Shown here: positions 1 to 64,000 of the stretch, piece by piece
Layout of the letters: the number at the start of each line of letters is the position of its first letter
Position numbering within the stretch: the stretch's first letter is position 1
Assembly: GCA_029856155.1 (NCBI GenBank)
Contig: JAHQWL010000052.1
Coordinates: 64,001 to 128,000, forward strand
DNA from: Promethearchaeia archaeon
GTDB taxonomy: Archaea > Asgardarchaeota > Lokiarchaeia > Sigyniarchaeales > SOKP01
Direction: 5' to 3'
DNA length: 64,000 nucleotides
Program-made: the position numbers and the translations under genes
Notes under the pieces: generated by a model
What the model saw: only the letters and a program-made list of their open reading frames with translations
Told to the model about the DNA's origin: nothing
Databases searched by the model: none

Positions 1-51
1 ATTGCTGTGATTTTAATTATTATCGGAAATTATATTATTTTATTCTTGTAA
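1..51 (+). CDS. 3' end of a probable membrane protein (partial)
   Basis: Frame 1 reads IAVILIIIGNYIILFL* from the window edge. Confidence 0.35.
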   Translation: MAVILIIIGNYIILFL

Positions 52-193
52 AAAGAGAAGTTAATTTCATATTCAAAACAAATTAATCTGTTTTAATATT
101 TTGAATGTTCAGAATGATTAATACCGATAATTAAAAACAAGAGAAACTATTATATAATTTATAAGAAATAGTAATGAGAGAGATAATTAAATT

Positions 194-853
194 ATGGATT
201 TGGATTTGATAAACAAAAATAAAATTCGTGCTGATGACTATATTACTTTTTTGTTAGTTATTTGTTTTCTACTTTTTGCCTGCTTTTCCCCTTTAGAGGC
301 ACTTTTATCCGTTATAGTTTATCCATTTGCGTCTTTGACTTGTTTGGGTATTTTAAATATTATCAGCGTTATTAAAAAAAGGAATTATGAAAATTATGGA
401 AAATTTAATAAGATTTTATCGGGAATTATTTATGTAAACTTTTCAGTATTATTCTTATGGTTTATATTAACACAACCTAATGTTACCACTCATAGAATAG
501 TTGCATTAATTGCATTTCCGATGTTGATTGTAGCATTTGCAGGTATTATAAAAGGAAAAATAATTGATATTTACTCATTAAAATACCGAAGAGTGAATAT
601 ATATATTGGTATAACTACGTTTATAATTAGCATGTTAGTTTTACTAAATATAATGAATAATTTCTTATTTAATATTATTGCACTTTCTTTCACACTTTTA
701 GTTAATATTTTAAGCAGAGCAGCTTTATATTTAAGTGAATTTGGATTATCTATTGTGCATATTAAGAATTTAAAACTTTTCTTATATATTATTTCTGATT
801 ATTTAATACATATAGATAGAAATGGGAATCTAATATTAAGTAAGATTGAATAA
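194..853 (+). CDS. Multi-pass membrane protein, paralog 1
   Basis: ~6 hydrophobic segments; shares NKxKIRAD and RAALYLSEFGLS motifs with the next ORF. Confidence 0.75.
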   Translation: MDLDLINKNKIRADDYITFLLVICFLLFACFSPLEALLSVIVYPFASLTCLGILNIISVIKKRNYENYGKFNKILSGIIYVNFSVLFLWFILTQPNVTTHRIVALIAFPMLIVAFAGIIKGKIIDIYSLKYRRVNIYIGITTFIISMLVLLNIMNNFLFNIIALSFTLLVNILSRAALYLSEFGLSIVHIKNLKLFLYIISDYLIHIDRNGNLILSKIE

Positions 854-988
854 GTTAAGTTTTTAGAAAGAATTCTTTTTATATGAAGATTTTTAAATCA
901 CATTTTCTTAACTAAAAATTGATACATTTTTCAGTAATGAAATCAATTTATAAATTAAGTATTTTAATTCAAATTAGGATAATCAGGA

Positions 989-1666
989 ATGGTCCCTTAT
1001 CATCTCGTAAATAAAGATAAAATTCGTGCTGATACTTATATATTAGGCATTCTCGTTATATTTTATTTGATTTTTGTTTTAACATTTAAGATCGAAGCTA
1101 TATTCAATATTATTGTTTATCCTCTTGTAGCTCTATCGATTCAGGGGTTTCTGAAGATTATCAGTAGTTTAAATAAGAGAAATAGGGAAAGAGGAAATAA
1201 ATTTAATCAAATTTTATTAGGGATAATATACATATTTTTCTCATTATGGTTTTTAGGATATTTGATTTCATTCCCTAATATTACTTCAAAAACTCTCATC
1301 AATTTAATTGCATTTCCGATGGTGATTGTTGGGATTGCGGGGATTATTAAAAGCATAATCATTAAGATTTATTCATTGAAATATCGAATTATAAATAGTA
1401 TAATTGGGGGCATAACTATAGGAATATGTATGATGGCTTTTACTTCCCCAATAATTCTTCCTACAAGTATTTTTCTATTTCACATTATTGCTTTTTCAAT
1501 TGTATTAATAATTAATGTTTTAGGGAGAGCTGCTCTTTATTTAAGTGAATTTGGATTATCGTTAGTATCTATTAGAAATTTTAAAGTCTTTTTCTATATA
1601 ATATCTGATTATTTACTTCAAGTTGATAGTAATGGAAATCTTATTTTAGACAAAATAAAATATTAA
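989..1666 (+). CDS. Multi-pass membrane protein, tandem paralog 2
   Basis: Colinear similarity to 194..853 (LIAFPM, RAALYLSEFGLS, YIISDYL..D.NGNLIL). Confidence 0.75.
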   Translation: MVPYHLVNKDKIRADTYILGILVIFYLIFVLTFKIEAIFNIIVYPLVALSIQGFLKIISSLNKRNRERGNKFNQILLGIIYIFFSLWFLGYLISFPNITSKTLINLIAFPMVIVGIAGIIKSIIIKIYSLKYRIINSIIGGITIGICMMAFTSPIILPTSIFLFHIIAFSIVLIINVLGRAALYLSEFGLSLVSIRNFKVFFYIISDYLLQVDSNGNLILDKIKY

Positions 1667-1692
1667 ATTTGATAAGTTATTATATAGATGGT

Positions 1693-1774
1693 AAGTAGAA
1701 TCTCATGGTTACTGTTCCTAAGTCAATTAATCACTTAAAAACAACCACGTAATGACTATGAGATAATTCTATTT
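1693..1774 (+). other. Long imperfect intergenic hairpin upstream of the aminotransferase/serA genes
   Basis: ATCTCATGGTTA (1700-1711) pairs with TGACTATGAGAT (1753-1764) with two G-U pairs; inner TGTT/AACA and TAAGT/ACTTA stems; outer AGTAGA/TCTATT. Confidence 0.4.
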
Positions 1775-1883
1775 ATATATTCAAAAAATATAAATAAAAA
1801 ATAATAAAAATGATATTAGACCTTAATATTTAATTCCATGTATCATACAAAAAAATTTACGTAATCTGAAAAATGTGTTAACT

Positions 1884-2996
1884 ATGAAGGAGGTTCATTT
1901 TAATAAAGAAAAAGGGTCTGAATTAAAGTTATTTACTCCCGGACCAGTATATGTTCCAGAGAGAGTTTTGAAAGAATTAGCAAAACCAAATGATACTCAT
2001 AGATCGAAACCTTACTCAGAAATGCATCAAAAAGCAACTGAAGGCCTTCAAAAGTTATTATATACTAATAATGAGTGTTTAATTTTTACTTCAAGTGCAA
2101 CAGGGATAATGGAAGCTTGTGTTAGAAATCTAGTTAGAAATGATGAAAAAGCATTATTTTTTTCAATTGGAGCTTTTGGAGATCGATGGTATGCTATTGG
2201 TATATCAAATGGAAAGATCTCTGTTAAAGAAGGTGTTGAATGGGGTAAAGCGATAACTCCCGAGATTGCTCAAGAAGCTTTAAGTAAAGATAAATATTCG
2301 GTCGTTTTTATTCAAGCAAATGAGACATCCACTGGTGTTTATAATCCCATTGATAAAGTAGCTCCAATAATCAAAGATTCGGGGGCGCTATTATGTGTAG
2401 ATGCAACTTCTTCAATGGCAGGAATTAAAGTGGAAGTTGATAAATTGAATATTGATGTTTGCTTAGCTTCTGTTCAAAAATGTTTTGCTTTACCTCCTGG
2501 ACTTGCTGTTTGTTCGGTATCAGATGCTGCATTCGATAAAACAGAAAATGTAAAAAATAGGGGTTTATACTTCGATTTTATTGAATTAAAAAAGAGAAAT
2601 GCAAAACATCAAACTCCAACTACTCCTCCTATACCACAAATAAGAGGCTTAACCGCTCAATTAGATTTTATATTGAATGAAGAAGGTTTGGAGAAGAGAT
2701 TTGAAAGACATGAACAATTAGGAAAACAAACACGTAAGTGGGCAAATGATCTTAATCTTGAGATGTTTCCTGAAAAAGGATATGAATCTAATACGGTTTC
2801 TACAATAAAAAATTCATTAAATCTTGATATTCCAGAAGTGGTTTCTATGCTTCTAGACGAGGGATATCGAATTGTTAATGGATATGGAAATTTAGTAAAT
2901 AAAACATTTCGTATTGGGCATATGGGAGAGATTCAACTTAAAGATCTTGAAGAGATGTTGGAAATTCTTACAGAAATTATAAACAAATTAAAATAA
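1884..2996 (+). CDS. Class V PLP aminotransferase (serine-pyruvate / archaeal phosphoserine aminotransferase type)
   Basis: FTPGP, NETSTGV, VDATSS, SVQKCFALPPG (PLP Lys), FRIGHMG; adjacent to serA; ATG at 1884 (track start GTG 1875). Confidence 0.85.
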   Translation: MKEVHFNKEKGSELKLFTPGPVYVPERVLKELAKPNDTHRSKPYSEMHQKATEGLQKLLYTNNECLIFTSSATGIMEACVRNLVRNDEKALFFSIGAFGDRWYAIGISNGKISVKEGVEWGKAITPEIAQEALSKDKYSVVFIQANETSTGVYNPIDKVAPIIKDSGALLCVDATSSMAGIKVEVDKLNIDVCLASVQKCFALPPGLAVCSVSDAAFDKTENVKNRGLYFDFIELKKRNAKHQTPTTPPIPQIRGLTAQLDFILNEEGLEKRFERHEQLGKQTRKWANDLNLEMFPEKGYESNTVSTIKNSLNLDIPEVVSMLLDEGYRIVNGYGNLVNKTFRIGHMGEIQLKDLEEMLEILTEIINKLK

Positions 2997-3145
2997 AAAC
3001 GATTTAATTTATTAAATAAATGATTTTTCATTTTTTTATCATTCTTCTTTTATATAGAATTCTGTATAATTAAACAAAAACTCTTTAAAGATTTGTAAAC
3101 TAAATGAAGTATTCAATCTAATTAAATTCAATCCGAGTGATTTAA

Positions 3146-4078
3146 ATGAAAATATTAGTTAGCGATAAACTTCAAGATGAAGGGATTAAGATATTTGAAG
3201 AAAATGGATTTGAAGTCGTAAAGAAATTTACAATTACTAAGGAAGAACTTAAACATGAAATTGGAGATTATGATGGTATTGTAATTCGTTCAAGAACAAA
3301 GTTAACCGCTGATGTATTAGAAAATGCTAAGAATTTAAAAGCAATTGGGAGAGCTGGAGTTGGTTTAGATAATATTGATATAAACAAAGCAGCTGAGATG
3401 AATATAAAGGTTTTAAATACTCCTGAAGCTCCTGCTGTTTCCGTAGCAGAATTTGCACTAGGTTTGATGTTAACTTTAGCAAGAAAAATTTCATATGCAG
3501 ATCGTACAACCCATGAAGCACAATGGAAGAAAAATGAATGTTTAGGATATACCTTAAATGGGAGAAAACTTGGATTAGTAGGTTTTGGAAATATAGCAAA
3601 GCATTTAGCAAAAATTGCAATTGCTATGGGGATGGAAGTTGGTGTTTATTCTAGATTTAGTAAAGGTCAAGTAGCTGTTGATGAGGCTAAAGAAATTGGA
3701 TGTTCAATTTATCCTTCAGTTGAAGGTCTATTAAGAGAAGCACAGGTTGTTTCATTACATCTTCCTTCTTCACCTCAAACTGAAAATATAATCAATGAAG
3801 AACGAATTAAATTAATGAGGAAAGATTCTATACTTATTAACACAGCAAGAGGTAATCTAATTGAGGACAAAGCTTTATTGAATGCATTAAAAAACCAAGA
3901 TATCGCAGGTGCGGCTCTTGATGTATATCGTAATGAACCATTAAAAGATCAAGAATTAATTAAATATAATGAGAATTTAGTGTTAACTCCACATATAGCA
4001 TCCCAAAGCATTGAAAATCAAACTGCTGCAGCTATTATGGTTGCTGAAAAAATGTCAAATTTCTTAAAAAGTAAATAA
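3146..4078 (+). CDS. serA: D-3-phosphoglycerate dehydrogenase (short form, no ACT domain)
   Basis: RAGVGLDNID, GLVGFGNIA, INTARG, LDVY..EP, TPHIAS. Confidence 0.85.
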   Translation: MKILVSDKLQDEGIKIFEENGFEVVKKFTITKEELKHEIGDYDGIVIRSRTKLTADVLENAKNLKAIGRAGVGLDNIDINKAAEMNIKVLNTPEAPAVSVAEFALGLMLTLARKISYADRTTHEAQWKKNECLGYTLNGRKLGLVGFGNIAKHLAKIAIAMGMEVGVYSRFSKGQVAVDEAKEIGCSIYPSVEGLLREAQVVSLHLPSSPQTENIINEERIKLMRKDSILINTARGNLIEDKALLNALKNQDIAGAALDVYRNEPLKDQELIKYNENLVLTPHIASQSIENQTAAAIMVAEKMSNFLKSK

Positions 4079-4091
4079 TTAATTATAATTT

Positions 4092-5294
4092 TTAATTTTC
4101 TCCTAAATCGTGTAAAATTAATCCCGAAAGAACTTTTGGATCAAACCAAGTGGATTTTGGTGGCATTACTCCTCCTTCATCTGCGATTATTTCCAAATCT
4201 CTGATGTCCACGGGATATAAATTAACAAATAAATCATTTGCATCATCTGTGACATATTTTTCCATTTCTTTTGGATCTTGTGTACCACCTATAAAGAAGA
4301 TATTCTCATCGGAACGAGGGTCTTTAATATTTAAAAGAGGATCCAAGACCCTATCTTGGAGAATTGCAACATCTAAGCTATCGTGTTTGTCTTTGAACTT
4401 TTTATTTTTAACTAATAGTTTATACCATTTACCTCTCAAGCAAATCGCTATTTCATTTTTTTTCTCTGGATTAAACTCATTATTCACAGATATGATCTCA
4501 AAATTACTTTCTAATCTTTTTAAAAAATCTTTCTCTGATATTGGTAATTTTCTAATAACACGATTATATGGTAAAATCCGGATTTGATCGTCCGATGCTA
4601 CATATGATAGTAGATTCTGCCAAGGAGCTTTTATGTTTTTATCTGCACCAGCTTGCTTAAGCTTTATTTTACGGTATTCTGATGCACTAGCAGCTCTGTG
4701 ATGTCCGTCCGCAATGTATATCTTTTCATTTCTAAATAAGTCTTCTAACTTTTGAATTATTTTATGATCAGTTTCTTGCCATAGAAGATGGCGATATCCA
4801 TACTTTTCAAAGTTAAATCTAGGTTCTTTCTTCTTAATTTTTTCAATTAATGCTTTAATCTTTTTATTAGCTTTAAAAAAAGTCCAAACCAAACCTGCAG
4901 CGACATTTGATGACACAATATGATTTGTTCGGTCTTTAAGTGGCTTTTCTCGAGTATTTTCATGCTTAACTATGTTTCCATCTTCATAATCCTGAAGAGA
5001 AACCCCTAATATTAAACCTTGATGACAGAAATTTGTGGATTCTTGTCGATATACAAATATGCTTGGCGTATCTTCTTTCTTAATAATTTTTTTCTCTTTA
5101 AAATTATTATATGATTTAGCAGCATTACGGTAAATTTCATCACCATCTCCATCTGGTAATATAAGATGTACTAATGAATTAGGGTTTTTCTTTAACTCTT
5201 GTTCTTCTTCTTTACTAATAATATCATATGGATTAGTACAGAATTCTTCTGGATTAATAGGAATATAAGGCTTTAAGGGTGTTATCAGTACCAT
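4092..5294 (-). CDS. DUF1015 family protein (ParB/Srx-like fold, usually linked to serA/serC)
   Basis: PYDII, KHENT, YIADGHHR, MPPKSTWFDPK; ATG at 5294 preferred over TTG 5315. Confidence 0.85.
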   Translation of the reverse strand: MVLITPLKPYIPINPEEFCTNPYDIISKEEEQELKKNPNSLVHLILPDGDGDEIYRNAAKSYNNFKEKKIIKKEDTPSIFVYRQESTNFCHQGLILGVSLQDYEDGNIVKHENTREKPLKDRTNHIVSSNVAAGLVWTFFKANKKIKALIEKIKKKEPRFNFEKYGYRHLLWQETDHKIIQKLEDLFRNEKIYIADGHHRAASASEYRKIKLKQAGADKNIKAPWQNLLSYVASDDQIRILPYNRVIRKLPISEKDFLKRLESNFEIISVNNEFNPEKKNEIAICLRGKWYKLLVKNKKFKDKHDSLDVAILQDRVLDPLLNIKDPRSDENIFFIGGTQDPKEMEKYVTDDANDLFVNLYPVDIRDLEIIADEGGVMPPKSTWFDPKVLSGLILHDLGEN

Positions 5295-5513
5295 AATATT
5301 AATTAAAAGCTTCAAGAATATATATTAATTTCCAAATTTCTATACCTTAAAAATAGCCCTCAATAAATAAATTACACTATTTATTTCCAAAATTATTTAA
5401 TACTAATCTCTCTTAATTATGATAAGTTTTGTTTAAAAAAATTAATAAATATTTTATCTATATAAATATCATAAAAATATCTATTTTAAATTAAATTTTA
5501 AAGAGAATAAACT

Positions 5514-6518
5514 ATGCCTAAAGATTTAAGAAAAACCTTAGACAGTATTGAATCCAGTGAAAAAGAGATCGCTGCTATTAAAGCAAAAACTGATAAATTA
5601 GCTGCTTTAGCAGACCGCCAAAAACGTATTATAAGTGAACAAGAGGGAATAATTGAAGAACAAAAAGTTAAAATTTCGAAAATGTCGGATATTCCAGAAG
5701 ATATACTTGAACTTAAAGAATTAATTGGTGCACAACGACAATATATTAATGAAAAAGACCTTGAATTAGAATATGCGAAAGGTGAAGTTGCCCAATCTTT
5801 AAAAGAATTAGAATTAATCAAAAAACAAATTATTACAACTCAAAAAAAATTAGAAGAAGCTTATGAAACGATGGGCAATTTAAGAACCGAATTGGCTGAA
5901 AAAAACTCAGAATTAATCTTAAAAAAGGAAGCAATGAAAAATCAAGAAACAAAAATAAAAGAATTAGAAGCATTTACTGATAAATTCAAAGAAGAACAAG
6001 TTAAAATGATGGAAGAAATGGAACAAAAACATAGAAATGAGACACAAGAATTAAAATCTAAAATTAATACACTTGATTCCTTTTTAATGGACAGCAAGTT
6101 AACATCTACAGAAAAGACTTCTGAAGCAAAAGATTTTGCTTCCCGATTCGAAAGTATGAGATCAAAATATGATGAGCTAATTGCCAAGGTAGGAGAATTA
6201 GGTGATAAAAATAGAGATGCAAATGAGGAAATTGAGAATTTAACTAAAAAGCTTAATGAATTAAAGACTCTCCAAAAAGATAATATAGATAAAATCAATT
6301 ACTATGACAAGTTAAAACCCATTATGGAAAAGGAACCTCTTTTTAAAACTTTTTTAATAGTTGAAGAAGTTGGAGGAATTACCTTGGAAGATCTTAAAAA
6401 TGCCCTTGGTATTCCTATTGTTACTGTAAAAAAGAATATTCAAACACTTGAAGGGATAGGTCTCATCGAAACGGATGATAGAGATAAAATTGTAGTAAAG
6501 AAGCAGGAAAAGTTTTAA
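5514..6518 (+). CDS. Long coiled-coil protein with C-terminal winged HTH
   Basis: ~270 aa E/K heptads, then ITLEDLKNALGIPIVTVKKNIQTLEGIGLI. Confidence 0.7.
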   Translation: MPKDLRKTLDSIESSEKEIAAIKAKTDKLAALADRQKRIISEQEGIIEEQKVKISKMSDIPEDILELKELIGAQRQYINEKDLELEYAKGEVAQSLKELELIKKQIITTQKKLEEAYETMGNLRTELAEKNSELILKKEAMKNQETKIKELEAFTDKFKEEQVKMMEEMEQKHRNETQELKSKINTLDSFLMDSKLTSTEKTSEAKDFASRFESMRSKYDELIAKVGELGDKNRDANEEIENLTKKLNELKTLQKDNIDKINYYDKLKPIMEKEPLFKTFLIVEEVGGITLEDLKNALGIPIVTVKKNIQTLEGIGLIETDDRDKIVVKKQEKF

Positions 6519-6611
6519 AATCCTTCCAATTTCAACAATAAAATTTAAGGTTTTAAATTATCCCTTTAAAAATTATTCCATTGATAAAATAAGGAGTTAA
6601 AATAAATTACG

Positions 6612-6989
6612 CTAAATTTTTGCTAACTGATCGTATAAACTTGGTAATACTTCTTTATACTTATCATCTGGAATTTTTTCAAGTATTTCGGCAGCAATTG
6701 TTTTTAATATCTCACGATATTTTCCAGGTTTCTCATCTCGCCGAAGTAAAAGTGCAACAACATAATTTTCCACGGAAATAAAGTCTTGTCCGACTCCAGA
6801 AAAGAAAGATACTACTTTATTATTTTTAAGAGCAATTGACGCAAATCCAGGTTTCAAAGATTGATATCGATGTGAACTGTAAACTTGTGTTAACAAGTTG
6901 TTTGTTATTTTTAGAGTATTCGGATAAAAACCTTCATTAATAGGACCAATCTCATTATCCCAGCGAATTACAAGAATACCTACAGGCAT
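6612..6989 (-). CDS. Small longin/uDENN-like protein
   Basis: N-terminal GILVIRWDNEIGP...YP pattern and alpha/beta layout. Confidence 0.5.
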   Translation of the reverse strand: MPVGILVIRWDNEIGPINEGFYPNTLKITNNLLTQVYSSHRYQSLKPGFASIALKNNKVVSFFSGVGQDFISVENYVVALLLRRDEKPGKYREILKTIAAEILEKIPDDKYKEVLPSLYDQLAKI

Positions 6990-7263
6990 GATTTTATACC
7001 CTTTAATTTAAGTTATATAAGATAATTACGTAATTTTATTTGTAGACTTGAATCAATACTATTTATGTTATTATTTTAATATCTTACTTTTATTTATTTC
7101 TTTTTATTTTTATGAATATCTTATCTGACCATTAACACAATTCGAATCCCTAACATAAAATAAGCTAAGAAAAAATTTAAATTAAAATTATAACTTTGAT
7201 TTATTGTTACCCTTAAAAGCTAAGAATTACCGCTTTTAAAATAAATTTTCTTATTTTTGCAAT

Positions 7264-7381
7264 GGAGAGGTTACCGAGCATGGTCAAACGCCATTTTACA
7301 CCAAAATGGGTCAAGACTATAGGTGCTGGACTTAAGATCCAGTGGCGCAGGCCTTCGGGAGTTCAAATCTCCCCTTCTCCA
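7264..7381 (+). tRNA. tRNA-Leu(UAA) with 33-nt non-canonical D-loop intron (7288-7320)
   Basis: Acceptor GGAGAGG/CTTCTCC; anticodon arm CTGGA-CTTAAGA-TCCAG (TAA 7333-7335); long variable arm; T-arm GGGAG-TTCAAAT-CTCCC; splicing restores D arm ACCGAGCATGGTCAA|AGGT; no encoded CCA. Confidence 0.93.
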
Positions 7382-7553
7382 CACTTTTTTCTTTATTCTG
7401 GATTAATGTATAAATTCAAATGTGTATTTTGAGGTCCCAAAACATGTAAGGGATTTCTGAAGATGAAGAACTTCCTAACTCAATATTTTTTGAATTCATT
7501 TCAATTTCAAAATCATTTTGGTTTAAAATAGAATAATTAAAAACTAAATTGAG

Positions 7554-8801
7554 TTGAAAGAAAATTATTTCAATACTATCGATACAATAGAAAAAGCGTA
7601 TTGGTTAGGAGTTCTCTATGCTGAGGCTACTATGGAAACTCGAAATCAGAAACCATATAGACTAGGGATTCAAATTGGAACAGATGATGAGATTCTCATA
7701 GATAGATTTATAAAGACATTAGATCTAAATCCAAAAATTAAGCATTATAGGGAAAAAGATAATACTGTTTATGTTAAATTTGTAAATAAAACAATTGTAA
7801 AAGATTTAGTAAAATGGGGTGTTGTACCTAGAAAATCTAAAATTATAGAATTACCAAAACTAAGTAAACGTGAGTTGTATTTAGCTTTTCTTCTTGGTTA
7901 TTATGATGGAGATGGGAAAACTGGTACTACTCGAATTATTACTGGAAGTAAAATCTTTTTAGATCAAATTAAGAAACATTTTGATTTACCATATAAAATT
8001 TATGAAAAAAATTCTTCTGGATTTTGGAGGGGCAGATTCATTGTTAGTCATGCATATTCTATGAGTTTAGGAGTAAATTTATATAACGAGATGTTAGCAA
8101 CTTATCAAAATAGCTTGCCAAGGAAAAGACATAATTTTACAACAGAATCCGAAAGAAAATCAAAAAGTAGAGAGAAGGCTTGGCGTTTAAGTAGAAATAA
8201 ATCAAAACTTTCAATGGAAGTCCTAAAAGAACTTGTGTGGAAATTACCATTATATAAAATTGGTAATATATTTGGAGTATCAGATAAAGTAATTAAGAAA
8301 TGGTGTATAAAATGGGGAATTGTTACCCCTCCTCGAGGATATTGGGTAAAAAAACGTGTTGCTCAAAAAAACAGAATTAATAAGAATAAAGAAAAAGGTA
8401 AATCAGAAGAAAATTCGGTTGAATCCAAAACAGAAAAAGAAGAACAAGAAGAGAAAATTAAAAATAAAAATAAAAATGCGGAACTCCAAGAGGAACACCA
8501 TGAAGAATCATATGAAGAAGTAAGTCAAAAGACTCTGGAAGGTGAAAAAGAGGAATCAGAAGAAGAGACCCAAAAAGAAGAAATTATAGAATCTTCTAAT
8601 AGAAAAGATTTTAATAGTCTTGTTAATGAGTCAAGAGAGCAGCATCCTTTTGATAGTCGATTTAATGAGCTTGAAGAAGATAATGTTTATAACAATCAAT
8701 TTGTTTGGTTTTCTCCACAAGTTAGAGAGAATATTGAGAAAAATAAGGAAAGGTTATTAGAAAAGGCAAAGGAACAGATAGTAAAAAAAATAGATTCATA
8801 A
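7554..8801 (+). CDS. Free-standing double-motif LAGLIDADG endonuclease-like protein with HTH-like PPRGYW module and acidic tail
   Basis: AYWLGVLYAEAT and AFLLGYYDGDG helices; LYKIGNIFGVSDKVIKKWC...PPRGYW; Glu-rich C-terminus. Confidence 0.75.
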   Translation: MKENYFNTIDTIEKAYWLGVLYAEATMETRNQKPYRLGIQIGTDDEILIDRFIKTLDLNPKIKHYREKDNTVYVKFVNKTIVKDLVKWGVVPRKSKIIELPKLSKRELYLAFLLGYYDGDGKTGTTRIITGSKIFLDQIKKHFDLPYKIYEKNSSGFWRGRFIVSHAYSMSLGVNLYNEMLATYQNSLPRKRHNFTTESERKSKSREKAWRLSRNKSKLSMEVLKELVWKLPLYKIGNIFGVSDKVIKKWCIKWGIVTPPRGYWVKKRVAQKNRINKNKEKGKSEENSVESKTEKEEQEEKIKNKNKNAELQEEHHEESYEEVSQKTLEGEKEESEEETQKEEIIESSNRKDFNSLVNESREQHPFDSRFNELEEDNVYNNQFVWFSPQVRENIEKNKERLLEKAKEQIVKKIDS

Positions 8802-8930
8802 GTTGTACCAGAATCTGAAAAAAAAAAAAAATAATTATTCTTGAGTTTTGACACATTTAAATATTCTATTTTATAGAGATATATATTATAAGACAGAAAA
8901 GGATTATATAACAAAGGCTTAAAATCCTAA

Positions 8931-9200
8931 ATAAATTCAATTCAAAATGAGATTAAGGAAAAGCATTTCTCAAGGCCAAGTTGTAAAAACTGTGGAAAGC
9001 GAATCTATCTACCACGTGTCGGTTATATAAAGGGTGAACGGCTAAAAATTCCTTCCCATTGTCCAGTATGTGGTGAAAAGTACAGTGATGAAATAAAAAA
9101 GCAATTTGTAGCCAGGGAAAGGGTATTGCGTCTAGGACTTTGTGTTATATTAATTACGTACATAACAATTGGATTTATGATATTAATAAATTCCCTATAA
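8931..9200 (+). CDS. Unannotated zinc-ribbon protein with C-terminal TM helix (non-canonical start or frameshift)
   Basis: Open frame ...KHFSRPSCKNCGKRIY...SHCPVCGEKY...LGLCVILITYITIGFMILINSL*; no in-frame ATG/GTG/TTG before the CxxC pairs. Confidence 0.6.
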   Translation: MNSIQNEIKEKHFSRPSCKNCGKRIYLPRVGYIKGERLKIPSHCPVCGEKYSDEIKKQFVARERVLRLGLCVILITYITIGFMILINSL

Positions 9201-9301
9201 CCATTCTAATACAATTTCTTTTTACCTCTAGAATAGACTAATTAATTTTAATTAGTAGAATCCATTTGAAATAAAAAAAAAGTTAGAAATTTTAATTAAT
9301 T

Positions 9302-9616
9302 TTATCCTTCAATTTCCTTTTTCAATTTCATTACTAAAGGGATTATTTTTGTAGCATCCATAGCTGGAGTTGTTTTCATAACCTTTATATAACCTGGTTT
9401 AGCAAGTCTCCAGATCATTGAACCTTTTGCCATCTGTTCCTCATTCTCAGCTTCTTCTATAGTAATTCCCCAATAATCTGATGTGCTAACGTAAAAGCCT
9501 ATTTGTTTAACTCCTGCAACTGGATAAAGTTTCTTACTCATGAGTGTTTGCGCAATTTCAGCCAATTCTGAGGGATCAAAATCAGGATTTAATTCCCAAT
9601 ACGATAAGAAAAGCAT
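9302..9616 (-). CDS. Small DUF3303-like ferredoxin-fold protein
   Basis: MLFLSYWEL...GITIEEAENEEQM...MKTTPAMD pattern. Confidence 0.55.
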   Translation of the reverse strand: MLFLSYWELNPDFDPSELAEIAQTLMSKKLYPVAGVKQIGFYVSTSDYWGITIEEAENEEQMAKGSMIWRLAKPGYIKVMKTTPAMDATKIIPLVMKLKKEIEG

Positions 9617-9799
9617 TTTTTAACCACTTTATTATTTATAATTTTGGAATCGCATCTGATTAGACTTTTTTGTCTATATAGTATTATTCATTAATTCTTT
9701 CTATATATTTAATATTTTCCAACTTCATGAAATTTATTGAGCAAAATTATAAATAAAAAAGGTACTATTCAATATACATAGAAATCACAGCGATGGGTA

Positions 9800-10480
9800 T
9801 TGATTCCAATTTCAGAGTATCTTTCTTTAGCATTATCAATCGAGTATATTGTTATAACTCATAAAGAATCAAAAGAGATTATTTACTATAAAACAGCTGG
9901 TGATTTTGATCCCGATTTTCTCGATATTTTTCGAAGCTCAATTCAATATGATATCTTGGATTTACCATTAGAAGAAGGAGCAATCGAACAAGCAACTTTA
10001 GAAGGCAAATATTTAATAACACGTGCGGGTAAACTGATTTGGACTACCATAATAACTAACCAAAAACCTATTATTATTGCAAGGGAAGCTTTAACTTCTT
10101 TTTGTTCTAGATTTGAAAAGTTATATAATCAAGAGCTTAGGGATTTATATACGGAATTCAATGGAGATATTTCGATTTTTCAACGTAAATCATTATACAA
10201 AGTAAGTGCAGATATGATTGTTGATGATGAGTTCAGTTTACGACTTACATTACCATATAAATTGGGATCTACTAAAGGAAAAGAAATATCTTTAAAAAAA
10301 AAAGAAATACTCCAAATTGCTAAAGATATTGCTCATAAAAACAAAGGGCGATTATTACTTGGAACTTTATTTACTAAAGCATGCCATGCTTTAAAATTGG
10401 ATAATGTGGAGATTGCGATGTTAATTTATAATTTAGTTGAAAATGAAATATTTATACGTATTCCTTTAGAAGATTTATAA
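9800..10480 (+). CDS. Hypothetical protein, longin-like N-terminus and helical/wHTH-like C-terminus
   Basis: YIVITHKESKEIIYY...FCSRFEKLY...FNGDISIF resembles longin-type proteins. Confidence 0.5.
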   Translation: MIPISEYLSLALSIEYIVITHKESKEIIYYKTAGDFDPDFLDIFRSSIQYDILDLPLEEGAIEQATLEGKYLITRAGKLIWTTIITNQKPIIIAREALTSFCSRFEKLYNQELRDLYTEFNGDISIFQRKSLYKVSADMIVDDEFSLRLTLPYKLGSTKGKEISLKKKEILQIAKDIAHKNKGRLLLGTLFTKACHALKLDNVEIAMLIYNLVENEIFIRIPLEDL

Positions 10481-10606
10481 AAGAAATTTGCTTTACATTT
10501 TAAGATTTAGTATTAATTATTTAATGCAGAGGAAATTGAATAAACATTAATAGTAGCAAATCAAATTATTATATATTTATTTTTAAAAAATTAGGGAGAT
10601 ATATAT

Positions 10607-11899
10607 ATGAAGTTAACAGAAATTATCGGTCTTACCGAAAACCATGCTAAAAAATTAGAAAAAGAAGGGATCTCTAAAATAGAAGATCTTCTTCAGCTTA
10701 CAAATAATGAAATTAGGAAGTTGGCTAGAAAGATAGGTGTAACAGTGAAGTTGGTGGATACATGGCAAGAGCATGCGGATTTGATGCGAATTCAAGGTGT
10801 TAATTCCGAAATAGCTAATGCATTAAATCTTATAGGTGTAGATTCTGTGAAGGAATTTGCAAATAGAAATGCTAAAAGTACATTTGAAAAATTAAAACAA
10901 TTTAAAAAAGATAATCCTAAAGCTCTCACAAAAATTCCATCTCAAAAAGAAATTGAAAGTTGGATTAAAGCAGCCAAGGATCTTTCAGGAACCCCTGAGA
11001 AACAACCTGCGAAGAAACCGGTGAAGAAACCCGTAAAAAAAGAAGAACCTGCTCCAAGTCCCATTCCTAAAATTGATTATGTACCCATCGAGGAATTTAA
11101 AGGAGATTATGGAAAATACGGTCCGGATTATTGGAATAATAAATGGGAAACGGCTCCAATCATATATACTGGTAGAGCATTAAGAGCAGAAGTGTACAAG
11201 AAACAAATAGATGTAGATGTTAAAGCTTTTATTAAAAAAAATGATGCGATTCTATGGCATGTTGTAACTCAAGTTGGTTTAAGAAAAGACACTCCTAATG
11301 AAACAGCATTAGCTATCCAAAATTTCGTGTGTAATTTTCTGAAGTATAAATATGATGATTTAACTGCTGAAGTGCCAGAATTTTGGCTGTTCCCCTTCGA
11401 GAGTATACAATCAGAGATTGGAGATTGTGAAGATGGAGCAATTCTGATTGCGGCTCTATTGATCAATGCAGGTATCCCTAGTTGGCGTGTAAAAGTATCG
11501 GCTGCTGAAGTTTTGGCTGATCCTGTTTTTGCCCCATCAGATTCTGAATTAGGAGGTCATGCTTATTGTCTTTATCTCGCTGATAGACCCGAATCCGAAA
11601 GGAAATTAGAATGGGTAATACTTGATTGGTGTTATTTGCAAGATCCAGAGATTCCTGTCGAAGAAAAACCACTTGCAGGAGATGGTGGAACAGAGGGTGC
11701 TTATAGGGATGTTCTCTTTACATTTAATGATGAGTATAGTTGGGCTCAAACAGCGTTAGAAGTGAAAGAAGGGAGGATAAGTCAGAACCGAACTACTAAA
11801 AAGGATGAAATTTTAGCCCCATTAGAGGATATTTTAAAACACCTTGCAGATGAAGAGCTTAAAAAAATATTCAGAAAATATGGTATTGAAATTGAATGA
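10607..11899 (+). CDS. DUF4332 (HhH) domain + transglutaminase-like cysteine protease domain
   Basis: WQEHADLMRIQGV...GVDSVKE; K/P-rich linker; GDCEDGA, GHAY and LDW triad motifs. Confidence 0.75.
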   Translation: MKLTEIIGLTENHAKKLEKEGISKIEDLLQLTNNEIRKLARKIGVTVKLVDTWQEHADLMRIQGVNSEIANALNLIGVDSVKEFANRNAKSTFEKLKQFKKDNPKALTKIPSQKEIESWIKAAKDLSGTPEKQPAKKPVKKPVKKEEPAPSPIPKIDYVPIEEFKGDYGKYGPDYWNNKWETAPIIYTGRALRAEVYKKQIDVDVKAFIKKNDAILWHVVTQVGLRKDTPNETALAIQNFVCNFLKYKYDDLTAEVPEFWLFPFESIQSEIGDCEDGAILIAALLINAGIPSWRVKVSAAEVLADPVFAPSDSELGGHAYCLYLADRPESERKLEWVILDWCYLQDPEIPVEEKPLAGDGGTEGAYRDVLFTFNDEYSWAQTALEVKEGRISQNRTTKKDEILAPLEDILKHLADEELKKIFRKYGIEIE

Positions 11900-11939
11900 T
11901 TAACAAGCTTAAGTTATTCTTTTTCTAATTTTTTTTATA

Positions 11940-12557
11940 TTATTTTTCATTAAATAGAGATGTTCCACACTTAGGACAATATGCAACTTCTCGACCAATT
12001 TCAGCTCCACACTTATTACATATTATTTTAAATTCTAGAGTTGGTGGTATATTTTGCATAACATTTTTAAGAGTTTGATTTAGAGCATTTTGAATGTCGA
12101 TAATTTTTTGACTCTGTTCTTCACTAGGAAATGAATGAATAAAGATCGATGAGAGTTCTACTAAAAAATTCTCAACAAACTTTAGCTGATCGTAATAGTT
12201 TTTGTTCACCTTAAATTTTAATAGTTCTTCTCCTGCTTCAGTTAAAGAATAAACTTTTCTTAATGGTCCTATGGGGCTTTTTACTTTCTTAGCTTTTAAA
12301 AATCCATCTTTTTCTAATTTTCTTAATAGTGGATAAATAGTACCAGATTGCGCTTCCCAAGTACCTGCGAAATGTCTATTCAAATTTTTTATTAAATCAT
12401 AGCCAGAAAGCTGTTCACTATTGAAAATTGTCTCAATAATAGTAAATTCAAGTGGAGTGAGCTTGTTTTTTTGAAGATTTTCAAGAATTTCCTTTTTAAG
12501 TAGAGCACCCAATTCTTCAATATCATCTTCAAGATCTAAAAACTTACCTAACCACAT
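11940..12557 (-). CDS. PadR-family regulator with C-terminal zinc ribbon
   Basis: GYDLIK, GTIYPLLRKLEKDG, RKVYSLTEAG; CNKC...CPKCG. Confidence 0.85.
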   Translation of the reverse strand: MWLGKFLDLEDDIEELGALLKKEILENLQKNKLTPLEFTIIETIFNSEQLSGYDLIKNLNRHFAGTWEAQSGTIYPLLRKLEKDGFLKAKKVKSPIGPLRKVYSLTEAGEELLKFKVNKNYYDQLKFVENFLVELSSIFIHSFPSEEQSQKIIDIQNALNQTLKNVMQNIPPTLEFKIICNKCGAEIGREVAYCPKCGTSLFNEK

Positions 12558-12570
12558 TTTGAAATTATCC

Positions 12571-13083
12571 TTATTGATTTCTTTCTTGTTTTTTCCTCAT
12601 TTTTTCTAATTCTTTTTCAATTGCATGTTCTTTTTTTGATCTAAGCTTCCCGCCTTCTTCAGCTTTTCCACTAAAATATTGTATGTAAATTATTAAATGT
12701 AAAATAACAGCTGTACCCCAAAATATAGCTGGAAAAATAACCCAGTAAAACATTGGAAATGTTAAAATGTTGATGATAAAAAGGAAAAGCATAACAAAAG
12801 TGAAAGAATTTATATGATAAATTACGCCTCGTTTAGCCATTGGATAAACACCCCTTGCGTATAAAATATATGCTAAAACATGCATATTAAATCCTATTAA
12901 CCATGAAAAAAAAGGATAAACAAACCAAGGGAACTCAGGGGTAAATATGAAATTTACTATGGAAAGCAATAGATTTACTAGAATAAAAACTGTTAAATGG
13001 ATCTTAACAGAAAATCGGAAATTTACTTTCTGTTCTGCAATTTTTCTTAAACTTTCTTCAGAAAATGCATTATTTTCATTCAT
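12571..13083 (-). CDS. Tandem 2TM-domain membrane protein
   Basis: Two repeats of HL..F...N......W...P...WG..L..H. Confidence 0.7.
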   Translation of the reverse strand: MNENNAFSEESLRKIAEQKVNFRFSVKIHLTVFILVNLLLSIVNFIFTPEFPWFVYPFFSWLIGFNMHVLAYILYARGVYPMAKRGVIYHINSFTFVMLFLFIINILTFPMFYWVIFPAIFWGTAVILHLIIYIQYFSGKAEEGGKLRSKKEHAIEKELEKMRKKQERNQ

Positions 13084-13422
13084 ATTTCATCATTATATTT
13101 GGGAAATCTAAAGTGAATTATTTTAAATTACAAAAATAAATTCTAGTATATATACTTGTTGTATCTACATACCAATCAAGAAACCTTGAAAACATTAAAA
13201 TTAAGACGATTAAATAGTATTGATTTAAGATTTTCAATGTTAGATATAAATATGACTTCAAGTTTTATCAAGATCTTTAAATTCAGTCATATCATTGAAT
13301 GTAATACTAATTATACTCGGAATAATAAAATCAATCAAGATGATTAAGAGTAGCAAAAAGTATAAATATTAATTTTTGTATTTTATCTAAATCCTGCCCC
13401 ATATTAGACTTATAACTTAATC

Positions 13423-14076
13423 ATGTCAACGTTATCAGAATATCTTGAAAAATTAGAGGATTGGGACCACCGGGCATTTTTAAGTATTTATAAAAGTGAT
13501 TTTAGTAGAAGAACTAAAAAATTCGCAATTGTATATAGTTTTTTTGGGTCCATGTATTTTTGGGGGTTGGTTTGGTTAATATGGTTTTTCTATGGATATG
13601 TTACGAAAGATTACTCTCTCTTGGTGCTATTTACTGGCGGTTTCGAACAAAGTATCATTATTCATAGCATCATACGTTATAAAATAATTAGAAGAAATCG
13701 CCCTTTCATTACACTTCAAAAAGAAGGTGTAAAGAAACACGATGATTTTATTAGGATTCCATACCTCATGAAAGAATCAGAAAAACAATCATTCCCTTCA
13801 GGGCATGTAACCTTTATATTATTTTTTGGTTTTATCTTTGCTTATTATTTTACGCAATATTTTTGGATTATTTTATCTGTTTTTATCATATTAGATATTA
13901 TAATGGCAATTTCAAGATTAATACTAGGAGTACATTTCCCGATTGATGTAATTTTTGGATTTTTTTTCGCAATATTATATGCTCTTTTGTATCTTGGTAT
14001 TACTTATACATATTGGGTTACTTTCTATTATTGGCTTGGAGAAATTTTCTCACCAATAATTCATTTCTGGTTATAA
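13423..14076 (+). CDS. PAP2 family membrane phosphatase
   Basis: RRNRP, SFPSGH, SRLILGVHFPIDV. Confidence 0.88.
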   Translation: MSTLSEYLEKLEDWDHRAFLSIYKSDFSRRTKKFAIVYSFFGSMYFWGLVWLIWFFYGYVTKDYSLLVLFTGGFEQSIIIHSIIRYKIIRRNRPFITLQKEGVKKHDDFIRIPYLMKESEKQSFPSGHVTFILFFGFIFAYYFTQYFWIILSVFIILDIIMAISRLILGVHFPIDVIFGFFFAILYALLYLGITYTYWVTFYYWLGEIFSPIIHFWL

Positions 14077-14119
14077 GACAGAGTAACTTTTTTTTATATC
14101 ATAATTTTCTACTACTATA

Positions 14120-15571
14120 ATGACTATAAATGATAGTTCAGAAGATTTTGAAGAAAAAACAGGTTTTATAAGATTAATAAAAAGACTATGGCCCCATTTT
14201 CTTATTTATAATTCTTATGCTTTTACTGTTTCTGCATTATTTATCAATATTGTATATATTGCTAATATAATATGGGCCAGTGATGCACCTTTTGCTTTTG
14301 AGTTTCATGCTAGCGAGTTAGGGGTTTTAACGGGAACTTCAATTTACATAATGGCTTTTTCAGGCATTTTATTTGGTGCTTTAGCTGATAAATTTTCTCG
14401 AACTAAGTTAATGGCACTTGTTGAATTGATATATGGAATTGGTTTACTTTTTAACGGATTTGTCATAGAAGGTAAAGGTCAAACCACATATGTCTTATTT
14501 TTAACATTTAGTCTAGTTAGAGGTTTTTCAATTGGGGGTATCTGGCCTCTTATTACTTCCCATGTGAACGACTCAACAGAAGATAGAGAACGATCTCAAT
14601 TTTTTGGTGCTATACAAGGATTATATCAACTGTTTCAAATTGTTGGAATGATAATTTCAGCACTGTCATTTCAATATAATTACTGGAGACAATATTTCGT
14701 AATAATGGGATTTATAGCTTTTTTTTTTGGATTCATTATATTAGTAAGAGGAAAAGAGCCGAAACGGGGTGCAACTCGTAAAGAACTAAAAAATGTTCTT
14801 TCAAGTGAAGATGTTGTGTATGAATATAAATTAACTAAAGAAACAATAAAATCAACAATAATTAAACCTACAAATTTAATTGCATTTTTCGAAGGAATCT
14901 TTACGACAATATTATTAGCTGTTCCCGATTTTCTGCTTATTGCATATTTACAAAGTCCTCCCCATAATATCTCTCCACTTGCAGTTGCTATTTTTTTAAT
15001 AATCTTTGGAATGCCAGGGGGTTTACTTGGTTCTTTCGCGTTTGCTAAAGTTTCAGATAGGTTAGGCAAAAAAAATATTAAATACAGAATTTATATGATA
15101 GTTTTATCAATCATTACATTATTTGTAGGTTTTATATTTTTCTTTACTCTACCAATTCCAAACATGACGGTTGAACAAGGTAATAATATAATATTTATCT
15201 TCTCAATCCCAACTTTTTGGATACTGGGTGTGATAATATTTATAGGACGTTCTTTTGTTGGTCTCTGGAATATAAATCAACCTCCCATTCTTCAAGAGAT
15301 AAATTTACCTGAAGCTCAAGGGAAGATTAGCTCAGCAAACCAATTTTTAGAAGCGATGGGTAGCGGTACAGGTCCAATAATTGCGGGAGTTGTATTAACA
15401 ATTTTTAATCAAAATTTCCAAATAACAGTTTTCGTGACGTTACTTTTAGGTATTATGGGCGGTCTCTTATGGTTAATTGCTACTAAATGGATAAATAGTG
15501 ATGTAAATCGTGTTTCCGCTATTTTAAAACAACGGGAAAAAGAATTAAATAATATATCTAATTCAGATTAA
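14120..15571 (+). CDS. MFS transporter
   Basis: 12 TM pattern; GALADKFSRTK and SDRLGKK motif A. Confidence 0.85.
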   Translation: MTINDSSEDFEEKTGFIRLIKRLWPHFLIYNSYAFTVSALFINIVYIANIIWASDAPFAFEFHASELGVLTGTSIYIMAFSGILFGALADKFSRTKLMALVELIYGIGLLFNGFVIEGKGQTTYVLFLTFSLVRGFSIGGIWPLITSHVNDSTEDRERSQFFGAIQGLYQLFQIVGMIISALSFQYNYWRQYFVIMGFIAFFFGFIILVRGKEPKRGATRKELKNVLSSEDVVYEYKLTKETIKSTIIKPTNLIAFFEGIFTTILLAVPDFLLIAYLQSPPHNISPLAVAIFLIIFGMPGGLLGSFAFAKVSDRLGKKNIKYRIYMIVLSIITLFVGFIFFFTLPIPNMTVEQGNNIIFIFSIPTFWILGVIIFIGRSFVGLWNINQPPILQEINLPEAQGKISSANQFLEAMGSGTGPIIAGVVLTIFNQNFQITVFVTLLLGIMGGLLWLIATKWINSDVNRVSAILKQREKELNNISNSD

Positions 15572-15637
15572 TAAATTGAAAAATTTTATAATAATCATAA
15601 ATCTTTTTTTCCTTGTTTTTTTTTCTTTATTGATACT

Positions 15638-16957
15638 ATGCGTCTAACTTTAAAGAATAGTAAAAAGCAGTTAGTACCTGACCATCATAAATTCACTTCG
15701 GACTTCAATTCAGTCATATTTATTGTTATTTGGAATTCACTCGGTTTCTTTTTTATAGAATTCATTATGGCTTACTTAATTAAACAAGTTTTAAATTATC
15801 CTGCTACTAATCTCGGTTTATTTTTTTCATTTATTACTCTTGGAGGTTTAATTAGCTCTTCATTCATTGGATATTTAACTGATCGTTTTTCTAAGCGAAT
15901 TTTAGTCATGATAGGTTCTTTTGGTAGAGGTATATCATATTTTGGGCTCTACATTTCAATAATACTGCATTCTTTAACAGGAATGTATATTAGCGCTTTT
16001 CTCTTAGGTCTGGGAGCATATATTTTCTGGAATCCATTGGATTCTATAATTTCTGAGAAATCTTCAAAATATCATCGATCTTCTGCCTTTGGAAAGAGAA
16101 GATTTGCTTTAGGCATTGGAATGGTACTTGGAACAATTATTGGATTTACTATCTTTAGTATCGCAAACATACTTACTCCACTTAATGATTTTATAATTTA
16201 TGGTGCAATACCAGTATATGGAATTGCTAATTTTTACGCGGGAATTCAATTCTCACGAAAAGTGGATGAACATAAAAAATTCATTTATCCAGAAGATTTA
16301 AACAATGGTTTAACAGAACAGGATTTGGAGTCTCCTATAAGAACCTCAGAAACTCCAGTAAAGCGATTTTTTCTACTTGGAATTATTCTGGTATTCACTG
16401 GACTTTTTTTAAGTTCAATAAATGTTGGATTCTATCGTCCTTATATTCAGCCTTACATCTTAGAAAATGTTAATAGTAATCCTTCTATAGTTTCTTGGTT
16501 TTACTTACCTACGGCATTGATAGGAGCTTTACTAGCACCTAAATTAGGTACAATGGCAGATAAAGTCAATCCTTACCTTGGAATTTCAATCGCTAGTTTC
16601 TTTGGAGGAATCATAACTTTTTTAATTATATACACTCAAAATTTATGGTTTTTTTCATTTTTACTTATTTTTGATAATACAATAATGTTAACTTCTGGAT
16701 TTATTTTTATTAATGTTCTTAGTCGAGTTTCTGTCAAACATCGTGGAAAGATCTTCAGTACAATTACTCTTTTTGAGTCAATTGGAATGATTATTGGCCC
16801 ATTATTAGGAGGAGTTGTGTGGGAGACTATTAGTCCTCAAGCTCCCTTTATGATTTCAATTATTGTTGAGTGGTCTTTAATATCATTTTTTGTTATTGGG
16901 ATCCATATTATCAATCCTTATTTAGTAGAATCTATAAAAAACCAGAAAAGAAAATAA
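15638..16957 (+). CDS. MFS transporter
   Basis: GYLTDRFSKR; GMIIGPLLGG; 12 TM. Confidence 0.85.
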   Translation: MRLTLKNSKKQLVPDHHKFTSDFNSVIFIVIWNSLGFFFIEFIMAYLIKQVLNYPATNLGLFFSFITLGGLISSSFIGYLTDRFSKRILVMIGSFGRGISYFGLYISIILHSLTGMYISAFLLGLGAYIFWNPLDSIISEKSSKYHRSSAFGKRRFALGIGMVLGTIIGFTIFSIANILTPLNDFIIYGAIPVYGIANFYAGIQFSRKVDEHKKFIYPEDLNNGLTEQDLESPIRTSETPVKRFFLLGIILVFTGLFLSSINVGFYRPYIQPYILENVNSNPSIVSWFYLPTALIGALLAPKLGTMADKVNPYLGISIASFFGGIITFLIIYTQNLWFFSFLLIFDNTIMLTSGFIFINVLSRVSVKHRGKIFSTITLFESIGMIIGPLLGGVVWETISPQAPFMISIIVEWSLISFFVIGIHIINPYLVESIKNQKRK

Positions 16958-16992
16958 GGAAAAATAGAAATTGTTATAAATTAGAAAATTAT

Positions 16993-17529
16993 CTAATACC
17001 ATTCAACAAACTCGTCTAATGTACGTCTCTCTCTTTCTTTTGCATGTACTTTTTCTCGAGCTTCATCAATATGCCCAATAGCAATGATACCCATTAACTC
17101 AAACTTGTCTATTGGAAATTTAAAAATCTCATTAACTTCTTCTTTGCGATTTAAAATTTCTCCTATCCAAGCACCACCAATATCCTCTTGTGCATGAATC
17201 CCCAACAGAGCATTTTCCATGAATGCCCCAATAGCTTGAATATCCTTTACTCTGTTATAACCTCTTTCAAGATCTAAGAATATCACTAAATTAACATATG
17301 CATCTTCAATAATCCCGCCATATTTAGAGAGCTCCGATAGCATTCTTTTAACAGTGGGATGAATAACTATACAAACTCGCCAAGGTTGACTATTATTTCC
17401 AGAAGGTGCCCATCGAGCGCCTTCTAGTATATTTAAAATCGTTTCTTTATCAATTTTCTGATAGATGAAGCTCCTAGTGCTTTTTCTCTGTTTAATAAAC
17501 TCGATAAAATCATTTTTAATAAGATCCAT
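16993..17529 (-). CDS. Nitroreductase family protein
   Basis: RKSTRSF, ARWAPSGNNSQPW; ATG 17529 preferred over TTG 17571. Confidence 0.85.
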   Translation of the reverse strand: MDLIKNDFIEFIKQRKSTRSFIYQKIDKETILNILEGARWAPSGNNSQPWRVCIVIHPTVKRMLSELSKYGGIIEDAYVNLVIFLDLERGYNRVKDIQAIGAFMENALLGIHAQEDIGGAWIGEILNRKEEVNEIFKFPIDKFELMGIIAIGHIDEAREKVHAKERERRTLDEFVEWY

Positions 17530-17704
17530 ATTTAAAAAATTGGTAAATATACTAATAAAAACTTTTCCCAATCTACAATATTTTCTACATATTATTTGGA
17601 TATTCTTCTGGATATTTCTTCTATTTATGTTTATTAGAGATTATTAATACACTGAATATAAGAATTTTAGACTCGTTCTAGAAAAAAATATTGAGGTTAC
17701 TTAT

Positions 17705-18049
17705 ATGGGTAAACTTTGGGGAAAAAAGGAAGATAATGAGCTATTAGGCTCTCCACAAGAAACAATGGGTTTTTCCAAGGAATATTCTTCATTGCTTCAA
17801 AATTTTATAATAAGGAAATATGATTTCACAAATCTTAACCAAGTTGAAGATATTAAGAACCAATTACTAAAAAGAAAAATATTAATCATTAATGCAAAAG
17901 AAGTCCTTGAAAATGTTGATATTTCAGAGCTTAAAAGACAAATAGAGGATCTAAAGTCTTTCCTACGAGAGAATGGTGGTAGTATGGGAAGACTTGGAGA
18001 TCATTATTTAATAATTACCCCCAATGCGCATGTTAAAATAGCAAATTGA
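17705..18049 (+). CDS. sepF: Archaeal SepF-like cell division protein
   Basis: ILIIN...ELKRQIEDLK....GGSMGRLGDHYLIITP..VKI matches the SepF core. Confidence 0.7.
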   Translation: MGKLWGKKEDNELLGSPQETMGFSKEYSSLLQNFIIRKYDFTNLNQVEDIKNQLLKRKILIINAKEVLENVDISELKRQIEDLKSFLRENGGSMGRLGDHYLIITPNAHVKIAN

Positions 18050-18117
18050 ACTGTTATCTCTTTTTTCGTCCACGTTAAAAATTGTATAAAGCTTTTATAT
18101 TGATTGAGAACTCTTAT

Positions 18118-18891
18118 TTAATCATTAAAGAACCTCTTTTTAATAGCATCTACAACTTCTTGGGTTCGTGTGACTATCGGAACGTGTCCTGCTCCCTTAA
18201 TTACAATCAGTTCTGCATCAGAGAGAGTTTTTTTTAGAAAATGAGAATTTTCTATTATATGTTCTCCATCTTTATCACCATACACTATAAGCGTTGGAAT
18301 CTGTATTTTATGTAACGGATAATCCGTTTCTCCTTCTGCAGTTAATTCAAGAATTCTGACAGCTACTTCAGGATTAGGCCGTAGACATATATAGACACCC
18401 ATTCGTTTCATATGTTCTATATTGGGTTCTGGCATGATAGATTCAATAAACGCTTCTATTGCTCCTTGATGATCAGATTTTATGAAATTGATGAACTGCT
18501 TTCTATTTTCATCTATAGGTTTGGCATTGGGTAAGTTTGTGTCAATTAGTATAAGCCCCTTAAATCGTTCAGGTTGTTGAAGTGCAGCTAGCAGAGCTAC
18601 AGCTCCACCAAAAGATTCTCCTCCTAAATAGCATTTCTCAATTCCTAGTTTATCCATAATGATAAACAAATCATTAACATATGATTGTTTTGAGATAGTC
18701 TCAGGAGGAGCAAGACTTTCCCCTGAACCGCGATGATCATAACCAACACATCGCATTTTTGTACTTAATTCTTCAAAAACAAACATCCAAACACGCCAAT
18801 CAGCAACAAAACCACTGATACCAAGAAAAGTTTCTTCTCCAGAACCAAAAGAAACAGTATTCATTTTAATTCCATTAATATCTATAAACAT
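18118..18891 (-). CDS. Alpha/beta hydrolase
   Basis: YDHRGSGES, GESFGG nucleophile elbow, GDKD, GAGH. Confidence 0.88.
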   Translation of the reverse strand: MFIDINGIKMNTVSFGSGEETFLGISGFVADWRVWMFVFEELSTKMRCVGYDHRGSGESLAPPETISKQSYVNDLFIIMDKLGIEKCYLGGESFGGAVALLAALQQPERFKGLILIDTNLPNAKPIDENRKQFINFIKSDHQGAIEAFIESIMPEPNIEHMKRMGVYICLRPNPEVAVRILELTAEGETDYPLHKIQIPTLIVYGDKDGEHIIENSHFLKKTLSDAELIVIKGAGHVPIVTRTQEVVDAIKKRFFND

Positions 18892-19016
18892 ATTACTTAA
18901 TCATCAATTTTTTACATAAATTCTTTTATACGGCTAATAAAGAATCTATTTTAAAATTATTTATGGATTTTGATGTCTGCAGAATAATTTATCAAATGTA
19001 AATTAAATTTTTAGTT

Positions 19017-19136
19017 TCAGTAGATTTTAGGGATTAATTTATACTTAACCCGCTCCCGATATTCTTTATAACCCTCAAGCCCTGTAAGAAGCATTTATTC
19101 TTCATACTTAATTCTGTCGCCAATTACTTTTAGCAT
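19017..19136 (-). pseudogene. Remnant of an isoprenylcysteine carboxyl methyltransferase (ICMT/PEMT-like) gene 3' end
   Basis: Reads MLKVIGDRIKYEE*MLLTGLEGYKEYRERVKYKLIPKIY*, the R..EE..L....GY..Y...V...LIP motif with an internal TAA. Confidence 0.65.
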
Positions 19137-19152
19137 AAATATATTAAAAACA

Positions 19153-20427
19153 TTACTTCTTCTTCCTTTTTTTTAAAATCTCAATAAAACTTTCAATCTG
19201 ATTGGACACTTGGACTTCATTGAATTTTCTAGGGTCATTCTGGTCAGAGTCTATTATTAGGGAAGGAATATCCTCCTCTTCACTTAATCGTCGTTTTAAA
19301 TCATAGAATGTAGTAGTATTTGGACGGCAGGATACATTATTATGCATTATTACGCCATCAATTTTCCAATCTTTTACCGTTTGCTTGAACCATTTTACTC
19401 TTGTTTCCAGATCAAAAATATACCAGAAGCTTAACATTAATGCACTCATACATTCGATAGGATCCTTTAATAATCTTTCTTTTGTAAATTCTTCAAATGG
19501 GTTAGAGAAAAACTTAGAGAATGCAAAAGTATAAGGTTCATAAACAATAATAGCATTGAACTTTTCTAACTTTGCGAAATATTTTAGCTGGTACCAGAAC
19601 GGTATTCCTTCAAACATAAGTCGAAACTCCTCATTCGGCAAAGCTCCTTCACCTGCATCCACCCTTTCTTTTGCCTCTCGGTACATTCTCTTGTATAGAT
19701 TAATTGGAGATTTAAGACCAGGCATTGTAAATAACGGAAAGAGTCCCCCAAAAGTGTCTTTTGTACTAATTGGAGAAGGTACAGTCTTTCTTAATTCATA
19801 AATTTCCTTCCATACCTTACTTAATTCATAAGAATTAGCAGCTACTTCTTTTGCCTTTTCCATATTGATTTCATTACCTGTATGCTCTTGGATAAACTCA
19901 AGAAGCTCCCACATCTGCTCTTCAACATATTTTTTAAAGTAATTTAGTTGTCGTTTACTTACATTACTTACGACATGAGGTACGTCGATAATGTAATGAG
20001 GAACTCCACCAAATCTTTCCGCTTGAACTTGGAACCAATGACTATGAGTATCACAAATAACATCACTTGATAACATAAATGTAGGTTTTCTAATACCACC
20101 TTTATAAACATCTACATCTTCCATTACTGCACCAACATTTGTTTTAAAGTAGCTACACATATCATATGAAAATCCTTCCTCTTCTGCTAATTCAATGAAT
20201 TTTTGAGAATACTTCTGAGCTGCTGAAATTGTTGCAGAATTCTCGGGGAGCATCGGTTGAACGTCCATAGCATAGAGTAATTCAACAGGACATCCAGACG
20301 TAGCCCATGCTGTTGGTTTTCCATCTCGATAGGCTTGTTCAATTGCTAAATAATGTCTTCCCATAGCATTTTTTAAACCCTGTGTAGCTTTTAACATTTT
20401 ACTTTTCTTTTCAGGCATTTTTTTCAC
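19153..20427 (-). CDS. 2-hydroxyacyl-CoA dehydratase / benzoyl-CoA reductase subunit (HgdA/BcrB-like)
   Basis: PEN, DMCSYFK, ICDT, DGVIMHNNVSCRP, DSDQNDPR. Confidence 0.85.
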   Translation of the reverse strand: MKKMPEKKSKMLKATQGLKNAMGRHYLAIEQAYRDGKPTAWATSGCPVELLYAMDVQPMLPENSATISAAQKYSQKFIELAEEEGFSYDMCSYFKTNVGAVMEDVDVYKGGIRKPTFMLSSDVICDTHSHWFQVQAERFGGVPHYIIDVPHVVSNVSKRQLNYFKKYVEEQMWELLEFIQEHTGNEINMEKAKEVAANSYELSKVWKEIYELRKTVPSPISTKDTFGGLFPLFTMPGLKSPINLYKRMYREAKERVDAGEGALPNEEFRLMFEGIPFWYQLKYFAKLEKFNAIIVYEPYTFAFSKFFSNPFEEFTKERLLKDPIECMSALMLSFWYIFDLETRVKWFKQTVKDWKIDGVIMHNNVSCRPNTTTFYDLKRRLSEEEDIPSLIIDSDQNDPRKFNEVQVSNQIESFIEILKKRKKK

Positions 20428-20429
20428 CT

Positions 20430-21467
20430 TTAAATCATCTCAGCAAAAGCTTCGAATCTTGTAGAAAGTTGTTTATATTGTTCTCTATTGTATAACATTT
20501 CTATAAAAAGATATGGAATTTCCAATTCCTTAAACCTTTTATTCATATATGGATGATCGTAGAGCATAGGTTCACAGAATTTCATTGCTATGTTAATAAC
20601 GCCATCTACTTTATATTTCTCGGCTAAAAACTTTAAAAATTCAAATCGATCATAGGATGGCATTTTGGTAGAATATAACGGTTTACTTAGGTGATATTCA
20701 GCAATCGCCAAGATAGGATCTTTTTCTTCTTCAATAGTATTCCAAAAATATCTAGATCCAATGCATAAATCATCAGCTACAACTTGAAATCCTTTGTCTT
20801 CTAAAAATTTTAAAAAATCTGTATCATCGATAATAGACCCTGTAAGTAATATCCTTTTAATTTTTTTATCAGTAAAAGGAGTTTTAGTCTTTAATTCATT
20901 CATTTTTTTTTTTAAAATATCCAAAACTTTGTTTTTATCGTCAGTTTGAGATAGTTTGACTAATTCATGAAATTCTGATCCCTTTAAAATCATTTTACTT
21001 CTATATTCGGAGATTTTTTTTAATAATCTGCGTATTTGATTAGTTAATTTGATAGCTTCTTTAATTTTTTCAGATTGAATTTTAATTTTAAATTTAGATT
21101 CAATTTGGGAAATCAATTCTTTAAGATCATTTAAAAAAAAATTTAAAGCAATTTTGTCTCTCTTTAACGGCACATTTAGATAAAATAAGAAATCAATATC
21201 AACAGATTCAACCCAAATATCAAATTCTCGATTTGTACAATCGCAACCATGGCTAGTTACAACTCCATTTATCTCAGGATTGAGCCCTCTTATTGCTTGT
21301 TCAAGGATATTTTTTGCCCAAACACAGTGAGTAGGGGGTATATGCTCATTCACTTTATCATGTTCAATTGTAGGGTCTCCTAAAAGTCTCATAGGAGTGA
21401 ATCCCGCAGCCATAAAAATCTCTTCAGGAGTAACAACATCCGCATCAAAATAAGCGATTTTTATCAT
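20430..21467 (-). CDS. 2-hydroxyacyl-CoA dehydratase / benzoyl-CoA reductase subunit (HgdB/BcrC-like)
   Basis: PEEIFMAAG, HGCD, DDLCIGSRY, KFCEP, TRFEAFAEM. Confidence 0.85.
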   Translation of the reverse strand: MIKIAYFDADVVTPEEIFMAAGFTPMRLLGDPTIEHDKVNEHIPPTHCVWAKNILEQAIRGLNPEINGVVTSHGCDCTNREFDIWVESVDIDFLFYLNVPLKRDKIALNFFLNDLKELISQIESKFKIKIQSEKIKEAIKLTNQIRRLLKKISEYRSKMILKGSEFHELVKLSQTDDKNKVLDILKKKMNELKTKTPFTDKKIKRILLTGSIIDDTDFLKFLEDKGFQVVADDLCIGSRYFWNTIEEEKDPILAIAEYHLSKPLYSTKMPSYDRFEFLKFLAEKYKVDGVINIAMKFCEPMLYDHPYMNKRFKELEIPYLFIEMLYNREQYKQLSTRFEAFAEMI

Positions 21468-21598
21468 ATTTACACATCATAATTAATTTATTATCCTAAA
21501 ATCCTATAATTCTAAATCTTGAAATATTTAAAAAAATATTTATTTAACCCTTCTATTCAATAATTATCAAAGAATAATTTTGAGATGATTTTAAATTC

Positions 21599-21907
21599 AT
21601 GTCTCAACCCACCATATCACGTACTCTAAGTAAAGCTATTTTAAAACCAGAGGTTCGTATTAAATTAAAAATCTGGAATACCTACTTAACAGGGAAGCTT
21701 GTTAAATTTGATAATTACATGAATCTGATAGTTAAAGATGCCAAAGAAATATATTTTGGTCGAGGAGGGAAGAGAAGTAAAGATTTAGGAGAAGTTTTTA
21801 TACGAGGTGGGTCGATAATATTCATTGGCCAAGATCGAGAGAAGTTAATTTTTGCTCAAGACAATGAGGAAAAATTACTGCACAGAGAAGAGACTGAAGA
21901 TATATAA
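21599..21907 (+). CDS. Sm/Lsm-like archaeal protein (SmAP)
   Basis: GKLVKFDNYMNL (Sm1) and VFIRGGSI (Sm2); upstream of rpl37e. Confidence 0.88.
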   Translation: MSQPTISRTLSKAILKPEVRIKLKIWNTYLTGKLVKFDNYMNLIVKDAKEIYFGRGGKRSKDLGEVFIRGGSIIFIGQDREKLIFAQDNEEKLLHREETEDI

Positions 21908-21924
21908 ATAAGAGATGATTGAAA

Positions 21925-22128
21925 ATGGGAAAAGGAACACCTAGTAAGGGAAAGAAAAACAAAGCAGCAAGTCATAAGACCTGCCGACGATGCGGTAAGC
22001 ACTCTTATCATCGCCGAAAGAAATTTTGTGCAAGTTGTGGTTTTGGACATACAGCTAAAATAAGGAAATATTCATGGGCTAACCGAACGCGTCCTTTTGA
22101 TGGAAAAAAATCTTTTTATAGAGGATAA
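21925..22128 (+). CDS. rpl37e: 50S ribosomal protein L37e
   Basis: [18 protein letters not shown]....CASCGFG. Confidence 0.95.
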
Positions 22129-22237
22129 ACCAATCCTAAAATTATAAATATAGTTGCCTAATTTTCTAAATTTAAGTCTTTTAATTTAAATTTCATTTAA
22201 ATCAAATTTATTCAATATATCTAATTTTATTCTAAAA

Positions 22238-22621
22238 ATGAGTTCAAGAAATGAATTAGTGTCTAAAAATCTCAAGGAAGAACTAGAGAGATTGGAAAGA
22301 TTTAGTGATATTATTGGCACTGCTATAGTTAATCGTAATGGTTTACTAATTTCTTCAAGATTACCAAGAGATATTGATGAAAGAAGATTTGGAGCACTTG
22401 CAGCAACTATGTTTGGGGCAATTGAAACCGCTACTTCAAGTTTAGAATCTAATCAAATAAAAAATTTAACTGTTGAATATCAAGATTATCAATTTGTTGT
22501 TGTAGAGGTAGATCCTAATACAATTTTAGTTTCATTATTTGATTTAAATGTAGATTTAGGTTTGATATTCATCGAGATTGAAGAATTTGTAACAAATATT
22601 AAAAAGATTAAACAAAAGTGA
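22238..22621 (+). CDS. Roadblock/LC7 domain protein
   Basis: TAIVNRNGLLISS.LP, GALAATMFGA. Confidence 0.88.
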   Translation: MSSRNELVSKNLKEELERLERFSDIIGTAIVNRNGLLISSRLPRDIDERRFGALAATMFGAIETATSSLESNQIKNLTVEYQDYQFVVVEVDPNTILVSLFDLNVDLGLIFIEIEEFVTNIKKIKQK

Positions 22622-22627
22622 TATGAT

Positions 22628-23368
22628 ATTTTAACTGAAAAACAAAAAGCAAGATACTCAAGGCAAATTATATCCCCCTTAATCGGAGAGGAAGGTCAAG
22701 AAAAATTATCAAAAATTAGAGTTCTACAAATTGGAGCGGGGGGCTTAGGTTCACCATTTGCTTTATACATTACTGCTGCGGGAATAAACGAGTTAACTAT
22801 AATTGATAATGATGCTTTAGATATCTCAAATTTGCAAAGGCAAATACTTTACAATGAAACCCAAATTGGAGAGGATAAGGTAAAATTAGCAAAAGAAGTA
22901 TTATCGAAACTTAATTCTGATGTTAAGATAAGTTCATATAAAGATTATGTCAATGAGGAGTCTATCAAGAAATATTTAAAGGAAGTTAGTTATGATTTCA
23001 TAGTAGATTGTAGTGACAATTTTAAAACCAAATTTTTAGTTAATAAGATTGCCATAGAAAATAATCTAAGATGTATAATTGCTGGAATAAAGGACTTTTA
23101 TGGTCAAATTATAACTATTAATCCAAAAGAAACGGCTTGTTATCAATGTGTTTTCTCTAAACCATTAGAAACTTCCCCAGATGAGGGACCTTTACCTGTT
23201 ATTGGCGTAACTCCCGGAATTCTAGGAACTCTAGAGGCTTTAGAGGTGATAAAAACAGCTTTAGGGCTTCCAAACTTAGAAAATAAAGTTCTAATGGTTA
23301 ATCTAATGGATTTAAGATTTAATATTATAGATATTGTAAAAAACGAAAAATGTATATGCTCAAAATGA
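22628..23368 (+). CDS. ThiF/MoeB/E1-like adenylyltransferase (true start upstream of the track call, probably ATT)
   Basis: Frame upstream of 22832 encodes RYSRQI, GQEKL, IGAGGLGS, IIDND..SNLQRQ; also DCSDNF and CYQC. Confidence 0.85.
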   Translation: MLTEKQKARYSRQIISPLIGEEGQEKLSKIRVLQIGAGGLGSPFALYITAAGINELTIIDNDALDISNLQRQILYNETQIGEDKVKLAKEVLSKLNSDVKISSYKDYVNEESIKKYLKEVSYDFIVDCSDNFKTKFLVNKIAIENNLRCIIAGIKDFYGQIITINPKETACYQCVFSKPLETSPDEGPLPVIGVTPGILGTLEALEVIKTALGLPNLENKVLMVNLMDLRFNIIDIVKNEKCICSK

Positions 23369-23436
23369 GAAATTAAAGTGAAAAATCATAAATTATAATT
23401 GAGTAAACTTAGGATTTTTTTCAAAAAATTCTTTAA

Positions 23437-23769
23437 ATTTTTGCGGAAGGAAAAACTATACTTTATAATGTTTCTCATCTAAGATTAAAAGAAACTGATA
23501 GAATATCTGCTATGGCTCGAGAATTGCGTAAGATGGGTGTTAAAGTAATTGAAGAGGATGATAAATTAACAATATTTCATTGTGATAAACTAAATGGAAT
23601 AAAAATTGATCACAATGACGATCATAGGATCGCTATGGCCTGTAGCATTGCTGCTTTATATGCGGATTCAAGTTCTCATATTCTAAGTAGTGAAATTGTA
23701 AATGATTCTTATCCTTCTTTTTTCGAGGATTTAAAAGAATTAGGAGCCCAAATAGATTTTTTAGCATAA
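23437..23769 (+). pseudogene. aroA: C-terminal fragment of EPSP synthase
   Basis: FAEGKT...HLRLKETDRI, DDHRIAMA, SYPSFF; frame closed by TAA at 23434, about three quarters of AroA absent. Confidence 0.8.
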
Positions 23770-23810
23770 ATAATATTCTTTATATGGCTTTACATAACAT
23801 TAACAATATC

Positions 23811-24182
23811 CTAAGGAATCAATGTAATAGGGATACCGTAAATTAAACTCAAGAAATCTAAATTGCTTTGAGTTGCTAAAATTTTAGTATATGTAGGACC
23901 TACAACTTTTTTGTAATAAACTGAGTATGCATTATTGTAATCATCCTTCAGAAAATTTTTATAATCCCCACTAAATGTACGTAACCTTCTGTCATTGAAT
24001 CTATTGAGACTGAGTGTAAAATCTCTCTGTGATTTCCATTTTTTTAATACTTTTTTTCCTTCAATCTCTCCAAAGTCTTTATACAATACTTCTCTCATAT
24101 GATCTTCAATAAAGGGATTTACTAATACAAGGGATAAAAATTTAAAGTAAGAAGAAAGAAAAAAAAAAAGAAAGTTAATCAT
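23811..24182 (-). CDS. Hypothetical protein (possibly partial)
   Basis: ORF only; N-terminus looks like T-rich non-coding sequence. Confidence 0.35.
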   Translation of the reverse strand: MINFLFFFLSSYFKFLSLVLVNPFIEDHMREVLYKDFGEIEGKKVLKKWKSQRDFTLSLNRFNDRRLRTFSGDYKNFLKDDYNNAYSVYYKKVVGPTYTKILATQSNLDFLSLIYGIPITLIP

Positions 24183-24195
24183 TAAAAATCTTACG

Positions 24196-24780
24196 CTATA
24201 TAGCTACATACTCAATAGTTAATTGATTATAATCATCGTTACTAGGTGTAGAATCATAAGTAGAAGAAGCTTCTATTTCTATATAATTTGTACCACCACT
24301 AAATACAAACGTATATGAATTGATATAATGCCACGAAGAATCAATAGTGGATGATGTCGCTAAAAAATCAAGATAACTTTCGATTGCACCATCTTTCAAA
24401 AGTCTTACCCTATAATAGCTAGAAGGACTAATACTACTCAATAACACAGAGAGGTGAATTCGATACCAACCAGATTTTAATAATGTAATACGAGTATTAG
24501 TGTTTGAAACAGAAATATAGTCAGTATTATTCAATTTATTATCTCCAAATTCAAAAAGCCAATCATTCTGTAAATTATAAGGTGCATAATCTAGATTGTC
24601 ATCAAGCGCATCCCATATACCTACAACTATAGTCTTTGTCAAATTATTAAGCTCGTCTGTTAAATCATCAAGATCTGAATTGGTGGTATTTTGACCATTC
24701 CACACTACAAATACAAATCCAATCGCTCCAGCGGCTAAGATTATCCCTATTATCCCTAAAGTTTTTCCGCCACTTCCCAT
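24196..24780 (-). CDS. N-terminally anchored surface protein with short coiled coil and beta-rich (C1q/BclA-like) domain
   Basis: Signal-anchor helix; LDDLTDELNNL; ITLLKSGWYRIHLSV; GTGAT RBS. Confidence 0.6.
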   Translation of the reverse strand: MGSGGKTLGIIGIILAAGAIGFVFVVWNGQNTTNSDLDDLTDELNNLTKTIVVGIWDALDDNLDYAPYNLQNDWLFEFGDNKLNNTDYISVSNTNTRITLLKSGWYRIHLSVLLSSISPSSYYRVRLLKDGAIESYLDFLATSSTIDSSWHYINSYTFVFSGGTNYIEIEASSTYDSTPSNDDYNQLTIEYVAI

Positions 24781-24903
24781 TATTTATCACTCTTAATTTT
24801 TTAAAATTTCATTTTTATTAGAATTGTTTTATATTCCTAAATATTTAAAGTTCTATTACTAATTTTTTAGAAAAAAGCTATGTTATAAATTTAAATTTAC
24901 TTT

Positions 24904-25449
24904 TTATGATATAACTTTAAATTTTTTTTCAAAAAATTCTCTAAATTTTTTACCATTCTCCACATATTCCCCAGCAGTTTTCTCACCTATCAATTCCTCC
25001 TCCTCTGGTAATTTTTTTAAGAGTTTAGCTGGAACTCCCGCCCATAATTCTCTCGAGGGTATTTCATTATTAGTAATTACAGCTCCTGCAGCGATCATTG
25101 AACCTTCATGCATCTTAGTATTATGAAGTACATTACTCCCAATGCCAACCAAACATCCATCACCTATTTCAACGGGTCCATGTATCATTGCATGATGCCC
25201 AATTATGCATTTTGAGCCAATAGAAACAGATGTTCCCTTTTCTATATGAATTGAAACATTTTCCTGAATACTCGTATTTTTTCCAATCTTAATTGGACCT
25301 CGATCCGCACGAATTACTGCCCCGAACCAGATGTTTGTATTTTTTTCAATAGTGACATCACCAATTATGACTGCTGTTGGAGCAATGTAAACGGAATCGT
25401 CAATTTTAGGCTTTTTTCCTGTTATTGGACTAGGAATTACAATTGGCAT
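24904..25449 (-). CDS. Gamma-carbonic-anhydrase-like hexapeptide repeat protein
   Basis: IAPTAVIIGDV, WFGAVIRAD, IQEN, IGHHAMIHG, GVPAK. Confidence 0.9.
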   Translation of the reverse strand: MPIVIPSPITGKKPKIDDSVYIAPTAVIIGDVTIEKNTNIWFGAVIRADRGPIKIGKNTSIQENVSIHIEKGTSVSIGSKCIIGHHAMIHGPVEIGDGCLVGIGSNVLHNTKMHEGSMIAAGAVITNNEIPSRELWAGVPAKLLKKLPEEEELIGEKTAGEYVENGKKFREFFEKKFKVIS

Positions 25450-25588
25450 AATCTTTCATTTAGAGTTATTTTTAAATGTGAAGAATTAAGGTAGAAATAA
25501 TAACATTGCGATAAGGTTTTTTTAATAAAATAAAAAAAACTTTCAGAATTTAATAAAAAAAGAAAAAAATTAGGAACATATATTAATT

Positions 25589-27991
25589 TCAAATTTCACG
25601 CATCATTAACCACTGGGAATATAATTGAGAGACTTGCATCATGAAATATGCATCGTTTATAGAGCCATTTTTTAATTGTGATATAAGAGTTACAAGTTCA
25701 TTTTTTTTACTCTCATGAAATTGCCGTAATCTATCAGATTCTACTATTTCTTCTAATAATCCCATATATGTGTCCCAATTTATAGTTGTAGGAAGAGTAG
25801 TAGTTACCTCAGCATCTTCTACTTTTTTTATCTTATATAAAGAATGATCCATGTGAAATTGCTTTACGTATTCATAAATCTGTTCACAAACTTTTAGAAA
25901 TTCTTGTGGATTATAGTCAATACCAGGGTCTTGTTTAAGACCTATAGATGTTATATCTATCCATGAAACATCTGTTCCTTTCATAGAAAAGATGGGTATT
26001 TCATATTTACGAGAAAGCTCTAATTCATGAGCACAATCGACTGAATTGAATACAGATTTATTAGTGCCTAAGAAGAATATAACATCACTAATAGGAACAT
26101 TTTTATCCATAAAATCATCAATATTTCCAGCTAAATCTTGCTCACAGAGAAGTACATCATATACTTCAGGTTTAGCTTCTAGATATTCACCTAGTGCAGC
26201 TAATTGGTAAGGTTCATAATCAATAACTGCATGAGAAATAAAAATAGCCATACTAGCTCTTTGTTTGAGATAATCTCGTAAGGTGTCTAAATCACGTTTA
26301 ACTATCAGTTTTTCTTCATCTGATAACGGATTTTCTTCAAACTCAAATGTTTCAAGAGTCTTAAGCGGCCAAAGAACATATGGCAGTGCATCAAATTTAT
26401 TCTTATTTAAATATAGATATTTAATCTTAGAATTTCCCAGACTTTTTGGTAAACTCTCAAGATTGTTTTCATTTAAATCTATGGATTCTAGTTTTTCGCA
26501 TCTTCCAATTGATTCTGGTAAAGAAGTAAAACTATTTTTACGTGCACTAATACTCATAAGTGAAGCCATCTTATCAAGACAATCAGGCAATGAAACTAAA
26601 ACATTTTCATCAACGTTTAAAGTAGTTAAGGAAATTAAATTACAAATAGCAGGAGGTAGACTTATTAATTGATTCTTACTTAAAATTAATTTCTCCAATT
26701 TTTTTAAATCTCCAATTTCGGTTGGTAATCTTTCAATTTCATTACCCTCTAAATGTAATTCTTTTAATTTCTCTAACTTTCCAATACTTGAAGGTAATGT
26801 TTTCATTTTTCCATTCGATACGACCAAATACAACATATCTTTCAATGAACCAATTGATTCAGGAAGTGCTGTTAAGGGAGTATTTCTAATATCAAGAGAA
26901 GATAGTTTCTCTAGATCACCAAAGTTTTCCGGTAAATTAGTTATTTTACAATCTTGAATGCTAAGACGCTCTAATCCCTTCATACGAGCAAAAGAATTTG
27001 GTAAACTGCCTATATTATTTCCACTTAAATCTAGTCCAAACACATTATCTAGATTACCTATTGATTCAGGCAAAGTTTCAATTTGATTGTTTCCCAAATC
27101 TATAGAATTCAAGTTTTGTAAATTACCAATTGATTCTGGAATTTGTTTAATTTGATTATTCTCAAAACGAAAGATTTTCAATGATGTTAAATTGCCAATG
27201 CTTTGTGGTAAGGCTTCAAGTTTATTATCTTTCACAAGAAGGGTTTGTAGAGTTGATAATTTGCCTATTGTATCAGGTAAAATACTCAAACCCATTGAAC
27301 TAATCTCCAACTTCTCAAGCGATATAAGTTCTCCAATAGAGTTTGGTAATTGAGAAATTCGAGTTACTCCTAGATCAAGAGATGTAAGCGATTTAAGTTG
27401 TCCAATATTAGGTGGTATCTCTTCAATGTTATTATGTCTGAGTGAGAAGGTTTTTAAAGAACTCAGATTATACATATTTTCTGGAATTTTAGTAAGTCTA
27501 TTATCACTTAAATCAAGGTCAGTTAATGCTCTACAAGCTTCGATTTCCACGGGTATTTCCCTTAATTTATTAGTACGAAGATCCAATTTTTCTAAATTTT
27601 TAAGATTGGAAATCCAGCTTGGCAGTTCTTTTATTTCATTTACACCCAAATCAAGTTGTTTCAAAGCGGTACAGTTAGCTAAGCTAGAAGGGAGCTCGTA
27701 AAGATTATTTTGTTGTGCCGAAAGCCACTCCAAATTTGTTAAATCCCCTATAGAATCTGGTATAGTTTCAATTTTATTACCATAAAAGAGGAGTGCATTC
27801 AATTTTTTACAATTTCCGATATTTTCTGGTAAGTTTGTGAGCGTCCCTCGAGTTACTTGAATCCGGGTAACATGGTTGTCTTCAACTCGAAAATTATCAG
27901 AATTCCAACTTGAGCCTACTTTTTGTTCCAAATCCTTAAGAACGTCTATCTCTTCTGTAGGAAGGATAAAACCCATATATTCTTTGCTCAT
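25589..27991 (-). CDS. LRR (22 repeats)-TIR protein, TIR catalytic Glu present
   Basis: ~23-aa LP..IG.L..L..L.L..N repeats; IFISHA...SDVIFFLGT....NSVDCAHELELS...IPIF. Confidence 0.85.
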   Translation of the reverse strand: MSKEYMGFILPTEEIDVLKDLEQKVGSSWNSDNFRVEDNHVTRIQVTRGTLTNLPENIGNCKKLNALLFYGNKIETIPDSIGDLTNLEWLSAQQNNLYELPSSLANCTALKQLDLGVNEIKELPSWISNLKNLEKLDLRTNKLREIPVEIEACRALTDLDLSDNRLTKIPENMYNLSSLKTFSLRHNNIEEIPPNIGQLKSLTSLDLGVTRISQLPNSIGELISLEKLEISSMGLSILPDTIGKLSTLQTLLVKDNKLEALPQSIGNLTSLKIFRFENNQIKQIPESIGNLQNLNSIDLGNNQIETLPESIGNLDNVFGLDLSGNNIGSLPNSFARMKGLERLSIQDCKITNLPENFGDLEKLSSLDIRNTPLTALPESIGSLKDMLYLVVSNGKMKTLPSSIGKLEKLKELHLEGNEIERLPTEIGDLKKLEKLILSKNQLISLPPAICNLISLTTLNVDENVLVSLPDCLDKMASLMSISARKNSFTSLPESIGRCEKLESIDLNENNLESLPKSLGNSKIKYLYLNKNKFDALPYVLWPLKTLETFEFEENPLSDEEKLIVKRDLDTLRDYLKQRASMAIFISHAVIDYEPYQLAALGEYLEAKPEVYDVLLCEQDLAGNIDDFMDKNVPISDVIFFLGTNKSVFNSVDCAHELELSRKYEIPIFSMKGTDVSWIDITSIGLKQDPGIDYNPQEFLKVCEQIYEYVKQFHMDHSLYKIKKVEDAEVTTTLPTTINWDTYMGLLEEIVESDRLRQFHESKKNELVTLISQLKNGSINDAYFMMQVSQLYSQWLMMREI

Positions 27992-30372
27992 TGTTGTCCA
28001 CCTCCAAGATATTGTTGCATAACCTTCTTTTGTTGCATAAAACCCATGAAAAAGCCAGAAAGTTGAGAAAGAAATAATCCTTCTCCTCCGACCTTAGCGG
28101 ATTGTAGGCTATTATATATTCCAGTTAAAGATTCCTTGTTCTTTTCAAAAAATTCTTTCATCTCTGGCAAATGAATAATGCGATCAAGTTCAGCTTTAAA
28201 AGTTCCAAAACCAGTAGGATCACCTACTTCAGCAGCCGCTTCTTTTAGAAGAATGGAGGTTTTATCTTTAAAGATATTGTGTGAACGTTTTAATTGTTGG
28301 ATATAACTATATACATTCTCACAAAAACCATCGAAATCAGCTGGTGTAAATTCATGTCCTAACTCACGGCTAAGATCGGCACTGGATAGGTCGCCCCAAC
28401 TAACATCCAAACCCTTTAAAGGCACTACTTGAATACCCTGATTCTTAGCATTTTTTAAGATTTTAATCATTTCCGGGGAATTAATAGAGCCGGCTGTGGC
28501 AAGAAAAAGAACTAAATCAGTAGCATTAAGGTTAGATTCAATTGGAGGAAGAATAGCAAATATTTCACTTTTAGCTTCTAAAAATTCAGATAATTCTGAT
28601 ATACGATGAGCCTCTGCATCTACTTCAGTATGAATTAACATAACTGCTATACTTGCTCGCTGACGACAATATTCTAAAATAGCATTAGTATCTCTTTCGG
28701 CAATAGCTTGTTCTTCCTCTGAGAAAGGATTACCAGCAATGTCTAGATCCTTTAAAGATTCCATTATATATATAAAATATGGAATATGTTTGAGTTGATT
28801 CTCACCTATACTTAAGTCTCTTAAATTCAATTTAGTTATATGCTCAGGAATTTCGCTTAACTCGTTATCAGCAATCCAAAAAGTATCCAATGATTCTAAA
28901 TTTGAGATAGAATCAGGTAACGATGTTATTTTATTACCACGTAAAAAAAGTCTGGTTAATAATTTTAACTGGTCAATGCATTCAGGAATTGACCCTATAT
29001 TATTGTATGAAAGAACCAAATCATCTAATTTTTCCAATTTACAAAGGGAGGGAGGAATATTTGAAATTCTATTACTTCCAAGATCTAAATTAGTTAAATT
29101 AGTTAATTCTCCTATTGATTCTGGGATTTCGGTTATACGATTTGTGCTTAAATTAACTTTTTTAAGGGAAGTTAACTCTCCAAAATTAGCAGGAAGGGAT
29201 CTTAAACCATTACTTTCACATGTAAATTTTCTAAGTTTTTTCAAATTACAAAAGGACTGAGGAAGTTCCATGATTGCATTATATACTGCTTTATCGTCAT
29301 TGGTTGACCAAGATCCATTTAAATTTAACTCTTCCAACTCTATTAGATTACCAAAACTTTCGGGTAATGAATCAATTTTATTCCATTGAAGATCTAAGAA
29401 TCTTAATTTGGTTAAATTTCCTATTGTATCAGGTAAAAGATCCAATTCTTTCATTACTAAATTTAGCCCAATTACGTGTTTATTGTCACAAGCGAAACCA
29501 AAATGGCTTACATCGACTGGTTTCTCAGAGGTTTCTCGCTTATATTGTTCGATTCTGCCTTCTTGCGACTCTTGTGGAGCTTGTGTTTGATCTCCATACT
29601 GAGCGAGAATATTTTGAATATTTTGATGGACTGCTTGAGCATGTTGTTTAGCGGCCTGGATAGCTGATTCTTCAGTCATGCCCAATAAAGGTTTCAAACC
29701 TGCTAAAGTTGGATCAGCAACACCCAATTGTTCAATTCCAACATCAAAAGTTTTTTTCAATTGCTCTTGATATTCTGGAGTAATCATTGAATCATAATAT
29801 TTGATACTTTCCTTTTCCAATTCTTCAAGGGTTATTTGAGTAAACATTAAATCCTGAATTCTTTGAGTTTCTTGTTTATTTATTTTTTGAAGTTTAAAGT
29901 TTTCCTGCATAAACAATGCCATTGCTTTTCCTTTTTGTTGCGCTTTCTCCTCGTCCATCTCTAGCATGGATTTTATTTGCTGAACAGATGGATGGTTTTC
30001 TCCATACATAGGTATGAGCATATTAAGCTGTGTTTGAAGATTTGCTTTCATTGCTGGGTTGACTTGCGCCATATATTGACTTATATAGGTATTTTCCAAC
30101 TGTTCCAACGATAATTGTGCCAATTGTTCCTGTGTTGCTGCTTGAGCTTTAAATGCTTGAGCTTGCTGATTTAGAATGGTCTCGACAGACATTTGAGTTG
30201 AAGCAGGTTGGTATGCCATCATCTGCTGTGCATATTGCTCTTTACTTTCATCCCTATTTTCACGACAAGGGATTTTCTCTGCTATTAATTTCTCAATTTC
30301 CTCAAGGAATTCTGCTTCTGATGCTACTAAAAAAACACCATTATATTCTTTTAATTCTTCAATAATTATCAC
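27988..30372 (-). CDS. LRR (10 repeats)-degenerate TIR protein with Q-rich helical insert
   Basis: LRR repeats; C-terminal region colinear with partner TIR (VMLIHTE, TDLVLFLAT..SINSPEMIKIL); ATGA overlap with partner; real start may be ATT 30363 after GGTGAT. Confidence 0.82.
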   Translation of the reverse strand: MIIIEELKEYNGVFLVASEAEFLEEIEKLIAEKIPCRENRDESKEQYAQQMMAYQPASTQMSVETILNQQAQAFKAQAATQEQLAQLSLEQLENTYISQYMAQVNPAMKANLQTQLNMLIPMYGENHPSVQQIKSMLEMDEEKAQQKGKAMALFMQENFKLQKINKQETQRIQDLMFTQITLEELEKESIKYYDSMITPEYQEQLKKTFDVGIEQLGVADPTLAGLKPLLGMTEESAIQAAKQHAQAVHQNIQNILAQYGDQTQAPQESQEGRIEQYKRETSEKPVDVSHFGFACDNKHVIGLNLVMKELDLLPDTIGNLTKLRFLDLQWNKIDSLPESFGNLIELEELNLNGSWSTNDDKAVYNAIMELPQSFCNLKKLRKFTCESNGLRSLPANFGELTSLKKVNLSTNRITEIPESIGELTNLTNLDLGSNRISNIPPSLCKLEKLDDLVLSYNNIGSIPECIDQLKLLTRLFLRGNKITSLPDSISNLESLDTFWIADNELSEIPEHITKLNLRDLSIGENQLKHIPYFIYIMESLKDLDIAGNPFSEEEQAIAERDTNAILEYCRQRASIAVMLIHTEVDAEAHRISELSEFLEAKSEIFAILPPIESNLNATDLVLFLATAGSINSPEMIKILKNAKNQGIQVVPLKGLDVSWGDLSSADLSRELGHEFTPADFDGFCENVYSYIQQLKRSHNIFKDKTSILLKEAAAEVGDPTGFGTFKAELDRIIHLPEMKEFFEKNKESLTGIYNSLQSAKVGGEGLFLSQLSGFFMGFMQQKKVMQQYLGGGQQ

Positions 30373-30507
30373 CTAATAGGAATTATGATTAAAATTTTGA
30401 TTGTGTATATTGATATGTACAATTAATGAAGCTTAAGAATTTTTATATGTTTGCTTTCATATATTAACAAATCAAATGAAAATTATTTGAAATTAATCTA
30501 ATAAACA

Positions 30508-32964
30508 GTGACAAAGATGGAAATAAACTCTTTCAAAAGAGGCAATTCTAGAAAATCTAACTATGAGCAGACATCTAGTGAAGCAAAAATATCTAAAAAA
30601 GTAATAGATTCCGTATTATCGCAACATACACTTGAAGTAAGGGATATCGAAATTAGTCCTGATGGTAAATTCTTAATATCTTGCTCTGAATGTGAAGAAA
30701 ACGAAAATCCATATATAATAGTTTGGAATGTTGATGAGCTTCTAGAAGGAGACACTAAACCTGAAATTATACTCCACGCAGAGAAAAAAGATATTCAAAA
30801 TACCAAAATTACTAATTGGTTATTATGTGTTGATTCTGCAGTTATAGAATTAGGAAACATTAAATGGTGGGTCATATGTGCTGGAAGCATAATTGGAGAT
30901 ATCTACATTTGGTGTTTCAGGCGTACCCTTGATTCAAGGAAATGGGATTTTGAGAATTATAAATCTATTATCTTGTCTGGAAGTAATGGAACCTTTGGAA
31001 ATTATCCAAATGCCATTTTTGATATTAAGATTCAAAATAATATAAATCAAAATAACTTACTTGATTTATACTATGTTTTAAATAATATCCATACTACTTG
31101 GAAAGAAAAAACTTATGATAACACACTTAATAAGTTGACAATATCGATCGATGAATTAGGAATGATTAGAACAGTAGATAAACCTAAAATTATTGGTACA
31201 AATGATGTGTGGATAACAAAAATAATGGTCAATAGAGATCTTAAAGATGAATTAATAATTACAGGCTCTAAAGAAGGAAAAGTTAATTTATGGAATCTTA
31301 GCGCTGGAACTGATTCAACATTAATAGGTGAACATGATGGATCAATTACGGATATAAGCATAATTAGAAATGGTAAAATGATTGCGTCTTCTTCTAATGA
31401 TACGAAAATAACTATTTGGGAAAAAGATAATCAAAACAAATATCATAAGAAAAAAGATCTTATAGGGCATACAGAAGCTGTTTTAACAATTGATATTCAG
31501 ACTGATGACAATTATTTACTTTCTGCAGGTAAAGACAATACTATTAAAATCTGGGATTTAAATGAATTAACTTGGATAAGAAGTATAGATATGCATTATT
31601 ATGTAGATAAATATGAAAAAAATTTAAAAACTACTGTAAAAGGAGTTCAGATAAAGGGACTAAATTTTATTAGAAATATTAAAATAACTCCTGATAATCG
31701 ATATGTATTTATATCAAAATATGACAAAATAATTATTCTACGTAATTTTGGCTCTGTATGGCATTTCATCCAACAGTTAAAATTTATTAAAAATTATGAT
31801 CCCGAGTTATATCGAAAAATTTATGGAGATAATTTAAGGCAAATTGCTAAATATAGTCCAGAAAATCTAGAGTCCCTCAATAAAATGTATAATATCATAA
31901 AAAACCGTTTAATAAAAAACAGGAAACTTGAATTAGCAGGCAAAACAGAACAAAAAATAGACTATAATATGCGTGAATTAAGCCCCCTTTTTATACCTTC
32001 ATTTATGAAATTTGAGCCCAAATTAAAAGCCCAAAAGGAATTCATTTTAGGTGTACAACAAAATTATGAAGCTTTTTGGCATAGCATAAGAAATTCTATA
32101 TTTAAACTGCCTGATACCCCTTGGGGTTTCAAGTTATATATCACCACTTCAGAAATGGATGAAAAGATTGAAGATTCAAATTTCGTAGAAATAACTGCTC
32201 TGACAGGAGAGATGCCTTACATCATTTTAAAAGATCGAACTCAAGCTCAAATCCGATTTCTAATGGTATTAAATAGAGCTCAAACAAGTTTTATCCCTTT
32301 AATAAACAATATTACCATAGATATTGAAGATGATAGAGGAGATAAAGATACTTTAGTATTTTCTGATTTTACATATTCAAAAAATTTCCTTCGAATTTTA
32401 ACAAATCCTACTCGGTCCTTAGATAAAGTTAAACAAATAAATGAGCCAGAGCACATATATTACGCAGATTGTACATTTCAGATTGATGAAGGTTATAGTG
32501 TTGAGGATTTTGCTAATATTTTCATAAGAAAAATTACAATAGAATATACAGCTAATTTAGAACCCGCAGAATCAACAACAAGCGATGAAGAGGATTTCAA
32601 AATCATTGAAGCTTTTAAAAGCAATTTTATATATCCACTAACACCGAAGACTAAGATCCAAATCGGAAAAGGTTTAAAATCAAAATTAGGGAAAATTATT
32701 GATGAATATTTTGCTAAAATAATCGTTGTAGAATTTTTATTAAGTTTTTGGGGGTTTATTGAAGGCGGTTTACCCTCTATAATCCCCAATTTTGAGATGC
32801 CTGATTTGATTTCAATGCTGGTAAATCTAGCATCAATAAGTATTATTGCAATAATTTTCATAATGATGATAGTGCAATCACGTAGTGGAAAGAAAAGAGA
32901 TATTGATATAGATGAATTGGATGAGAAAATGAGAAAAAGGAGGCGAAAGAAATTTGGAAAATAA
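30508..32964 (+). CDS. WD40 beta-propeller protein with large central domain and two C-terminal TM helices
   Basis: GHTEAVLTIDI...LLSAGKDNTIKIWD and other GH..WD repeats; hydrophobic pair near C-terminus; basic tail. Confidence 0.8.
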   Translation: MTKMEINSFKRGNSRKSNYEQTSSEAKISKKVIDSVLSQHTLEVRDIEISPDGKFLISCSECEENENPYIIVWNVDELLEGDTKPEIILHAEKKDIQNTKITNWLLCVDSAVIELGNIKWWVICAGSIIGDIYIWCFRRTLDSRKWDFENYKSIILSGSNGTFGNYPNAIFDIKIQNNINQNNLLDLYYVLNNIHTTWKEKTYDNTLNKLTISIDELGMIRTVDKPKIIGTNDVWITKIMVNRDLKDELIITGSKEGKVNLWNLSAGTDSTLIGEHDGSITDISIIRNGKMIASSSNDTKITIWEKDNQNKYHKKKDLIGHTEAVLTIDIQTDDNYLLSAGKDNTIKIWDLNELTWIRSIDMHYYVDKYEKNLKTTVKGVQIKGLNFIRNIKITPDNRYVFISKYDKIIILRNFGSVWHFIQQLKFIKNYDPELYRKIYGDNLRQIAKYSPENLESLNKMYNIIKNRLIKNRKLELAGKTEQKIDYNMRELSPLFIPSFMKFEPKLKAQKEFILGVQQNYEAFWHSIRNSIFKLPDTPWGFKLYITTSEMDEKIEDSNFVEITALTGEMPYIILKDRTQAQIRFLMVLNRAQTSFIPLINNITIDIEDDRGDKDTLVFSDFTYSKNFLRILTNPTRSLDKVKQINEPEHIYYADCTFQIDEGYSVEDFANIFIRKITIEYTANLEPAESTTSDEEDFKIIEAFKSNFIYPLTPKTKIQIGKGLKSKLGKIIDEYFAKIIVVEFLLSFWGFIEGGLPSIIPNFEMPDLISMLVNLASISIIAIIFIMMIVQSRSGKKRDIDIDELDEKMRKRRRKKFGK

Positions 32965-33820
32965 AATTTTAAATATTATTATAACCTGTTCGGTTCAAAA
33001 TGATTTTATCGAACAGTTAGATATTCACCCTGCACCAGAAGATAATTTAAAATTAGGATACGAACAAGTTTCAAATAAATGGATGGAGTATTTTTTAAAT
33101 CAGAATAGAGAAACAAGTGAAGCAAATGTAAACCAATTTATATCATGGTTAAAACTAAATGCTAGTAATGAAATGATTGGTGGATCTCTATCATATCATC
33201 ATATCTTAGAATATTTTAGACATAGAGTTCATATCGATTATGATGAGACAAGAAGATTATGGGAAGGAGATAGAGTAAGCCAGTTTATAAAAGATTTAAT
33301 GAATAAAGCTTCTGAATCAAATTCAAGTGAAACTAGTGGAGTAGAGTATCAATGCATTCATTTAAGGGATTGGCATGACCAAACCGACGAATCACAAAAA
33401 GGAGAAATGGATCTTTTTGGACCTCACTGCATAAAAGGTACTTATGGAGCAAAATTTATATCACCATTGAATGAATTAATTCAAGAACATCATGATTTTA
33501 ACGTGATAATAAATTCAAATAGTCTTAGTTCATTTGACGAGACAGATCTCGAATCTGTAATAGAAACAATTATTAGAAATGCAGGTAGTTCTCATAAAGA
33601 AGTAAAAATAGGAGTTTTTGGCGTTATAACTAATGTAAAAGTATTTCTTTTAACGTTTGAACTAATGGTTATCCATAAATTTAAGAATGTTTATGTCTGC
33701 GGTGATTTCTGTGCAGGTTTTGACAAGCAAGGGCATGATACGGGTATTAACTCAATGAGAAATATATTAGCAGCAAATATTGTAGATCAAAATAGATTTA
33801 GAGAAATCTTTAATATATAA
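32954..33820 (+). CDS. Isochorismatase/nicotinamidase-fold protein with substituted catalytic triad
   Basis: SVQNDF, RDWH, GPHCIKGTYGAKF, GVITNVKV; start overlaps the WD40 stop. Confidence 0.78.
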   Translation: MENKILNIIITCSVQNDFIEQLDIHPAPEDNLKLGYEQVSNKWMEYFLNQNRETSEANVNQFISWLKLNASNEMIGGSLSYHHILEYFRHRVHIDYDETRRLWEGDRVSQFIKDLMNKASESNSSETSGVEYQCIHLRDWHDQTDESQKGEMDLFGPHCIKGTYGAKFISPLNELIQEHHDFNVIINSNSLSSFDETDLESVIETIIRNAGSSHKEVKIGVFGVITNVKVFLLTFELMVIHKFKNVYVCGDFCAGFDKQGHDTGINSMRNILAANIVDQNRFREIFNI

Positions 33821-33942
33821 CAAGTTATTTTTTTTTCTTTTCTTTATTATTCTCTTTAAGGTTATTTTTTATTACAAAAGAACTTATTTTAATTTAAAAT
33901 TTTTATACATATTAGAAGATATGAAATTAATTTAATAATAAT

Positions 33943-34887
33943 ATGACCGCAAAACAATTACAGGAAGAAATATTAAGCTTAAAGAAAAAAAATGATGTCA
34001 CAATTTTAGCACATTATTATCAACCAATTGAAATACAAGAAATTGCTGATTTTTTAGGAGATTCTCTTGAATTATCAAGTACCGCAAAAGAAAAGGCAAA
34101 CTCAGAATATATAATTTTTGCTGGAGTCGATTTTATGGCAGAAACAGCTTCGATACTAAATCCTGATAAGCATATATTAATCCCTAATCCAGAATCTTGT
34201 TGTCCTATGGCAGCTTTCCTTACTCCTGAAATGGTATTGGAATTTAAGAAAAAAAATCGGGGGTTACCTGCAGTTGTATATGTAAATTCAACTGCAACTG
34301 TAAAAGCGGAATCTGATATCTGTTGTACATCTGCTAATGCAGTTAAAATTGTCGAAAAAATTAGTCATGAATTTGATATTGATTCTGTTTTATTTGGACC
34401 TGATGCAAATTTAGCAGATTATACTGAACAATTATCTAAAATACATACAATTAAAATGCCTGAGAATGGACATTGTTATGTTCATTCACAAATTATCAAA
34501 GAGGATATAAAAATAATAACGGAAAAATATCCTAAAGCAGAACTTCTCGTTCACCCAGAATGTATTAGGGAAGTAAGAGAGTTAGCAAAACTTGTGGGTT
34601 CAACTACTGGTATGTATAATTATGTTAAAGAGAGTAATTCTAATATTAATGAATTCATAATAGGAACGGAAGTAGGACTTTTAGAACGATTAACTCAAGA
34701 TTTTCCAACGAAGAGGTTTTATCTTGCAAAAGAAAAACTAATTTGCCATAACATGAAAAAACATAATCTTGATTTAATTAAATATCTCTTAGAGAATTTG
34801 GATGATAAAACATTTGAGGTTAAAGTACCTCTTAAAATTGCGGAACGTGCTATAAAACCAATTGAAAAAATGTTAGAATTTTCATAA
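33943..34887 (+). CDS. nadA: Quinolinate synthase
   Basis: ILAHYYQ, GDSLELS, GVDFMAETA, CPMA, YVNSTA, CYVH, HPEC, GSTTG, CHNMK. Confidence 0.95.
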   Translation: MTAKQLQEEILSLKKKNDVTILAHYYQPIEIQEIADFLGDSLELSSTAKEKANSEYIIFAGVDFMAETASILNPDKHILIPNPESCCPMAAFLTPEMVLEFKKKNRGLPAVVYVNSTATVKAESDICCTSANAVKIVEKISHEFDIDSVLFGPDANLADYTEQLSKIHTIKMPENGHCYVHSQIIKEDIKIITEKYPKAELLVHPECIREVRELAKLVGSTTGMYNYVKESNSNINEFIIGTEVGLLERLTQDFPTKRFYLAKEKLICHNMKKHNLDLIKYLLENLDDKTFEVKVPLKIAERAIKPIEKMLEFS

Positions 34888-34936
34888 TTAATAAAAATTG
34901 AGATTTAAGATTTCTTAAATTATATCTTTTGAAAAA

Positions 34937-35737
34937 ATGTCATTTATTATATTTATAGCATGTTATTTTACTTGCATAGTTATTTTTGGTATTGTTATGA
35001 TCGTGGTTTACATAACAAAATATAAAGATCTTCCTATCGAAATTTGGAAACCCGACGCAGCATGGACTCGGGCATCAATCTACTTTTCTTTCTGTAATAT
35101 TATTATAATATTATCTGGCACTGCAGAACGGATACTAAACCAACCTTTATTTACTCTAATACAAATTACCAATCCTTATTGGGTTGTATATTGTTGTTTT
35201 TGTTTTATCTATGTATTTTTTGCATATTGGATTTTATGGTCTCGAATGACACTCACCTTTAATCGTAAGTATTATATTGGCTCAGAGATTATATTTGGTC
35301 TTATTTGGGGTTTCAGTACGGGAGGACTCCTTCTTTCATTTTATCATCTTTGGGGTTTAATAAATATACCTAGTTTGGTTCATTATTTACTTACTTTCGC
35401 CTCTATGGGGATATGGCAGTATTTTTTTCAAGATTATTTCTGGGACATTTATGTTAGCCCAGAACATGATACTCCGAAGTCGATTATTATCAAAACTTTA
35501 GTCTGTCATATCCCTAATGTAGCAATTACTCTGGGATTTCTAACTTTATGGAATAATTATGCTATCTTTATAGCATTCTACATTTTTGCATTAATTGCAT
35601 CAACTATTTTTCAAAAATTCCCAGCTCCTTGGGCTAAGGGAATATTCCACGCACCAATGATTAAGCCTGGAATCGGAGGACTTCCACATGGTTCAGGATA
35701 TTTAGGAGATATAGCGCAACCTAAGGAAAAGATATAG
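34937..35737 (+). CDS. Hypothetical integral membrane protein
   Basis: ~7 TM; conserved-looking WDIYVSPEHD. Confidence 0.7.
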   Translation: MSFIIFIACYFTCIVIFGIVMIVVYITKYKDLPIEIWKPDAAWTRASIYFSFCNIIIILSGTAERILNQPLFTLIQITNPYWVVYCCFCFIYVFFAYWILWSRMTLTFNRKYYIGSEIIFGLIWGFSTGGLLLSFYHLWGLINIPSLVHYLLTFASMGIWQYFFQDYFWDIYVSPEHDTPKSIIIKTLVCHIPNVAITLGFLTLWNNYAIFIAFYIFALIASTIFQKFPAPWAKGIFHAPMIKPGIGGLPHGSGYLGDIAQPKEKI

Positions 35738-35763
35738 CAAATAACTATAAAGTAATTATTATT

Positions 35764-36870
35764 TTAATTATAGCTCGTTGCTAAAGTAAGAATATTAAAA
35801 TTTAACTCTAATTTTGAACTATTTAGAATCGCTTCTTGTAAAATGTTACCTTCTTTTGATAGTGGTAATTTTTTTGACTTAGCAACCCCTTCCATTAGTT
35901 TCTCTCTTTCAATATCTAAAAAACCCATTTCTATAGCATTCTTAATTATTAAATTTAATACTAATAATTGAAATTGCTCTTGAATAGCATCCCAAATCAA
36001 CCCCATCTCTTTTAATTGAAGGGTTATTTCTTCAGCCATAATGTCTAGATCATAAATCATGTCGTAAATACCTTCTTGGAGGTTAATTATTTCGTCTATT
36101 AATTTATCCTTGATGAGTCTGAGGGTTGTGGTACCTAATAAATCTTCTTCATGGAAATAAAAATCATTTTTCTCACGTTTAATCAAATAAAAACCAAAAT
36201 CATCTTTTATTAGTTTTACTCTAGCAAGATAATTAATTGCTTCTTTTGAGACTTTATGGATTATGCAGAATTGATCCAAATCAATTTTGTATCCTGCAAA
36301 TTTTTGAGTATTCTTCTCATCTAAATGCCAATACTTTCTAGCTAAAGCGCCTTGGCCGAGAATAGAGTTGTAGAAGATATAAAAAAGTGATAAATAAAGA
36401 TCTCGATCTTGCTGTAATTCAAAAAAATTATCTCCTATTTTGGATATAATTCTTACAATATGAATTATAAATGGATCTTCTACATTAATCACTTTATAAA
36501 AATTTATTAAATTTTCAAGCTTTCTGACGTTTTCTTTTAATTCATTAACTATAAATACTTCATCTTTTAGCTTTAAGGGAGTTTCTCCTAGCTTTTCAAA
36601 CCCTTTTTCTGTTATTACATAACTTCTATATTGTTTATTTGTAGTTTTATCTGTAATTAAGCGTTGTTCAATATTTTTGTTTTTTCTATGAAGATTCAAA
36701 TATTTAGAGACTGTAGATCTGCTTAAATTTGAATATTTCACTAAATTAGTAAATCTTTGTGGTCCTAGATTTCTAAGAATAAATAATATTCTCCTACTAT
36801 TATCTTCAATATTACCAGATTTCTTTAATAATTCAATCTTTAATTTTTTAGAGATATTCCAAGTTTCCAT
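35764..36870 (-). CDS. Winged-helix transcriptional regulator
   Basis: RFTNLVKYSNLSRSTVSKYL...YVITEKG. Confidence 0.72.
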   Translation of the reverse strand: METWNISKKLKIELLKKSGNIEDNSRRILFILRNLGPQRFTNLVKYSNLSRSTVSKYLNLHRKNKNIEQRLITDKTTNKQYRSYVITEKGFEKLGETPLKLKDEVFIVNELKENVRKLENLINFYKVINVEDPFIIHIVRIISKIGDNFFELQQDRDLYLSLFYIFYNSILGQGALARKYWHLDEKNTQKFAGYKIDLDQFCIIHKVSKEAINYLARVKLIKDDFGFYLIKREKNDFYFHEEDLLGTTTLRLIKDKLIDEIINLQEGIYDMIYDLDIMAEEITLQLKEMGLIWDAIQEQFQLLVLNLIIKNAIEMGFLDIEREKLMEGVAKSKKLPLSKEGNILQEAILNSSKLELNFNILTLATSYN

Positions 36871-37061
36871 AATTGCAAAGTATAAGATAATATATATAAA
36901 TTTATACTTTTTTTCTGGACTTAGACTAAAAAAGGTTGAAAAAACAAATATATGTAAATTTAGTATATATTAAGGATATTATTAAGTAAAATTTTATAAA
37001 TTCGAATTTTAATGTTAGAAATTGGAAAATAATTAAAAATTAATTAAAAAATTTTAAGGAA

Positions 37062-37259
37062 ATGACAATAGAAGATCCCAATATATTGAAGAGAATAAAG
37101 ATCATTGAAGAAAGGTTAGATAAAATTGAGCAAAGAATTTTAAATCTAGAACATAGAATAGGTAGGGGTCTAACACCACCACTACCAAAACCGGGTCCTA
37201 TACACCCTCCAGGACCTCCTGATCGACCCGGACCTCCTCCAGAACCTTTTCGATTTTAA
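37062..37259 (+). CDS. Small coiled-coil protein with proline-rich tail
   Basis: IEERLDKIEQRILNLEHRI then PPLPKPGPIHPPGPPDRPGPPPEPF; AAGGA RBS. Confidence 0.65.
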   Translation: MTIEDPNILKRIKIIEERLDKIEQRILNLEHRIGRGLTPPLPKPGPIHPPGPPDRPGPPPEPFRF

Positions 37260-37417
37260 AAAACCTTCTAAAATTTATATAGAATATAAATTTAGCCATC
37301 TCCCCATTATATAAACTGAAGTTCGGAATATTGAACGAAAATCCTTAATTTATCGGTTGGATAATTTATAACTAATTCAAATTAATTTAAAAAATATTAA
37401 AAAGTGTGTGATTAAAA

Positions 37418-37672
37418 ATTACGCAATATCGTTTCAGACTTACTGGTGTTCCTCCAGATCAAGCTATAAAACTAATAGAATTAGATCCTAACAATTCTAT
37501 AGCAGAAATTAAAAAGACTGTACAGCGAGAGTATAAATTAAATCCAATTTTAGCCATACAATTCATTTTTAAAGGGAAAGTGCTACCTGACCAACTAAAA
37601 TTTGCAAAGATTGGAATTCATCCAAAAAAAGACGTAATTACTGTTATGGCTACGCAAGCTGGTGGATTTTAG
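37418..37672 (+). CDS. Ubiquitin-like (beta-grasp) protein ending GG-F; ATT start; missed by ORF track
   Basis: (M)TQYRFRLTGVPPDQAIKLIELDPNNSIAEIKKTVQREYKLNPILAIQFIFKGKVLPDQLKFAKIGIHPKKDVITVMATQAGGF*; GTGAT RBS 5 nt upstream. Confidence 0.85.
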   Translation: MTQYRFRLTGVPPDQAIKLIELDPNNSIAEIKKTVQREYKLNPILAIQFIFKGKVLPDQLKFAKIGIHPKKDVITVMATQAGGF

Positions 37673-37710
37673 TAATCTGAGCTACTTAATAGGATAAGTA
37701 TTTATCACGG

Positions 37711-37757
37711 GGTTATTAAGAGAAAATAGCCGGCTTTTTTTCTCTTTTTTTCTTTTT
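37711..37757 (+). terminator. Hairpin plus oligo-T tract between convergent genes
   Basis: GGTTATT/AATAGCC stem followed by long T runs. Confidence 0.35.
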
Positions 37758-39140
37758 TTATTTTTCTGAAGTATTTTCCTTATCAATTGATGGTGTTAAT
37801 TCTTCATCAGGTTTAGATTCTGTCTCTTCCGGTTTTTCCTCTTTAATCTTTATATTTTTTGTAACAAGAAAATTTTGGAGCTCTTCAATTCCTACTTTAT
37901 CTTTATCTAAAAATCTCTTATCTACTAGATATTCACTGAATTCCTTTACTACTAAAGCTACGTCTTCTGGGTAATAACGCTTTCTAATAAGAAAACCTTT
38001 ACGCTCTAAAGAATGTTCAGAATAATACCAATAAAAAATTACTGTTATTAGTGTTATCATGAAATTATTTATGAGATTAATTTGATTTCGGTTAGCAAAA
38101 ACTCCTGTGAGACTTCCTGCACCTGTAATCATAATAATTTGTCCTTCAATATATAAGACTGTAAAAGCAAAGAGGAAGAAAGCCATATTGTTAGAATTAA
38201 ACAGGAAGGAATCATAAACTTTTTCTCCTAAACCCCTCAGGACCATAATTGCGGTAAAAACCAAGAGTATGATATCAATCAGTCCTGAAACAATATCAGG
38301 TTCTGTAGAGGCTTGAGTAATATTTAGTAATGCGTTAAAGAAACTAAACGATCTAAACCAGAGTAAAATCCAGATTAGAATATAGAACATGGAACTATAT
38401 GAATTCGTTGAACTAATTTTTTTACTTCTTATGTATAATGTAATTAAACGCCATGAGGTAATAATTAAGATTATAAGAACAACTATACTACTTGCAATAA
38501 GTAAGGTTCTAGGACCTCCAGCGGGAAATTCAAGTAAAAATCCATAAAAAGTGGCTAATTCAATCAAAACAGGTATAATCAAGGCTAAAATTAAAAGAAT
38601 TATACAGATTAATTCCTTTTTTTTTGAAGATCCATATTTATCTATTATTTTATTATTTACTTTATCAGAAATATCATCGAAACCTTTTCTTAAAAAAAGG
38701 ATTTGAATAAGGTTCCACCCAAAGTAAATAATTATGAAAAGAGCTGGAAGAATTATATCCCATCCAAGAAATTGAATAGGTAATTCAGTAGACGTACCAA
38801 TCAGAAAATAGGGAAGTATAATAAAAAAACTAATAAAAAAATTGATTGTAAAACAAATTAGTTTCCATTTATCGAATTTTTTTTCAGGACCAAAAAGATA
38901 TTTATTTAATTGAGGAATTAATCCCTCAAACATTAATAAGATAAAAGTTATAGCCAAAACTGTTGCTAAAAACAATATTAAATTTCCAAAAATTTCGTTC
39001 GGAATAAGACTTAAAAGACTAATTAATAAGGATGCTATAAAGAAAATTATCGTGTATAAGAAATGAGAATTATTAAAGATCATATGAAAGTGCTTATCTA
39101 ACAGAGCTTGAACTTTATTTCCAAATTGTTTTAAATTCAT
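37758..39140 (-). CDS. Hypothetical polytopic membrane protein
   Basis: ~10 TM, charged C-terminal tail. Confidence 0.75.
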   Translation of the reverse strand: MNLKQFGNKVQALLDKHFHMIFNNSHFLYTIIFFIASLLISLLSLIPNEIFGNLILFLATVLAITFILLMFEGLIPQLNKYLFGPEKKFDKWKLICFTINFFISFFIILPYFLIGTSTELPIQFLGWDIILPALFIIIYFGWNLIQILFLRKGFDDISDKVNNKIIDKYGSSKKKELICIILLILALIIPVLIELATFYGFLLEFPAGGPRTLLIASSIVVLIILIITSWRLITLYIRSKKISSTNSYSSMFYILIWILLWFRSFSFFNALLNITQASTEPDIVSGLIDIILLVFTAIMVLRGLGEKVYDSFLFNSNNMAFFLFAFTVLYIEGQIIMITGAGSLTGVFANRNQINLINNFMITLITVIFYWYYSEHSLERKGFLIRKRYYPEDVALVVKEFSEYLVDKRFLDKDKVGIEELQNFLVTKNIKIKEEKPEETESKPDEELTPSIDKENTSEK

Positions 39141-39316
39141 TAAATTTCACTTTTTTGAATTATTGATATTAATTTTAAATTATGATTTCTTTTCATTTTA
39201 GTAATTCTTGCTTTAATTTATTTTTAAGCATTATTATAAAAGGTTCTTTCAATGAGTTATAAATAAAATCAAAAAAGATCTTGAGAGAATCACATCTAAT
39301 TATAAGATTCGTGTAC

Positions 39317-39742
39317 TTATCTTTCTATAATTAATAAATCTTTAAATTTTTCATATTTTGAAGCTAAAATATTCATAATTTCTTTAGAAAAAGATTTGAA
39401 ATGTGATATTTCTCCATTAAAATCTTTTAGAATATCTTCATAATTTTTCAAGAAGTTTTCAATTATGGTTTCAGAAAACTTTTCTAACTGTTTTTTATCA
39501 ATATTTTCATTATCACATTTAAGTACAAGATGATATTGAGATTTATGAGTGTAGAAAAAAAAGATAGAACGATCTAACGTTATGAATTTCAAGCTTTCTT
39601 TAAATTCTCGTTTTGTAAACTTGCAGATAATATCAAAGTAGCTTGCGAGGGTTTGTTCATCATCTAATATTTCATTATCTACGAGATTTTGATAAAACAA
39701 TGCGATTCCTGCCTGATCAATTATCATTAATTCCTGAATCAT
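39317..39742 (-). CDS. Longin-like domain protein
   Basis: MIQELMIIDQAGIALFY...FLKNY....FNGEISHF..F. Confidence 0.7.
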   Translation of the reverse strand: MIQELMIIDQAGIALFYQNLVDNEILDDEQTLASYFDIICKFTKREFKESLKFITLDRSIFFFYTHKSQYHLVLKCDNENIDKKQLEKFSETIIENFLKNYEDILKDFNGEISHFKSFSKEIMNILASKYEKFKDLLIIER

Positions 39743-39965
39743 GTCGAATAACTTTCAAATATAATTTTTAGTTAATGTTAAACTTCAATTTTTCACTGAC
39801 TTATGAAACGAATTATTTTTATACTTTTTTTGAATAAAAAGAATTCTATATCTCTTATCCTCTAGCATTAATTACACATAACTAGTATTTAAAAACTATG
39901 AATTTTAAACCAAAGCTTTCTGATAGAATTATTAATAATGAATTTATTTTATTGCTGAGATAAAA

Positions 39966-40154
39966 ATGGCTTGGGGCGGTTCGTTAAATAAAAAGGGATC
40001 TGATCATATTAGGATTTTAAGAGAAGCAGATAAGGTGATTGGTTTCCTAGAAAGGATTAGAAGTGAGTTACAATCTGATGAGCAGGTTCACATCTCCAAA
40101 ACTATTGAAATAATTACAAGTTATATTTCAAAAATCTCAGAAGGGAAAGAATAA
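39966..40154 (+). CDS. Small hypothetical helical protein
   Basis: ORF with GAGAT RBS-like motif and protein-like composition. Confidence 0.55.
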   Translation: MAWGGSLNKKGSDHIRILREADKVIGFLERIRSELQSDEQVHISKTIEIITSYISKISEGKE

Positions 40155-40158
40155 GGCT

Positions 40159-40728
40159 TTATATTTGCTTCATAATTTCTTTTAAGATATCAATAATACG
40201 ATTTGCTGCTTTTTGAATTGTATTTGAGAGGTTGAATTCAAAGAACGGAAGATCAATATTTTTATTACGATCCTCAAGTGTAATTTCAGCTTCTTTATAC
40301 AAATTTAGCTCAGAGAAACCTTCTAGACTCTCTGGTACGATCCCAATCATAAAAACTGTTAATTCTGGTAATTTTCCTAATAATAAATCAATGACAATAT
40401 GAATTGGTATAGTATGAGTTGAAATTGGAACATATTCTTTAATATTTTCCCTTTCAATTATAGCTACAGTACCAGGGGGTTTGTTTAAAGTACAAGTGTC
40501 TAAAAGAATTAGATGGGATGCTTGGAAGTCTATAACCTCATCAATTCTACTCATTGGATCAATTCCAGCATTAATAAATAGAAATTTATCATTTGAATAA
40601 TTTAAAAGTTCACTGATGATATATGGCCCAAAACCATCATCATTTAATTTTTCTTCTCCTATACCCATAAATACAACTTTCATAGCATCTTTTAAGTTAA
40701 ATAATAGCTTTTCAAGCATTTCTTTCAT
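40159..40728 (-). CDS. Hydrogenase maturation protease (HycI-like)
   Basis: MGIGEEKLNDDGFGP, LILLD, STHTIP, IGIVP. Confidence 0.82.
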   Translation of the reverse strand: MKEMLEKLLFNLKDAMKVVFMGIGEEKLNDDGFGPYIISELLNYSNDKFLFINAGIDPMSRIDEVIDFQASHLILLDTCTLNKPPGTVAIIERENIKEYVPISTHTIPIHIVIDLLLGKLPELTVFMIGIVPESLEGFSELNLYKEAEITLEDRNKNIDLPFFEFNLSNTIQKAANRIIDILKEIMKQI

Positions 40729-40874
40729 ATTTACATAAATTTTTGATATTTTAAAACACCTATGTAAAAATTAGCAAATTAAAAAACAAGTAATACATTA
40801 ATTAATAATTAATTACATTAAAATTACATTCTCGCTAATGATAATCTCTCCAAAATCAAAAAGGATGATCATAT

Positions 40875-42731
40875 TTGGATACAAAAAATAAAGAAGGCAC
40901 TATTTCTAAAAAAGAATTCCAAGAAATTATAAATAATTTAGATATTGGATATTTTAAAGGTGAATTAAATGGAAAGTTATTAATCCATAATAGTGCCATT
41001 AATAAGATCATTGGCATCGATCCATCACTAGATTTGACTGGATCTTATTCATCACAATTTTCCTCTGATCCCGAAGTTTTAGAGAGGTACCATAATGATT
41101 TAAAGAAAAATAGGCATGTTAAAGATTTTATTATGAAAATAAGGAACCCTAAAGGGCAATTTCTTTATATTCAATTCAATTCACATCTAATTGAAGATGG
41201 TGACCAACTGCTTGTAGAAGGAACTGTAATTGATGTAACAGAAAAATACCTTCTAGAACGTAACTTAATGGATACTGAAAAAAAGTTTAATTTGATTGCT
41301 AATAATACTAACGACTTAATTGCTATCTTAAATCAAGATTTTGAGTATATATTTATCAATGAAAATGCTTATTACTCGGTATTAGGATATAAAAAGGAAG
41401 AGGTGCTTGGAAAAAGACCGAGAGAGTTCAACCATCCCGACGATCTCAAACGTGTTTCTAATGCAATAAAACAAGGTTTATTAGAGGGAATAGTACAAGA
41501 AGAATTCCGTATTAAGCATAAGGATGGACACTATATTTGGGTGGAAACAAAAGGCAAATATTTAATGGAAGACAATAAGCTAAAGGGAGTTATAATGATT
41601 TCAAGAGATATCACTAATCGAAAGAATAGTGAGAAGAAAATACAGGAATCTGAAAGAAAATATCGTTCTTTATTTGAATCCAGTACTGATGGGATTTATT
41701 CAGCAGATATGGAAGGTAATTTTATCGAATTTAACAAAGCCTTTCTTAAAATGCTGGGCTATTCGAAAGAACAACTCTTGAATTTAAATTTACGCCAGAT
41801 AACACCATCAAAATGGTATGAAATCGAAGATAACATGCTTTTTACGCACTTAGCTGTTGGTGAAAGTAAAATCTATGAAAAGGAATATGTGCAAAAGAAT
41901 GGTACGATCCTTCCTGTAAGTGTTAGATTTTGGATTTTACAAGATGAACAAGATGATCCGTATAGAATTTGGGCAATTGTGAGAGATATTACTGAACATA
42001 AACAAATTGAACAAGAACTAATAGAAATTAACAAATTAAAATCTGAGTTTTTAAGAAGAGCTTCTCATGAATTAAAAACGCCACTAGTTTCAATCAAAGG
42101 TTTTTCTGAATTAATACTATCGTCATATTTAGAAGATTTAAATCCTGATATAATTTCAAAATTAGGAGAAATAAATAGTGGGGTTGAACGATTACAAAAT
42201 ATAATTAATGATCTTTTACAAACTTCCAGATTAGAATCAGCAGACTTAAAGCCTAGACTTATTAGAGAAGATTTATCCTTTCTTATTAATTTTTGTGTCG
42301 AAGAACTTCATCCTCTTTCAGCAAAAAGAGAACATTCGATCAATACGGAAATTGAAGATTCTATTATAACAAAATTTGAAAAAGAAGAAATCCATGACGT
42401 AATCTCAAATTTATTGTTGAATGCGATAAAATACACTCCTCAGGGAGGTTGGATAGATGTCAGATCTGAGATAAAAGACGATCTTGTGATTATATCGATA
42501 GAAGATAACGGAATAGGTTTTACGGAAGAAGAAAAAGGTAAGATATTTAAACAATTTGGAAAAGTTGAACGATATGGACAAGGATTAGATTTAGGAATTG
42601 ATGGGACTGGTTTAGGTTTATATATTTCAAAAAGAATTGTAGAATCTCATGGTGGGAAAATTTGGATGGAATCTGAAGGCAAAAATAAAGGAAGCACTTT
42701 TTATTTCTCACTTCCACTTTTAGATGATTAA
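40875..42731 (+). CDS. Cytoplasmic multi-PAS sensor histidine kinase
   Basis: Three PAS repeats (HPDD, RDIT); SHELKTPL H-box; NAIKY, DNGIG, GTGLGL. Confidence 0.92.
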   Translation: MDTKNKEGTISKKEFQEIINNLDIGYFKGELNGKLLIHNSAINKIIGIDPSLDLTGSYSSQFSSDPEVLERYHNDLKKNRHVKDFIMKIRNPKGQFLYIQFNSHLIEDGDQLLVEGTVIDVTEKYLLERNLMDTEKKFNLIANNTNDLIAILNQDFEYIFINENAYYSVLGYKKEEVLGKRPREFNHPDDLKRVSNAIKQGLLEGIVQEEFRIKHKDGHYIWVETKGKYLMEDNKLKGVIMISRDITNRKNSEKKIQESERKYRSLFESSTDGIYSADMEGNFIEFNKAFLKMLGYSKEQLLNLNLRQITPSKWYEIEDNMLFTHLAVGESKIYEKEYVQKNGTILPVSVRFWILQDEQDDPYRIWAIVRDITEHKQIEQELIEINKLKSEFLRRASHELKTPLVSIKGFSELILSSYLEDLNPDIISKLGEINSGVERLQNIINDLLQTSRLESADLKPRLIREDLSFLINFCVEELHPLSAKREHSINTEIEDSIITKFEKEEIHDVISNLLLNAIKYTPQGGWIDVRSEIKDDLVIISIEDNGIGFTEEEKGKIFKQFGKVERYGQGLDLGIDGTGLGLYISKRIVESHGGKIWMESEGKNKGSTFYFSLPLLDD

Positions 42732-42866
42732 TTTTAGAATTTCTTACTTTAAGAACTAAAGGTGAATTTATCTTGAATTTTCGATATTTTAATTGTCTAA
42801 AATTTAAAATAGAGAAAAAGGCATGGAAAAATTCATTAATTATAATAAATTCATAATTAATGTTTT

Positions 42867-43475
42867 ATGACAGAAGATTTACCCGAGAAAATTCAATTAG
42901 AGGGAATAATTGAAGAAGATAAAGTTATAATTACTGATAAAAAGGGAATTGAAGAATTCCATAACATTTCATATATAGGAACTATTGAAAAAGATAATAA
43001 TGGGCAAGAGATTTTAACACTTAGTCCTATTGAGGTATTACTCTTATCTGAAAGGAATAGAATATTATTATGGGAAAGTAATGATAAGAATAAGTTGTTG
43101 TATGACTTTGAAAATATAATAACTTATTTTACTCAATTTGATGATAGATTATGGCATAAATATATAATCTACAGCGATTTAAGAAAAAGGGGATATATTG
43201 TCCGTACAGGTTATGGTGATGGAATCGATTTTCGAGTATATAAGAGAGGAGCTGATTTTGAAAAAGATTCTGCAAAGTTCCTAATATTTCCAGTATTTGA
43301 AGGAAATCCAATTGAATTGAGAGATCTGGATAAGATGTCCAGAGTTGCTATGAGCTCTCGGAAAGATCTGATAGTTGCCACCGTGGATAGGTTAAGTAAA
43401 CCCATTTACTACAGCGTCAAAAAGTTCCAAATTTTAAATAAGGAAGACAATAACAATATAAATAATGCCAGATAG
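42867..43475 (+). CDS. endA: tRNA-intron endonuclease subunit (catalytic His absent; likely structural subunit)
   Basis: YSDLRKRGY, GIDFRVY, RVAMSSRKDLIVATVD. Confidence 0.82.
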   Translation: MTEDLPEKIQLEGIIEEDKVIITDKKGIEEFHNISYIGTIEKDNNGQEILTLSPIEVLLLSERNRILLWESNDKNKLLYDFENIITYFTQFDDRLWHKYIIYSDLRKRGYIVRTGYGDGIDFRVYKRGADFEKDSAKFLIFPVFEGNPIELRDLDKMSRVAMSSRKDLIVATVDRLSKPIYYSVKKFQILNKEDNNNINNAR

Positions 43476-45105
43476 ATTTGTTTGTGACACATCAATAATT
43501 TTGAATGGTCAAATTCTTACCCTAATTGAAGATGGTGAGTTGGGGGAAAAACCAGAAATTTTTATATCAAATATTGTTGTTGCGGAAGTTGAATATAGGA
43601 CCAATGTTCATAAAGAAATTGGCTTTTTCGGCTTAAGAGTTCTAAAGGAATTAAGAACTCTTCATGATAAAGGCGAAATTATATTACATATTGTAGGTAA
43701 ACGCCCTTCTAGAGAAGAAATTAAAATGGCTCCAGGGGGGGAATTGGATGCATTGATTAGAGAATATGCAAAAGAGAATAATGCTATTTTAATAACCGCA
43801 GATAGAATACAAGGAGATGTCGGAGAATTTGAAGGATTAGAAGTCCTTTTTGCTTGGGAAAAAAAATCAAAGGAAGAACTCTTACCTATATCTTTAAAGA
43901 TATTAGAATATTTTGATGAGGAAACTATGAGTGTCCATCTCAAACAAAATATACCTCCTTATGCTAAAAAAGGTTCTCCCGGGAGTTGGCGATTACAAAA
44001 AATCAGCGATGCACCAATATCAAATAAGTTGATAGAGGATATTGCAATGGAGATTGCTGAAGTGACTAGAGAAGATCAACATTCATTTATTGAGATTGAA
44101 AAGGAAGGCGCTGTGGTGGCGCAAATGAGGGAATTTAGAATAGTTATTACCCGCCCTCCTTTCTCGAAGGATGTTGAAATTACTGCAGTACGACCTCTTG
44201 TAAGTTTACAATTATCTGATTATTCAATTGATAGTAGATTACAAAAAAGATTGCATAAAGCGGAAGGAATACTTGTATCAGGTCCACCAGGAGCGGGAAA
44301 ATCAACTTTTTCGGCAGCATTAGCAAATTACTATTTAAAACAAGAGAAAGTAGTAAAAACGTTAGAAAGTGTTAGAGACTTACAAGTGGAGCCGGAAATA
44401 ACTCAATATACTAAACTAGAAGGCAACCTTGAGAATTCTGCAGATATTCTTTTACTTGTAAGACCCGATTTTACTATATTTGATGAAGTTAGAACAACAA
44501 AAGATTTCCAAATTTATTCCGACTTTCGCTTATCAGGAGTAGGGATGGTTGGTGTAGTTCATTCATCTTCAGCAATAGATGCGGTTCAAAGATTTATTGG
44601 TCGAATAGAGCTTGGCATGCTTCCATCAATTATAGATACAATAATTTTCATTGAAGGTGGAGATATTTCAACAGTTTTTGTATTAAAAATGACTGTCAAA
44701 GTACCTTATGGTTTCAGAGATAAAGATTTAGCTAGACCTGTAGTAGAAGTAAGAAATTTTAAAAACGATCGCTTAGAATTTGAGATTTATAATTTTGGAA
44801 ATGATGTGGTTGTAAATCCCATAAAAGAGAAATATACTTCAAGAGAAAGAGGAATTCCCTCAAGTCGAATGAAAAAAGATAAAAGAATCGATTTGGATAT
44901 CGATGTTAAAAAACAAAAAATAATACTTAGAGCTAATCCTGAATATGCAAGCCAAAATATCGAAATTTATGCTAACAATCAACAGATTTTTACAGGCTCT
45001 TTAAGCCGTAATAGTGATATATCTCTTTCATTATCAAACAAAGAGGGAAAAAAAATATTTAAAGAATTAAATAATGGGAAAGAAATTTATGCTAAAATAA
45101 AATAG
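43465..45105 (+). CDS. PINA: PIN domain + PilT/VirB11-type ATPase
   Basis: CDTSIILNG PIN start; GPPGAGKST; RPDFTIFDEVR; GMVGVVH. Confidence 0.9.
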   Translation: MPDRFVCDTSIILNGQILTLIEDGELGEKPEIFISNIVVAEVEYRTNVHKEIGFFGLRVLKELRTLHDKGEIILHIVGKRPSREEIKMAPGGELDALIREYAKENNAILITADRIQGDVGEFEGLEVLFAWEKKSKEELLPISLKILEYFDEETMSVHLKQNIPPYAKKGSPGSWRLQKISDAPISNKLIEDIAMEIAEVTREDQHSFIEIEKEGAVVAQMREFRIVITRPPFSKDVEITAVRPLVSLQLSDYSIDSRLQKRLHKAEGILVSGPPGAGKSTFSAALANYYLKQEKVVKTLESVRDLQVEPEITQYTKLEGNLENSADILLLVRPDFTIFDEVRTTKDFQIYSDFRLSGVGMVGVVHSSSAIDAVQRFIGRIELGMLPSIIDTIIFIEGGDISTVFVLKMTVKVPYGFRDKDLARPVVEVRNFKNDRLEFEIYNFGNDVVVNPIKEKYTSRERGIPSSRMKKDKRIDLDIDVKKQKIILRANPEYASQNIEIYANNQQIFTGSLSRNSDISLSLSNKEGKKIFKELNNGKEIYAKIK

Positions 45106-45121
45106 TTCTATTTTAATGAAA

Positions 45122-45955
45122 TTAGGATTCAATCATACCTGACTTCTTCAATAATATTAACCCATCTAAAGTCCATATTGGTCTCCACCAAGGTAAATCC
45201 TGATAGATTATTTTTAGACCACCATCGTCTTTAAGACCATTAAAAAAATTATCTGCTTCATTTTCTACCACTTCTTTATCCACATTATAGAGAGCATGAT
45301 ACCAATGTCGACCAAATAATGGATAATGTTCTTTATTTTTTTTTAAAATACTCGGTATTTGGTCGATAATATGTTGTAACATCTTTTTTTCCTCTTTGTT
45401 TTCTCCTAAATATTTCAAATACATAAAATAAGGATAATCATAAATTTGGATTTCCTCAGGAATTTGAGTTTTTGCATAAAAGGTTCTTACTATAGAAAAG
45501 AAGTTTTTATCTTCAAACCCAAATTTCTTTAAAAACGCTGCAGCAGCAAAAATTCTTATATGATCAGAGTTTTTCCACCAAGGTTGATAGGGATAATCTT
45601 CAAGGTTTTCTGGGGGGTGATCTATATACCCTTCACTGTTTTGTGAATTAACAACCCATTTAGCTATGTTAGGAACAATATCATTATTAGAAATTTCTAA
45701 TATATCTAAAATATAAAGAGCAGTTTCAGCACCTATTGCAGTACTAGCTGGACATAGCAGATCTGGTTCAATACCATTACCAAATCCACCATCAGAATTT
45801 TGATATGCAACTAATGCTTTAATTACATTCTCTTTCTTATCATTTTCAAAGAAGTATGAAAATAATTTTCTTTCAAGAAGTCTTCCATTTTTAAAAATAA
45901 ACTCTTTTATCTTTTTAATCTGATTTTCATCAAAAGTTCTCATTAAAAATACCAA
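45122..45955 (-). CDS. Prenyltransferase/squalene-cyclase-like repeat protein
   Basis: GRLLER, YQNSDGGFGNGIEPD, SQNSEG. Confidence 0.65.
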   Translation of the reverse strand: MVFLMRTFDENQIKKIKEFIFKNGRLLERKLFSYFFENDKKENVIKALVAYQNSDGGFGNGIEPDLLCPASTAIGAETALYILDILEISNNDIVPNIAKWVVNSQNSEGYIDHPPENLEDYPYQPWWKNSDHIRIFAAAAFLKKFGFEDKNFFSIVRTFYAKTQIPEEIQIYDYPYFMYLKYLGENKEEKKMLQHIIDQIPSILKKNKEHYPLFGRHWYHALYNVDKEVVENEADNFFNGLKDDGGLKIIYQDLPWWRPIWTLDGLILLKKSGMIES

Positions 45956-45994
45956 ATCATATAAATAAAAAATTTAAAACAGACTAATTAATTT

Positions 45995-46759
45995 TTAATT
46001 TTTATTTACAATTTGTTTTACCTTTTCCATTATTGGAGGAAGAACATCCTCAATTAAATTATCAAATCTAATATCTGCTACATCATCATAGGGTGTATCA
46101 CCCTTATTTAAAAGGATTAATTTAGCACCATATTCTTTCGCATAGCCCGGCATATTTGCTGCGGGTGTAACTACTAATGATGATCCAATAACAAAAAATA
46201 CATCGGAATTTTGAGAGCGTTGTATAGATTCTTCAAGTTCATCATAGGGTAATGGATCACCGAAATTTACAATACTTGAAATTATTCTTCCCTCACAGAA
46301 AGGACATGTTGGCTGACCTTCTCGAACTGGATGTGTTCTATATCCTGAACCCCATATATTTTTGTCCCAACCCGCTTCTTCGAATAACATTTTTTTATTA
46401 CATGATAAACATTTCATGAAATATAAATTTCCGTGAAGTTCACTAAGCATATCAAAGGGAATTCCAGATTTAGCATGTAATCCATCTACGTTTTGGGAAA
46501 TTAAATAGTTTAACTTTTCCATTTCCATCAACTCCACAATTGCGTAATGATTAGGATTAGGTTTCACTTGATCCCAAGGAGGGCTCTTTGGAGGAGAAAG
46601 TCCTTTATCCCGTCTAGTCCAAACGCCATCTGGGCCTCTATAATCAGGTAATCCGCTCCCAGTAGAAATTCCCGCACCAGTAAAAATTACTAATCGTTCT
46701 GATTCAGCTATCCATTTAGCAGCTAAATCAATTTTTTCTTCAAAATCCATAAAAAACAT
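45995..46759 (-). CDS. Sir2 family NAD-dependent deacylase
   Basis: TGAGIST.SGLPDYRGPDGVWT, SQNVDGLH, ELHGN, two CxxC, GSSLVVTPAA. Confidence 0.93.
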   Translation of the reverse strand: MFFMDFEEKIDLAAKWIAESERLVIFTGAGISTGSGLPDYRGPDGVWTRRDKGLSPPKSPPWDQVKPNPNHYAIVELMEMEKLNYLISQNVDGLHAKSGIPFDMLSELHGNLYFMKCLSCNKKMLFEEAGWDKNIWGSGYRTHPVREGQPTCPFCEGRIISSIVNFGDPLPYDELEESIQRSQNSDVFFVIGSSLVVTPAANMPGYAKEYGAKLILLNKGDTPYDDVADIRFDNLIEDVLPPIMEKVKQIVNKN

Positions 46760-46794
46760 AAAAATTATAGACTTTAAAAAGATTTTTGTAATAC

Positions 46795-48054
46795 TTATTT
46801 AATATCGCTTAAATTCACACCTTTAGTTTCCTTTAAAAATACTAGAACTAAGAAAAAGACACCAATGAATAATAAACTAAAGATGAAAAAAGATAGTGCT
46901 AATCCTTGAGTGAATGTAATTATGCTACTTAATATAAGTCCGACTGTTATACCAACTGAACTTGTTAATGTTTTTAATCCCACTCCAGTCCCTCTTGATT
47001 GAGTAGGTATAATTTCTAATGCCATGATACTAATTAAAATACGAAGTCCCCAATATGATAAATTTGCTAATCCTGCTCCAATCATAACCATTGTTAAAGC
47101 ACCTTCTGAAAAATTGACTCCAAGAACAATAATAAATATGGAGATAGGAAATAGAATAGAATAGAGATAGCATAAAGGTCTTCTTCCAATTCTATCAGCA
47201 GTTACTCCAGTAATAAAATATCCTATTATAGATGAAATTCCCATCACCCAGACAACTGTATCAACATCTTCCTTAGTAAAATTATCTGATAAAAAATCCT
47301 CTCCCACTAAAATGAAGAGATTATTCAGACCTATTATCAAACTTATAATAAGAATTACGATAAATTCCTTTCTTCTAGAAGATTTAAAGATTTTCTTTAT
47401 ATTTTCTTTAAACATTTTTGGTTTTTGTGTTAATAAGGAAATATCTTCCTTTATTTCTAGATATTTTGAAGTTTCTTTAAAAGTAAAGAAGATGATTATG
47501 CTTAATGGAATCCCTAATAATATTGCGAAATACGTCATACCTCTCCAATTTATAATAATATCATGAAATGCAGGTATTAATAAAGCCCCCACAACTCCTC
47601 CAATCAGAACTAAGTTAGTATAAAAAGCTCTTTTATCAGAAGGGCTCTCTTCATTAATATATATTACCCATATATCTGAATTGAAGAAAAAATACAATAA
47701 AAACAAAAAACCAGTATACATTATTATATTAGTCGAGAAATTAATTAGTAAGGAAGCTATTCCCATTCCAAAAACCGTGAAAGCTAAGAGGTACTTTCTG
47801 CCTACCCTATCAGCTAGATATTGATTTAGAAATACAAAATACATACCCAAAGTTCCTATAGCTACAAAAATTTGAAAAAGTGAGATTGCTGCATTCGAGG
47901 ATAAATCTGGAAAAAATTCTGCTGAAATATCGGAAACTACAACATTTAGATTATTTGTTGTATACGTATCAAGTATTTCAACAAATATTAAGATAAAAAT
48001 CATATATTTAAAATAGGAGAAAAACTGTCTGCTTCCTTTTTTATTATCACTCAT
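46795..48054 (-). CDS. MFS transporter
   Basis: LADRVGRK, ADRIGRRP, KETKG. Confidence 0.88.
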   Translation of the reverse strand: MSDNKKGSRQFFSYFKYMIFILIFVEILDTYTTNNLNVVVSDISAEFFPDLSSNAAISLFQIFVAIGTLGMYFVFLNQYLADRVGRKYLLAFTVFGMGIASLLINFSTNIIMYTGFLFLLYFFFNSDIWVIYINEESPSDKRAFYTNLVLIGGVVGALLIPAFHDIIINWRGMTYFAILLGIPLSIIIFFTFKETSKYLEIKEDISLLTQKPKMFKENIKKIFKSSRRKEFIVILIISLIIGLNNLFILVGEDFLSDNFTKEDVDTVVWVMGISSIIGYFITGVTADRIGRRPLCYLYSILFPISIFIIVLGVNFSEGALTMVMIGAGLANLSYWGLRILISIMALEIIPTQSRGTGVGLKTLTSSVGITVGLILSSIITFTQGLALSFFIFSLLFIGVFFLVLVFLKETKGVNLSDIK

Positions 48055-48258
48055 GTTAATATTTTTCTACTGTAAAATATTAAAATCTTTTTCTTTTGAT
48101 ACTAAAAAAAAGAGTATTTTATATAGATTTTTTTAAAGGATTGATCGATAGAGATTGTATTTAAATAAATTGAGCAGTTAATATAACGCCTTATAAATTT
48201 TTGTTTTAATTAAAGTTTAAATAAAACTTATTTGATATTTTAATTGGTATAACAGAGG

Positions 48259-48663
48259 TTGAGGATTATTTTATCATATACTATTAATTTTGATATGGAA
48301 GCTTTAAAGCATACTGAAGAAGATTATGAAAATATTGAATGTACGGTATATCAATCCAAATTTATTGATGAAATATCCACATTTTTATATCTTATTATAA
48401 AAATTCCTAAATCTGCTATTAGAGGTATCGTTTGGAATGCATTAAGAGATTGGCAATTAAAGAATAATAAAACTATAGCTAAAATAGCAGAAATGCCAAT
48501 TGGGATAAGATTAAATGCCGTTAAGGAGATATTTTACTTTGGGAGAACTATTTTAAAAAGAATGTTAAATGATCCCAAAGCTAAAAGTGAGATTATTATT
48601 GACATCGCATTTGAAAAAGCGTTTAAATATTACCTTAATTACTTAAATAAAAGTTGTTCTTAA
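48259..48663 (+). CDS. Hypothetical protein
   Basis: ORF only (start TTG 48259 or ATG 48295). Confidence 0.55.
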   Translation: MRIILSYTINFDMEALKHTEEDYENIECTVYQSKFIDEISTFLYLIIKIPKSAIRGIVWNALRDWQLKNNKTIAKIAEMPIGIRLNAVKEIFYFGRTILKRMLNDPKAKSEIIIDIAFEKAFKYYLNYLNKSCS

Positions 48664-48697
48664 ACACTTACAGGCAAAAAATAAATAATAGATAACT

Positions 48698-49444
48698 TTA
48701 ATTTGAAAAGTAGCTTTTTTTACTGTTTTTTATATCTAATAAATTTATTAGAATTTCGAAATTTCTTTCAAGGTTATAATACTTTATCATCTCAAAAGGT
48801 TCATCAATATTATTCAGAGTTCTTAGGTCGTGAGAATCACATCCAATTGCAACAAGAATTTCATATTCCCTTAATTTTTCAAAAAATCGTTCATATTTAG
48901 GAGAATAAAACGAAGGATAATGTGAGTTAAATTCAAAATAGATATTATGCTTTTTGAGAAATAACATTAATGTATCAAGGTTTCCCATAATGAAATAAGA
49001 AGGATCGAAATGTGCTAACCCTAAAATTGGAGATTTATCTAAATAGGTTAATTTCCAATAATAAATTAAATTTTCAATAAAAGCAATTGACTCCGGACTT
49101 TGAAGATATTCAAATAGAATCAGATCAAATTCATCTGCCTGGAGATAAGTTTTTATAAATTGCTCAGAGCTAGCAAGATCTACTTCAATTCCTTTTAGAA
49201 GAGTTAATTGATCATTATGTTCCGATAAATATTCCTGAATATTTGAAATTTCTTCTAAATATGTCGCAATAATTTCAGAGTTCTTCAAAGTAGATACCCA
49301 CGCTTTCCAAGAGTTAGTAAAATGATCAGTTATAGCAATGTAATCTAATTCTAGTTCAAGCGCTTTTTCTACAATTTGTGTTATTGTTTGTTTTCCATCA
49401 GAATAATTTGAATGAATGTGTAGATTTATTTTTGGAAACGGCAT
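48698..49444 (-). CDS. PHP-domain phosphoesterase
   Basis: NLHIHSNYSDG, ITDH, GIE, LAH, GCDSH. Confidence 0.88.
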   Translation of the reverse strand: MPFPKINLHIHSNYSDGKQTITQIVEKALELELDYIAITDHFTNSWKAWVSTLKNSEIIATYLEEISNIQEYLSEHNDQLTLLKGIEVDLASSEQFIKTYLQADEFDLILFEYLQSPESIAFIENLIYYWKLTYLDKSPILGLAHFDPSYFIMGNLDTLMLFLKKHNIYFEFNSHYPSFYSPKYERFFEKLREYEILVAIGCDSHDLRTLNNIDEPFEMIKYYNLERNFEILINLLDIKNSKKSYFSN

Positions 49445-49489
49445 TTTCTAAATTGATATCTTTTATAATAAAAGGAACAATAAAATCTT

Positions 49490-51373
49490 TTAAATACCTA
49501 AGTTTTTTGTTTCCTTATTTATATATAAACTAAAAGGGCCACTAAACAATAAAATTATGCCAAGAAATATCAAAAAAACTAGAAATAAATATTCTCCTGT
49601 TGCAGTAGTACCAAAACTAATACTCTCTATTGAAATTATCTCAAATGTAAATAATGAGATTAATGCAAAAATGAAAATTGCAGAAATTATTTGGAGTGCG
49701 CCTATAATTATATTCGCATAATAAATAGATTTTGCCTTAGTTTTCTTTAGCTCAATGATTCGTCCAATTCCAATATCTATAGCTACTTCATCTTTATTAA
49801 TCCTTTTTATAAAAAAATATACTAATTCTTTTAGTGGAATCACATCAAAGAAAATAGTCCCAATGATGAATACACATATAATTATCAAAATTCGTAATAA
49901 AATAAATGTAAAAATAGAAGGGATTCCAGGTATTGGTGAGGTCAGAACACACAAATTGTTTAATACCCAGATGAATAGTCCAACTAAAATTAGAGCAAAA
50001 GATTTTAATCCAGCGAGTGTTAATATAAGGGAATGACGGTCTGCAATTGTGAGTAAATAGTATGCTACTCCAATACTTAAAATAATTAAACCTGAGAAGA
50101 TAGCTCTCGGTTCTAAGAATAAAGCAAGGATAATACAGATTGACATAACCATGTATGGTAAATAAGGATAAAATGGCGCTTTAAAAGGTCTATCAAGTTC
50201 CTTTCTCTTACGTCGTAGATTAACTGCTGCAAAGTTTATAAATGCTAATCCTATGAAATAAATAAATGTAGTAATGTTTGCAGTAAATCCAATATTAGCA
50301 AACATTAAAGCTAATATAGTAAATGAAATTGTAATTAAAGTTGTGAGGATTAAAATATAAGTTTGTACATTTGTTTTTTTATTTACTTTTAAAAATTTCT
50401 GCGATACATAATGATCTCTAGCAAGAGCATTAAAGATTGCTGTCGCAGAACCTAAAGCCGCATTCATTGCAATAAACGTTGAAATTATAGCGGCAAAACC
50501 CATTAGTATATATCCCGGAAAACTCATTATATCACCTAATATTAATGCTAATAAAATAGAGGATTCACCTAACTTTGATTGTTGAATTCCAAGATTAATA
50601 AGTACAGTAAAAGTGGTTAGTAGATATACACTTAAAGTTATCGTAATTGCTAGAATATTAACTTTAGGAATATTTCTTGAGGGATTTTTTAAATCTGCAT
50701 TTAAGAAGGCCAAATTGGAGGTAATGGTTGTAAAAAAAATGAAAGTAGATGCAAAAACAAAAATAATCTTAAAGAAATCTAAATCTGAGTTTAAAAAACT
50801 TGGATTATAACTTGGTAAATTAGTATTTGGCGCAATAATTAAACCTACAAAAATAAATATACCAAATATTATCAATTGAAATATTGTCAAAGTAATTAAG
50901 GTTCTTAGTGCTATTTTATGGGTTCTGAATACTGCAATTGCAATGAACAATATTGATATAACTGCAATTAAAAGAATAAAGGGCGTATAAAATGGTAAAT
51001 TAAAAAACTCTTGAATAACAATTGCCAAAGCTTGGGCTGAGAATGAAAAGGATGCTATATTAGCAATCCATAAAAAAAAGCCAATTATAAAAGCAAGAAA
51101 TCCTCCTAATGCTTCTTTACTGAAATTATAAGCACCACCAGAAATCGGCAAACTAGTTGATAGTTCACTATAATTTAAAGCAGTGAAAAATATCAAAATT
51201 CCTCCAAGAGATAGACTAATTAGTACGCCTACGCCTGAACCAGCATCACTTATTGCTGATCCTAATAAGATAAATATTGACCCTCCAATTCCACAACCAA
51301 TTCCATATAAAACACCTACCCATAATCCTACTGTTCGTGCAGGATGAATTTGTTTTTGCTCTTTTTCGGTCAA
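49490..51373 (-). CDS. APC family amino acid permease with extra C-terminal TMs
   Basis: GIGGSIF, YSELS...P.SGGAY, LKNPSRNIP, RPFKAPFYP. Confidence 0.88.
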   Translation of the reverse strand: MTEKEQKQIHPARTVGLWVGVLYGIGCGIGGSIFILLGSAISDAGSGVGVLISLSLGGILIFFTALNYSELSTSLPISGGAYNFSKEALGGFLAFIIGFFLWIANIASFSFSAQALAIVIQEFFNLPFYTPFILLIAVISILFIAIAVFRTHKIALRTLITLTIFQLIIFGIFIFVGLIIAPNTNLPSYNPSFLNSDLDFFKIIFVFASTFIFFTTITSNLAFLNADLKNPSRNIPKVNILAITITLSVYLLTTFTVLINLGIQQSKLGESSILLALILGDIMSFPGYILMGFAAIISTFIAMNAALGSATAIFNALARDHYVSQKFLKVNKKTNVQTYILILTTLITISFTILALMFANIGFTANITTFIYFIGLAFINFAAVNLRRKRKELDRPFKAPFYPYLPYMVMSICIILALFLEPRAIFSGLIILSIGVAYYLLTIADRHSLILTLAGLKSFALILVGLFIWVLNNLCVLTSPIPGIPSIFTFILLRILIIICVFIIGTIFFDVIPLKELVYFFIKRINKDEVAIDIGIGRIIELKKTKAKSIYYANIIIGALQIISAIFIFALISLFTFEIISIESISFGTTATGEYLFLVFLIFLGIILLFSGPFSLYINKETKNLGI

Positions 51374-51436
51374 ATTTATCGCATTTAATTAATTTACAGC
51401 TAAAAAATTAATATTTTATTGAAAGAATTAAACATA

Positions 51437-52891
51437 TTACGATTTTTCTAAATGGAATATACCTGAAATAATCGATAATACAGCACCAATTAATAAGAAT
51501 AAACCCATTAAAAAGATACTTAAATCTCCTAAATCAATGAAATTGTAAAATACGCCCATTGAGATGATTATAAAAAAAACACCCATACCAATTAAGATTC
51601 CTCCAAAAAATTTAGAAGCACGATAGATAGCTGATAATACTTCTAATCTATGAATTCGGCTTTCCTTATCTCTAATTTCTTTCTCTTGACTTTCTAATTC
51701 TATTTTCAATTTTTGCAAGATTGTTCTAGAATCATTGGTACTGTTTTCAATTGCTTCTTTTGCTTTATTTAATTTCTCATGATCGGTTTCCAGACGTTTT
51801 AATTTTTCTGTTAATGCTTCTAAGCGCTTTTCTCGTTCAATATATTCTGTATTTGATGTTTCAATGTCTTTTTTTAATTCAGCTACCCGTTTTTCATTTG
51901 CTTCGATTAAATTTTCCTTTGAAATGATTTGTTCAATCAAAGAATTGGCTGAGCCATTAAGTTCCTGTATACGAGATTCAATCTCTATCATTTGTTGTTG
52001 TTTATCAGCTAACTGTATTTTATATTTAGCAAGAAGTTCCTCATATGTTTCTCTTTGTTTTTCCATTTCAGGAAAACCCTCTTTGTATTCTTCTAGCCTT
52101 GATTCAATTTCTTTAATTCTTCTTTCTTTTTTATCAATTTGTTCAGTAAGCAGATTTTTTTCTTCTTCTTTTGCTTCAATTTCTGAATTTGAATGTTCTA
52201 ATTCAATTTTATTCTTGCTAATAGAGACTCGCAAAGTCTCATTTTCAGCTCGTTGACTCTTTAATTTCTTTTCTATTGCTTCCGCTTCTTCTCTTTGCTT
52301 TTCAAGTAACTCTTCGCTCGTTTGGATCTCTTGATTCATTTTAGATAATTTAGTGCGAAGTTCATCTTGAGTAGTAACCTTTTCTTTTATTGAATCTGTA
52401 AGTACAATTAAATCTACTTGTCTAGTCTCGTACTGTTTTACTAATTGTTCATTATTTTTCAAAAGTTCCATGAAATCTTGTTCCAAATTCTCTTTACTTT
52501 CTGTAGTAATGCTTAATCTCTCCTCTATATTACTCATCTCATCAGTTTTACTATTATATTTTTCCTCAAGCTCTTTTATTGTTTCTTCTATCGCATTAAG
52601 ATATTCTTCTTTATCATCTATCTTTTTATTAAGAGAATTTAGTTTTTCTTGAGCTTGTTTTATTTCTTCGCTAACTTCTTCGATAGCTTTCTTCTCAATC
52701 TCTTTTTCTTCTACTGCTTCTCCATTTGTTATGGTCCCTGATATATCTTCAATACTATTTTCGAATGTTCTTAGTTTTTTATCTATCATATCTCTTGAGT
52801 TTTTAGCTTTAGATAAAAATTCCTTATCAACTCTGTCCGTTTCCTTTTCCGACTTACTTTCCTTTTCTTCTCCGTTAAATTCGTCTGTCAT
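51437..52891 (-). CDS. Long coiled-coil protein with two C-terminal TM helices
   Basis: ~420 aa E/K/Q heptads, no Walker motif, then two hydrophobic helices. Confidence 0.78.
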   Translation of the reverse strand: MTDEFNGEEKESKSEKETDRVDKEFLSKAKNSRDMIDKKLRTFENSIEDISGTITNGEAVEEKEIEKKAIEEVSEEIKQAQEKLNSLNKKIDDKEEYLNAIEETIKELEEKYNSKTDEMSNIEERLSITTESKENLEQDFMELLKNNEQLVKQYETRQVDLIVLTDSIKEKVTTQDELRTKLSKMNQEIQTSEELLEKQREEAEAIEKKLKSQRAENETLRVSISKNKIELEHSNSEIEAKEEEKNLLTEQIDKKERRIKEIESRLEEYKEGFPEMEKQRETYEELLAKYKIQLADKQQQMIEIESRIQELNGSANSLIEQIISKENLIEANEKRVAELKKDIETSNTEYIEREKRLEALTEKLKRLETDHEKLNKAKEAIENSTNDSRTILQKLKIELESQEKEIRDKESRIHRLEVLSAIYRASKFFGGILIGMGVFFIIISMGVFYNFIDLGDLSIFLMGLFLLIGAVLSIISGIFHLEKS

Positions 52892-53187
52892 TTTATAATT
52901 GTTGGGTTATGATAATTAATACCTCATATAGAATTAGAATATGTAAATTTAATTAATTTTTGAAAATGCAAAATTTTTGGTTAAATATGTCTCGATTTAA
53001 ATAATCGATCATTATAGATATACACATCTAATAAGTTTCTTATGTTAAAATACTTATTCAGATATTTAAATGTTGATTTTTTCTGTACTATATTTAGGCA
53101 ATAGGATAAAATTAATGAATAAATTTATATATGATTATGTTTTAAATGGTAAATTGGATTATTCTAAATCGATAAACAAATATTTAT

Positions 53188-53271
53188 GGGGTTTATGTGT
53201 CTTTTGACCGGATTGAATGATATCGGTAATACTTTATCTATGATTCGCGTTTGAGCAGGCACATTAACCCC
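53188..53271 (+). ncRNA. Candidate structured small RNA (84-nt imperfect hairpin)
   Basis: GGGGTTTATGTGTCT pairs with AGGCACATTAACCCC; inner CGGATT/GATTCG; GC-richer than flanks; followed by a T-rich tract. Confidence 0.45.
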
Positions 53272-53301
53272 TCCTAATTTCTTTTTACTTTATAGGTTTT
53301 G

Positions 53302-54276
53302 CTAACCTATTTTTTTTTCCATCAATTTAATAGCATCTTCATATGAAGTATTAGCCATGGGACCAAAAGATTCAACCTTAAGAGCTCCAACCGCATTTGC
53401 GAATGTACCACATTTGCAAAAATCCCAACCTGCTAAGTATCCAATGATAAAAGCACCCCCAAAAGAATCACCTGCTCCGGTGGGATCTCTTTCAACTGCT
53501 TTATATCCTTTAACATTTTGACCTTCATATTCATCAGAAGTAAAAATAGTACAACCTTCTTTTCCTTGTTTTAACACAACCATTTCTGGTCCCATCTCAA
53601 GTAATTTTTGGCAAGCATTTTTTGATCCATTTACTCCAGCTAGCATTTCAGCTTCCTCTCCACTCGGAAGTAAAATTTTTGTATTTTCTAAGACAGGTAT
53701 GCTCATCTCTAAAATGGTTTTGATATCTAACATTTCAGGTCTAATATTTGGATCAAATGAGATTATAACATCTGAATTAAATTCTTTTGCGATTTTTATC
53801 GCTTTATAACATGCATCTCGAGATTTTTTACTAATTGAAAGTGCACTTCCCATAATGTGGAGATTTTTTATATTCTTGAAGAATTCTGCTCTAACATCCT
53901 CTGGAGATGTTTCTCCAGCAGCACCTTTTGCAAAAATAAACTTACGAGAACCATCAGAATTATATTGATTGAACGCGATTCCAGTTGTTAATTTTTCACT
54001 GATTCTAATTTGTGAAGTTTCGATCTCATCATTTTTTAATTTTTCAATTATGCATAACCCAAATTCATCATTTCCTATTACTCCAATAATTCCTGTTGTA
54101 AATTTAAAAGTCTTTCCCATACGAGCTGCTGTATCAATATATATTGCTGGTGCTCCACTAGGGAATGGTCCCCTATATATAGCTCCAAGATTTCCATGCG
54201 GAGTATCTTTTTCTTCACGCATGATTTCTACTAGTAATTCACCAAGAGAAATTATATCCGGATACATCATTACCAT
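53302..54276 (-). CDS. PfkB-family sugar kinase
   Basis: GELLVE, PSGAPAI, FDPNIR, DPTGAGDSF. Confidence 0.9.
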   Translation of the reverse strand: MVMMYPDIISLGELLVEIMREEKDTPHGNLGAIYRGPFPSGAPAIYIDTAARMGKTFKFTTGIIGVIGNDEFGLCIIEKLKNDEIETSQIRISEKLTTGIAFNQYNSDGSRKFIFAKGAAGETSPEDVRAEFFKNIKNLHIMGSALSISKKSRDACYKAIKIAKEFNSDVIISFDPNIRPEMLDIKTILEMSIPVLENTKILLPSGEEAEMLAGVNGSKNACQKLLEMGPEMVVLKQGKEGCTIFTSDEYEGQNVKGYKAVERDPTGAGDSFGGAFIIGYLAGWDFCKCGTFANAVGALKVESFGPMANTSYEDAIKLMEKKIG

Positions 54277-54345
54277 TGAATCTCTATCTAATTTAATTAT
54301 TTTAAAAAAAGATTTTTTTTCATAAGAAAAAATTATCTGAAAACC

Positions 54346-55185
54346 TTATTTTATGAATTTCTGTTTAAAGGCTTCGATAGTGCTTGAAATTTCATTAATA
54401 TGAAGTTTTAGTTCTTTTGGATGCAATTGTTTCAATTTATCTAAATTATCAATAATATCTTTCATTTCATCAATCCATAAATTCATGAGAATTTCCTTCT
54501 CTTTGTTTTTGCATGCTAGTTTTATTTCTTCATCAATCCACTCTTTAGCACTTTCGTGTATCTGTCTTTTAAGTACATCCACAGTTATTTTGACTAAATC
54601 TTGTTCACTTTTAAGATTCTCCAATATAGGTTTAAGATTGTTTTTATACTCTATATTTTCTTCATTAAATTTTTTAAACATATCTCTAAGAATATCTTCT
54701 TTAGTATCAAAATCTTCTTTAACAACATTCAGATTATCTGAAAAATCTTTATTCATTAGTGTTATATTATCTTTAAGAGCCTTTATTTCATTTTTAAAAT
54801 TATCTATACGTTCATTTAACTTTTTATCAAATGTTTTAAATTTTTCTTCTACTTCCAATTTAATCCTTTTAAAGTTTTCATCCATTTTGCGATCAAGATT
54901 AGTGTATTTTTCTTTTAATTCTTCTTCCAACATATTCGCTAAATCTTCAATTTTCTTATTAGTTATATTTCCTTGTTTATCCCCTTTCAGATCCAATTGT
55001 ATGACTTGTTCTTTTACTTGTTGTTCTAATTTATTGATATGATCGGCTAATTTCTTTTCTAGATTATTAGCTTGATCACTTATTTTTTGTGGAGTCTTTT
55101 TAGATAGCTCATTCAATTTTTGATCTAATTTACTAACTTGCTCTTTTAATTTCTGATAATCCTTTAAATTAATTTCTTCCGACAT
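54346..55185 (-). CDS. Coiled-coil protein
   Basis: Helical K/E/D-rich heptads; GAGG RBS. Confidence 0.7.
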   Translation of the reverse strand: MSEEINLKDYQKLKEQVSKLDQKLNELSKKTPQKISDQANNLEKKLADHINKLEQQVKEQVIQLDLKGDKQGNITNKKIEDLANMLEEELKEKYTNLDRKMDENFKRIKLEVEEKFKTFDKKLNERIDNFKNEIKALKDNITLMNKDFSDNLNVVKEDFDTKEDILRDMFKKFNEENIEYKNNLKPILENLKSEQDLVKITVDVLKRQIHESAKEWIDEEIKLACKNKEKEILMNLWIDEMKDIIDNLDKLKQLHPKELKLHINEISSTIEAFKQKFIK

Positions 55186-55253
55186 TTTATTTATCCTCTT
55201 TGCAAATAAAACTTTTATATCTTATTTCTAGGCAACTTTTCCAATTCTTGTTT

Positions 55254-56243
55254 TTACGATTGATTTTTTTTAACTTTAGAGATAATCTTTACTAATTCAA
55301 ATTCTTCTATATTTAATTTCAATAATAAATCTACACTTGCTTCAAAATCTTTCTTAGTGGATGTAAAAAGATTTTTTAAGTTATTGATTAAATCTTTAAC
55401 TGGTTTACCAGACGATCTTTGTATATATTTTATTGTTTTGTTAAGTTCGGAGATATTAATTAGAAATTGATCCATAACTTCATTTTTATGTGTTTCATTT
55501 TTTTCTAATTCTTGTCTTAAAAAATCAAAATATTTTAGATCGTTGATTTCTTTATCGATAGTGCTTTCTTCCTTGACGCTCTGTTTTATCTTTACTTTCT
55601 CTACAGTTGAATCAACGTTGGTTAAATCTATCAATTGATATTTTAATTCTTCTTCATTTTTACCAATTAAATTTAGAAACGTTGTTGATGTATTGCTAGG
55701 AACATCATCAGGATTCAATAACTCTGCTTTTCTTAAAAATGTATAAATTAATAATTCAAAACATTTATTAACTCCTTCACCTGTTTTGGCAGAAATTAGA
55801 TATACATGATCTTTTTTAGTCAGTAACTCTTTTAATGTAGTATTAAGCTTTTTACTGTTAGAAATTAAATCCATTTTATTTCCAACTAATATTGTTATAA
55901 AATCATCAGAATATCGATTCAAATTTTCCAAAAACTCTTTTTTTAAATTTAAAAATGTTTCTTCGGGTTTTGTTAAATCAAAAACTAAAAGAGCTCCATC
56001 TGTATTGGTATATAATGTTGGATTAAAAGGATTGAATGACCGTTGTCCCCCTGCATCCCAAAGTGTAATGCTTAAAATTTTTTCTTTTTCTTTAAGTATA
56101 TATTTTTTTTTAGCTGTTTCATTACCAATCGTAGGCAAGTATTGTTCGGGAAATTCTTTCCCTAAAAAGGTATTTATAATTGAAGTTTTCCCTACAGATG
56201 CTTCTCCAAGAACCACTAATTTTAAATTAATAGAGCCTTCCAA
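55254..56243 (-). CDS. Rab/Ras-like small GTPase with long C-terminal helical extension
   Basis: GEASVGKTS, YLPTIG, WDAGGQ, GNKMD, SAKTG. Confidence 0.9.
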   Translation of the reverse strand: MEGSINLKLVVLGEASVGKTSIINTFLGKEFPEQYLPTIGNETAKKKYILKEKEKILSITLWDAGGQRSFNPFNPTLYTNTDGALLVFDLTKPEETFLNLKKEFLENLNRYSDDFITILVGNKMDLISNSKKLNTTLKELLTKKDHVYLISAKTGEGVNKCFELLIYTFLRKAELLNPDDVPSNTSTTFLNLIGKNEEELKYQLIDLTNVDSTVEKVKIKQSVKEESTIDKEINDLKYFDFLRQELEKNETHKNEVMDQFLINISELNKTIKYIQRSSGKPVKDLINNLKNLFTSTKKDFEASVDLLLKLNIEEFELVKIISKVKKNQS

Positions 56244-56559
56244 CTCATTAATCGCCTATAAAGAAATTTAAATTCTTTTTATTAAAAATTTACTGCTAAT
56301 TAAATATCCAATTAGAATTATTTTTATATAAAAACAAAAATGGAACTTATATTTAAATATATTTAAGAAACATACTCTTGGAACCTTCATGAACATGTTT
56401 CTAATTATTTAACCAAACAAAATAACATTTATTTAAAAAGAATGCTACCTAATAATCATTTTTAAATTGATAAAAGGTTTAAATTCTTTTCTTATTTTTC
56501 AATATCATTACTATAATATTATTATAAATATAGAAAAGAGTTAAAAGGGGTATAAGTAA

Positions 56560-57597
56560 ATGGGTTTAAAAACAAACATAACTGAAATGCTTGGAATTAA
56601 GCATCCAATTATAGCGGCGCCTATGGGCCCGTTTTACACTAAAGAATTAACTGTTGCGGTTTCTGAAGCAGGAGGTTTAGGTGTTTTAAGTCATACTAAT
56701 CTATTCGGGAAAAATAGCTTAGAAGAAATGAAAAAGGATATGGAATTTGTAATCGAGCATACTGATAAATCATTTGGTTTTAATGTAAGAACATCAAGAA
56801 TACAGTTAGATGCTCCAGGGCTCTGTCGTGGGATTTCAAGATTTATTATGGATAATCCGAAATTAAAAGAACAATGTATTTACGCAGTAACAAGTGCAGG
56901 GTCAGCTAAACAATTACCAAAAACAAAATCATTTCAAAGATTAAGAGAAAGTGGTTCTAATATTAAGCATTTTCACGTTGCTCCCGCATTATGGCTAGCT
57001 GGAAAGTGTATTGACGCGGGAGTTGATGGGGTTGTATTGACAGGATACGAAGGTGGAGGTCATCAATCTTACGAAAAAATTAGCACATTAGTACTCCTTC
57101 AACAAGTCAAGCGAAAATATCCAGATCTACCTTTTATAGCATGTGGAGGATTTGCAAGTGGAGAAGGTTTAGCTTCTGCATTAACAATGGGAGCAGGAGC
57201 AATTGCTATGGGTTCAAGATTTATCGCCTCAAAAGAGAGTGAATTTCATGAAAGTTATAAAAATGTTGTGCCATCTGCGAAATCAAGTGATACAATATAT
57301 GTAACAGGAGTACTAGGTCCAATACGACTTTGGAAAAATAATTATTCTTTACATCATGGAGTTGTTTCAAGTAAGGAAGAAAAGTTAGCAATGGAAGCAC
57401 AAATAACTCCCGCAATGGCATTAGAAGATCAGAAATTTTATGAAATAACTTATGACGGTAATATTAATGATGGAGCAGTTCTTTTAGGTCAAAGTATAGG
57501 TATGATTAATTCGATAGAAACAGTTCAAGATATTATTGATGATATCGTTAAAGGTGCGGAAAAAAGGTTAAAAGAAGCTAATTCATATATAATTTAA
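56560..57597 (+). CDS. Nitronate monooxygenase / FabK-like flavoprotein
   Basis: HPIIAAPMG, VSEAGGLG, GYEGGGH, ACGGF, MGSRF. Confidence 0.88.
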   Translation: MGLKTNITEMLGIKHPIIAAPMGPFYTKELTVAVSEAGGLGVLSHTNLFGKNSLEEMKKDMEFVIEHTDKSFGFNVRTSRIQLDAPGLCRGISRFIMDNPKLKEQCIYAVTSAGSAKQLPKTKSFQRLRESGSNIKHFHVAPALWLAGKCIDAGVDGVVLTGYEGGGHQSYEKISTLVLLQQVKRKYPDLPFIACGGFASGEGLASALTMGAGAIAMGSRFIASKESEFHESYKNVVPSAKSSDTIYVTGVLGPIRLWKNNYSLHHGVVSSKEEKLAMEAQITPAMALEDQKFYEITYDGNINDGAVLLGQSIGMINSIETVQDIIDDIVKGAEKRLKEANSYII

Positions 57598-57735
57598 GTA
57601 TTAATTCAATAAACACTTAAATTATTTTTTTTCTTATTCTAAAATATTTTCTGATAAAATCTTCGTTAGAGAAAATGAATTCAAAAAAAAAATTCAAATT
57701 GCTTAGATATCTAATTAAAGTTCCTTATATTAAAT

Positions 57736-57966
57736 ATGGAGGTGTTTGTTATAGGTAAAAATGATGATGATGATGATATTGTTTATTGTAAAAATTGCCA
57801 AAAGGAAATACTCCAAAAAAACGCAATTTATGTAGGTGGAAAACCTTATTGTAAAAAATGTTATCGTGATGCTGAAGAGTATGAGATCATTGAAGATGCT
57901 GAAGAAGATGATGACGACGATGATGATGACGACGATGATGATGATTACGATGATGATGATGATTAA
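57736..57966 (+). CDS. Small LIM-like zinc finger with poly-Asp tail
   Basis: CKNCQKEI......GGKPYCKKCY followed by an acidic tail. Confidence 0.65.
   Translation: MEVFVIGKNDDDDDIVYCKNCQKEILQKNAIYVGGKPYCKKCYRDAEEYEIIEDAEEDDDDDDDDDDDDDYDDDDD
57907..57963 (+). repeat. (GAY)n trinucleotide tract encoding poly-Asp
   Basis: 18 GAT/GAC codons interrupted by one TAC. Confidence 0.9.
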
Positions 57967-58005
57967 ACTATATACAATAGGAATACACATATTTAATTGA
58001 TATAA

Positions 58006-58482
58006 ATGGCAAGTAAAAGACAAGAAATTGGACCATACGATTATATTGAGTATTTTAAGCGAAATACAGCTTTAATGGTCTCGATGGATAAAAATGGAAA
58101 ACTTAATGTTATGGCTTTAGATTGGAAGACTATTGAAGAATTAGATGGTATCCCTGTTATTAGAGCACAGGTAGCGTATAGTCGATATACTTATCAATTA
58201 CTCACTGAGGGAGTTAATGAATTTACTGTAAATATACCCTCAGAGAATAATTATGAGGCAATAGATATTGCGGGTTCTTATTCGGGTAGAAATACTAACA
58301 AATTCAAACAAGCAGGATTGGAAACCATTCCGGGAAAAAAAACAAAAGTACCTACAATAAAAGATTGTATTTTAAGCTATGAATGTCAAATTATTCATAC
58401 GAGTAAATCAAATATGAGCAGTCACCATTATTTTTATGGAAAGATTCTAACTGCTTATGCATCTAATGAAATTACCAAATAA
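58006..58482 (+). CDS. Flavin reductase-like protein
   Basis: NVMALDW, RYTY, EFTVNIP, GSYSGRN..KF, YEC. Confidence 0.85.
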   Translation: MASKRQEIGPYDYIEYFKRNTALMVSMDKNGKLNVMALDWKTIEELDGIPVIRAQVAYSRYTYQLLTEGVNEFTVNIPSENNYEAIDIAGSYSGRNTNKFKQAGLETIPGKKTKVPTIKDCILSYECQIIHTSKSNMSSHHYFYGKILTAYASNEITK

Positions 58483-58502
58483 TTTTTTATTTTATTATAA
58501 AA

Positions 58503-58913
58503 TTATTTTTCACAAAAACACCCTGAACTGTTTAAAATCTTTTCACCGCAAGGGCATTCTTCGGGATGGTCATATTTTTCACAGATTTTATTTATTGTTT
58601 CACATGAAAAAAGTAAGCTAAATTTTTCACTTTCATTGTGAGCTTTAGTTGGATGGAGTCCTAATTCATTATATAACAGAACTTCGAGAAGCCTGCTATG
58701 TCGGTTCAATTCTTTTGCTAATTCAATACCATTTTTAGTTAAATCTACTTCATAATATGGTTGATAATTGACAAAATTACGTTGTTTTAGTCTTTTAATA
58801 CAACTACCAAGAGTAGAATGTGGTAGGTTTAACTCTTTTTTTATTTCGCCAATTTTCATTGATTTCTGTGATTTAAATAAAAACTTTATAACAAGACAAT
58901 CTAAATCTATCAT
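58503..58913 (-). CDS. DtxR/MntR-family metal-dependent regulator
   Basis: HTH; YQPYYEVDLTKNG; RHSRLLE; HPEECPCG. Confidence 0.82.
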   Translation of the reverse strand: MIDLDCLVIKFLFKSQKSMKIGEIKKELNLPHSTLGSCIKRLKQRNFVNYQPYYEVDLTKNGIELAKELNRHSRLLEVLLYNELGLHPTKAHNESEKFSLLFSCETINKICEKYDHPEECPCGEKILNSSGCFCEK

Positions 58914-58943
58914 TTTATAAACTCCTCCAGCATTATTGATTGA

Positions 58944-59702
58944 TTAATGTTCATGTCCTCCAACTATTAATATAAAGCCCATAATGATAATACCTAACAT
59001 TACTAAAATTAATTGTCTTATGATTTCTTTTGTACCTGTCTTTTCATGTAATTTTGGTGTTAAATCCGATAATGCTATGTAAATAAAACTAGCTGCTGAG
59101 ATTGCTAAAAATATTGGTGTAAGAAAGGCAAAAATACCAATAATATAATAGCTAATAATAGCAGCTGGTATTGTAGATAAGCTAGATATTAAATTATAGA
59201 TGAATGCTTTTTTTTTTAGCATTCCACCGTGAAGGAGTATGCCAAAATCGCCTATCTCCTGAGGTATCTCATGAATTATTATTGTAATACCGACTGCAAT
59301 ACCGATATTAAAATCTGTAATAAAGGCAGTTGCAATAAGAACTCCATCTGTAAAATTGTGAAAAGCATCTCCTACAAGAATTATAGATGCTGTAGCATTA
59401 CTATGAACTTCACAACTGTTATTTTGACAATTCCGCCAAATTAGAAATTTTTCTAAGAAAAAGAAAAATAGAATACCTCCTAATATAAAATACATGATTG
59501 AATGAGGGTCACCTGGTGAACTCTCGATCGCTTCAGGAATTAAACCTAAAAATGAAGCAGTAAGTAATGTTCCTGTCGCAAATGAAATTAAAGCAGAAAC
59601 GATTCTCTTTTGCATATTTTCTTTAAAAAGAATGAAGCCTGAAGCTGCTAGTATAGCCCCAACACTTCCAAAAATACTAAACAAAATAATCCAAATTAAC
59701 AT
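58944..59702 (-). CDS. ZIP-family metal transporter
   Basis: GDAFHNFTDG, HEIPQEIGD. Confidence 0.92.
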   Translation of the reverse strand: MLIWIILFSIFGSVGAILAASGFILFKENMQKRIVSALISFATGTLLTASFLGLIPEAIESSPGDPHSIMYFILGGILFFFFLEKFLIWRNCQNNSCEVHSNATASIILVGDAFHNFTDGVLIATAFITDFNIGIAVGITIIIHEIPQEIGDFGILLHGGMLKKKAFIYNLISSLSTIPAAIISYYIIGIFAFLTPIFLAISAASFIYIALSDLTPKLHEKTGTKEIIRQLILVMLGIIIMGFILIVGGHEH

Positions 59703-59722
59703 TATTTATCAATTCAGTTTCG

Positions 59723-60478
59723 TTATAATATGGATTTTAACATAAATATTAATATCATTGTAATTATTCCAGCAAACAGTAAAATCAGTTGTCTTAAGCT
59801 ATGTTTTAATCCTAATTTTTGATGCAATTCAGGTGTTAAATCTGATAAGGCAATATAAAGAAAACTTGCTGCTGAAATTGCTAGAACATAGGGAATTGCC
59901 AAGGAAATTAAATCTAAAAGAAAATACCCTATTATTGCAGCAGGTATGGTTGCAACTCCTGAAAGAAGATTATATAAAAAAGCTTTTTTTTTTGAATAAT
60001 TCTTATCAATGAGTATTGCTAAATCGCCAATCTCTTGGGGAATTTCATGAGCTATAACAGAAAGACTAATAGCAATTCCAAAAGTAAAATTAATTAAAAA
60101 AGATGCGGCAATTACAATACCATCTACAAAATTATGAAATGCATCACCTATAAGAATAACTGGACCTGCAGCTTCACCCGTTACAACACACTCAGCGTCG
60201 TGACAATGACGCCAAATGACCAATTTTTCAAGAATAAAAAAAAATATAAGACCTCCTAAAAAGTATGTCATTACAATTTGTATTGCATCTCCCGCTTTCG
60301 ATATAGCTGTAGGAATCATTCCCAATGATGCTGCGGCTAGTAACGTACCCGTAGCATAAGCAACCAAACTGGAAACTAGTGATTTTTGAATATTTTTAGT
60401 TAAATTAAGAAAAATAAAAGCTAAAACTATAGCTCCAATACTCCCTAAAACACTAAACAATATAATCCATAGAAGAAT
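59723..60478 (-). CDS. ZIP-family metal transporter, tandem paralog (ATT start)
   Basis: GDAFHNFVDG, HEIPQEIGD; N-terminus (I)LLWIILFS aligns with paralog MLIWIILFS. Confidence 0.9.
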   Translation of the reverse strand: MLLWIILFSVLGSIGAIVLAFIFLNLTKNIQKSLVSSLVAYATGTLLAAASLGMIPTAISKAGDAIQIVMTYFLGGLIFFFILEKLVIWRHCHDAECVVTGEAAGPVILIGDAFHNFVDGIVIAASFLINFTFGIAISLSVIAHEIPQEIGDLAILIDKNYSKKKAFLYNLLSGVATIPAAIIGYFLLDLISLAIPYVLAISAASFLYIALSDLTPELHQKLGLKHSLRQLILLFAGIITMILIFMLKSIL

Positions 60479-60537
60479 TTATTATCACTTCAAATAGAAA
60501 TAAAATTATTTTTTTTAGTTTTTTAATTAATAAAAAT

Positions 60538-60555
60538 TTTACGATTCATCGTAAA
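60538..60555. promoter_or_regulatory. Candidate operator palindrome for the DtxR-like regulator
   Basis: TTTACGAT-TC-ATCGTAAA, just downstream of a minus-strand TTTATAT box (60577-60571) preceding the zip-zip-dtxR genes. Confidence 0.6.
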
Positions 60556-60691
60556 TTTTTACATAAAATCATATAAATTAATCTCTATTAAATTTTCTCA
60601 CAAAAGAACAAAGGTTGTCAAAAGGACTTAATAATAAAAAAACCCAATTAATTAATAAATCAAAATTAATATTTGTCTTAGAGGTTATTTC

Positions 60692-62131
60692 ATTATTAAA
60701 AAATCACTAACTCTAACTTGTATAGAATGCAAAAAAAAGTATGAATTTACCTCTATTCAACATAAATGTCCTGAATGTAAAGGACTATTATGGTTTGAAG
60801 TTAATTTAGAAAGATTTAGACAACAATTCTCTGAAATTGAAGCTATAAATAAATTTTGGGATTACAAATTTGCACTTCCTCAAGTACAGGATGATTTTAT
60901 TGTTTCATTAGGGGAAGGGGGTAGTCCTTGTAAAAATTCAAAAAAATTTGGAGAAAAATTGGGATTAAAGTTCTTATTTTTTAAAGATGAAACTCAAAAT
61001 CCAACTAATTCTTTTAAAGATCGTGCGGCAGCATTATTAGTTTCTCATGCGCGTAGTTGGGATTATAAAAAAATTATCTGTGCTTCAAATGGTAATCAAG
61101 GTGCCTCATTAGCAGCATATGCTTCTGTAGAAGGAATGAGTTGTTTGAATATCATCCCAAGAATAATTGATGTAGGAAAAAAAGCTCAAATGATCGCGTA
61201 TAACTCCGAATTAGAAGTAATTGGAGAGACTGTTGATGATGCTATTGAAGAACTATTAATACGAAAAAATATTACAGATTTCTATCAAGGTTCTCCTGAT
61301 TTGAATCCACTTACCCTTGAAGCCCAGAAAACCATCGCTTATGAAATAATTAAACAGGTTGAAGAACCAAATTGGATTTTAATCCCCATGGGAAGTGGAG
61401 AATTATTAGTAAGTCTATGGAAAGGATTTCATGAGCTTCTAGAGGCTAATGTCATAAAGAGGCTTCCAAAATTAGTTGGTGTCCAATCAGAAGCCTCATC
61501 TCCCATTGTGGATGAATTCTTTAAAGATAAGGGGAGTATTCTGAAAAATCAAGAAATTCAAAATTCTATAGCCCTAGGAGTTTTAGTAAGAAATCCTATA
61601 TATAAAGATTTAGCTATTAAATGTATTAGGGAAAGTGAAGGCACTGTAATGTCAATTCTGGAGGAAAATATATTAAATTCAATTGATAAACTAGTAAGAT
61701 ATGAAGGAATCTTTGCAGAACCCGCATCAGCTTTAACTATAGCTGCAGTTCAATCATTGCAAAATAAAAATGTGTTTGATGATAATGAAAAAATTGTATG
61801 TCTTATCACTGGTAGTGGACTAAAAGCACCTTACATTTTAGAAGCGTTATCATCTCAAACAAAAACGACAGGAAAAGGTTCAATTATTATAACAAAATTA
61901 AAAATATTATCTCAAATATCCCTATCTGGTGAAAAAGGGATTTATGGAAGTAAAATCCATGAAATAATAAGCCCTGGTAAAAAAATTTCTGGAATTTATC
62001 AGCACTTGAAAGATTTAGAATCAAAAGGTCTAATAATGCGAAAAAAAGAAGGAAAACATATATTGTATTTTATAACTGAAAATGGAAAAAAAGTTCTTGA
62101 TGCATTAGATGTCCTAATTACACTCCTTTAA
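60692..62131 (+). CDS. thrC: Threonine synthase with N-terminal Zn ribbon and C-terminal winged HTH (ATT start)
   Basis: Upstream frame gives CIEC...CPEC...SLGEGGSP; NPTNSFKDR; EPASA; TGSGLK; C-terminal GIYQHLKDLESKGLI...YFITENG. Confidence 0.85.
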   Translation: MIKKSLTLTCIECKKKYEFTSIQHKCPECKGLLWFEVNLERFRQQFSEIEAINKFWDYKFALPQVQDDFIVSLGEGGSPCKNSKKFGEKLGLKFLFFKDETQNPTNSFKDRAAALLVSHARSWDYKKIICASNGNQGASLAAYASVEGMSCLNIIPRIIDVGKKAQMIAYNSELEVIGETVDDAIEELLIRKNITDFYQGSPDLNPLTLEAQKTIAYEIIKQVEEPNWILIPMGSGELLVSLWKGFHELLEANVIKRLPKLVGVQSEASSPIVDEFFKDKGSILKNQEIQNSIALGVLVRNPIYKDLAIKCIRESEGTVMSILEENILNSIDKLVRYEGIFAEPASALTIAAVQSLQNKNVFDDNEKIVCLITGSGLKAPYILEALSSQTKTTGKGSIIITKLKILSQISLSGEKGIYGSKIHEIISPGKKISGIYQHLKDLESKGLIMRKKEGKHILYFITENGKKVLDALDVLITLL

Positions 62132-62769
62132 GATTCATATAATTCAACTTCTTTTCTACCTTCTACTAGAAATACTTTATCAAAAACTTGAGGAAAACTT
62201 TGAATAATATTCTTTCTAACAACAGATATTATCAGTAAGGATATTAAACCTGATATACCAAATTGTATTATTCCATTTAAAATTACCTCATATAAAGCAC
62301 TAACAAATCCCCAAAGTATAATTTCATAAATAAAATAACCAAGTACCATGAATAAACCTCCCAATACAACAGCTACTATATCACGATAATTAAATTTAAT
62401 GTTATTCTGCTTAGGATTTGAAATTAATCCAATTATAAATCCTTCTAATCCTTTAATTATTAAAGTTGCTGGGGCATAAATAGCATAGCCTAAGAAAATG
62501 TCTGCTAAAGCAGAACCTATACCTCCTGCTATACCCCCTATAAAAGGACCAAATAGTAAACCTGCAAACATTACTCCAGCATCTCCAATATTAATAAATC
62601 CTTGGGTTGCTGGAATTGGTATCGAAATTACCATGGTCAATACACAAATTAAAGCTGCAAATATACCTATAATTGAAAGACATAACACATTATTAGGTAA
62701 AAGATAACCCATTAAACTTTTAGGTTTAAAAACCTTTTTTTCCTTCATTATTTCACTTTCTTCTTTCAT
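62128..62769 (-). CDS. ECF transporter S component
   Basis: IPIPATQGFINIGD, GIGSALAD, TLIIKGLEG. Confidence 0.88.
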   Translation of the reverse strand: MKEESEIMKEKKVFKPKSLMGYLLPNNVLCLSIIGIFAALICVLTMVISIPIPATQGFINIGDAGVMFAGLLFGPFIGGIAGGIGSALADIFLGYAIYAPATLIIKGLEGFIIGLISNPKQNNIKFNYRDIVAVVLGGLFMVLGYFIYEIILWGFVSALYEVILNGIIQFGISGLISLLIISVVRKNIIQSFPQVFDKVFLVEGRKEVELYES

Positions 62770-62933
62770 AATTTTTCTACTTTTAAATATATAAGTTTGG
62801 ACTTATATAAGTTTAAACTTATATTTAATCTATGATTTTTTTTTATTTAAATCTTTATGTTCAGATTAAAATTAGAAAAAAAGGATCCTATCAATCTAGT
62901 TTATTTTGGAAAATTGTTAAAAAAAAATATAAG

Positions 62934-63890
62934 TTAGAAATTAGAATAAACCATAAATTTGTTTCCTGAACCAAGACTATAGATTTCAAAATTCGTTCCA
63001 CGCTTGGTAGTCGCCATCATTTGTATCATCGGAAAGAGATAAATCTGGGATGTGATTTGGGCATCTTCATCTTTTTCATGTTTTCTATAATCAGTCTTCG
63101 CGGCTCCTATAGTCTTACTGATATTTTTATTCATATACCCTAAAGATGCTTCTGTCTTGGACTCTAATTCTTTAAAATCACTGAACTTTATTCCTTCGAT
63201 ATCTTCAATCATTTTATGAAGGTCTTCTCCGATTTCTTTTTCATATCTTGTTTGAGCACTACTATGTAAAATTGGGATTCCAGTTACTACAGTTTGAAAA
63301 GGAACTGGAAGAATTTCATATTTATACATATTTTTATGACCTCCACACTCCTTGCATGGTTCTATTCTGTTTCCAGTTCCATAACACACACCACACGGAT
63401 ACGAAAAGGGTTTTTTTTCTTTTTTTTGTTCTTCTCCAACTAAAACTGTAAATGTTTCCTCTATTTTTCCCGTTCCTTTACATGTCTTACATTTATCTTC
63501 GAGATATCCTTTCCCTTTACAATTTTTGCAAGGAACAGCTTGAATTGATTCAAAATGAGGGACTTTTTCATTCTCTTTCCAATTCTCCTTATTTATTTTG
63601 CCAGCACCTTTAAAAGAATAATACTGTTCTCTACCAACTCTTGGAGCTGTAACTAGGTTTTCATCTTTCCCCGTTGGAGTAGGTCCAAGAGATTTTTTAA
63701 CAGCAAAATATATTGCTGCCTCTTTCATTGTATCCTTAACATATTCTGCTGCACTTATAGCATCTAAAGAGAAAACTGCTCCTTTGGTTCCAAATTGTTT
63801 TTCCATCTTCTTTCGATCTGTTCTTGCAACTTTTTCCTTCCATTTCACCCATATATCATCGAGATTGGGTGTTTTTATCCTGGTTGACAT
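62934..63890 (-). CDS. Protein with DnaJ-type CxxCxGxG zinc-finger repeats, no J domain
   Basis: CKNCKGKG, CKTCKGTG, CGVCYGTG, CKECGG. Confidence 0.72.
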   Translation of the reverse strand: MSTRIKTPNLDDIWVKWKEKVARTDRKKMEKQFGTKGAVFSLDAISAAEYVKDTMKEAAIYFAVKKSLGPTPTGKDENLVTAPRVGREQYYSFKGAGKINKENWKENEKVPHFESIQAVPCKNCKGKGYLEDKCKTCKGTGKIEETFTVLVGEEQKKEKKPFSYPCGVCYGTGNRIEPCKECGGHKNMYKYEILPVPFQTVVTGIPILHSSAQTRYEKEIGEDLHKMIEDIEGIKFSDFKELESKTEASLGYMNKNISKTIGAAKTDYRKHEKDEDAQITSQIYLFPMIQMMATTKRGTNFEIYSLGSGNKFMVYSNF

Positions 63891-64000
63891 TTTTTTTCAC
63901 TTATAAAAATTAATTTTAAATTTAATTAACTTTATTTAATTGATGTAGAATTATAAAAATATAAAATAGAATGATTTATAATTTTTATATAAAAGAAAAT

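Follow-up and report, generated by a model that had tools for sequence, protein, structure and literature searches.

LRR-TIR and WD40/pseudo-nicotinamidase gene modules adjoin in a Lokiarchaeia-type Asgard genome and suggest an undescribed NAD+-linked signaling unit

A contig of a Promethearchaeia archaeon (Lokiarchaeia; Sigyniarchaeales; SOKP01; GCA_029856155.1, contig JAHQWL010000052.1) carries two genes for leucine-rich-repeat (LRR) proteins, LRR1 and LRR2, that point away from the gene of a WD40 protein and that of a nicotinamidase-like protein (ISO), with nadA following. This arrangement raises the question of whether these genes act together through NAD+ chemistry, as the initial annotation proposed, or whether they are simply neighbors. 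All coordinates given here lie within the window, the 64,000-nt stretch of DNA that we analyzed (64,001-128,000 of the contig). The open reading frames and their translations bear out the five genes, overlaps, and spacings originally described at 25589-34887 (Table 1): LRR1 and LRR2 overlap by 4 nt, the WD40 gene and ISO overlap by 11 nt, and the head-to-head layout of LRR2 and the WD40 gene is found in 10 species of the genus.

Table 1. Features of the locus, in window coordinates
Feature	Position	Strand	Details
LRR1	25589-27991	-	ORF, 800 aa
TIR domain of LRR1	25826-26278	-	residues 572-722; alignment, Pfam of relatives, AF2 and VIA-align
Glu656 codon of LRR1	26024-26026	-	motif DCAHELEL; candidate catalytic Glu
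LRR2	27988-30372	-	ORF, 794 aa, GTG start
Pseudo-TIR of LRR2	28258-28677	-	residues 566-705; Glu replaced by Ile; 10-11 BB-loop-region residues deleted
Q/M-rich N-terminal region of LRR2	29503-30372	-	residues 1-290
Divergent intergenic region, LRR2/WD40 gene	30373-30507		135 bp, AT-rich
WD40 protein gene	30508-32964	+	ORF, 818 aa
Helical and beta-sandwich module of WD40 protein	31618-32742	+	AF2 of 371-745, pLDDT 77
Predicted C-terminal membrane hairpin of WD40 protein	32716-32877	+	residues ~737-790, then Lys/Arg-rich tail
Nicotinamidase-like gene (ISO)	32954-33820	+	ORF, 288 aa, TTG start
nadA	33943-34887	+	start 122 bp after ISO

LRR1 consists of about 22 leucine-rich repeats (Pfam LRR_14, E 2e-72), a TIR domain, and a helical tail of about 80 residues, and its orthologs in nine other species of the genus are 70-84% identical. 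Neither its C-terminal domain nor that of LRR2 matched any Pfam family at E <= 10, even when searched as isolated domains, and PDB sequence searches that used the TIR family profile or a single relative as the query returned no TIR match. The assignment of a TIR fold holds nonetheless: 28 of 34 aligned relatives, themselves 41-80% identical to LRR1, match TIR_2 (PF13676; best E 3.9e-9), and an AF2 model of the domain (pLDDT 88.5) found TIR domains as its top Foldseek matches. In VIA-align, the best structural match of this model was the RPS4/RRS1 TIR heterodimer (4c6t; Z 14.6, rmsd 2.4 Å over 132 residues), followed by the TIR domains of SPARTA, RUN1, and SARM1 (Z 12.5-14.4), and of the 30 best entries almost all were TIR domains.

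A glutamate occupies the position of LRR1 Glu656 in 55 of 66 TIR domains of the family, and in the model it lies on a helix (80-91) that comes after strand C (66-71). Judging from its SxWCxxEL-type motif, Glu656 probably corresponds to the catalytic glutamate of SARM1 and plant TIR domains, and the LRR1 TIR is apparently active. The domain shares with SARM1, SPARTA TIR-APAZ, and AbTir a common fold and probably also the conserved glutamate of the helix that follows strand C, although identity to these proteins is 14-20% and the tryptophan that usually precedes the glutamate is Asp/Cys here (DCxxEL).

LRR2 begins with a Q/M-rich helical region, continues with about 11 repeats that match Pfam LRR families, and ends in a pseudo-TIR and a helical tail. 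Its N-terminal region has no Pfam match and belongs to no known family; it is nevertheless 64-96% conserved in the genus and recognizable in genomes L048 and L023. LRR1 and LRR2 are paralogs: an alignment of 500 residues that takes in the C-terminal domain shows 28% identity (E 1e-73). The suggestion that they are paired LRR-TIR paralogs therefore stands as regards paralogy and fold, but their TIRs are not equivalent, since LRR2 lacks both the conserved glutamate and the BB-loop segment. All 10 LRR2 orthologs carry isoleucine and the deletion, and the L048 ortholog has methionine. Given that these changes hold across orthologs, we regard the domain as a conserved pseudo-TIR, and its dN/dS of 0.07-0.21 indicates that it is maintained rather than decaying. 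Of the two TIRs, LRR1's alone looks catalytic.

A hydropathy scan found no hydrophobic or transmembrane segment in LRR1 or LRR2, so the annotated order of LRRs, then TIR, with no TM helix, is upheld; LRR1 is a soluble protein. This order recalls Toll-like receptors, but LRR1 and LRR2 lack a signal peptide as well as a TM helix, which places their LRRs and TIRs together in the cytoplasm, and the LRR1 TIR apparently retains the enzyme-type glutamate seen in SARM1 and bacterial TIRs. A likeness may also be drawn to the plant pair RRS1/RPS4, adjacent paralogs with LRRs and TIRs in which one TIR alone carries the catalytic glutamate, as is probably the case here, and whose TIRs gave the best structural match above. 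However, no NB-ARC or NACHT domain was found between the LRRs and TIR of LRR1, where Pfam matched LRR families alone, and there is no room for one, since the LRR cap ends at ~560 and the TIR begins at 572. The pair has no NB-ARC/STAND module, the order is LRR then TIR, and its two genes overlap and run in one direction instead of standing head to head; the proteins are archaeal, and we found no evidence that the pairing shares common descent with the plant one.

On the other side of the intergenic region, ISO belongs to the isochorismatase family (PF00857, E 3.1e-9; 37.6 bits, cut-off 27), and its closest solved relatives in PDB alignments are nicotinamidases (3s2s, E 3.3e-5; 6a8l; 3o94). It shares with PncA both an Asp-His-His metal site and the motifs that flank it, DWHD and PHC-KGT-GA, and the metal ligands Asp139, His141, and His158, which align with the motifs of the solved enzymes, are invariant in our alignment of 24 family members. 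In contrast, the catalytic triad Asp-Lys-Cys is replaced by Ser, Asn/Ser, and Lys in all 24. We read the changes of Cys to Lys229 and of Lys to Ser/Asn from the alignment with 3s2s and 6a8l, and that of Asp to Ser13 from the xxQNDF motif. Other differences from PncA are a helical insert of about 60 residues bearing an invariant RVH motif, a WD40-2TM gene that is always directly upstream, and the presence of separate, true pncA genes in the same genomes. The earlier description of this protein as a pseudo-nicotinamidase is thus borne out, the pseudo-enzyme is conserved, and ISO appears from its sequence to be catalytically dead. The family is patchy and confined to this class, occurring in 24 of 161 genomes of the class and in none of the phylum's 239 other genomes.

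The WD40 protein (Pfam WD40, E 2.8e-23) comprises a beta-propeller (~1-365), a helical bundle with an Ig-like beta-sandwich (371-745), a C-terminal two-TM hairpin, and a basic tail. Its second half had no significant Pfam match. Fold searches with the middle domain returned generic Ig-like sandwiches alone (RhoGDI, Z 5.9; PDE6D, UNC119, and CBD; all Z <= 5.9), and no effector-type, pore-forming, or lytic fold was recognized in the protein. ESM Atlas look-alikes of the same domain scored 0.77 and were dismissed as noise. Hydropathy scores helix 771-789 strongly and ~737-760 more weakly, and the hairpin is clear in relatives, so the membrane anchor proposed by the initial annotation is supported, as a prediction; the positive-inside rule would put most of the protein on the cytoplasmic side. 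A profile search with the helical and beta-sandwich module recovered 59 clusters among 1.84 billion representatives. The module is shared by rare relatives that begin with a kinase, LRRs, or a double WD40 and that all end in the two-TM hairpin; an ISO gene adjoined none of the distant ones.

If the genes work together, their neighborhoods in other genomes should be informative. In all 30 contexts, drawn from five GTDB families of the class, a WD40-TM gene immediately precedes ISO, and this pairing is obligate. Homologs of the genes are co-located in other genomes, but not as an obligate four- or five-gene system: of 28 informative contexts, 16 place TIR-repeat genes beside the WD40/ISO pair, in several independent arrangements, and 12 have no adjacent TIR, and both modules occur separately. 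The locus is therefore made of two separable two-gene modules, LRR2/LRR1 and WD40-2TM/ISO. In L048, for example, LRR2 and LRR1 are present without WD40/ISO; the LRR2 ortholog there is full length (40% identity) and forms a tandem with an LRR1-like gene, the surroundings being unrelated.

The adjoining TIR genes fall into at least five architectures and into separate clades of the TIR tree. Ten species have the divergent LRR2/LRR1 pair, and three species of a second genus have a single co-directional LRR-TIR of 820-900 aa; L023 and L024 carry one to three LRR-TIRs (550-740 aa), G147 encodes a TIR-TPR protein downstream, and L023 also has a WD40-TIR with an LRR2-like gene. Such genes also adjoin the pair outside the nadA backbone. 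The window's genome has eight TIR-domain matches, and with a handful of such genes per ~4000 genes, we roughly estimate chance adjacency at ~0.1-0.4% per genome. In G024 and G086, moreover, an extra canonical pncA with an intact triad lies directly after LRR1; G094 carries this additional gene on a different contig, and all three retain a housekeeping pncA elsewhere. An extra pncA at this position fits TIR-driven release of nicotinamide. Together, the recurrence of TIR genes beside WD40/ISO and the extra pncA make a functional NAD+/TIR link well supported.

The identity of nadA is secure (Pfam E 1.9e-103; TIGR00550, 329.8 bits vs 262.9; NF006878, 352.4 vs 294), but its place in the gene set, as first suggested, is not. 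It keeps its position beside Hexa/HTH genes in genomes whose slot is occupied by a NUDIX gene or by other genes, and in g16, L023, and L026 the WD40/ISO pair has no nadA next to it. We therefore rejected nadA as a component and consider it a conserved chromosomal backbone neighbor.

We conclude that comparative genomics suggests an undescribed NAD+-linked signaling unit. That the modules joined at this locus act together via NAD+ chemistry is the best explanation of the whole, and we hold it with evenly balanced confidence. Under this proposal, the soluble, translationally coupled LRR2 and LRR1 would serve as regulatory or sensor partner and as executor, respectively. Binding of a ligand to the LRRs would drive TIR-TIR assembly, whereupon the LRR1 TIR would cleave NAD+ into nicotinamide and an ADP-ribose-type product. 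ISO, having lost its triad and kept its metal site and pyridine pocket, would bind the pyridine product without turnover and pass the signal to its obligate partner, the WD40/beta-sandwich scaffold held at the membrane by the hairpin. The NADase activity, ligand binding by ISO, physical contacts, and biological role, be it defense or physiological signaling, are what we infer.

A similar logic, from sensor TIR to small molecule to receptor or effector, operates in Thoeris (a ThsB TIR with a ThsA-type effector), which also links a TIR protein to a fold that binds an NAD-derived moiety and is also patchily distributed. Unlike Thoeris, however, the locus lacks a SIR2, SLOG, or Macro effector and matched no PADLOC system; its TIRs are fused to long LRR arrays as an active/pseudo pair, its modules are separable, and the receptor candidate, a dead nicotinamidase, is linked to a WD40-2TM protein. 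The literature search found no description of this gene set: two surveys of Asgard defense systems (PMC11291487 and PMC13700489) make no mention of LRR, WD40, or nicotinamidase/isochorismatase. ISO on its membrane scaffold could represent a novel type of TIR-product receptor, and LRR-TIR proteins with TLR-like domain order in an active/pseudo pair recall plant sensor/helper receptor pairs. A more specific version, in which Lokiarchaeia-type Asgard archaea would run a cytoplasmic, eukaryote-like innate pathway from an LRR-pseudoTIR/LRR-TIR heteropair through an NAD+-derived pyridine signal to a dead-nicotinamidase receptor on a WD40 scaffold, is possible but doubtful; if true, it would be a TIR route without counterpart among described bacterial or eukaryotic systems.

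Alternatively, the modules may be neighbors without a common pathway, with WD40/ISO sensing or regulating NAD+ or nicotinamide homeostasis at the membrane, alongside nadA and the salvage genes, and with the LRR-TIRs being general Asgard signaling or scaffold proteins that accumulated there by happenstance. Several observations point this way: the deepest-branching WD40/ISO pairs (35-56% identity) occupy the Hexa-nadA slot with no TIR gene, G018 (98% complete) has WD40/ISO but nowhere a gene that closely matches the LRR-TIRs (E <= 1e-20), generic LRR-TIR genes stand singly in variable contexts, and in sister genomes the same slot is taken by a NadM/NtrR-type (ADP-ribose) NUDIX protein. (The 557-aa NUDIX protein proved unrelated to the WD40 protein.) Yet chance would hardly bring five TIR architectures from several clades to the pair, on and off the nadA backbone, and the extra pncA is attached to LRR1 and not to ISO, so we consider this explanation unlikely. 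The WD40-2TM/ISO pair is in any case an undescribed class-specific unit, even if its function were homeostatic rather than immune. A different possibility is that ISO is a re-tooled enzyme that would use its metal site, Ser13, Lys229, and the RVH insert to alter or degrade a TIR product or a pyridine nucleotide, so that ISO, docked on the WD40 scaffold, would process or terminate the signal. The triad replacements (Ser13, Ser188/Asn189 beside invariant Asn187, and Lys229) are nearly invariant, as are Arg91-Val92-His93, Tyr81, Glu151, and Lys161, and dN/dS is ~0.10. A ligand-binding pocket would, however, be conserved equally strongly, and no isochorismatase-superfamily enzyme is known to work without the Cys nucleophile; a re-tooled ISO therefore seems distinctly improbable.

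The immune role put forward by the initial annotation gains no support from the tests made here. As an antiviral system of the abortive-infection type, the LRR pair would detect a viral protein, the TIR would deplete NAD+, the WD40-2TM protein would damage the membrane, and pncA/nadA would limit self-harm. TIR-repeat architectures are typical of conflict systems. The patchiness even within the genus (15 of 54 genomes, counting the window's own) is consistent with such a role, as are the varying presence of the LRR pair between close species (G005 vs G087, for example) and a mosaic of dS across the locus that suggests recombination. However, PADLOC-DB v2 gave no system match for the five proteins (two weak matches were to WD40 repeats alone), and the flanks hold housekeeping genes, with no neighboring defense or mobile-element genes found; rather than in a defense island, the locus is set in a housekeeping backbone that is vertically inherited. 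All genes of the locus are under purifying selection, including the LRRs (dN/dS ~0.16), the TIR is unusually conserved (mean column identity of 70% across genera), and, as noted, the WD40 protein showed no recognizable pore-forming or lytic fold. We thus regard an abortive-infection system as very unlikely.

Returning to the NAD+-linked signaling unit, the species with and without each module, together with the three that have an added pncA, offer natural experiments for the NAD+ hypothesis. Elsewhere in the window's genome, a generic 559-aa LRR-TIR gene adjoins one for an Arf-like GTPase, in a neighborhood that is not conserved. Among sequencing runs containing the locus, no RNA run was listed, and the DNA runs were sediment and salt-marsh metagenomes.

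The window lies on contig C52 of a 4.1-Mb, 97%-complete Asgard genome, and its close protein relatives carry the labels Promethearchaeota or Lokiarchaeota. Our ORF calls agreed exactly with the ORFs, overlaps, and spacings of the initial annotation, which described paired leucine-rich-repeat (LRR)/TIR genes, LRR1 and LRR2, divergent from a WD40 protein gene, an isochorismatase-family gene (ISO), and nadA. Pfam matches at the locus were to LRR, WD40, Isochorismatase, and NadA, and the flanks are of housekeeping types (2-hydroxyglutaryl-CoA dehydratase subunits, Roadblock, ThiF, hexapeptide transferase, and a wHTH regulator). PADLOC, run on the five-gene locus as the initial annotation had proposed, recognized no known defense system, and we found no description of an LRR-TIR plus WD40/ISO gene set in the literature searched, in keeping with the earlier impression that this is not a described system. 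An ORF 3′ of nadA has no Pfam or NCBIfam match; it is fast-evolving and is kept behind nadA in several, not all, species of the genus. In G006, a one-contig genome from this genus, the nadA ortholog contains one in-frame TAA.

Coordinates of the features discussed (window positions unless a locus, contig, or genome is named)
Feature	Position	Strand	Details
LRR1	25589-27991	-	800 aa
LRR2	27988-30372	-	794 aa; overlaps LRR1 by 4 nt
Divergent gap, LRR2/WD40 gene			135 bp
WD40 protein gene	30508-32964	+	818 aa
ISO	32954-33820	+	288 aa; overlaps WD40 gene by 11 nt
nadA	33943-34887	+	begins 122 bp past ISO
ORF 3′ of nadA	34937-35737	+	266 aa
nadA ortholog, G006	G006:C1:1953865-1954803		
More distant TIR loci, window's genome (G000; L030-L032)	C79:7656-11626; C81:14522-14902; C61:17996-18397		two proteins in tandem on C79
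Extra pncA, G024	L014:2848-3549	-	233 aa
Extra pncA, G086	L033:14326-15027	+	233 aa
Extra pncA, G094	G094:C144:4850-5548		same copy, separate contig
NUDIX slot protein, G017	L019:8072-9745	-	557 aa
NUDIX slot protein, G002	L021:8524-10197	+	557 aa
TIR-TPR protein, G147	L044:13711-16374	+	cut by contig end
Split WD40 gene	L027:7622-9970		406 + 264 aa products

Neither LRR1 nor LRR2 of the window gave a direct TIR profile match in Pfam. Their common C-terminal domain belongs to a large Asgard LRR-protein family (92 clusters found), and 28 of 34 aligned C-terminal domains of this family match Pfam TIR_2 (best E 3.9e-9). We modeled LRR1 residues 572-722 with AlphaFold2 (pLDDT 88.5), and the best structural matches were almost all TIR domains, led by RPS4/RRS1 (Z 14.6, rmsd 2.4 Å over 132 residues), with SPARTA TIR-APAZ, RPV1/RUN1, and SARM1 at Z 12.5-14.4. 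Because relatives match TIR_2 and the model matches solved TIR domains, we conclude that the domain has a TIR fold, as first proposed. The catalytic Glu of enzymatic TIRs lies on the helix after strand C. LRR1 carries a Glu on that helix within a DCxxEL motif, kept in 55/66 family TIR domains, and this residue is a candidate equivalent of the catalytic Glu, judged from an SxWCxxEL-type motif and not from residue-level superposition. All 10 LRR2 orthologs have Ile at this position and lack a 10-11-residue segment in the BB-loop region, and Met with the same deletion is seen in a 40%-identical LRR2 ortholog of an unrelated metagenome. The LRR2 pseudo-TIR is under purifying selection, as across the locus (dN/dS 0.07-0.21), so that LRR2 is a maintained, probably non-catalytic partner of LRR1 and not a decaying copy. 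Four further large proteins of the window's genome (about 510-1260 aa) carry a more distant C-terminal TIR domain with a DEWQ-type motif, in which the Glu is present in three and replaced by Gln in one.

The nearest solved relatives of ISO are the nicotinamidases 3s2s, 6a8l, and 3o94. Compared with these enzymes, ISO has Lys229 at the catalytic Cys, Ser/Asn at the catalytic Lys, and Ser in place of the catalytic Asp in the N-terminal xxQNDF motif. The substituted residues are in turn conserved among 24 members of the family (43-84% identical), bearing out the earlier designation as a pseudo-nicotinamidase. None of the 24 varies at the metal ligands (Asp139, His141, and His158) or at Tyr81 and Arg91-Val92-His93, which lie in a helical insert some 60 aa long. 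The family is small: a search of 5.8 billion cluster representatives gave 69 clusters (90% identity). It occurs in 24 of the 161 species genomes of the class and in none of the 239 genomes examined from the rest of the phylum (E<=1e-15). A separate, real pncA with an intact triad is found in 44/54 genomes of the genus, and in the window's genome one sits some 17 kb ahead of the window.

The WD40 protein comprises, in order, a propeller, a helical bundle, an Ig-like beta-sandwich (AF2 pLDDT 77 for the latter two, with only generic structural matches), a 2-TM hairpin, and a Lys/Arg-rich tail. The positive-inside rule predicts a cytoplasmic orientation for the entire protein. When searched as a profile, the helical/sandwich module recovered no more than 59 clusters from 1.84 billion representatives. 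Distant relatives bear varied N-terminal heads, namely a Ser/Thr kinase (P0188, P0196), LRRs (P0203, P0205, P0209), or a double WD40 (P0189, P0191), and all end in the 2-TM hairpin. The module therefore resembles a membrane-anchoring or scaffold unit to which different sensor heads can be joined, and it may be an undescribed one. Structural matching recognized no enzymatic or pore-forming effector fold. In one metagenomic lineage (L027), an in-frame stop splits the WD40 gene.

We compared 30 ISO contexts from five GTDB families of the class, with ISO identities down to about 38%, and in every one a WD40-2TM gene immediately precedes ISO; the WD40/ISO pair is thus the invariant unit of the locus. 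The backbone in the window's genus reads HGD-HGD-Robl-ThiF-Hexa-[slot]-nadA-...-HTH, and the variable slot holds LRR1, LRR2, WD40, and ISO in 10 species, WD40 and ISO only in G018, G022, and G087, and other genes in G012. In G017 and G002, which lack WD40/ISO, the occupant is a 557-aa protein whose C-terminal NUDIX domain is of the NadM/NtrR (ADP-ribose) type. The best matches of this domain are to NadM-type ADP-ribose pyrophosphatase and NtrR Nudix domains, the first 410 aa or so have no match, and the protein is missing from the window's genome. nadA, initially counted with the system, is a backbone gene, missing beside WD40/ISO in another genus and several metagenomic lineages. Starting about 370 bp ahead of the WD40 gene, two assemblies (L026, and L040 of G065) match at 99.9% identity; before that breakpoint they differ entirely, one having an LRR-TIR gene that ends 75 bp short of it and the other genes for cupin and citrate synthase. 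Either a genuine recent rearrangement or a chimeric contig would account for this.

TIR genes lie beside WD40/ISO in 16/28 informative contexts and in varied forms, which favors a functional link between the two, separable as they are. Ten species have the divergent LRR2/LRR1 pair, and three species of another genus (g16) have one LRR-TIR gene in the same direction, coding for 820-900 aa. L023 and L024 have between one and three co-directional LRR-TIRs (550-740 aa), and in G147 a TIR-TPR protein is encoded two genes downstream of the pair. L023 also has an LRR2-like gene 3′ of ISO and a WD40-TIR gene close by. The G147 protein has an N-terminal TIR and >700 aa of TPR repeats, and a Ras/Roc-like GTPase lies upstream. 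The TIR neighbors of WD40/ISO fall into at least four clades of the TIR-domain tree, interleaved with family members of unexamined gene context, and TIR adjacency changes at least 3-5 times on the ISO tree. With eight TIR-domain profile matches in the window's genome, chance adjacency would amount to some 0.1-0.4% per genome (a rough estimate at about 4000 genes per genome). An extra canonical pncA, with the Asp-Lys-Cys triad and metal site intact, directly follows LRR1 in G024 and G086, and G094 has the same copy; all three keep the housekeeping pncA as well. Such a gene would be expected if LRR1 releases nicotinamide, and together with the ADP-ribose-type NUDIX slot occupant it gives the neighborhood a consistent NAD+ theme.

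The best-supported reading, to which we give an even chance, is that the locus is a composite NAD+/TIR signaling unit. From the folds, residue patterns, and gene associations observed, we infer its enzymatic activity, ligand binding, protein contacts, and output: the LRR pair would sense a ligand, the LRR1 TIR would cleave NAD+, and the dead nicotinamidase would bind the pyridine product and relay a signal to the membrane-anchored WD40 scaffold. If the pseudo-nicotinamidase is a receptor for the TIR product, it would represent a new component class. Alternatively, the modules may be neighbors without a common pathway, with WD40/ISO a NAD-homeostasis sensor. The four genes of the initial proposal lie together in 10 species of the genus, although the modules are separable: LRR2/LRR1 occur in tandem without WD40/ISO at L048, and G018 (98% complete) has WD40/ISO and no close LRR-TIR match (E<=1e-20). 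We think unconnected neighbors unlikely. ISO could also be a re-tooled enzyme instead of a receptor, a reading we regard as somewhat more doubtful still.

A classical abortive-infection defense system seems to us improbable. An immune role would fit the patchy presence even inside the genus, an LRR pair gained or lost among close species, and the mosaic synonymous divergence along the locus, whereas the housekeeping flanks, the lack of a match to catalogued systems, the very conserved TIR domain, and purifying selection on the LRRs speak against it. The mosaic is apparent between window 25589-35737 and G108 (L036), where dS is 0.008 for the LRR1 LRR array, 0.06 for LRR2, 0.40 for the LRR1 TIR, 0.49 for WD40, 0.98 for nadA, and 2.2 for the next ORF, a pattern suggesting that the LRR block recently underwent recombination or gene conversion between species.

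What the first reader, a model, noticed from the sequence alone, without database searches (positions are those of the whole stretch)
37418..37672. Hidden ubiquitin-like gene with a GG-F pro-form C-terminus
This 84-codon ORF is invisible to ATG/GTG/TTG callers. It shows a ubiquitin-type pattern (SIAEIKK helix, QFIFKGKVL resembling ubiquitin RLIFAGKQL) and ends AGG-F. The extra Phe would have to be removed by a JAMM/DUB-type protease before conjugation, as with eukaryotic Ub/Ubl precursors. No E2/E3 genes are adjacent.
Basis: partly seen in the sequence, partly recalled or inferred. Interest (0 to 1): 0.7.

Follow-up and report, generated by a model that had tools for sequence, protein, structure and literature searches.

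The report
Loki ubiquitin gene with ATT start
This is the already published ubiquitin of Loki-type Asgard archaea; here it starts at ATT instead of ATG, so gene finders miss it, and its one extra last residue varies freely between relatives and is probably trimmed off before use.

Summary
The gene is real: an 84-codon ORF (37418-37672 +), Pfam ubiquitin hit, beta-grasp model, pN/pS about 0.02. It is the orthologue of Lokiarch_37670|Ub (Hatano 2022, PMC9192718), identical at 80 of residues 2-83; the published protein binds a Loki UEV protein in two-hybrid assays. It was found in 134 of 161 Lokiarchaeia genomes. ATT sits at the Met position, 6 nt behind a GTGA box. Orthologues use ATG, ATT, TTG, ACG, GTG or ATA there, and other genes of this genome also appear to start at ATH, so the start looks like a lineage habit. 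Gly-Gly is conserved; the residue after it is not, and a quarter of orthologues end at GG. JAMM trimming is therefore plausible but inferred. E1, E2, RING, JAMM and UEV genes lie elsewhere; linkage in relatives points to the unpartnered C35 E1/E2. Side results in orthologues, not in this copy: 13 carry a 30-36-nt bulge-helix-bulge intron nine codons before the GG end, and some encode Ub-GG-Roadblock fusions. The scan had already noted this gene, its ATT start and such introns in other genomes.

The parts
37418..37672 (+). Lokiarchaeial ubiquitin gene (84 aa, ATT to TAG), orthologue of Lokiarch_37670
37404..37411 (+). Shine-Dalgarno-like box GTGTGTGA. GTGA (37408-37411) ends 6 nt before the ATT, the modal spacing of ATG genes in this genome; that spacing puts its TGA in frame and closes the frame upstream
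37418..37420 (+). ATT near-cognate start codon, at the position of Met1 in orthologues
37559..37585 (+). QFIFKGKVL. I50, G53 and K54 align with ubiquitin I44, G47 and K48 and are invariant in 107 homologues
37640..37641 (+). Empty intron site (A^CT of Thr75). 13 distinct orthologues carry a 30-36-nt bulge-helix-bulge intron exactly here; this copy does not
37661..37666 (+). Gly82-Gly83, the conserved di-glycine
   Evidence: G82 invariant, G83 in at least 90% of 45 sequences
37667..37672 (+). Phe84 cap and TAG stop; the cap is variable or absent among orthologues
37733..37769 (+). T-rich tract after the gene, probable archaeal-type terminator, overlapping the end of the convergent 460-aa gene (inferred from sequence only)
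   Evidence: the bacterial-type terminator scan found none

Best explanation
The gene encodes the main, class-wide ubiquitin of Lokiarchaeia. (1) It is transcribed as a stand-alone gene (weak RNA support) and translated from ATT, placed by a GTGA Shine-Dalgarno box, giving Met-Thr-Gln (position shown by homology; initiation inferred). (2) It folds as a ubiquitin beta-grasp with the I44/G47/K48-type surface (model). (3) A JAMM/Rpn11-like protease removes Phe84 to expose Gly-Gly. The cap drifts because such a protease also serves as deconjugase and is indifferent to the residue after GG (inferred). (4) It is activated by the 527-aa E1 on contig C35, passed to the nearby C35 E2 and, with a RING protein, joined to target lysines (partner choice inferred from gene linkage and elimination). 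(5) The tag is read by UEV-Vps23/ESCRT-I (two-hybrid result published for the orthologue) and perhaps by other receptors.
For: Identity with the published Lokiarch_37670|Ub, which itself ends in a five-residue cap after GG, and its two-hybrid interaction with a Loki UEV protein. A 68%-identical homologue of the N-terminal 68 residues of that Vps23 is in this genome. AlphaFold pLDDT 92.8; TM about 0.76-0.83 to ubiquitin 1ubq and 0.75 to Caldiarchaeum ubiquitin in its Rpn11 complex. Strong purifying selection. The genome holds 4 ThiF/E1, 3 E2, 7 JAB and 4 RING-type matches. The C44 and C54 E1/E2/JAB clusters have their own Ubls, while the C35 E1/E2 pair has none. The C35-type E1 lies three genes from this Ub in G039; a 68%-identical C35-type E2 lies two genes from it in G049; this Ub domain is inserted inside C35-type E2 proteins. 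The C35 E1 occurs in 129 of 161 genomes of the class at E<=1e-90 and in the five outlying genomes tested at a lower threshold. Caldiarchaeum pro-ubiquitin is inert until Rpn11 cleaves it (PMC5654768). One RNA contig matches 37445-37705 with no difference, and the flanks are uncovered.
Against: No biochemistry was found for activation, conjugation or processing of this Loki protein. The linkage to the C35 enzymes rests on two genomes plus a few fusions; none of 80 close loci has an E2 or JAB within 8 kb. The tail is ATQAGG, not LRLRGG. The RNA evidence is two low-depth contigs of one run without strand information. ATT initiation is not shown by ribosome or peptide data.
Confidence: 0.7

Rival explanations
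1. SAMP/Urm1-like use: the protein is activated by the short MoeB/UbaA-type ThiF (window 22628-23368) and conjugated without E2/E3, or acts as a sulfur carrier.
For: That ThiF lies within 8 kb of the gene in 37 of 80 relatives' loci. No E2/E3 is adjacent.
Against: Pfam calls it ubiquitin, not ThiS. The genome has five separate ThiS-family proteins for that E1. Unrelated genes (nadA, HTH regulator, hycI) are equally or more syntenic, so the ThiF linkage looks like ordinary synteny. I44/G47/K48 equivalents are invariant, and the protein is linked to the C35 E1/E2 in two genomes.
Confidence: 0.1
2. The cap needs no JAMM: a general carboxypeptidase removes it, or the protein works largely unconjugated as a binding ligand for UEV-type domains, so the cap is nearly neutral.
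For: The cap is 0-1 residue in most orthologues and changes often (about 20 gains/losses on a poorly resolved gene tree). The supplement lists the orthologue for the two-hybrid set with its cap; the construct actually cloned was not checked. Some fused copies lose the GG.
Against: GG is almost invariant in the free gene, which a non-conjugated ligand would not need. Long tails and in-frame Ub-GG-Roadblock fusions with 88-95% identical Ub parts need an endopeptidase to release free Ub.
Confidence: 0.12
3. The near-cognate start is a selected, gene-specific control that keeps ubiquitin synthesis low or ties it to start-codon fidelity (aIF1 level), like infC AUU in bacteria.
For: ATT is held in 44 distinct orthologues although synonymous sites are near saturation. 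A separate clade uses ACG. Near-cognate starts carry GTGA in 46 of 50 cases against 24 of 64 for ATG starts (kin are not independent). aIF1 is encoded.
Against: 64 orthologues use ATG, including members of the same genus, and the start changes back and forth on the gene tree. ATH codons behind a GTGA/GGTG box are 2.5-fold enriched (37 against 14.8 expected) in 118 long ORFs of this genome lacking an early canonical start, and 3 other genes of about 57 orthologue pairs lack a canonical start at the Met position. The habit is genome-wide.
Confidence: 0.15
4. Pseudogene or sequencing error (a mutated ATG).
For: There is no canonical start codon.
Against: The same ATT is present in dozens of independent assemblies with saturated synonymous divergence and almost no amino-acid change. 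It is the only copy of this family in the genome.
Confidence: 0.01

Closest known systems
Lokiarchaeum sp. GC14_75 ubiquitin, Lokiarch_37670 (Hatano et al. 2022, PMC9192718, Supplementary Data 1)
   Same: 80 of 82 residues identical over positions 2-83; same ATQAGG end; also capped; reported to interact with a Loki UEV-domain protein in two-hybrid assays.
   Different: Listed with Met1 and a five-residue cap; here an ATT start and a single Phe. The passages read do not discuss start codon, cap variability, cognate E1/E2, introns or fusions.
Caldiarchaeum subterraneum pro-ubiquitin/Rpn11/E1/E2/RING operon (PMC5654768) and the Helarchaeia pro-ubiquitin (bioRxiv 10.1101/2023.07.25.550441)
   Same: Ubiquitin fold (TM about 0.75 to 6fnn), GG hidden by a C-terminal extension, and E1, E2, RING and JAMM genes in the genome.
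   Different: Only about 18% identical. The gene is an orphan, not in the operon. The cap is 0-1 residue and variable, not a 9- or 4-residue peptide. Two further Ubl cassettes exist in the same genome.
Eukaryotic ubiquitin, NEDD8 and SUMO precursors
   Same: Fold; I44/G47/K48 equivalents; very high conservation; made with extensions; head-to-tail fusions to other proteins occur in relatives (compare UBA52/RPS27A, from own knowledge).
   Different: About 20% identity; no LRLRGG; the Q-x-G-G end is SUMO-like but the SUMO-like Pfam model is below its cut-off.
cbf5 pre-mRNA BHB intron of Crenarchaeota (PMC2738675) - applies to orthologues only
   Same: Short insert in a coding gene with bulge-helix-bulge geometry whose removal restores the reading frame.
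   Different: Different gene and phylum; patchy distribution; absent from the window copy; splicing not shown in RNA here.

Membership tests
Lokiarchaeial ubiquitin (Lokiarch_37670 orthologues) | Near identity over the full length to the published protein | tested here: met
   80/82 identical over residues 2-83, by direct comparison with the supplement sequence
Lokiarchaeial ubiquitin (Lokiarch_37670 orthologues) | Class-wide, mostly single-copy gene under purifying selection | tested here: met
   134/161 genomes of the class; not found with this query in 239 other Asgard genomes at E<=1e-12; pN 0.012, pS 0.69
Lokiarchaeial ubiquitin (Lokiarch_37670 orthologues) | Binds UEV-Vps23 | not tested
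   Published two-hybrid result for the orthologue; a Vps23 homologue is present on C32
Ubiquitin family (PF00240), conjugatable modifier | Beta-grasp fold and Pfam score above cut-off | tested here: met
   36.8 bits against cut-off 25.4; model and Foldseek
Ubiquitin family (PF00240), conjugatable modifier | Conserved C-terminal Gly-Gly | tested here: met
Ubiquitin family (PF00240), conjugatable modifier | E1, E2, RING E3 and JAMM encoded in the genome | tested here: met
Ubiquitin family (PF00240), conjugatable modifier | Isopeptide conjugation to lysines | not testable with these tools
   Needs biochemistry or di-Gly proteomics
Eukaryotic ubiquitin proper | LRLRGG tail and high identity to ubiquitin | tested here: not met
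   Tail ATQAGG; about 20% identity
Operonic archaeal pro-ubiquitin system (Caldiarchaeum type) | Ub gene in one operon with E1, E2, RING and next to Rpn11 | tested here: not met
   Orphan here and in 80 close loci
Operonic archaeal pro-ubiquitin system (Caldiarchaeum type) | Extension after GG in all members | tested here: not met
   Present here (Phe) but absent in 30 of 118 orthologues
Operonic archaeal pro-ubiquitin system (Caldiarchaeum type) | Extension removed by a JAMM protease | not testable with these tools
   Seven JAB-domain candidates with the H-x-H-x7-S-x2-D motif
SAMP/ThiS/MoaD sulfur carriers | ThiS-family profile match | tested here: not met
   No ThiS hit for this protein; five other ThiS-family genes in the genome
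SUMO | SUMO-like profile above cut-off | tested here: not met
   Rad60-SLD 15.2 bits against cut-off 23.8
Archaeal BHB intron (orthologues only) | Two 3-nt bulges around a 4-bp helix, with covariation | tested here: met
   Central helix 97.9% of cells paired, with a compensatory change at one pair; 30 double-change cells against 9.7 in shuffles; slid controls 36-58% paired. The structure was derived from these sequences
Archaeal BHB intron (orthologues only) | Cutting after the second bulge base restores the intron-less reading | tested here: met
   All 13 give KKDVITVMATQAG; unspliced forms have TAG (3) or a frameshift (31 nt, 1)
Archaeal BHB intron (orthologues only) | Spliced mRNA or circular intron observed | not tested

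The most novel reading that the evidence does not exclude
The Loki ubiquitin gene family shows, in a prokaryote, three gene-level traits otherwise known from eukaryotic ubiquitin genes or rare in archaea. (i) Obligatory mRNA splicing: in several lineages a tRNA-type intron sits nine codons before the GG end, so a conjugatable protein exists only after EndA cutting and ligation; the likely cognate E1 has similar stop-containing inserts in its ATP-binding motif in nine genomes. (ii) Head-to-tail Ub-GG-Roadblock fusion precursors that would need a deubiquitinase. (iii) Repeated fixation of ATT/ACG starts, showing routine near-cognate initiation in Lokiarchaeia. Only (iii) and the one-residue cap are in this window's copy. 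The splicing part alone I put at about 0.85, cleaved fusions at about 0.4, and a regulatory purpose for either the start or the intron at about 0.15.
Probability: 0.35. Interest if true: 0.7.

Novelty: already known. Interest (0 to 1): 0.35.

Why it matters
The protein itself is published, so the finding mainly corrects annotation: standard callers drop or mis-start the core ubiquitin gene in over a third of the Lokiarchaeia genes sampled (some database entries rescue it with a false start read with TGA as Trp, or with an upstream GTG), which can distort surveys of the Asgard ubiquitin system. The work makes three open points testable: which E1/E2 pair serves this orphan ubiquitin (C35 type predicted), whether Asgard ribosomes start routinely at AUU/ACG, and whether Asgard mRNAs are spliced by the tRNA machinery. 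In the papers I could search, such splicing is reported for archaeal coding genes essentially only for cbf5.

Tried and rejected
Reverse strand of the interval: closed by many stops. Upstream in-frame GTG (37406) as start: followed at once by TGA, and by TGA-TAA in many orthologues, so read-through is rejected; the in-frame TGA follows from a GTGA box at 6-nt spacing. UFM1 resemblance, considered from memory: no such Pfam or PDB hit. Rfam scan of 36800-37900: only a chance miRNA match. Sigma-70 promoter and terminator scan: at chance level and unsuited to archaea. The 16S 3' end was not found in the assembly, so the anti-SD could not be checked. The Pfam Vps23_core search rang nowhere, controls included, and is uninformative. 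Minimum-energy folding reproduces the BHB only partly (L079 z about 0; L056 z -2.0; L203 z -2.8), so the intron case rests on covariation and frame restoration. G183 and G018 'stops inside' were alignment overhang or a partial copy, not introns. Literature searches for Asgard mRNA introns and for the locus tag found nothing on them; the 2026 preprint on Asgard tRNA introns has no mention of mRNA; the library is incomplete. Complex prediction was not run: its controls cannot tell one E1 or JAMM paralogue from another. The gene tree rests on 246 nt with saturated third positions, so its change counts are rough.

Full report
Observation. Window 37418-37672 (+) translates to 84 residues from an ATT codon to TAG and ends ATQAGG-F. 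The open frame begins only two codons earlier, after a TGA. The first in-frame GTG is codon 55, so the gene is absent from an ATG/GTG/TTG listing. Neighbours are a divergent HTH regulator, a 65-aa coiled-coil/proline-rich ORF, a convergent membrane protein, nadA, hycI, a histidine kinase, a tRNA intron endonuclease and a PIN-ATPase; none is an E2, E3 or JAMM.

It is a real, conserved ubiquitin-fold gene. Pfam ubiquitin scores 36.8 bits against a cut-off of 25.4. AlphaFold gives a beta-grasp at pLDDT 92.8 that matches ubiquitin, SUMO, NEDD8 and Caldiarchaeum ubiquitin bound to Rpn11. I50, G53 and K54 align with ubiquitin I44, G47 and K48 and are invariant in 107 homologues. Against 29 orthologues of the same genus, 69% of synonymous sites differ but only 1.2% of non-synonymous sites. 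The gene is found in 134 of 161 genomes of the class and, with this query at E<=1e-12, in none of 239 other Asgard genomes. Record titles name Promethearchaeota/Lokiarchaeia. One salt-marsh metatranscriptome holds a 261-nt contig identical to 37445-37705 and a relative's contig over the 5' part, with no cover of the flanks. That is weak support for expression: low depth, no strand, DNA carry-over not excluded.

It is already published. An earlier scan note pointed to Hatano et al. 2022, and I checked it. Supplementary Data 1 of PMC9192718 lists Lokiarch_37670|Ub, identical at 80 of residues 2-83 and ending in a five-residue cap after GG. The paper reports two-hybrid interaction of Loki ubiquitin with a UEV-domain protein. 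A 68%-identical match to the N-terminal 68 residues of that Vps23 lies on contig C32.

The start. In 121 distinct gene sequences the codon at this position is ATG 64 times, ATT 44, TTG 6, ACG 5, GTG 1 and ATA 1. The near-cognate starts almost always have a GTGA box upstream (46 of 50, against 24 of 64 for ATG; kin are not independent). Here the box ends 6 nt before the ATT, the modal spacing for ATG genes of this genome. The habit is not special to this gene. Of about 57 orthologue pairs with a relative's ATG aligned, four G000 genes have no canonical start nearby, including this one and the window's ThiF gene. Among 118 long ORFs without an early canonical start, ATH codons behind a GTGA/GGTG box occur 37 times against 14.8 expected (Poisson p about 1e-6). 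A few percent of genes in this lineage therefore probably start at ATH. Initiation itself is inferred.

The cap. Gly82 is invariant and Gly83 nearly so, but the tail is absent in 30 of 118 readable orthologues and otherwise is F (21), I (21), V, Y, N, C, A, L, S, K, R, Q or longer. The Phe is therefore not a conserved signal. Caldiarchaeum pro-ubiquitin is inert to E1 until Rpn11 cleaves it, and the same enzyme deconjugates and cuts N-terminal fusions (PMC5654768); a Helarchaeia ubiquitin is also a pro-form. The genome encodes seven JAB-domain proteins with the metal-binding motif. The simplest reading is that a resident JAMM trims whatever follows GG, which lets the tail drift. This is inference.

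Partners. The genome has 4 ThiF/E1, 3 E2 and 4 RING-type matches. The C44 cluster has its own Ubls ending in Ala-Gly and the C54 cluster one ending GG-S, both only distantly similar to this protein; the C35 E1 (527 aa) and E2 have no Ubl beside them. The C35-type E1 is class-wide. It lies three genes from this ubiquitin in G039. A C35-type E2 (68% identical) lies two genes from it in G049, and this ubiquitin domain is found inserted in C35-type E2 proteins. I therefore take the C35 pair as the probable cognate enzymes, at moderate confidence. The short ThiF in the window is a weaker candidate: five ThiS-family carriers exist for it, and its synteny is no tighter than that of nadA or hycI.

Side results in orthologues, not in this copy. 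About 15 of the 120 listed near-length homologues and two same-genus genomes carry an insert between KKDVI and TVMATQAGG. DNA of 13 distinct cases shows 30-, 31- or 36-nt inserts at the same base (window 37640^37641). They have bulge-helix-bulge geometry, and cutting after the second base of each bulge restores the intron-less reading in every case; three contain TAG and one shifts the frame, so the GG end needs splicing. The central helix changes in step with the Val codon (TTAT/ATAA, TCAT/GTGA or ATGA, TAAT/ATTG). 89% of cells pair, with 30 double changes against 9.7 in shuffles and 36-58% pairing in slid controls (the structure was drawn from these sequences, and relatedness inflates such counts). 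G039 has a different 30-nt stop-containing hairpin insert about four codons upstream. Nine genomes have 30-nt stop-containing inserts in the GxGxxG motif of the C35-type E1. Spliced RNA was not tested. In the searchable literature such coding-gene introns are described for crenarchaeal cbf5 (PMC2738675); this scan's earlier notes already report many in Lokiarchaeia. Second, some genomes encode in-frame Ub-GG-x-Roadblock fusions with 88-95% identical ubiquitin parts, whose Roadblock partner is a free gene in G000; one such fusion has lost the GG.

Verdict. Observation confirmed, interpretation partly supported. The gene is the known Lokiarchaeial ubiquitin, hidden from callers by a lineage-wide near-cognate start; its cap is ordinary and variable. 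Interest 0.35, most of it from the testable side results: cognate E1/E2, AUU/ACG initiation, and intron-bearing and fused orthologues.

Noticed in passing
L079:1646-1708, L080:1714-1776, L208, L210, L211, L051, L056, L058, L257-L261 (site equivalent to window 37640^37641): 30-36-nt bulge-helix-bulge introns in 13 ubiquitin orthologues; three with TAG, one frameshifting; covarying central helix.
   Followed up: yes
L203:4675-4745 (G039): A second, different 30-nt stop-containing hairpin insert in the same gene, in the HPK-KD region: a probable independent intron gain.
   Followed up: partly
L262-L270 (C35-type E1 in G033, G232, G025, G018, G019, G199, G201, G200, G198): 30-nt stop-containing BHB-like inserts inside the GxGxxG ATP-binding motif of the E1; G033 has inserts in both its ubiquitin and its E1.
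   Followed up: partly
P0123-P0126, P0143; L252:5001-5645; L204:1080-1724: Head-to-tail fusions of this ubiquitin, GG intact, to a Roadblock/LC7 protein that is a free gene in G000 (C1:63106-63489); one decayed copy has lost the GG.
   Followed up: partly
P0150-P0152, P0157; L255:3481-4182: This ubiquitin domain inserted inside C35-type E2 proteins; one lies between an SNF2 helicase and a DNA methyltransferase in a defence-like locus, and another is fused to a methyltransferase.
   Followed up: partly
window 22628-23368 (+): ThiF/MoeB-type gene that also appears to start at ATT behind a GTGA box; standard calling truncates it by about 70 codons.
   Followed up: partly
G000 contig C26, minus strand: An actin-like ORF (DNG-TG motif, recognised from memory) and about 30 other long ORFs with an SD box plus ATH/CTG/ACG and no early canonical start.
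   Followed up: no
window 37062-37259 (+): 65-aa coiled-coil plus proline-rich ORF just upstream on the same strand, present near the ubiquitin gene in 48 of 80 relatives' loci.
   Followed up: no
window 35764-36870 (-): Divergent winged-helix regulator present near the ubiquitin gene in 76 of 80 loci; a candidate regulator of it, or simple synteny.
   Followed up: no
window 42867-43475 (+): tRNA intron endonuclease (EndA) gene 5 kb downstream, within 8 kb of the ubiquitin gene in 43 of 80 loci.
   Followed up: partly
L203:114-3056 (G039): A long frame with two tandem E1 domains, the second of the C35 type, separated from the ubiquitin gene by a VapBC-like pair.
   Followed up: no
L091, L096-L098, L100: A clade of orthologues with ACG at the start position, all with a GTGA box and all ending at GG.
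   Followed up: partly
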